This document shows, in pieces, positions 1 to 64,000 of a DNA stretch of 64,000 nucleotides. The notes beneath the pieces are model-generated. The model ran no database searches. It saw only the letters and a program-made list of their open reading frames with translations, and was not told where the DNA came from. The number at the start of each line of letters is the position of its first letter. The first letter of the stretch is position 1. The translations under genes and the position numbers were made by a program. This DNA comes from Macrostomum lignano (Eukaryota): NCBI GenBank assembly GCA_002269645.1, contig NIVC01000249.1:346752-410751 (forward strand), read 5' to 3'.

Positions 1-488
1 TGTGCGGTTGGTGATTATGTGGTTGGATTGAATGACACAGAGGTCTCTTTCAGAGAGGTCCGGTCTGTGCCAAGCTTTGAGGTGGGTAGATACGAAAATG
101 GCTGCTCTGGGGTTTTGAGGGTCCTGAAAACAGTCAAAACCAGCAGGAATATTCGGAATCTTACCTTTCTTCGTCCAGGGCTCCTGAAGTAGGATGATGC
201 CCGGTATCACGAAGTTTGCCACCCGCATCAGGTTGGTAGAGGCCACGATGCAGTGGTGCAAGTTAAGCTGCAGGATGTCCACTCCGGGGATTCCACGAGT
301 GAACCGCGCAGCTTCCTGCCGGCTCAAGGCGAGTTGTGCAGGAGGGCTGCCTCTTCTGCCTCGCCGATGGCTCCAGGCTCCAGTTCCATGGGCTCCTCCC
401 GGATGGTCTCCATGGTCGAGGGCGGGGCCACCACAAGGGCGGCATTCTCGCTCTCGGCCCGGTTTTCCAGGGAGGGGGGGGCGCAGTA
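1..488 (-). CDS. Retrotransposon ORF2 N-terminus (APE endonuclease domain), truncated by the window edge
   Basis: Hand translation of the minus strand, open from ~488 to base 1: ...GVDILQLNLHHCIVASTNLMRVANFVIPGIILLQEPWTKKGKIPNIPAGFDCFQDPQNPRAAIFVSTHLKAWHRPDLSERDLCVIQ. The LQxNLHH, LLQEPW and PRAAI motifs are characteristic of LINE endonucleases. Confidence 0.85.
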
Positions 489-784
489 GCTACACTGGGC
501 TGGGGGTTGCTGCGGTTGTTGGCCTAAGCGGTGTCCAGCAGCTGCTTCGCGCGCTGAGTCAGACCAGAGCGGATAGTGTTCCGGGCGGGTTTCCGGCCCT
601 TTCCACGTCCGCCTGGTGCTGCAGCTTTCGCGGCTTTCCCCCTGACGGGGTCCACGTCCTCGGAGAGGTCGTGACGGCCGGGAGCTTCTTTTCCTGGGCG
701 TTTCCGCCCGGCAGAGCCCCCGCTCGCCCGCTTACGTTTCTCCGGGGGCGGTGAGCGGGTAGAGTCAGACTCAAAGCTAAAAAG

Positions 785-1817
785 CTAAATCTGCATCAGC
801 CCGACAGAGATAAGGGACATGTCCGGGTAGCGGAGCATCCAGCTATCCGACAGTCCGAGAATAGCCGTGAAACCGTCTCCGCCTGGCTTGGAGATGGTCT
901 CGTGAACTACGACGCCATTAGCCGGCAGCTCCGGGTTGGTAGCCACTAGCAGGCAACGCAGCTCGTCGGCCTTGGTGATGGAACTGCGAGCCGGAATCCA
1001 GGCACGGTGCCGGTGTGTCTGGGGTCGCTCGTCTTCCCTGTAGATATACAGGTTTTCCAGCTCCGAACCACAGTCGAAGGCTTTCAGCATCTCAAGGAGC
1101 TGCTGCCCAGACTGGCTGTCGGCGGGCTGGATATGAAGGGCTTGGTCCTCGACTTTCGTCTTTTGGACTTGAATAGCGGTACCGCTCAAGGTCATCTTGA
1201 CCAGGTGGGAGTCCAGCCTGCGCCAGATTTGGTCGAGCTGTTCGGCCGTAAGAGGCGTCTCCTGGCCTTAAATGATCAGGGCCGGCTGCCTCTTGGCCAT
1301 AGCCGCGTGGGTTCGCTTCGGCTTTGTGGTTTGGCCAGCACCCCCCGCTTTGGATCCCTCCGCGGCCGTGGGAGTTTCCACACGGGAAGAGGTCCCGCCA
1401 CGGGAGGGGCCAGCCGCACCAGGAGCTTCGGCGGCACCTGACGCTTCTGACCAGCGCGGGGTCCGCCCCCTTGTCGGATGTCGGCTCCTCCGCGGGATTC
1501 GCAGAGTTACCGGCATCTTCCTCGGAGGCGGCCGGAGGGGCGGCTTTCGCACTCCTCCGTTCCTCCGCTTTGCGCTGGAGAAAAGCTTTGTAGCGAGCAA
1601 TGCTACGGGCTTTCTTCTTAGAGGGCTGAGGTCCGCTGTCTTGTTGTCCAGCCGCTTCGATATTGTCCTGAGCGGCGGCAGGGGCTGACTGGGAGGCACC
1701 GGGGGTTCCAGTGTTGCGAATGTCTGGCTGGGCCGCGGTACCAACCTCGGTTGGTGCTCCAGCAGCCTCGGACGTGTCGGAGGTAAATGAATACCCCAAA
1801 CCCACCAGCCAGGCCAA
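785..1817 (-). pseudogene. Disrupted retrotransposon ORF1 (gag-like, resembling DUF4780-type ORF1)
   Basis: The basic/low-complexity N-terminus (KKKARSIARYKAFLQRK) is in the frame of ORF 1092-1817. It shifts at ~1450-1465 into the frame of ORFs 1268-1942 and 785-1195. Those two are in the same frame and separated by a single TAA at 1268-1270 (KRTHAAMAKRQPALII*GQETPLTAEQLDQIWRRLDSHLVKMTLSG). Confidence 0.65.
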
Positions 1818-2498
1818 GAGGTAGCGACCGGGGGGGGGGGGTGGCTTAAGCCCTTACCAGCCAACCGAGAAACCGAGCAACCGAGGTGGGTAGATACGAT
1901 GAGTTCGAGGTGGTCTACGCTGTCACTTGATTGGTCTGTCACTTGAAAAAACGTTTAAAGTAATGGCAAGACCAATTTAACATGAAAAATCGATTAATGC
2001 GTTGTTAGAGCAGCATGTGAGGCACAAACTAGTGTGATCAGGACTTTCTCTGACACTGTTAAGAGACCCAATCACTGTTTTAGTGTTGAAAATCGTGAAA
2101 TTTCCCATCTCCGTAGTGTATTTTTCCGAAAAGTTGCCTTCAAAACATTTACCATAGATTTCGAGTGCTGCGTCCTTCTATTTATTAAGTTGTCCTTGGC
2201 AGGAGGTGCTGCTGCTGACGCTACAGGCACTCTACCACTGGGGACAGGTGTTTCGTCGACTTCGGTCGGCGTTATTTCGTCAGGACACGTCCTCTGACGC
2301 TGCTTTAAATCAGACCAGACGACCGCGTATTTTCTGTTGCTGTTACTGTTGAGAAACTAGAAAATCAACCTCAAACTAAATAGAAAATGGCTTCATTTGC
2401 AGTTCTGAAGTTTTGCGGGTAATATCAATAATTATTAATTGTTAATGCATTATGTACGATTCTTAATTTCCGAATAATTCTGTACCAAACTTAATCAG

Positions 2499-3122
2499 AT
2501 ATTGTGGACGGCAGGATGTTCTGGGTGTTCTTGAAACGCGTTCTGGGCAATTTGAGCTTTGCTAAGACCTGGTCTGAATACGAAAATGGATTTAGTGATG
2601 GAATCGACTTCTGGATTGGAAAAGAGTCAACGAAAGTCAGGTAGGAAGAGCATCCTAGAACTGAATGTAAATGCGTTTGTTTCAGGTCTTCGCACCATCA
2701 ACGAGCTGACGGGCAGCACGCCGAGAGTGCTGCGGGTGGAGGCCGTCACCTGGGCTGACGAACTCTTCATCGCCGAGTACTCCAGCTTCACCGTAGGCGA
2801 CGCCAGCACCAACTACACCATGACTTACACCTCGTACCTGACCGCCAGCTCCAACATGACGGGAGACGCTCTGGCCTACCACAAAGGCAGCCAGTTCTCC
2901 ACTATGGACCGGGACAACGATGGCAGGTCCGGCTCCAGCTGCTCCGTGGCTCACTGCGGCAACGGCGGCTGGTGGTACTCGAGCTGCGCCTACTGCAACC
3001 CGAGCGGCGTCTACGAGACCTCCGCCATCGCTGATTCGCTCAAGAAGATGATGTGGAAATACGCCACTGGTGGCACCTATGCCGCTCTGAAAAGCATCCA
3101 GCTGATGGTGCAGATTGGTTAG
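2499..3122 (+). CDS. Fibrinogen-related (FReD/FBG C-terminal domain) protein, last exons; splice junction irregular
   Basis: The exon from 2499 encodes FWVFLKRVLGNLSFAKTWSEYENGFSDGIDFWIG. The exon 2686-3122 encodes LRTINELT...LRVE...AEYSSFTVGD...FSTMDRDNDG...C...GGWWYSSCAYCNPSGVY. These are canonical fibrinogen-domain motifs. Confidence 0.9.
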
Positions 3123-3529
3123 GTTTGGTTTGGAGCTACATGCATTGGTATACTGCAAAACTGTATAGACTGACAAAAAAGCATCTATCAGCAGTTTAGA
3201 ACCAAATATACGACGGACAGAACATCAAATATATGACGGCGGCTATAACTTTTCATGATTAGTTGAGGCTTGCAAAGATGCTCCAACGTTATTATAATTT
3301 TGAGCAATCAAATTATCTGTTCTTTGTACTTTTTCATTAGCAATCGAAATAAAACTTTCGAAATCTTATAAATCAATATTTATAAAAAATATTATCAAGA
3401 TACTTACTGACGGAAACTCGCTACACCTGTGTTCTCCAATTTTATTTCAGTTGATTTATTTAAACAGGAAACCAAATGGACGTTAGGAGACGATTTTTAT
3501 TTTAATAGGGAGTTTCAACAGCTCAACTT

Positions 3530-3960
3530 AGCGCTTAACTCTGCACCCAACTCAGTACTCAACTCTGTACTCAACTCTGTACTCAACTCAGTACTCAATT
3601 CTGTACTCAACTCTGTACTCAACTCTGTACTCAACTCAGTACTCAACTCAGTACTCAATTCTGTACTCAACTCTTTACTCAACTCTTTACTCAACTCTGT
3701 ACTCAACTCTGCACTCAACTCTGTACTCAACTCTTTACTCAACTCTGCACTCAACTCAGTACTCAATTCTGTACTCAATTCTGTACTCAATTCTGCACTC
3801 AACTCTTTACTCAACTCTGCACTCAACTCAGTACTCAATTCTGTACTCAATTCTGTACTCAACTCTGTACTCAATTCTGTACTCAATTCTGTACTCAACT
3901 CTGTACTCAATTCTGTACTCAACTCTTTACTCAGTTCTGTACTCAACTCTGTACTCAACA
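3530..3960. repeat. 12-bp minisatellite (AACTCTGTACTC)n
   Basis: About 35 direct tandem copies; these produce the spurious NSVL/STEL ORFs. Confidence 0.95.
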
Positions 3961-5913
3961 GATTATCATCGTTTTCAAAGTTCATCCATTCTCCTTTATC
4001 GTTGGAAGAGGAGTTTACTCCAACTTCATTGCTTTGTTTTTACAGGAAGCATGCATCCAATGCATTTGATCCACTCTAAAATACCGTGCATTATGCCCTG
4101 AGTCAACGAAGCATTAAGCAGTTTTAATTATTTTTAAATTTAAACTTTTCCAAATTTGTTATACACTGGTATAAACTTTTTTGCAACTGAGCGAACTTTT
4201 GTTTTACACGCGGCTCTATTCGTAATTTCAGTGACTCCAATTCTTCTATACTTGAGTCACCGATTTAATTTGGTTTCATTAGGACCAACCTGTCAGAAGT
4301 AATCACAGATGGTGTTACTTGTACGCTCGTAACACATGTATCAAAATTGAAAATCCTGTTCTACAAGTAACTATACATCTTACAAGCGTATTCCGAGCAC
4401 TGTTCGATCCATGCACTCTCATAGAGAGCTAAGCATCTTACATGTAACTGTATCCGAACAAACAAAAAATGCAAATAAATGTTCCTTATAAATACGAGCT
4501 AGCTCGTAGATTATATGTAGTTCGTAAGCATCACTGTGCAGAAAAAGTTGAGAGAAACTATAGTAGACGTGAAACCGCAGGGAAATGAATACCAATGTAC
4601 AAATTTCCAACTTGATAATTCCACCGCTGCTAAGCCAAATGCAAACGTTCTGGCAATCTAATTAGCGTTTAAACAAACCACGATAACTAAAAGGCTAACG
4701 GTCTCTCACCGAACTCGACTAATATTAAGGCTTATCTAGCTTTCTCCACCCGAACTCTAATAAAAAATAAGGCTAATTGTCTCGCTATGACTTACGATGA
4801 CGAACTGTCTGCATGTGGCTACTTCACAAAGGGCTAAAGATCACCGAACTTCTGGCTTGCGATGACTAAGGTTCTGACACAACGGCGAATGTTGGGCTAA
4901 ACGTCTCAGATCCTCTGAAATTATTATATCATTATCAATGGTCGATTATCATTTTGTGCACAATCATGGTACACACAATTACTGTAAAGGCCACTACGAT
5001 ACAGTTAATTTTATACATTCTCTTTTAAATAAGGTTACCTAGGCGGATGTCACACTAAGGCGGATCACATCACGATTTTGTACTGAATAAGCGTTACAGA
5101 AATTCTTATGTGTTCTCTTAATTTAATTTCTAGTTTTCAATTTATCAGTAAAAATCAAGAAGCATATCGATACGGTAAGATTTTAAGCACAAACGTATTT
5201 CTTTAAATTATTAACATTTGGCTTTGTTTAAACTTGCTATTGTCAATGTAAAATTCTTAGGAGACTATTTAACTTTGGATTTATCGGTAAATAACATGAT
5301 TGATTGATTTTTGTTATTGTGCAATATTGGCTACTTGATTGACAGTCTGAATTAAATTTGTCGTAGTAATTGCATTGATTTTTTATTTGGTATCAATGGG
5401 CTAGTCACAAAACTAGCTATGCGTTAGGCCTACCCAACGAGCAACACAAAAATAGCTATATACAGTGGTCCTTGGAGCAACACTTGCTACCGAGTGTACT
5501 TTATTACTCTGCCTCTGAAACGTTGAACTAATAGTATTCAGTCTATGGTCAAAACTAATAAATTTATAATTAAAAAAAAATTTTATGAGTTTTATGCAAT
5601 ATGGTTTTTAGATGAGTAAAGATGACCTTAAAATTCGGGTGTGCATGTAGATTGGTTTTGTCCATTGGTTTTTGTCTCTTTTGTCTACATTAGCTTTCCA
5701 TTTAAGATTTCGCTTTTTACACATAGCTACATTTAAATTTCGTTACAATCAACTAGAATTTTTGTCTCGGTGAATTTTTAATGCCTTTTAATTTTATATT
5801 TGAAATAAAAAAATGATTTGAACATGATAGAAAGAAATTATTGAACAATATAGCCAATAAAACTTCACTTGTGCAATTCATGTGGATTTATATTAGATTA
5901 ATTTCATATTTCA

Positions 5914-6068
5914 TACTTTTAGATTTAGGCAAAATTACTGCAAATGGCTTGGTATTAGTGTAGTAAGTAAAATACTTGTAACTACTGCTTAACTTCTTTC
6001 CAATATCATATATTGGAAAGTATCTAATACCAAGCCATTTGCAGTAATTTTGCCTAAATCTAAAAGTA
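5914..6068. mobile_element. ~155-bp MITE-like foldback element
   Basis: Perfect 45-bp inverted arms at 5914-5958 (TACTTTTAGATTTAGGCAAAATTACTGCAAATGGCTTGGTATTAG) and 6024-6068, with a 65-bp spacer. The outermost TA on each side could be a TA target-site duplication. Confidence 0.7.
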
Positions 6069-6795
6069 CAATCAAAATAGGTAAATTTATGCATTAAAAA
6101 GGAATATTTTGTATGATATTTCTGCAAAGTTCTCTTAATCCAAATTATTTAAAATATTTGATGGAATCAAGATAGTTTTGGATGTGATCTTGATCATGAA
6201 ATTTATTATTTAATAGCTAAATCAAAATTTTATGTTGAGATTTTGATGGACATTTTTTGGTAAAGAGAATATCTGCAGAATCTGCTATTAGATATTGCAT
6301 TCAATAATCATCTTCCTTCCCAGCACAGCAAAAGCAACTTTTATTTGGTTCAAATATTTAAAATGGTTAGGCCGAACCAGCCCATACCGAAAATCCAAGT
6401 TACTTGCGCTAAAAGAGAAAAGTGAAAACTTAATTTGTTTAAGTTTAATTTCAGTTTGATCTAGTGGAAAAAAGCTAGATTTTATCGCATTTTGTTGGAT
6501 TTATTTAGATGTTGTATACCGATCCGAATCCAATGCACTTTGATTTTCAACCGTTGCCCTAGCATTAATTTTTTTGCGTCTCAAACAGTTACCGACTCTA
6601 TGCGGAGTCTCAACGCAGAAAAACAACAATAACTTTTGTTGGATTTAGTTGGGTGTAGTTTAATTAAGTTGGATTTTAGTTGAATTTATTGATCGTAGGT
6701 AAAATACCTTTCAACTAAATTTCTAATTTTAGTTTTTGCTCCTCACGGCACCAGTAGTCCTTGACTTTCCTAAGGTAGACAATACATGACCTTCC

Positions 6796-33445
<26,650 letters not shown>

Positions 33446-33499
33446 GCTGAACTTCTGATCTGGCTACTTATAGTAATACGATGCAGCACTTCAAGACTG

Positions 33500-33810
33500 C
33501 CAGAGTGTACATGCCTGATGGTTTGAGTCTGGGGCTGATGTACACCCTGTGTGAGCGTGTGTGAGTGCGTGCCCTTCGTACAGTTAGTTTGTTAGAGGCA
33601 GGGGGGTTGTGTGCATCCTGGCGCACTTCAAGCGACATTGTCACACAACCGGCGAGAGGCATTGCTGCCCACTTCGCCGACTCCCCTGAGCAGGCGCACA
33701 AGCGCGCGGATACGTACGCAGTCATACGCGCAGGCACACCCTCACACAGGAGTGTACAGCGGCCCTAACTTTATTTATCGTTAGGCATGTACACTTCACT
33801 GTGCCTTGGG
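33500..33810. mobile_element. Old, degenerate inverted-repeat (foldback/MITE-like) element
   Basis: AGTGTACATGCCT...TGTACACCCTGTGTGAG (~33504-33556) is an imperfect reverse complement of CTCACACAGGAGTGTACA...AGGCATGTACACT (~33741-33796). Confidence 0.5.
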
Positions 33811-34574
33811 GGTTGGCCCTCAAGCTGGGTGTTAACTGCAGAGCAGAGCCAAGCCGAGATTCCAATTCAGGCCCAGCTTTTCCCAAATTAAATGTGACTG
33901 CACTTGGAATCGAGCCTGGGCCGCTGGCACATCAAAGCTGCAATTATCATTGAAATCTTTTTTGCAAAGATGCTGAAATTCAAAGCGTCACAACATCATC
34001 TTACCACTATGAGTAGACGACACGAATGTTTATAATATTTTTATATCAGCTGACTTGAGTTAGTTCAGATAGGTTAAAAACCCGGGCTTGGCCTTCAATA
34101 TCCTAATTTAACTAATTAATTACTACTGTTAGTAATGAGATTGGATCTGAGATGCTTCTATCGGTGTGCTTCTATTCCTATTTCATTTTTAAGGATTTTT
34201 ATCTCAGCTTTTTTCAAGTTTTTATTCTCCGGATTGAGTTTGTGATTTTTATTAATATTATAATAATATTTTCTTATTCTATCTTGGCTACTACATGCAC
34301 CCATGACAGCTTTATCCTAAATGTTTCTTTTTATCAATTCCCAATATTATTTTACACTTATATGAAATGCATGGTCGCGTGTTGGCAACTTTTTTATTAT
34401 CATATCTGTGACAAGCAATATCCGTGAGTGCAAGAAATACATTGTGTGCACTATTTTTAGACGCTTAAGTCTCCTCGAAGTCTTATTTATTGATGTTTAA
34501 CTCTTAAAAATGATTCCATAGATTTCTGATAGCTTAATTTATTTAATAGTGGCTTGTGATGAGTCTTCACCACA

Positions 34575-35582
34575 TTTTGTGCTCAAAGTGGCGCCCCTGA
34601 TACTCAAAGTGGCGTCCCTGATACTCAAAGTGGCGCTCCTGATACTCAAAGTGGCGTCCCTGATACTCAAAGTGGTTCCCTGATGCTCAAAGTGGTTCCC
34701 TGATACTCAAAGTGGCGTCCCTGATACTCAAAGTGGCGCCGCTGATACTCAAAGTGGCGCCCCTGATACTCAAAGTGGTTCCCTGATACTCAAAGTGGCG
34801 CCCCTGATACTCAAAGTGGCGTCCCTGATACTCAAAGTGGTTCCCTGATGCTCAAAGTGAAGTGGCGCCCCTGATACTCAAAGTGGCGTCCCTGATACTC
34901 AAAGTGGCGTCCCTGATACTCAAAGTGGCGCCCCTTATACTCAAAGTGGCGCCCCTGATACTCAAAGTGGTTCCCTGATACTCAAAGTGGCGCCCCTGAT
35001 ACTCAAAGTGGCGCCCCTGATACTCAAAGTGAAGTGGCGCCCCTGATACTCAAAGTGGCGTCCCTGATACTCAAAGTGGTTCCCTGATGCTCAAAGTGAA
35101 GTGGCGCCCCTGATACTCAAAGTGGCGTCCCTGATACTCAAAGTGGCGTCCCTTATACTCAAAGTGGCGTCCCTGATACTCAAAGTGGCGTCCCTGATAC
35201 TCAAAGTGGCGTCCCTGATACTCAAAGTGGTTCCCTGATGCTCAAAGTGAAGTGGCGCCCCTGATACTCAAAGTGGCGCCCCTTATACTCAAAGTGGCGC
35301 CCCTGATACTCAAAGTGGTTCCCTGATACTCAAAGTGGCGCCCCTGATACTCAAAGTGGCGCCCCTGATACTCAAAGTGAAGTGGCGCCCCTGATACTCA
35401 AAGTGGTTCCCTGATACTCAAAGTGGTTCCCTGATACTCAAAGTGGCGCCCCTGATACTCAAAGTGGCGCCCCTGATACTCAAAGTGAAGTGGCGCCCCT
35501 GATACTCAAAGTGGTTCCCTGATACTCAAAGTGGTTCCCTGATACTCAAAGTGGTTCCCTGATACTCAAAGTGGCGTTCTCA
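34575..35582. repeat. ~21-bp minisatellite (CTCAAAGTGGCGCCCCTGATA)
   Basis: About 47 copies. Only ~3 degenerate copies exist at the homologous position 52845-52900. Confidence 0.95.
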
Positions 35583-36386
35583 AGCAAGTTTTCTTCAACT
35601 GCTTTCAATTCAGCTCAGCAAAAAACTCTGTGCGGTCAGTCTGGCTTGTGAAAAATGAGCTCATCATCTTATTAGTAAAAAATTGAATATTCCGTCAGCA
35701 GTGTATTATAATAAATTTGAAAAAGCGGGCGTTTTTCGAAAAAATATCACAAATATTTGTTAATATTTGTCATGCAACAACAGAAAGCGACTGGGACAGT
35801 GGCAGTTTAACAAAGAGAAACAACGCTAACTTAAAAAAACTACTTCAACACTCTTTTTCTTTCGTTTGAGATGTAAAAAATCTATGAAAAAAAGTAGTAA
35901 AATACGAAGCACAAAGTCACATTTTTATTTTGTTTAACTGTTCTCTTATTTTAAGCGTGTCGAAAAGCATTGAACAAAGTAAAAAGCGAATTTTATCCAG
36001 GTACGAAAAGTGTTGAATAAAAAAAATATTGATCAGTAAGCGAAAACTCAGTCAGAAAACACGCAAGGCGGAACACTGATTTACAAAATAATCACATTCG
36101 AGTAAAGTTGCAGATAGTTAAAGTTGACAAAAGTTGAGTAATTCACCTAAATTTAACCGTTTCTAGATGTGTTACTTGCGAAATATTTGCTTATCTACTT
36201 TACTGAATCAGTAGTATGATTAGCATTTTTCGCACTGTAGCATCCCCACCAACAGATCGATACTTTTCAATCTTCACTTTGGAAAACAACGAAAAACGCT
36301 AATTTAGCTACTGATAGTAAAACGAACGCATTCTTCTAGTTAGCTTTGCCCAGTATCGCAAGCACAACAGAAGATACAGCCATTCA

Positions 36387-43535
<7,149 letters not shown>

Positions 43536-43852
43536 ACAGAAGACAAGTTTAACAGCAGACAAATAATAAACAATTTTTTAGTATAAATGATTTTCAAAAA
43601 CTTTTGAATGAAAACGTGCAACAACGTAAATAAAAGTGTTGTTAATTTCTAGTTTTTTAATATTTAATCAACGCTATGCGCACGCCAATATGCTGCTGAT
43701 AATAACTTTATGATTTATTCAAAACATTTTCTGACATAAATTTACTTTTAATAAAAAAAGTAAAAATCGCTTACCAAGGAAAAGGAGTGGATGTAAACAA
43801 ATCTACTAATTCAACCAAAGGAGATCTACTTGCGTTTCTAGTGGCTGCTAGA

Positions 43853-46800
43853 TCACTTTTTATGACGATTATCTAGCTGCCCAGTCTGCGAGCAATACTG
43901 CCCCGCTGCTTCCAGCTCGCTGATGTCGGGGTCCTCCAGCGCCAGCTCCAGCGCCAGCTCCAGCGAGTTCTTCGCTAACTGCCCATGCAGCAGCTCAGCA
44001 CGGAGGCTCCACAGCAGGCAGCGGAAATTCAAGTACAGATGGTGCGGCCGCCCATCGCTGCTGAGTCTGACGGCGATGAGGTTCCGCGTGAACGGTGGGA
44101 GGAAGCTGAAGCAGAGCGACTGGAGACAGGGAAAGCAGAACCGCCAGGCGGAGGAGGGCAGGTCACAGAACCAGTCACAGGACTGGCCGATGTCTGTGGG
44201 AGACAAACCGGTGCGCACCCGGCGGTCGATTGTGGTCTTCAGCAGCTGCCTTGCCTTGGCCTCCTTGCCGAGCTTCAGCTGAATCAGGACCTGCGGGTTA
44301 GGGTTAGTTCAAGCAACGATGAACAAAGAAAGCGAGCTCTTGTGTTTCATGATGAGGCATCTGACCTTCAGGCAGATGACAACGCAGTCGCAGAAGTCGG
44401 GCAGGCAGCCCAGAATGAAGAGGCGATCTTTGAGAGTGGAAACATCATATTCTTTGGCCCCCAGCTCCAGCAGGCACTGGTGCACCAGGCAGTAGGCGCT
44501 CTGCATCAGGCAGCTCTCCTGGTACGCCAGCCACAGCCTGCGCACCTGCTGCTCCGTGAACGCGGAGTACAGCGGCAGCAGTGTGAACGGATGGAAGAAG
44601 AACTCATTGGATTCCAGCGGCTTCACTTGATTCCGCAAGTGGGCGGCGAGTGGTGACAAATCCTGACGCAACTGACCCAGTCGGCTGATAATCTGAAGTT
44701 TCATTTCAGCAGTCTCGGAGACCCCGGCATTCTTGAAGTACAGCGGAGCGTCAGGCATGAAGAAGTGCGGCATGCAAACGTCGGGCGACTTGCTTTCCTT
44801 CAGAAACTGCAGCATCAAATCGACTGCCTTCTTCAGCAGCTTGACGAGGTTGGCGGCCTCCCATTCACCTGGCTCTGTTGAGTGTATAGCCAGCATGTGG
44901 AACAGAAGACTCTTGGCGTGGTACGTCTTCAGGCCGTGACAACCGATCGATGGCAGCAACTTCTTGAATGCGCTCTTCAGCAGGACAAACAGCTGGCCCT
45001 GGACTGTGCTGAGCCGCCGCATGAGCTCCTTCTCCTGGAAGCTGAAGCTCACGCGGAGCTCGCTGTATCTGTTCGGTCTGGTCGCACGGACTAGATGGAC
45101 GGGACTGGACGCTGCCTGCTGGACATCGGGAAGCAGCAGCGCGATTCTCTCCTGTCTAAAGGAGCTGCAGCAGGGGAAGGCGTGGCAGGTGTCCTGGGCG
45201 GGCCGCACTCCGCAGGCTGCCGACCGCACAGCAGGCTGGCTGCCTGTAGTAGGAAAAAAGTCAGTTGAATATCTGTGCACAGACAAAGATAGGTAGACAA
45301 AGCGTAGCCTACAAATTAAGCATGCAATAAGCTGTACATGGCAAATATCGCAAGGCAGCTCAGCAATGCCTGACCAGATTATGTGAAGAGGGCACCAAAA
45401 GAGGACTTTTAACGCTAAAAAAATCAGGGCTCTCCACTTGGGATTTACTGCTGCCTCTCTGATTGTTCTTCGGTCACGAACAAGAATTAAGCAGTGCATT
45501 AAACAGTGGATTTTCGCTATCCTGGCTTGCTGGTGGTCACTCCTGACGATATCATTGCTGATCGAAAAATTCAAGCGCTGAGGATAGCACTCAGGCTCAC
45601 ACTGACGGCGTCAAAATCACGAAAGCCTTGTCCCGTCAATATCCTTGGGATTTCGCGCTTGGGCCAAGGGAAAATGATCCCACTGGCCTTGGCCATCCTG
45701 CAACCGCCTTCTGAGCCTCTTCATCGCGGAAAATGCTGAGATTGAACAGCGTGCGCTTGACCATACACCCGTGACGGTCTTTTGGGATCGGTTACACGCC
45801 AAGCTCCAAATAATGTGCGTATGCTACTGCTACAAGTACGCTTGCAGTTTTATATCTAATCTTCATATATAGAAAAAGGTGTGCAAAGCTACCTCTAGGA
45901 TACAAAAGGTAGCAAGAACACGCACCTGCACTCTCCTGCAGCAATGCGTGGCCCTCGAAAATTTTCAGCTTCCTGGAAGGCGGAACATTCGGACACTGGC
46001 AGCCGCCGTCAAGATGAAATTTCTCTCCGTCGACCAGAATTGTCCAGTCGATGTCGGAGTCGGCGTCAGTCCTGCCATTCAGCTGGACAAGGCTGTTGGC
46101 CCAGCCTTCAGCGTAGCTGCCAGTGAGGGTCCTGTCCTCGCTTGTGATCGAGCGCGCCGCCGATTCGAGCAAGTCGGCCATCTCCTGGAGGCATTGGGCC
46201 CTCTTAGCAGTGAATCCGGCCTCGCTGAGTCTTTGGTGCAGCTCCATGCTGAGCTCGACGTCATGTTCGGGCGTCCCTTCAGCTCTGAAAAATAATTGGT
46301 GAATAGCGTTTTCTAGCAGGACAGCCTATAGCCTATTCTGTTTGAGTTAGTAGCCAATAATGATGGCTCCAGTAACAAATCGCACAGGTCAAATCCAAAT
46401 GAATAAATAGTTCATTGACTCACGGAGTTACGAGTGACCACGGCTGTTCAGCGGCAGGAGCCTCAGCTGTTTCACGCTTCAGCTTGGCGCCATTGTCCCT
46501 CAGAATCCTTACAGTCTTTGTCTGGCCCAATCTTTGGGCCCTGACCAAGGCTGTGTGACCTTCATTGTCCACGAGCTCCTTGCTGGCTCCTCGGTCCAGG
46601 AGAGCCTCAATGAGCGATTCGTGGCCGCGCTCCGCAGCCAGCATCAGAGCCGTCAAGCCAGTTCCCTCCTTGCGATCAACGTCGGTCACCCGCTGCAACA
46701 GGTGAGCAGCAAGAGCGACGTGGCCAGCCGAGATGCACTTGAATAGCAGCTCGCTGACTGTGTCCTCCAACTGCACCTGTTCCAGTATCATCTCCACGAT

Positions 46801-48102
46801 GTCTTTCTTGTCAGCAACGGCACAGCTGGCCAGAAAGTTCAACAGCTTCTCCTCTTCCAGCAGCCACTTGGGCTGGAATGGAATCTGCAGCTTCTGCCAG
46901 AATTCTAGCTGCGAAACGGAGACTGTGTTGAACAGAATGTTCCTCAAGCACTTGTCTGTTTTGTTTCGATTAACTATTTTTGTCATGAGGTGATTCACTA
47001 GATCCACCTTGTCGGCCTGAGCTGCATACTGGGCTGCCTCACAGCAACAGTCGTCCCGTCTGAACTGTTCGACCTTGCTCAGCAGAGCATCAATTCGTTG
47101 AAGATCAACAGGATTTTGCTGCACTAAAGATTTCACGGCTTCGGTATAACACAGGACCCGTGACTTCTGCTCGGTAGGCAGCTCTGCGAACTTTCGCACA
47201 AGGTCCCAGTTACCAGCTGCAGCTTCGGCCTTCACCACTTCAATACAGCACTGAACTTTCAACCTTTCATGGTTTGCCGAGTGGGCAACGACGCTTTTTA
47301 CAAAGTCTATGAATTTGAGTTCAGCCGCCGTCTTGGTGGCCTCGACTAAGCAGAGTGACACGATTCTGCGGTCGGTGACATGCTCGAAAATGTAGGCGAG
47401 CAGCGATTCACTCTTCTTCAGAGCTGCAGACCTGGCAATCAGGAGGCAGCCGTTGCGGCGGGCCCAACCGCTCTGAGCTTGGCTCATGAGGCTGCTTACC
47501 AGTTCACCATAGCAGGCATCGGCCGCACACTCTATCGCAGCTAACAGGCATTGGTCTCTGACCTTTCCGTCAGCTAAAGTCTGCAAGAGGTCCTTGATGA
47601 AATCCAGATGACAGACTTCGGCCGCAGACTTGGCAGCCTCGGTGCAGCAGAAGCTCATGAAACTGCGGTGGACGGCGGCATCGAGTAGAGGAGCCATCTG
47701 CGCCACTGAGCCGTAGACTCCGCAACAACTGGCTGCTTTGCCGCACCAGTTGAGCCTTGCGCGCTCATCAGATATGCTTTTGGCTAAGGCAACAGCCGTT
47801 GCTGGCTGGCCTGCAAAAATAGCAACTCGAGACGCTTCCTCGCAGCACAAATTTCTTTGCTTCTCATCGGCGATGAGCGCCACGGCTTTAGACACGAATT
47901 CGCCACGGTCGCCGCGCTGAACCGCCTCCAAGACGGCTCCGATGCAGCAGCTGTCTCTGGCTCGCGGGTCATCGATAGTGTCAACGTGCTGACTGAATGC
48001 TTCGAATGTTCTGCAGTCGGGCCATTGCATGACTTGGCAGTAGCGCGGCGGCTGAAAAGCCAAGTTGGATTGCTTTGTGCCTGTCAAAATTGCATGTGAC
48101 AT
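43853..48102 (-). CDS. Helical-repeat/ankyrin protein fused to a Mab-21/cGAS-like nucleotidyltransferase (cGLR-type), ~1,117 aa, 4 exons
   Basis: Exons 48102-46424 (donor GTGAGT, phase 2), 46284-45926 (acceptor TTTTTCAG, donor GTGCGT, phase 1), 45243-44366 (acceptor TACTACAG, donor GTCAGA, phase 0) and 44290-43853 (acceptor CCCGCAG) total 3354 nt with no internal stop. Ankyrin: GLTALMLAAERGHESLIEALLDRGA, GHTALVRAQRLGQTKTVRILRDNGA. NTase: LTGSYAEGWAN...DADSDIDWTIL, AQDTCHAF, LRVSFSFQEKELMRRL, GLKTYHAKSLLF, MPHFFMPD. Confidence 0.85.
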
Positions 48103-48808
48103 TGCAGGAGTACCTGCGAGTACTACAGCACATGCTCAAGTGCCAGCTCATAGAAAGACCCGAAAATGGACTTAAAATATCGGCTCTGACTTATGAATCC
48201 GCAATTTTCAAATCAGTTTCGATGTAATTTAACAATAATCATAAAAATATGTCGAAAAATGGTTAACGAGCTACTCTTGAGCGTCACTGCGCTTTACAGG
48301 GATCCGAAGTTAATAAATATGCACTGTATTCAGTTAATTCACTTAGTACCTAGAAAATCGGATGAGGAACAATACATTGCATTACATTACTTTTCATTAA
48401 TTAGGTAGAAGAGAAGAGAGACAACATGTGAGGCGTGAGCCCTGAATGAAAACAAGTATGTGCTTTCACAATTGTGATTTTTACATTAAACCGACGTTCA
48501 GCCGACCTTTAATTGATTAAATTATTTTTGTTGGTTTCGTCAGCAACGGTAGGTCGGCAACGTCGGTCAATGTTAGACATTTTACATTTAGAAATTAGAT
48601 AAAAATTATGGTATATTGAGACAAACACGACTACATTTTACGAGCGCACGCTATACACTATCGTAAACAGAGGCAGCTCAGAACAAAAGATGTCGAAGTA
48701 AGCTAAGACATTTTCAAATCAAAAGATTTATCACGTCATATAATATTTAAAAGTACATGCTCGCTGAAGCACAGGTTCTGACATGCAGAATCAAATACAT
48801 CATATTCG

Positions 48809-50553
48809 TCAAGAAATCCCGCAAAGGCAAGCCGAACTAGCCGAACTACGAGTAGAGGGCTTTTTTTCGGGTGAATTCCACTGCGTGTTGTTGAGGATGT
48901 CCAGGACGGTCCAGGACGTCAGGTGGCCTAGCAGCGGCATTTCTGGGTGGCGCAGTTGCAGCCTCTCTGGCGGAATACCCTCCATTGCCGCGATTGACGC
49001 ATTTAGTTGACTGACAGTTGTGAACTCTGTTCCTGTCAGTGTGACAGTTCTGCCCTGCTGTGACTCAAAGCAGAGCTGCACTCGGCCCCGCATGCTGAAC
49101 CTGAGCTGCAGAACATCTCCGTGCTTGACTCCGCAGTCTGTCAGAGTCCTGCCGATCTGCAGCGGGACACTGGCTCTGCACAGAGAAAAGCTGTCAGAGA
49201 CGCTCGGCAAAGCCATTGGGACAATTTGCTCCAGTTTTGAGACCACTGTATCAGAGGAACCCGCTTCTGTGTAAAGAGCGACTGTGCCAGTCCTGGGATA
49301 ACCGGATTTCCAAGGAGTTTTGACAAAGAAATCAATCAACAGTTTCAGCCTAATGGCTGGCTGGCGGTTGAGAATCCACGAATAGTCTGTCTCCATTCTC
49401 TGTTGTTCCGCACCTTCTTTCGGTTTTTTGTTCAAATGTCGAAAACAGTGACTTTGTCGCTTATCTCACTGTCACCGATTGCAATAATCGGTCTGCCAGA
49501 TGGAATGAACGCTTCAGGGTTTTTCTCTCGGAGTGTTTCCTTCATCAATTTTACTGTGTCTGATAGATTTACCTGCAGTGAAATTTCCTTGCGATTCCAT
49601 GTGTGAACAACGACTTGTCGCTGAATCTTCAATTTTAGAGACACAAAGTCACCGATTGCGTAGCTGGCTAAAGAGTGACTGTCTTCGAGCTGCTTCTCTC
49701 CGAAAGTCAGAACTTGGTTTTCTGCTTGGATGCCAAGTCTTTCGTGGATGTATTCTTTGACTTTGCCGATTGGCACACTGATTGGCACAGACTGATTGGC
49801 ACACTGATTGGCACACTGGAAGATGGTCTCGAGATGGTCTGACAAGATGGTCTCGTCAATCAGTGTCTGTACGAAGATCTGCGTACGATTAGGCAGACGA
49901 TGCAACAGGTGGAGGGTCGATTCCTTCCGGATGTCGTAGTTCGACAGGGTACGACGGTTGTCCAGCTGCTTACCGTCAAAGACCAGACGCTGCTGGTCCG
50001 GAGGGATACCCTCCTTGTCCTGGATCTTGGCCTTCACATTTTCGATGGTGTCCCATTTCTTACATGGCAGGGTGATGGTCTTGCCGGTCAGTGTCTTGAC
50101 AAAGATCTGCCAGTCACTGCAGTCAGTGGCTCCACCACGCAGACGCGGTATAATAAAGAGGATCGATTCCTTCTGGATGTTGTAGTCCGACAGGGTGCGA
50201 CCGTCCTCCAGCTGCTTGCCGTCGAAGATCAGACGCCGCTCTACGGTATCAGGGATACCGTCCTTTTCCTGGATCTTGGCCTTCACATTTTCGATGGTGT
50301 TATATGGCTCAAATTGCAGGTCGAAGGTCTTGCCGGTCAGCGTTTTAATGTAGATAATTTTTTCGGGCTTGTAGATTGAAAATGCAAGGGCGAGTTTGTT
50401 CTGATTTTTCTCCGGACATTTTTCCTCGTCAAAGCAAAACACAAAATCGCATGCTTCGCATTCGAGTATCAAGCTGTTCAAACTGTACACACAGTCCGGG
50501 CACACAGGCCACCGAGGCCAGCATGCATTGTCAGTGGGCAAGCGCCTTGCCAT
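48809..50553 (-). CDS. Tandem ubiquitin-like domain protein (~6 UBLs, Cys-rich N-terminus), split by a one-base frameshift at ~49434
   Basis: UBL1 ([13 protein letters not shown]...[31 protein letters not shown]) and UBL2 ([14 protein letters not shown]...[35 protein letters not shown]) are close to ubiquitin. Four more divergent UBL-like repeats follow. ORFs 49432-50553 and 48809-49435 join if GAC ATT TGA AC is read GAC ATT TTG AAC (one extra T). Confidence 0.8.
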
Positions 50554-51566
50554 TCACACCAACCAGCTCAGGGACTGGAATCCCTGCACCAAAAACGATG
50601 TCACCAGCTGTAATCAATAATGCGACGGTAGCCACAAAATGGCCTTGAAATTTTAAGATGGACCCAGTCGGAGTCAGAACGTGAGCTTACACACATGCAG
50701 TAGAAGATGCTAGTTCTGTTCGACGCAGAGACATGCAGACTTGTGATGAAACTCCCACACGAGCGGCTCGAACTGGTCCAACACACAATGAGAATCGTGT
50801 TAATCGTAAGACTGGAATTTACGTACTTACAAAGGTACTGCTGAGTTGTAAAGCTCAAATTCGACCCTGTTCTCGCATTTAAGCTGTCAAAATAGTTGTC
50901 TTCGTCTGCGTTCCTCAATGTTCAAACAATTCAATCAGTTGCACTGAGTGCAAGTCGGTGTTTAAATGTGAGATTACTTGTTGAGAATAAATGTGTGCCG
51001 CTTCCTTGGGCCCGGCCCGCGCGCGGCTTTATCGGGCGGGCGTCACTGGCGGCCCTCCGCGGAGGCGGGCGGGGGGAGGGCAAAGCGCGCATATTGCCGC
51101 ACAGGCCGCTCCCTCTCCAAGCTTTATCAGCCAGAGCGGCTGCCGCACTGGCTTGAAAAAGCAAGCCCTACTAAACTATGGGAACACATGCACTGCTTTG
51201 ACTAATGCAAAATTGCTTTAGTATATTAGGACATTTTTGCATGTGTTGTGCCCGGGTGCACTTGCACCGATGAGCAATCTCTGGCTCTCGGTCAAGTGTG
51301 CCCCGCACTGCACTCCCACCCCTCCTGGCCGCGTGCCTGCGCCAACCCCCCCCATTCTGTTTGTGTCAGCCCCCCATTTCTGACAGCGCTAACCCCCCCC
51401 CCTCTCCCAGTTGTGTATCAGCTCTTATGCTCTGCCCCCTATTCTTATTATGCGTACCCAGCCGGATTGGCTGGCCTGGCCCTCTCTCCCCCTTTTTGTT
51501 AGCACTTGTCAATTCCCTTGTCCCTTGTCAATTGGTGATTAGCAAATAAGTTGGTTGTTGATAATG

Positions 51567-51615
51567 CTGCCTGGCGTGAGACCCTAGGGCTTACGCCAGG
51601 CAGTCTAAATAAATA
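51567..51615 (+). other. 37-bp near-perfect hairpin followed by TAAATAAATA, resembling a retroelement 3' end
   Basis: CTGCCTGGCGTGAG-ACCCTAGGG-CTTACGCCAGGCAG: a 14-bp stem with one G-T pair, followed by TCTAAATAAATAG. Confidence 0.5.
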
Positions 51616-51639
51616 GAGAATTGCTGGCGGTGGGCAGGG

Positions 51640-52514
51640 CGAGCGCGCCTGGTTTTGTCTCGCATAGAGACGCCTAACCGCAGTCACTTCTGTGAAACTT
51701 GTCTCTGCCTGGCTGAAAGCTTGTAATGAGTGAGTAGGCTGGGTTGGAGGGTAATAGTGGATCGGGAGGGGCTGTGGGTAGCTGTATAGGAAGGCAGGCC
51801 TATACCTGTACCAAGGTGCTCTGACGGTATCCCTCAGGCGCCCTCTGAGCGTACAGCCAGCGACCCTATTAAAGCTGGAGTGTGCCAGAACCAGGACTGA
51901 GTCTGAGCAGGACGGGGCCGTTGGCACGGTCATTATAAAAATGGCGGGTTGGCGAAGCAAAGGGTGAAATAGTCCCGGCGAATAGCCCTCCTGCCGCTTC
52001 AAAGATAAGAGACTGTCTGGCAAGAGTACCCGGGGTTTAGTTGGGGGGGAGGCTCCTTCGGGTGGCCACGGCCGTGGGGGCGGTCTTATGACCGGTGTTT
52101 TGGCCTATCTAACCCAGGAGAAGGCACGGGCTCCCCTGAATGGTTCTCTCTTCCCCCTCTAGCCTCGGGAGGTTTATGATTTGTACCCGGGGGTGGTGGG
52201 CGGTCGGCCCCAGCATGGTTGCCACGGCTCTAGGCCTTCGGGCCATCCCTAATAGGCTTGGGTCTATCTAACCTGGTTTTTGGGCACGGGCTTCCTGACT
52301 GGTATGTCGTTCCGCTGTCACTGTCCCCCGGGGAGGTTTGGTTTTTTTGATACAGCCCTGTACAGTCCTCTATAGTCCAACTTGGCTTTTAGTGTACATG
52401 AGTACACTCCCTATTAGGAAACTTTTTATATCTAGTGGCGTAAGAGCCTATTTCAATGGCTGAGGCGCCGGAAGCACTTATTTAGTTAGTTAGTGGGCAG
52501 GGCGAGCGCGCCTG
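51640..52514 (+). mobile_element. ~830-bp GC-rich insertion bounded by a 22-bp direct repeat (candidate TSD), with a TTAG-type tail
   Basis: GTGGGCAGGGCGAGCGCGCCTG occurs at 51640-51661 and 52493-52514. TATTTAGTTAGTTA immediately precedes the right copy. Confidence 0.45.
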
Positions 52515-53899
52515 TTGACGCCTGACACTAGACTACTCTACAGAATCAACAAACTTCAATAGCAAGATCTCAATACTACAAATTGACGAACTCGCCGCCT
52601 TGCCCACCGCCGAGAAGATTGGAAGTCAAAGTAAGATCCGCAGCTGTATTCATTACTCATTTGGGTCTCGTGCAAAGTGGGTACTGTACACCTTAGGGAC
52701 GGACTGACTACCTTACCTCGACGCGACCCCACGCTCAGTTACGGAGTCAGTCCGGTCAGTGGGCTGACGCCATCTCCCAGGCTCGACCACTGCGGAACGT
52801 TCTTAGGGGGCTGTTTCGATCACGTGTAGTGACACAACAATACCCCAAAAGTGGCACCCCTGATACCCCACAAGTGGCGCCCCTGATACCCAAAGCGGCG
52901 TCCCAAGCAAATTTTAAATATCAAAGCAAAATGTCTTCAACAGCTTTCAACCCAGCAAAAGCAACACAGCCAAAAGCGGTCAGTCGGTGTTGTGAAAAAT
53001 GAGCTCATCATCTTATTAATAAAAAATTGAATGTTCCATCAGCAGTGTATTGATAATAAATTTGAAAAAGCAGGTGTTTTCCGAAAAAAATATCACAAAT
53101 ATTTGTTAATATTTCTGTCATGCAACAGCAGAAGAAAGCATCTGGGACAGTGGCAGGTAACAAAGAGAAACAATTATAAATAAAAAAAAACTACTCCGAA
53201 CTTCCTATATTTTCATTTGTTTGAGATGTAAAAAATCTATGAAAAAACAGCAGCCAGCAGAGATGCGAAACACCAAGTCACGGCTTAATTTTGTTTTAAA
53301 TTTTCTCCAAAAAATTTAAACGTGTCGAAGATCATTGAACAACGTAAAAAACGAATTTCTGTTCCAGATACGAAAAGTGTTTAATAGAAAAATATAGTAA
53401 ACGAAAACTCGGTCAGAAAATACGCAAGGTAAAACACTGATTTACAAAATAGTAACATTCAAGTAAAATTACAGATAGGTAAAGTTGACAAAAGTTGAGT
53501 AATTCTTTTAGTTTTAACCGTCTTTTGTGTAGTTATTTTGTTTAAATGTCTCTTTTGAATTAAAAAGTAAATATTGAGCCCGCGTTACAGCCGAACTTTT
53601 CGAGTGTATTTCTTAGAAAACGACTCTTTTAATGCCATTAGCTAGACGTGATATTTGCGAAATATTCACTAGTCTACTTTATTCATTCAGTAGTATGATT
53701 GGCATTTTTCGCACTTTAGCATGCCCTCCCCTAACAAATCGATAATTTTCGCTACCTTCACTTCAAAAACCAACGAAAAACGCTAATTTAGCTACTGATA
53801 ATAGTAGAAACGAACACATTTTTCTAGTTAAATTCGCCCAGTATTGAAAAAGCGGGGCGACGCAAAACACAACAACAGAAGAAGATAGAGCGATTCACA

Positions 53900-54772
53900 T
53901 CAGGCCGAGCGCAAGAACGAGCGAATGAACTCGTTGTAGTCAACGGAGCCGCTCCGCTCGGGGTCGTAGGCGCCGGTCAGCTGGTAGAACTCGTCGTCGC
54001 TCAACGTCAGGCCGAACCGGCGAAGCACTCTACGAAATACGGACGGAGATGCACGGCCGCGACCATCGGGATCCTTTGGTGGGGGAGAGATTATTGTTGA
54101 TAGCAATAAATAAGGACCCTAGCAACCCATGTAGTCTCCCCTAGCAACCCATGTAGTCTCGCCTAGCAACCCATGTAGTCTCCCCTGGCAACCCATGTAG
54201 TCTCGCCTAGCAACCCATGTAGTCTCCCCTGGCAACCCATGTAACCTCCCCTAGCAACCCATTAGGTCTCCCCTAGCAACCCATGTAGTATCCCCTAGCA
54301 ACACATGTAGTCTCCCCTAGCAACCCATGTAGTCTGCCCTGCTCACCTGCTCGCGAAACACGCGTCGCATCTCTTTCCAATCCTCGAGCACCCTTCGCCG
54401 CAGCCGCATCGCCAGGGTCAGCATCCCCCCATCGCCGCCGCCGCCGCCGCCGCTCCGCACAGTCGCTGGTGGCTCCGCCGCCGCAGGCGCCGCTGAGACA
54501 GCTGTCGGCGCCACAAAACTGATTCTGGCGCGCTCCATCTTTCGTCGAACGATTTGCGCCGTCTCCGGCCCGCCTCTGGCGCTCGCCCTGGCGCCGCCGA
54601 TGCCGACGGTGCTGGCGCCGTCGCCGGACACGAAGGCGCGCACGCAGTCCTGGTACCGGAAGTAGCCGTCGCCCCGTAGTCCGAATCGGCGCAGAATTGG
54701 CGCCACCTGAGACGGCGCCAGGTGGACGGCGCCGGACGAACGAAGCACCGCGCAGAATTCGTCGACGTGAAT
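53900..54772 (-). CDS. EFCAB6: Second EFCAB6-like copy, last two exons (54772-54347, 54073-53900); upstream exons not in the window
   Basis: IHVDEFCAVLRSSGAVHLAPSQVAPILRRFGLRGDGYFRYQDCVRAF...WKEMRRVFREQ | DPDGRGRASPSVFRRVLRRFGLTLSDDEFYQLTGAYDPERSGSVDYNEFIRSFLRSA*. Frames and splice sites are intact. Confidence 0.8.
54115..54340. repeat. Intronic ~22-bp minisatellite (CTAGCAACCCATGTAGTCTCCC)
   Basis: Homologous to 36608-37050. Confidence 0.9.
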
Positions 54773-54894
54773 CTGAGTTGCCAGGGGAGAGCGGGGGTCA
54801 GGGTTCGACTCTTTCCCGAATTTTTGTCACTTTAGAGCTCCCATTCACCTTCAGCTGGTAAAGCAGATGGCCTTCATGACCAGCATTTGGATTC

Positions 54895-57678
<2,784 letters not shown>

Positions 57679-58749
57679 TCTTACGACTGTCTGTGTGTTT
57701 AGCGGGACCTGAGTTATGTTAATGCGTTACGTGGACCACGCAATTCCGGTTAAAAAATAGAGTCTGTTTTGACAACGCGAAAGGCTAGCTAGGGTTATCT
57801 TTTTGTTAACTTGACGGAATAGCCAGTTCGGGGAAACTGTGGTGGTTCACTAACTACGTTTTGGGGACCGGGTTAGGTGGACCGCAAAAAAACAGTTGGT
57901 TTAGTTAGACCTCTTTCGTTGTAGAAAATTTATTGCTTTAAACTGTTCTTTTGAACTAATTAAAACAGAAATTCTCAAAAAGAACAGATAAAAGGGTTAC
58001 GACGTCATTTAATGAAAATATCCCAAGTTCAAACCAATTTATTTAGCATTACTAATCGGGTTAATCGGGTTAAACAAATGTACGATCGCATTAGTTAGTT
58101 GCGTCGCGTGAATACAAGAAGGTGAATGAAAATAAAGCATTTTGAAAATAAATACAGAATCATATCAAATACTAACTGTAAACTCATTAAAACTAATTTA
58201 GGTCAAAATGTATGCTTCAAATACATGTTAACAAACGTAAGATTCCATTAGTTAAAAAGGTCATCCGAGTACGAGCCTACAAGAAGTTGAAGGGCATTTT
58301 TAATAACGACAAAAGTTACTAAAACTGAAATTAAATTGTTTTGACTACATCAGTCCTATTATACTGAATGAGTTGGTGAGCAATCATATGATAAGCCAAT
58401 CATTTTACCGACTTTCATCTTTTCGTTCACGCAGATGATGGCCTTATCTTCTTATTTTTTCTACGAAATATTCTCCTGGACCTTCCCTGCCTCCGTGGTC
58501 CGGGACCGCTTCTGTTATTGATCTGTCATTGCCTCTCTCACGAATTTCAGCTTACTCAGCCATCGAATCCACTTTCGTCAGCTCAGCTCTATGATGAACC
58601 TTTCTATATTTCTCGTCAATTAGTGGTTTAAATCTTCTTTTACAGTTCGTTTTAACCTTCATCTCGGTGAAACGCAGTCAGTCTCGTCGAGCTCAGGCGA
58701 ACAAAATCAACCACAGGCTCCTACAAAGGTAGAAAATAAAAATAACTGA

Positions 58750-61700
58750 CAATCAAACAGACACAGAAATCTGTTCCAGTTGTGTCTGTAGGTTATGTGG
58801 ACCACCTCAGATCCAGAGCCTCAAACAGACAGAGAAATCTGTTCGAGTTGTGTCTGTAGGTGAGGTGAACCACCTTCTGAGAGCCTAAGCCTCAAACAGA
58901 CTGAGAGAGCTGCTTCAGTTGTGTCTGTAGGTTATGTGGACCACCTAAGAGCCAGAGCCTCAAACAGACAGAGAAATCTGTTCGAGTTGTGTCTGTAGGT
59001 TAGGTGGACCACCTAAGAGCCAGAGCCTCAAACAGACAGAGAAATCTGTTCGAGTTGTGTCTGTAGGTTAGGTGGACCAGCTACTCCACAGCACTTCTAG
59101 GCGATAATCTGAGCCAGGAGTCTCCGAGAGACTTTCGTTACACATCCAGATGTTCTGCCTTGATGCTGGACTAGCTCACTTTCTAGGAATCTGTTCTGAT
59201 TGCATTCTAACAAACTGAAGCATTCTCGGCACTAAACTTTCTCGGCGGCTCTGAGAGCCAGAGCCTCAAACAGACAGAGAAATCTGTTCGAGTTGTGTCT
59301 GTAGGTTAGGTGGACCAGCTATTCTACAGCACTTCTAGGCGATAATCTGAGCCAGGAATCTCCGAGAGCCTCTCGTTACACATCCAGATGTTCTACCTTG
59401 ATGCTGGACTAGCTCACTTTCTAGGAATCTGTTCTGATTGCATTCTAACAAACTGAAGCATTTTCTGCACTAAACTTTCTCGGCGGCTCTGAGATCCAGA
59501 GCCTCAAACAGACAGAGAAATCTGTTCGAGTTGTGTCTGTAGGTTAGGTGGACCAGCTACTCCAAAGCACTTCTAGGCGATAATCTGAGCCAGGAATCTC
59601 CGAGAGCCTCTCGTTACACATCCAGATGTTCTGCCTTGATGCTGGACTAGCTCACTTTCTAGGAATATGTTCTGATTGCATTCTAACAAACTGAAGCATT
59701 CTCGGCACTAAACTTTCTCGGCGGCTCTGAGAGCCAGAGCCTCAAACAGACAGAGAAATCTGTTCGAGTTGTGTCTGTAGGTTAGGTGGACCAGCTATTC
59801 TACAGCACTTCTAGGCGATAATCTGAGCCAGGAATCTCCAAGAGCCTCTCGTTACACATCCAGATGTTCTGCCTTGATGCTGGACTAGCTCACTTTCTAG
59901 GAATCTGTTCTGATTGCATTCTAACAAACTGAAGCATTCTCGGCACTAAACTTTCTCGGCGGCTCTAAGAGCCAGAGCCTCAAACAGACAGAAATCTATT
60001 CGAGTTGTGTCTGTAGGTTAGGTGGACCAGCTACTCCACAGCACTTCTAGGCGATAATCTGAGCCAGGAGTCTCCGAGAGACTTTCGTTACACATCCAGA
60101 TGTTCTGCCTTGATGCTGGACTAGCTCACTTTCTAGGAATCTGTTCTGATTGCATTCTAACAAACTGAAGCATTTTCTGCACTAAACTTTCTCGGCGGCT
60201 CTGAGAGCCAGAGCCTCAAACAGACAGAGAAATCTGTTCGAGTTGTGTCTGTAGGTTAGGTGGACCAGCTACTGAGAGCCAAAGCCTCAAACAGACTGAG
60301 AGAGCTGCTTCAGTTGTGTCTGTAGGTTATGTGGACCACCTAAGAGCCAGAGCCCTAAACAGACAGAGAAATCTGTTCGAGTTGTGTCTGTAGGTTAGGT
60401 GGACCAGCTACTCCACAGCACTTCTAGGCGATAATCTGAGCCAGGAGTCTCCGAGAGACTTTCGTTACACATCCAGATGTTCTGCCTTGATGCTGGACTA
60501 GCTCACTTTCTAGGAATATGTTCTGATTGCATTCTAACAAACTGAAGCATTTTCTGCACTAAACTTTCTCGGCGGCTCTGAGAGCCAGAGCCTTAAACAG
60601 ACAGAGAAATCTGTTCGAGTTGTGTCTGTAGGTTTAGGTGGACCAGCTACTGAGAGCCAAAGCCTCAAACAGACTGAGAGAGCTGCTTCAGTTGTGTCTG
60701 TAGGTTATGTGGACCACCTAAGAGCCAGAGCCCTAAAGAGACAGAGAAATCTGTTCGAGTTGTGTCTGTAGGTTAGGTGGACCAGCTACTCCACAGCACT
60801 TCTAGGCGATAATCTGAGCCAGGAATCTCCGAGAGCCTCTCGTTACACATCCAGATGTTCTACCTTGATGCTGGACTAGCTCACTTTCTAGGAATCTGTT
60901 CTGATTGCATTCTAACAAACTGAAGCATTTTCTGCACTAAACTTTCTCGGCGGCTCTGAGATCCAGAGCCTCAAACAGACAGAGAAATCTGTTCGAGTTG
61001 TGTCTGTAGGTTAGGTGGACCAGCTACTCCACAGCACTTCTAGGCGATAATCTGAGCCAGGAGTCTCCGAGAGACTTTCGTTACACATCCAGATGTTCTG
61101 CCTTGATGCTGGACTAGCTCACTTTCTATGAATCTGTTCTGATTGCATTCTAACAAACTGAAGCATTTTCTGCACTAAACTTTCTCGGCGGCTCTGAGAG
61201 CCAGAGCCTTAAACAGACAGAGAAATCTGTTCGAGTTGTGTCTGTAGGTTAGGTGGACCAGCTACTGAGAGCCAAAGCCTCAAACAGACTGAGAGAGCTG
61301 CTTCAGTTGTGTCTGTAGGTTATGTGGACCACCTAAGAGCCAGAGCCCTAAACAGACAGAGAAATCTGTTCGAGTTGTGTCTGTAGGTTAGGTGGACCAG
61401 CTACTCCAAAGCACTTCTAGGCGATAATCTGAGCCAGGAATCTCCGAGAGCCTCTCGTTACACATCCAGATGTTCTACCTCGATGCTGGACTAGCTCACT
61501 TTCTAGGAATATGTTCTGATTGCATTCTAACAAACTGAAGCATTCTCGGCACTAAACTTTCTCGGCGGCTCTGAGAGCCAGAGCCTCAAACAGACAGAGA
61601 AATCTGTTCGAGTTGTGTCTGTAGGTTAGGTGGACCAGCTATTCTACAGCACTTCTAGGCGATAATCTGAGCCAGGAGTCTCCGAGAGCCTCTCGTTACA

Positions 61701-64000
61701 CATCCAGATGTTCTGCCTTGATGCTGGACTAGCTCACTTTCTAGGAATCTGTTCTGATTGCATTCTAACAAACTGAAGCATTTTCTGCACTAAACTTTCT
61801 CGGCGGCTCTGAGAGCCAGAGCCTTAAACAGACAGAGAAATCTGTTCGAGTTGTGTCTGTAGGTTTAGGTGGACCAGCTACTGAGAGCCAAAGCCTCAAA
61901 CAGACTGAGAGAGCTGATTCAGTTGTGTCTGTAGGTTATGTGGACCACCTAAGAGCCAGAGCCCTAAACAGACAGAGAAATCTGTTCGAGTTGTGTCTGT
62001 AGGTTAGGTGGACCAGCTACTCCACAGCACTTCTAGGCGATAATCTGAGCCAGGAGTCTCCGAGAGACTTTCGTTACACATCCAGATGTTCTGCCTTGAT
62101 GCTGGACTAGCTCACTTTCTAGGAATATGTTCTGATTGCATTCTAACAAACTGAAGCATTTTCTGCACTAAACTTTCTCGGCGGCTCTGAGAGCCAGAGC
62201 CTTAAACAGACAGAGAAATCTGTTCGAGTTGTGTCTGTAGGTTAGGTGGACCAGCTACTGAGAGCCAAAGCCTCAAACAGACTGAGAGAGCTTCTTCAGT
62301 TGTGTCTGTAGGTTATGTGGACCACCTAAGAGCCAGAGCCCTAAACAGACAGAGAAATCTGTTCGAGTTGTGTCTGTAGGTTAGGTGGACCAGCTACTCC
62401 AAAGCACTTCTAGGCGATAATCTGAGCCAGGAATCTCCGAGAGCCTCTCGTTACACATCCAGATGTTCTACCTCGATGCTGGACTAGCTCACTTTCTAGG
62501 AATATGTTCTGATTGCATTCTAACAAACTGAAGCATTCTCGGCACTAAACTTTCTCGGCGGCTCTGAGAGCCAGAGCCTCAAACAGACAGAGAAATCTGT
62601 TCGAGTTGTGTCTGTAGGTTAGGTGGACCAGCTATTCTACAGCACTTCTAGGCGATAATCTGAGCCAGGAATCTCGAGAGCCTCTCGTTACACATCCAGA
62701 TGTTCTGCCTTGATGCTGGACTAGCTCACTTTCTAGGAATCTGTTCTGATTGCATTCTAACAAACTGAAGCATTCTCGGCACTAAACTTTCTCGGCGGCT
62801 CTGAGATCCAGAGCCTCAAACAGACAGAAATCTGTTCGAGTTGTGTCTGTAGGTTAGGTGGACCAGCTACTCCACAGCACTTCTAGGCGATAATCTGAGC
62901 CAGGAGTCTCCGAGAGACTTTCGTTACACATCCAGATGTTCTGCCTTGATGCTGGACTAGCTCACTTCTAGGAATCTGTTCTGATTGCATTCTAACAAAC
63001 TGAAGCATTCTCGGCACTAAACTTTCTCGGCGGCTCTAAGAGCCAGAGCCTCAAACAGACAGAGAAATCTGTTCGAGTTGTGTCTGTAGGTTAGGTGGAC
63101 CAGCTACTCCACAGCACTTCTAGGCGATAATCTGAGCCAGGAGTCTCGAGAGACTTTCGTTACACATCCAGATGTTCTGCCTTGATGCTGGACTAGCTCA
63201 CTTTCTAGGAATATGTTCTGATTGCATTCTAACAAACTGAAGCATTTTCTGCACTAAACTTTCTCGGCGGCTCTGAGAGCCAGAGCCTTAAACAGACAGA
63301 GAAATCTGTTCGAGTTGTGTCTGTAGGTTAGGTGGACCAGCTACTGAGAGCCAAAGCCTCAAACAGACTGAGAGAGCTGCTTCAGTTGTGTCTGTAGGTT
63401 ATGTGGACCACCTAAGAGCCAGAGCCCTAAACAGACAGAGAAATCTGTTCGAGTTGTGTCTGTAGGTTAGGTGGACCAGCTACTCCAAAGCACTTCTAGG
63501 CGATAATCTGAGCCAGGAATCTCCGAGAGCCTCTCGTTACACATCCAGATGTTCTACCTCGATGCTGGACTAGCTCACTTTCTAGGAATATGTTCTGATT
63601 GCATTCTAACAAACTGAAGCATTCTCGGCACTAAACTTTCTCGGCGGCTCTGAGAGCCAGAGCCTCAAACAGACAGAGAAATCTGTTCGAGTTGTGTCTG
63701 TAGGTTAGGTGGACCACCTTCTGAGAGCCAAAGCCTCAAACAGACTGAGAGAGCTGATTCAGTTGTGTCTGTAGGTTATGTGGACCACCTAAGAGCCAGA
63801 GCCCTAAACAGACAGAGAAATCTGTTCGAGTTGTGTCTGTAGGTTAGGTGACCAGCTACTCCACAGCACTTCTAGGCGATAATCTGAGCCAGGAGTCTCC
63901 GAGAGACTTTTCGTTACACATCCAGATGTTCTGCCTTGATGCTGGACTAGCTCACTTTCTAGGAATATGTTCTGATTGGCATTCTAACAAACTGAAGCAT
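58750..64000. repeat. Complex satellite: 238-bp monomer plus ~65-70-bp submonomers in higher-order repeats, running off the right edge
   Basis: The CTGAGAGCCAGAGCC anchor recurs at 59251, 59489 and 59727 (period 238). From ~60200, two short units are interposed, giving a ~377-bp unit (60201 to 60578). Confidence 0.95.

Follow-up and report, generated by a model that had tools for sequence, protein, structure and literature searches.

A polyubiquitin-derived gene beside an ankyrin-fused cGAS-like receptor gene in the flatworm Macrostomum lignano

An operon-like cluster of three co-oriented genes lies on the minus strand of the M. lignano stretch that we analysed (contig NIVC01000249.1; 64,000 nucleotides, hereafter the window). 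The first gene, at 50553-48809, encodes multiple ubiquitin-like domains (UBLs) in a single exon, which appears as two open reading frames (ORFs) with a frameshift and has its own stop codon at 48811-48809. The second, at 48113-43853, consists of four exons (B, C, D and E) and encodes a protein of 1,117 aa, counted from the ATG at 48102, with ankyrin (ANK) repeats followed by a cGAS-like receptor (cGLR) region. The third codes for an EF-hand protein (40351..43624), for which the best matches came from a mollusc (42% identity) and from JGI, and Macrostomum gave none. The genes are closely spaced, with 706 nt from the UBL stop (48809) to the ATG at 48102 and ~230 nt separating the EF-hand ORF, at 43624, from the stop of the cGLR gene, at 43853. 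An earlier note on this DNA had read the first two genes as a single ~1,690-aa protein, with a co-oriented gene pair as a fallback. The features that it listed (the UBL ORFs, RLRGG after UBL1, a GT at 48849 and an AG at 48114) are all where it had placed them, and it had correctly recognized the UBL array, the helical and ankyrin repeats and the cGAS-like NTase, whose catalytic motifs are predicted to be intact. It is the fallback that our data bear out: the UBL gene and the ANK-cGLR gene are very probably two separate neighbouring genes and not one fused sensor.

The two UBL ORFs (ORF1, 50553-49432, 373 aa; ORF2, 49435-48809, 208 aa, in a different frame) both match the ubiquitin family (Pfam PF00240; 1.5e-57 and 2.1e-8, respectively). 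The N-terminal 65 aa (50359..50553) carry, as read from the sequence, a zinc-ribbon-like motif (W-x2-C-x2-C-x10-C-x2-C), and the sole Pfam matches there are sub-threshold ones to zinc ribbons (E 0.018 and 0.063). UBL1 (50131..50358) is 72% identical to ubiquitin and ends in RLRGG (LRGG at 50142-50131), while UBL2 (49885..50112) is 78% identical and has the tail LHRLPNR, without di-Gly. Farther along, UBL3 and UBL4 (49435..49881) are degenerate, UBL3 being split by an in-frame tandem repeat (12 nt x 4.1, at 49768-49818), and so are UBL5 and UBL6 (48878..49342), which match the ubiquitin profile in part. A second in-frame repeat (9 nt x 2.1) lies in the ORF tail, which ends in the CaaX-like ...CLCGIS*. 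The six-unit array described earlier is thus present, but strong matches are confined to UBL1 and UBL2 (i-Evalues of 1e-33 and 4e-36), units 3-6 being partial or degenerate (3.7e-9 to 6e-3). A single-sequence AlphaFold model of the protein (pLDDT 33) was uninformative on the latter. Since the RLRGG of UBL1 is internal, and UBL2 to UBL6 lack GG, proteolytic processing would be needed to expose the only di-Gly of the array.

The gene resembles ISG15 and polyubiquitin in its head-to-tail ubiquitin-fold units, in the identity of UBL1 and UBL2 to ubiquitin and in the RLRGG on UBL1. It differs from them in the steep fall in similarity along its six units, in having one di-Gly that is internal rather than C-terminal, in its zinc-ribbon-like N-terminus and frameshift, and in the lack of concerted evolution between UBL1 and UBL2 (75% DNA identity, dS 0.28, dN/dS ~1.1). 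No M. lignano homologue was found for the divergent part of the array, and its sole match was discarded: P0037 has several UBLs, but its ENA contig is unrelated and there is no cGLR in its vicinity. The UBL gene is a lineage-specific, fast-evolving and polyubiquitin-derived one.

Joining the two ORFs requires one additional nucleotide. The frameshift that the earlier note had placed at 49434 does correspond to a break of frame near that position; its exact site, however, may be anywhere in 49465-49435, between the frame-2 stop at 49468 and the frame-1 stop, which is what 49434 represents. We excluded an A6 run as the site, as it is located after the frame-1 stop. A short intron in place of the frameshift was also rejected as the main reading: 72 GT..AG pairs restore the frame, yet the best donor (GTGAGA at 49469) deletes a conserved ubiquitin-aligned stretch of UBL4. 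Short T runs adjoin the interval, where a one-base indel is typical of long-read assembly errors. Either the assembly has an indel here or the gene was recently inactivated by mutation.

Apart from this single shift, 581 codons are open. The divergent UBL3-4 and UBL5-6 stretches would be free of stops with probabilities of 2e-4 and 1e-4 (1/20000 and 0/20000 stop-free shuffles), which indicates that coding was kept through most of the UBL divergence; the gene was clearly coding, at least until recently. It is possible, albeit rather unlikely, that the array is a dying or dead duplicate derived from polyubiquitin, decaying and devoid of current function, a condition that would be compatible with two genes at the locus. 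The frameshift, the tandem repeats within UBL3 and the tail, a dN/dS of ~1.1 between UBL1 and UBL2, the lack of homologues found and the incomplete UBL6 would all fit such a decay. On the other hand, the long open frame, with each divergent stretch open at P ~1e-4, argues against it, as does the nature of the indel, which beside short T runs may be no more than an assembly error.

Exon B of the ANK-cGLR gene (46424..48113) contains the ATG at 48102 and encodes ~11 Cys-rich ankyrin-like helical repeats and then three canonical ANK repeats (~46746-46474), ending at a GTGAGT donor at 46423. Exon C (45926..46284) encodes the NTase N-lobe, with LTGSYAEGW (46127-46101) and DSDIDW (46061-46044), and exon D (44366..45243) the third acidic residue, within RPAQDTCHA (45205-45179), and the Mab-21_C helical lobe. 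Exon E (43853..44290) adds a family-specific C-terminal extension (AWRFCF...LYLNFRCL) up to the stop at 43853, with an AATAAA at 43719. The four exons are in frame over 3354 nt from the ATG, a model backed by tblastn of M. lignano relatives. The junction of B to C is in frame via GTGAGT...TTTTTCAG and exon B has an Ank_2 match (9e-16), so that the ankyrin repeats and the NTase core belong to one polypeptide. A hidden exon between C and D, with "DFDAV" as the third catalytic Asp, was considered and dismissed, given that joining C directly to D keeps the frame and matches P0001 and P0038 residue for residue.

The cGAS-like fold was recovered by several approaches. The Pfam family Mab-21_C scored 25.4 bits, where 24.1 is the cut-off. 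A phmmer search of the cGLR domain against the PDB gave no match, and a family profile was required to reach the cGLR1 structure 8gjy (3e-5) and cGAS (~5e-4). The AlphaFold model of the ANK-cGLR (pLDDT 86.2, pTM 0.89) had human cGAS as its best Foldseek match (1.5e-7; TM 0.58, normalised to the target), with MAB21L1, MB21D2 and a Tribolium cGLR also retrieved and the CD-NTases CdnG and DncV among the distant fold relatives. The catalytic motif of cGLRs is h[QT]GS-x(8-20)-[DE]h[DE]h, with a third acidic residue 50-90 residues further on. Here it is intact, as L-T-G-S, 20 residues and D-I-D-W (residues 613-640 of the 1,117-aa model), and D697, in RPAQDTCHA, aligns with the family consensus RPAxDxVxA. 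Sequence and model together make the downstream gene a convincing ankyrin-cGLR, with catalytic motifs predicted to be intact. The NTase core has a near-neutral pI (6.7-7.0), what, by the trend described by Li et al., would argue against direct nucleic-acid sensing. There is no STING gene within the window.

Ankyrin-repeat-fused cGLRs constitute one of the domain classes in Li et al. 2023 (bioRxiv 10.1101/2023.02.22.529553). The nearest sequence to the one described here is M. lignano PAA62074.1 / A0A267EM79 (P0038, 1,217 aa), 52% identical over the cGLR region, and none above 52% was found in the databases searched. In both proteins, ANK-type repeats at the N-terminus precede an NTase of Mab21/cGAS fold that carries the GS...DxD...D motif; they also have in common the C-terminal extension, an equivalent exon structure and an initial Met of their own, ~30 residues ahead of the first repeat in PAA62074.1 and likewise in the window's protein. 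The gene in the window differs in its fewer and more degenerate Cys-rich repeats and in an extra 75-nt intron between exons D and E. Judging from these sequence comparisons, the ANK-cGLR is a new paralogue of known architecture, one more member of the large family of cGAS-like receptors with fused ankyrin repeats in Macrostomum.

We looked for UBLs among the relatives of this protein, represented by 147 clusters; all 18 that were sampled among the stronger matches are from M. lignano, and two weak ones are from ENA assemblies. Neither ubiquitin nor the window's UBL ORFs had a match in any of the 147 (phmmer, E<=10), and Pfam analysis of the top 46 found ANK in 41, Mab-21_C in 37 and ubiquitin in none. 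The earlier note had counted a lack of UBL linkage at paralogous loci among the outcomes that would speak against a fusion; a tblastn search (E<=1) of eight ANK-cGLR loci of M. lignano, taken with up to 10 kb of flanking DNA and together spanning 204 kb, found no UBL near any of them. As none of these paralogues exceeds 52% identity and none is the orthologous locus, a new lineage-specific fusion would be invisible in them.

The fusion itself would be a cis-spliced protein of ~1,689 aa, with six UBLs, repeats, ANK and cGLR, once the frameshift is corrected and the 736 nt between the two genes (48114..48849, minus strand, 37% GC) are removed as an intron beginning with GTAGTT and ending with CTCGCAG. 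Its arithmetic holds: the exon lengths (1704+1690+359+878+438) add up to 5069 nt, and 5070 with the extra nucleotide, as had been calculated, and ACTC|GTAGTT (exon end 48850) and CTCGCAG| (exon start 48113) are indeed in compatible phase. The ANK-cGLR gene also has an intron of 682 nt, the B-C intron is as AT-rich as the gap (37% GC each), and no canonical AATAAA was found in 48114-48849, where an ATTAAA occurs at 48513. The phase match, nevertheless, is at chance level, because twelve GT/AG combinations are phase-compatible: of the eight GTs within the final 190 nt, four are in phase 1, and all three AGs in the 36-nt open leader require that phase. The donor CTC|GTAGTT is weak, without G at -1, A at +4 or G at +5, where it has a T, whereas +5 G is present in 9/9 reference donors (four from the window and five from M. 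lignano paralogues). GT[G/A]AG is the top enriched motif at cis-donor sites of this species (122,399/187,627 cis-splice-site regions; PMC8629364), and its mismatch with CTC|GTAGTT means that the latter does not rank as a credible donor.

In addition, the frame of exon B has a stop at 48138, upstream of its own first ATG, which lies 11 nt past the acceptor and 36 nt past that in-frame stop. Taking the weak donor, this independent start, the lack of UBLs in relatives and at paralogous loci and the extra putative frameshift correction that would be required, we regard the single fused protein as highly improbable, and the gap is more likely intergenic or an outron. For a "ubiquitin-gated" coupling, the sole basis is adjacency. 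Some features do run counter to two genes, namely that the acceptor at 48113 has the phase that the UBL frame requires, that the gap is devoid of a canonical AATAAA and that the C-terminus of the UBL gene looks unfinished, UBL6 having no recognisable last strand.

In M. lignano, 30% of the genes are trans-spliced to a spliced leader (SL) and 15% are in operons, taken as same-strand gaps under 1 kb (PMC8629364). The gaps of 706 and ~230 nt fall below this limit and, as in SL operons of the species (PMC8629364), an AG acceptor lies few bases upstream of a start codon. On the other hand, the acceptor TCGCAG at 48113, a candidate SL site, is an inexact, approximate match to the trans-splice motif [T/C]TNCAG. 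No consistent acceptor pattern upstream of the ATG was seen among the M. lignano paralogues, the SL RNA sequence is absent from the window and an Rfam scan returned nothing. The UBL, ANK-cGLR and EF-hand genes possibly form a spliced-leader operon.

Under our preferred reading of two separate genes, the first would code for a protein that begins with a zinc-ribbon-like segment and continues with two near-canonical ubiquitin units (RLRGG on the first) and four degenerate ones, closed by its own stop codon. Instead of the UBL exon, the AG at 48114 would accept a spliced leader or a 5' exon that is non-coding, and the three genes may be a single spliced-leader co-transcript, allowing co-expression without fusion. 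In the second product, the ankyrin-like solenoid would bind a ligand or partner protein, and this recognition may release or activate the NTase core to make a nucleotide second messenger.

Separate proteins might still act as one functional module, with the UBL protein of the operon, perhaps cleaved at RLRGG, modifying the ANK-cGLR, scaffolding it or serving as its protease tripwire, by analogy with ISG15, OASL and CBASS Cap2/Cap3. Vertebrate OASL carries an OAS-fold NTase and two C-terminal UBLs in the same polypeptide and takes part in innate immunity, although human OASL is inactive. The locus shares with it an innate-immune-type NTase fold associated with tandem UBLs; here, however, these are upstream and apparently in a separate gene, and the NTase is of the Mab21/cGAS type with seemingly intact catalytic motifs. 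In bacterial CBASS, Cap2 and Cap3 regulate CD-NTases by ubiquitin-like conjugation in which the cyclase itself is the conjugated moiety, with E1/E2 and JAB enzymes alongside and, to our knowledge, no beta-grasp protein. The tie to CBASS is conceptual, consisting of ubiquitin-type chemistry and a cGAS-family cyclase, and no E1, E2 or JAB-like partner was seen among the ORFs of the window covered by our non-exhaustive scan.

The shared strand and the 706-nt gap, below the 1-kb operon limit, would suit such a module, as would the full RLRGG tail of UBL1, which is required for deubiquitinase recognition, and the dN/dS of UBL1 versus UBL2, which is compatible with an arms-race gene. But that dN/dS and the frameshift fit relaxed constraint equally well, the linkage is not conserved at 8/8 M. 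lignano ANK-cGLR loci, the divergent UBL part is without a homologue found in the species, and the third gene of the cluster encodes an ordinary EF-hand protein. Moreover, operon neighbours are often functionally unrelated in organisms with spliced leaders. We thus consider a functional module doubtful. Even less probable is the full scenario in which a polyubiquitin-derived array of six UBLs was captured ahead of the ankyrin-cGLR, through the weak-donor splice or within one operon, and a host or pathogen deubiquitinase cutting at the internal RLRGG switches the cyclase, as an independent animal analogue of OASL/ISG15 and CBASS control.

If real, the fusion would give the first example of a cGLR under physical gating by ubiquitin-like domains, in convergence with OASL and CBASS, but the evidence makes it unlikely. 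What the locus does provide is a clean four-exon model of an ankyrin-cGLR with catalytic motifs predicted to be intact, from a family greatly expanded in Macrostomum and in a phylum, the flatworms, in which immune cGLRs are reportedly missing from most species (Li et al. 2023, bioRxiv 10.1101/2023.02.22.529553). Next to the ankyrin-cGLR lies a fast-evolving gene derived from ubiquitin, possibly in the same operon. While not a system of a new kind, the locus is a reasonable candidate for studies on flatworm innate immunity.

An ORF scan revealed long ORFs arranged in series on the minus strand between 50553 and 43853. Two of them, at 50553-49432 (373 aa) and, in a different frame, at 49435-48809 (208 aa), match the ubiquitin family PF00240 (1.5e-57 and 2.1e-8, respectively) and together hold six ubiquitin-like units, UBL1 to UBL6. 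An ORF of 560 aa follows at 48102-46420 (-), with ankyrin repeats at its end (Ank_2, 9e-16), and ORFs further downstream match Mab-21_C in Pfam with 25.4 bits (cut-off 24.1). The ANK-cGLR gene, containing a cGAS-like receptor (cGLR), was modeled on the same strand as exons B to E (48113-43853), joined by canonical splice sites: donor GTGAGT at 46423 and acceptor TTTTTCAG| at 46285 (B-C), donor GTGCGT at 45925 and acceptor CTACTACAG| at 45244 (C-D), donor GTCAGA at 44365 and acceptor ACCCGCAG| at 44291 (D-E). From the ATG at 48102 these exons remain open without interruption for 3,354 nt (1,117 aa). Searches by tblastn with M. lignano proteins backed each of the four exons, the direct joining of C to D, and the exon E frame.

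The earlier note had read the whole series as a single UBLx6-ankyrin-cGLR protein of ~1,690 aa, with a splice from 48850 to 48113. Its motifs are indeed found at these sites (ACTC|GTAGTT, exon end 48850; CTCGCAG|, exon start 48113), and its total of 5,070 nt was reproduced (UBL exon 1,704 + leader 11 + 3,354 = 5,069, plus one base of correction). Nevertheless, donor quality, chance phase, an independent start, family architecture and synteny led us to judge one protein improbable. Among the cis donors of M. lignano, GT[G/A]AG predominates (PMC8629364). All four donors of the window (GTGAGT, GTGCGT, GTCAGA and GTGAGG) and all five exactly reconstructed ones of M. lignano paralogues (GTGAGT three times, GTAAGT and GTACGT) have G at +5, whereas the candidate CTC|GTAGTT, unlike these nine of nine references, has T at +5, besides G at +4 and C at -1. 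The agreement in phase is at chance level, since the final 190 nt of the UBL ORF hold eight GTs, four of them in phase 1, and all three AGs of the open exon B leader need that phase, giving 12 compatible pairs. As far as sequence can tell, the 48850 to 48113 splice is no better than chance. Moreover, exon B has its own ATG, the first one lying 11 nt past the acceptor, and a TGA at 48138 closes its frame upstream; PAA62074.1 (P0038), the closest M. lignano relative, likewise starts at a Met of its own, about as far ahead of the first repeat.

Family architecture and synteny point in the same direction. The 557-aa cGLR region, searched without a profile against 1.84 billion representatives, produced 147 matches, 60 of them with E below 1e-30, and phmmer (E<=10) detected no ubiquitin-like match in any of the 147. 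Pfam found ankyrin repeats in 41 of the top 46 relatives, Mab-21_C in 37, caspase in two, RING and WSC in one each, and ubiquitin in none of the 46. The UBL-ANK-Mab21 order, which the earlier note proposed seeking at paralogous loci, did not appear there: tblastn (E<=1) detected no UBL in the 204 kb that cover eight M. lignano ANK-cGLR loci and flanking DNA of at most 10 kb, these loci being paralogues and not the orthologous locus, a circumstance that leaves some room for a fusion. Two further points speak for it, namely the truncated look of the last unit, UBL6, and the fact that the only poly(A) signal in the 736-nt gap (48114-48849) is the variant ATTAAA at 48513. Taken together, a single cis-spliced UBL-ANK-cGLR protein seems very unlikely, and UBL and ANK-cGLR are, on the sequence evidence, likely to be separate genes. 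The domains described by the earlier note and its fallback, a gene pair, hold; its fusion is wrong or unsupported.

The break between the two UBL ORFs is best explained by a one-base indel. Frame 2 stops at 49468 and frame 1 at 49434, therefore one additional base is required within 49465-49435, where short T runs are possible indel sites; an A6 run was ruled out, as it is located past the frame-1 stop. A short intron from the good donor GTGAGA at 49469 would also restore the frame but would remove 12 residues that align with ubiquitin, and for this reason the indel, either an assembly error or a real mutation, was kept as the main reading.

A small ubiquitin/NEDD8 profile identified UBL1 (1e-33) and UBL2 (4e-36) as near-canonical units and units 3-6 as partial matches only (3.7e-9 to 6e-3). 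RLRGG is preserved in UBL1 (50142-50131, -), and inspection of UBL2-UBL6 found no di-Gly. UBL3 contains an in-frame tandem repeat (12 nt x 4.1), and another (9 nt x 2.1) lies in the ORF tail, immediately 3' of the proposed donor. UBL1 and UBL2 differ with dN/dS ~1.1 and dS 0.28. The strongly diverged UBL3-4 and UBL5-6 are still open (P ~2e-4 and ~1e-4; stop-free shuffles 1/20000 and 0/20000), indicating that the gene was coding through most of its divergence. The N-terminal 65 aa (50359-50553, -) carry W-x2-C-x2-C-x4-N-x5-C-x2-C, for which Pfam gave only sub-threshold zinc-ribbon matches; we take the cysteine spacing to recall RanBP2/NZF-type ubiquitin-binding zinc fingers. A single-sequence AlphaFold model of the protein was uninformative (pLDDT 33). 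The ORF ends in a CaaX-like tail, C-G-I-S (...CLCGIS*, 48826-48809, -). Prenylated ubiquitin-fold proteins of the MUB/UBL3 family are a precedent, and the tail, if functional, would favor the annotated stop as the true C-terminus. A homologue search with the N-terminus and UBL3-6 retrieved one match only, a multi-UBL protein of an ENA metagenome that is unrelated and has no cGLR at its locus. A functional UBL-cGLR module without fusion appears unlikely, and the ubiquitin gating proposed in the earlier note is wrong or unsupported.

Spliced-leader trans-splicing affects 30% of M. lignano genes, and 15% belong to operons when these are defined as same-strand genes with gaps <1 kb (PMC8629364). 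The UBL, ANK-cGLR and a multi-EF-hand gene (43624-40351, -) are consecutive on one strand, with gaps of 706 and ~230 nt, the latter measured from the cGLR stop. We infer, as the simplest reading, that the AG at 48114 would accept a spliced leader or a non-coding 5' exon, its TCGCAG matching the trans-splice motif reported, [T/C]TNCAG, only approximately (PMC8629364). Near 42411-42346 (-) the EF-hand gene is interrupted by a 66-nt intron (GTGAGG...TTTTTCAG). The first ORF of this gene lacks an ATG and opens directly behind an AG, which makes it a candidate to receive its start codon from the spliced leader of flatworms, whose last three bases are ATG (PMC8629364). The only homologues retrieved were a mollusc protein (42% identity) and a JGI protein.

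Elsewhere in the window the + strand carries ordinary animal genes (6786-8426 and 24081-31258), with a doublecortin domain in one ORF and PLAT/LH2 domains in a series of others. A satellite-like array at 29649-30133 is ~73% identical to a tandem array in locus L002. Interspersed repeats, probably transposable-element fragments, occur at 1071-1395, 10288-10417 and 33588-33941; several M. lignano contigs (L005, L009) carry copies with 80-90% identity. These repeats give the best hint of the window's taxonomic origin: together with the strong matches of the cGLR family, all from M. lignano, they place it in Macrostomum or a close relative. An (ACAG)n microsatellite of ~696 copies (90% matches), responsible for the extreme AT skew there, adjoins a 22-nt x 10 tandem repeat (54895-57677 and 54117-54340 for both).

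Concerning the ANK-cGLR gene, the best match was PAA62074.1 (1,217 aa, 52% identity), with the same layout. A tandem paralogue of this relative begins 9 kb downstream of it (L001, 10001-21065 and 30026-31065), with a first exon 67-71% identical and an almost identical sequence upstream of the ATG. All 18 relatives sampled down to E ~2e-8 came from Macrostomum lignano, and two weak ones from ENA assemblies. The family profile matches the cGLR1 structure 8gjy (3e-5) and many cGAS structures. An AlphaFold model from 18 sequences (pLDDT 86.2, pTM 0.89) gave as best Foldseek matches human cGAS (1.5e-7), MAB21L1, MB21D2, MiD51, Tribolium cGLR and bacterial CD-NTases. The catalytic signature is complete (LTGS-x20-DIDW), and the Asp of RPAQDTCHA lines up with the family consensus RPAxDxVxA. 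Among cGLRs, those that sense nucleic acids tend to be basic (Li et al. 2023); the core pI of 6.7-7.0 thus suggests that the sensing element may be the ankyrin solenoid rather than a basic surface. Immune cGLRs are reportedly missing from most platyhelminths, and ANK-fused cGLRs have been described before, in a paper where the word 'ubiquitin' is absent (Li et al. 2023). The gene studied here is a further cGLR within this known architecture. In the Macrostomum family (M. lignano relatives P0043, P0185 and P0046; locus L008 10001-18307), some members are fused to a caspase (Peptidase_C14) domain and single ones to RING or WSC domains; a cGLR-caspase fusion would represent an unusual sensor-effector arrangement.
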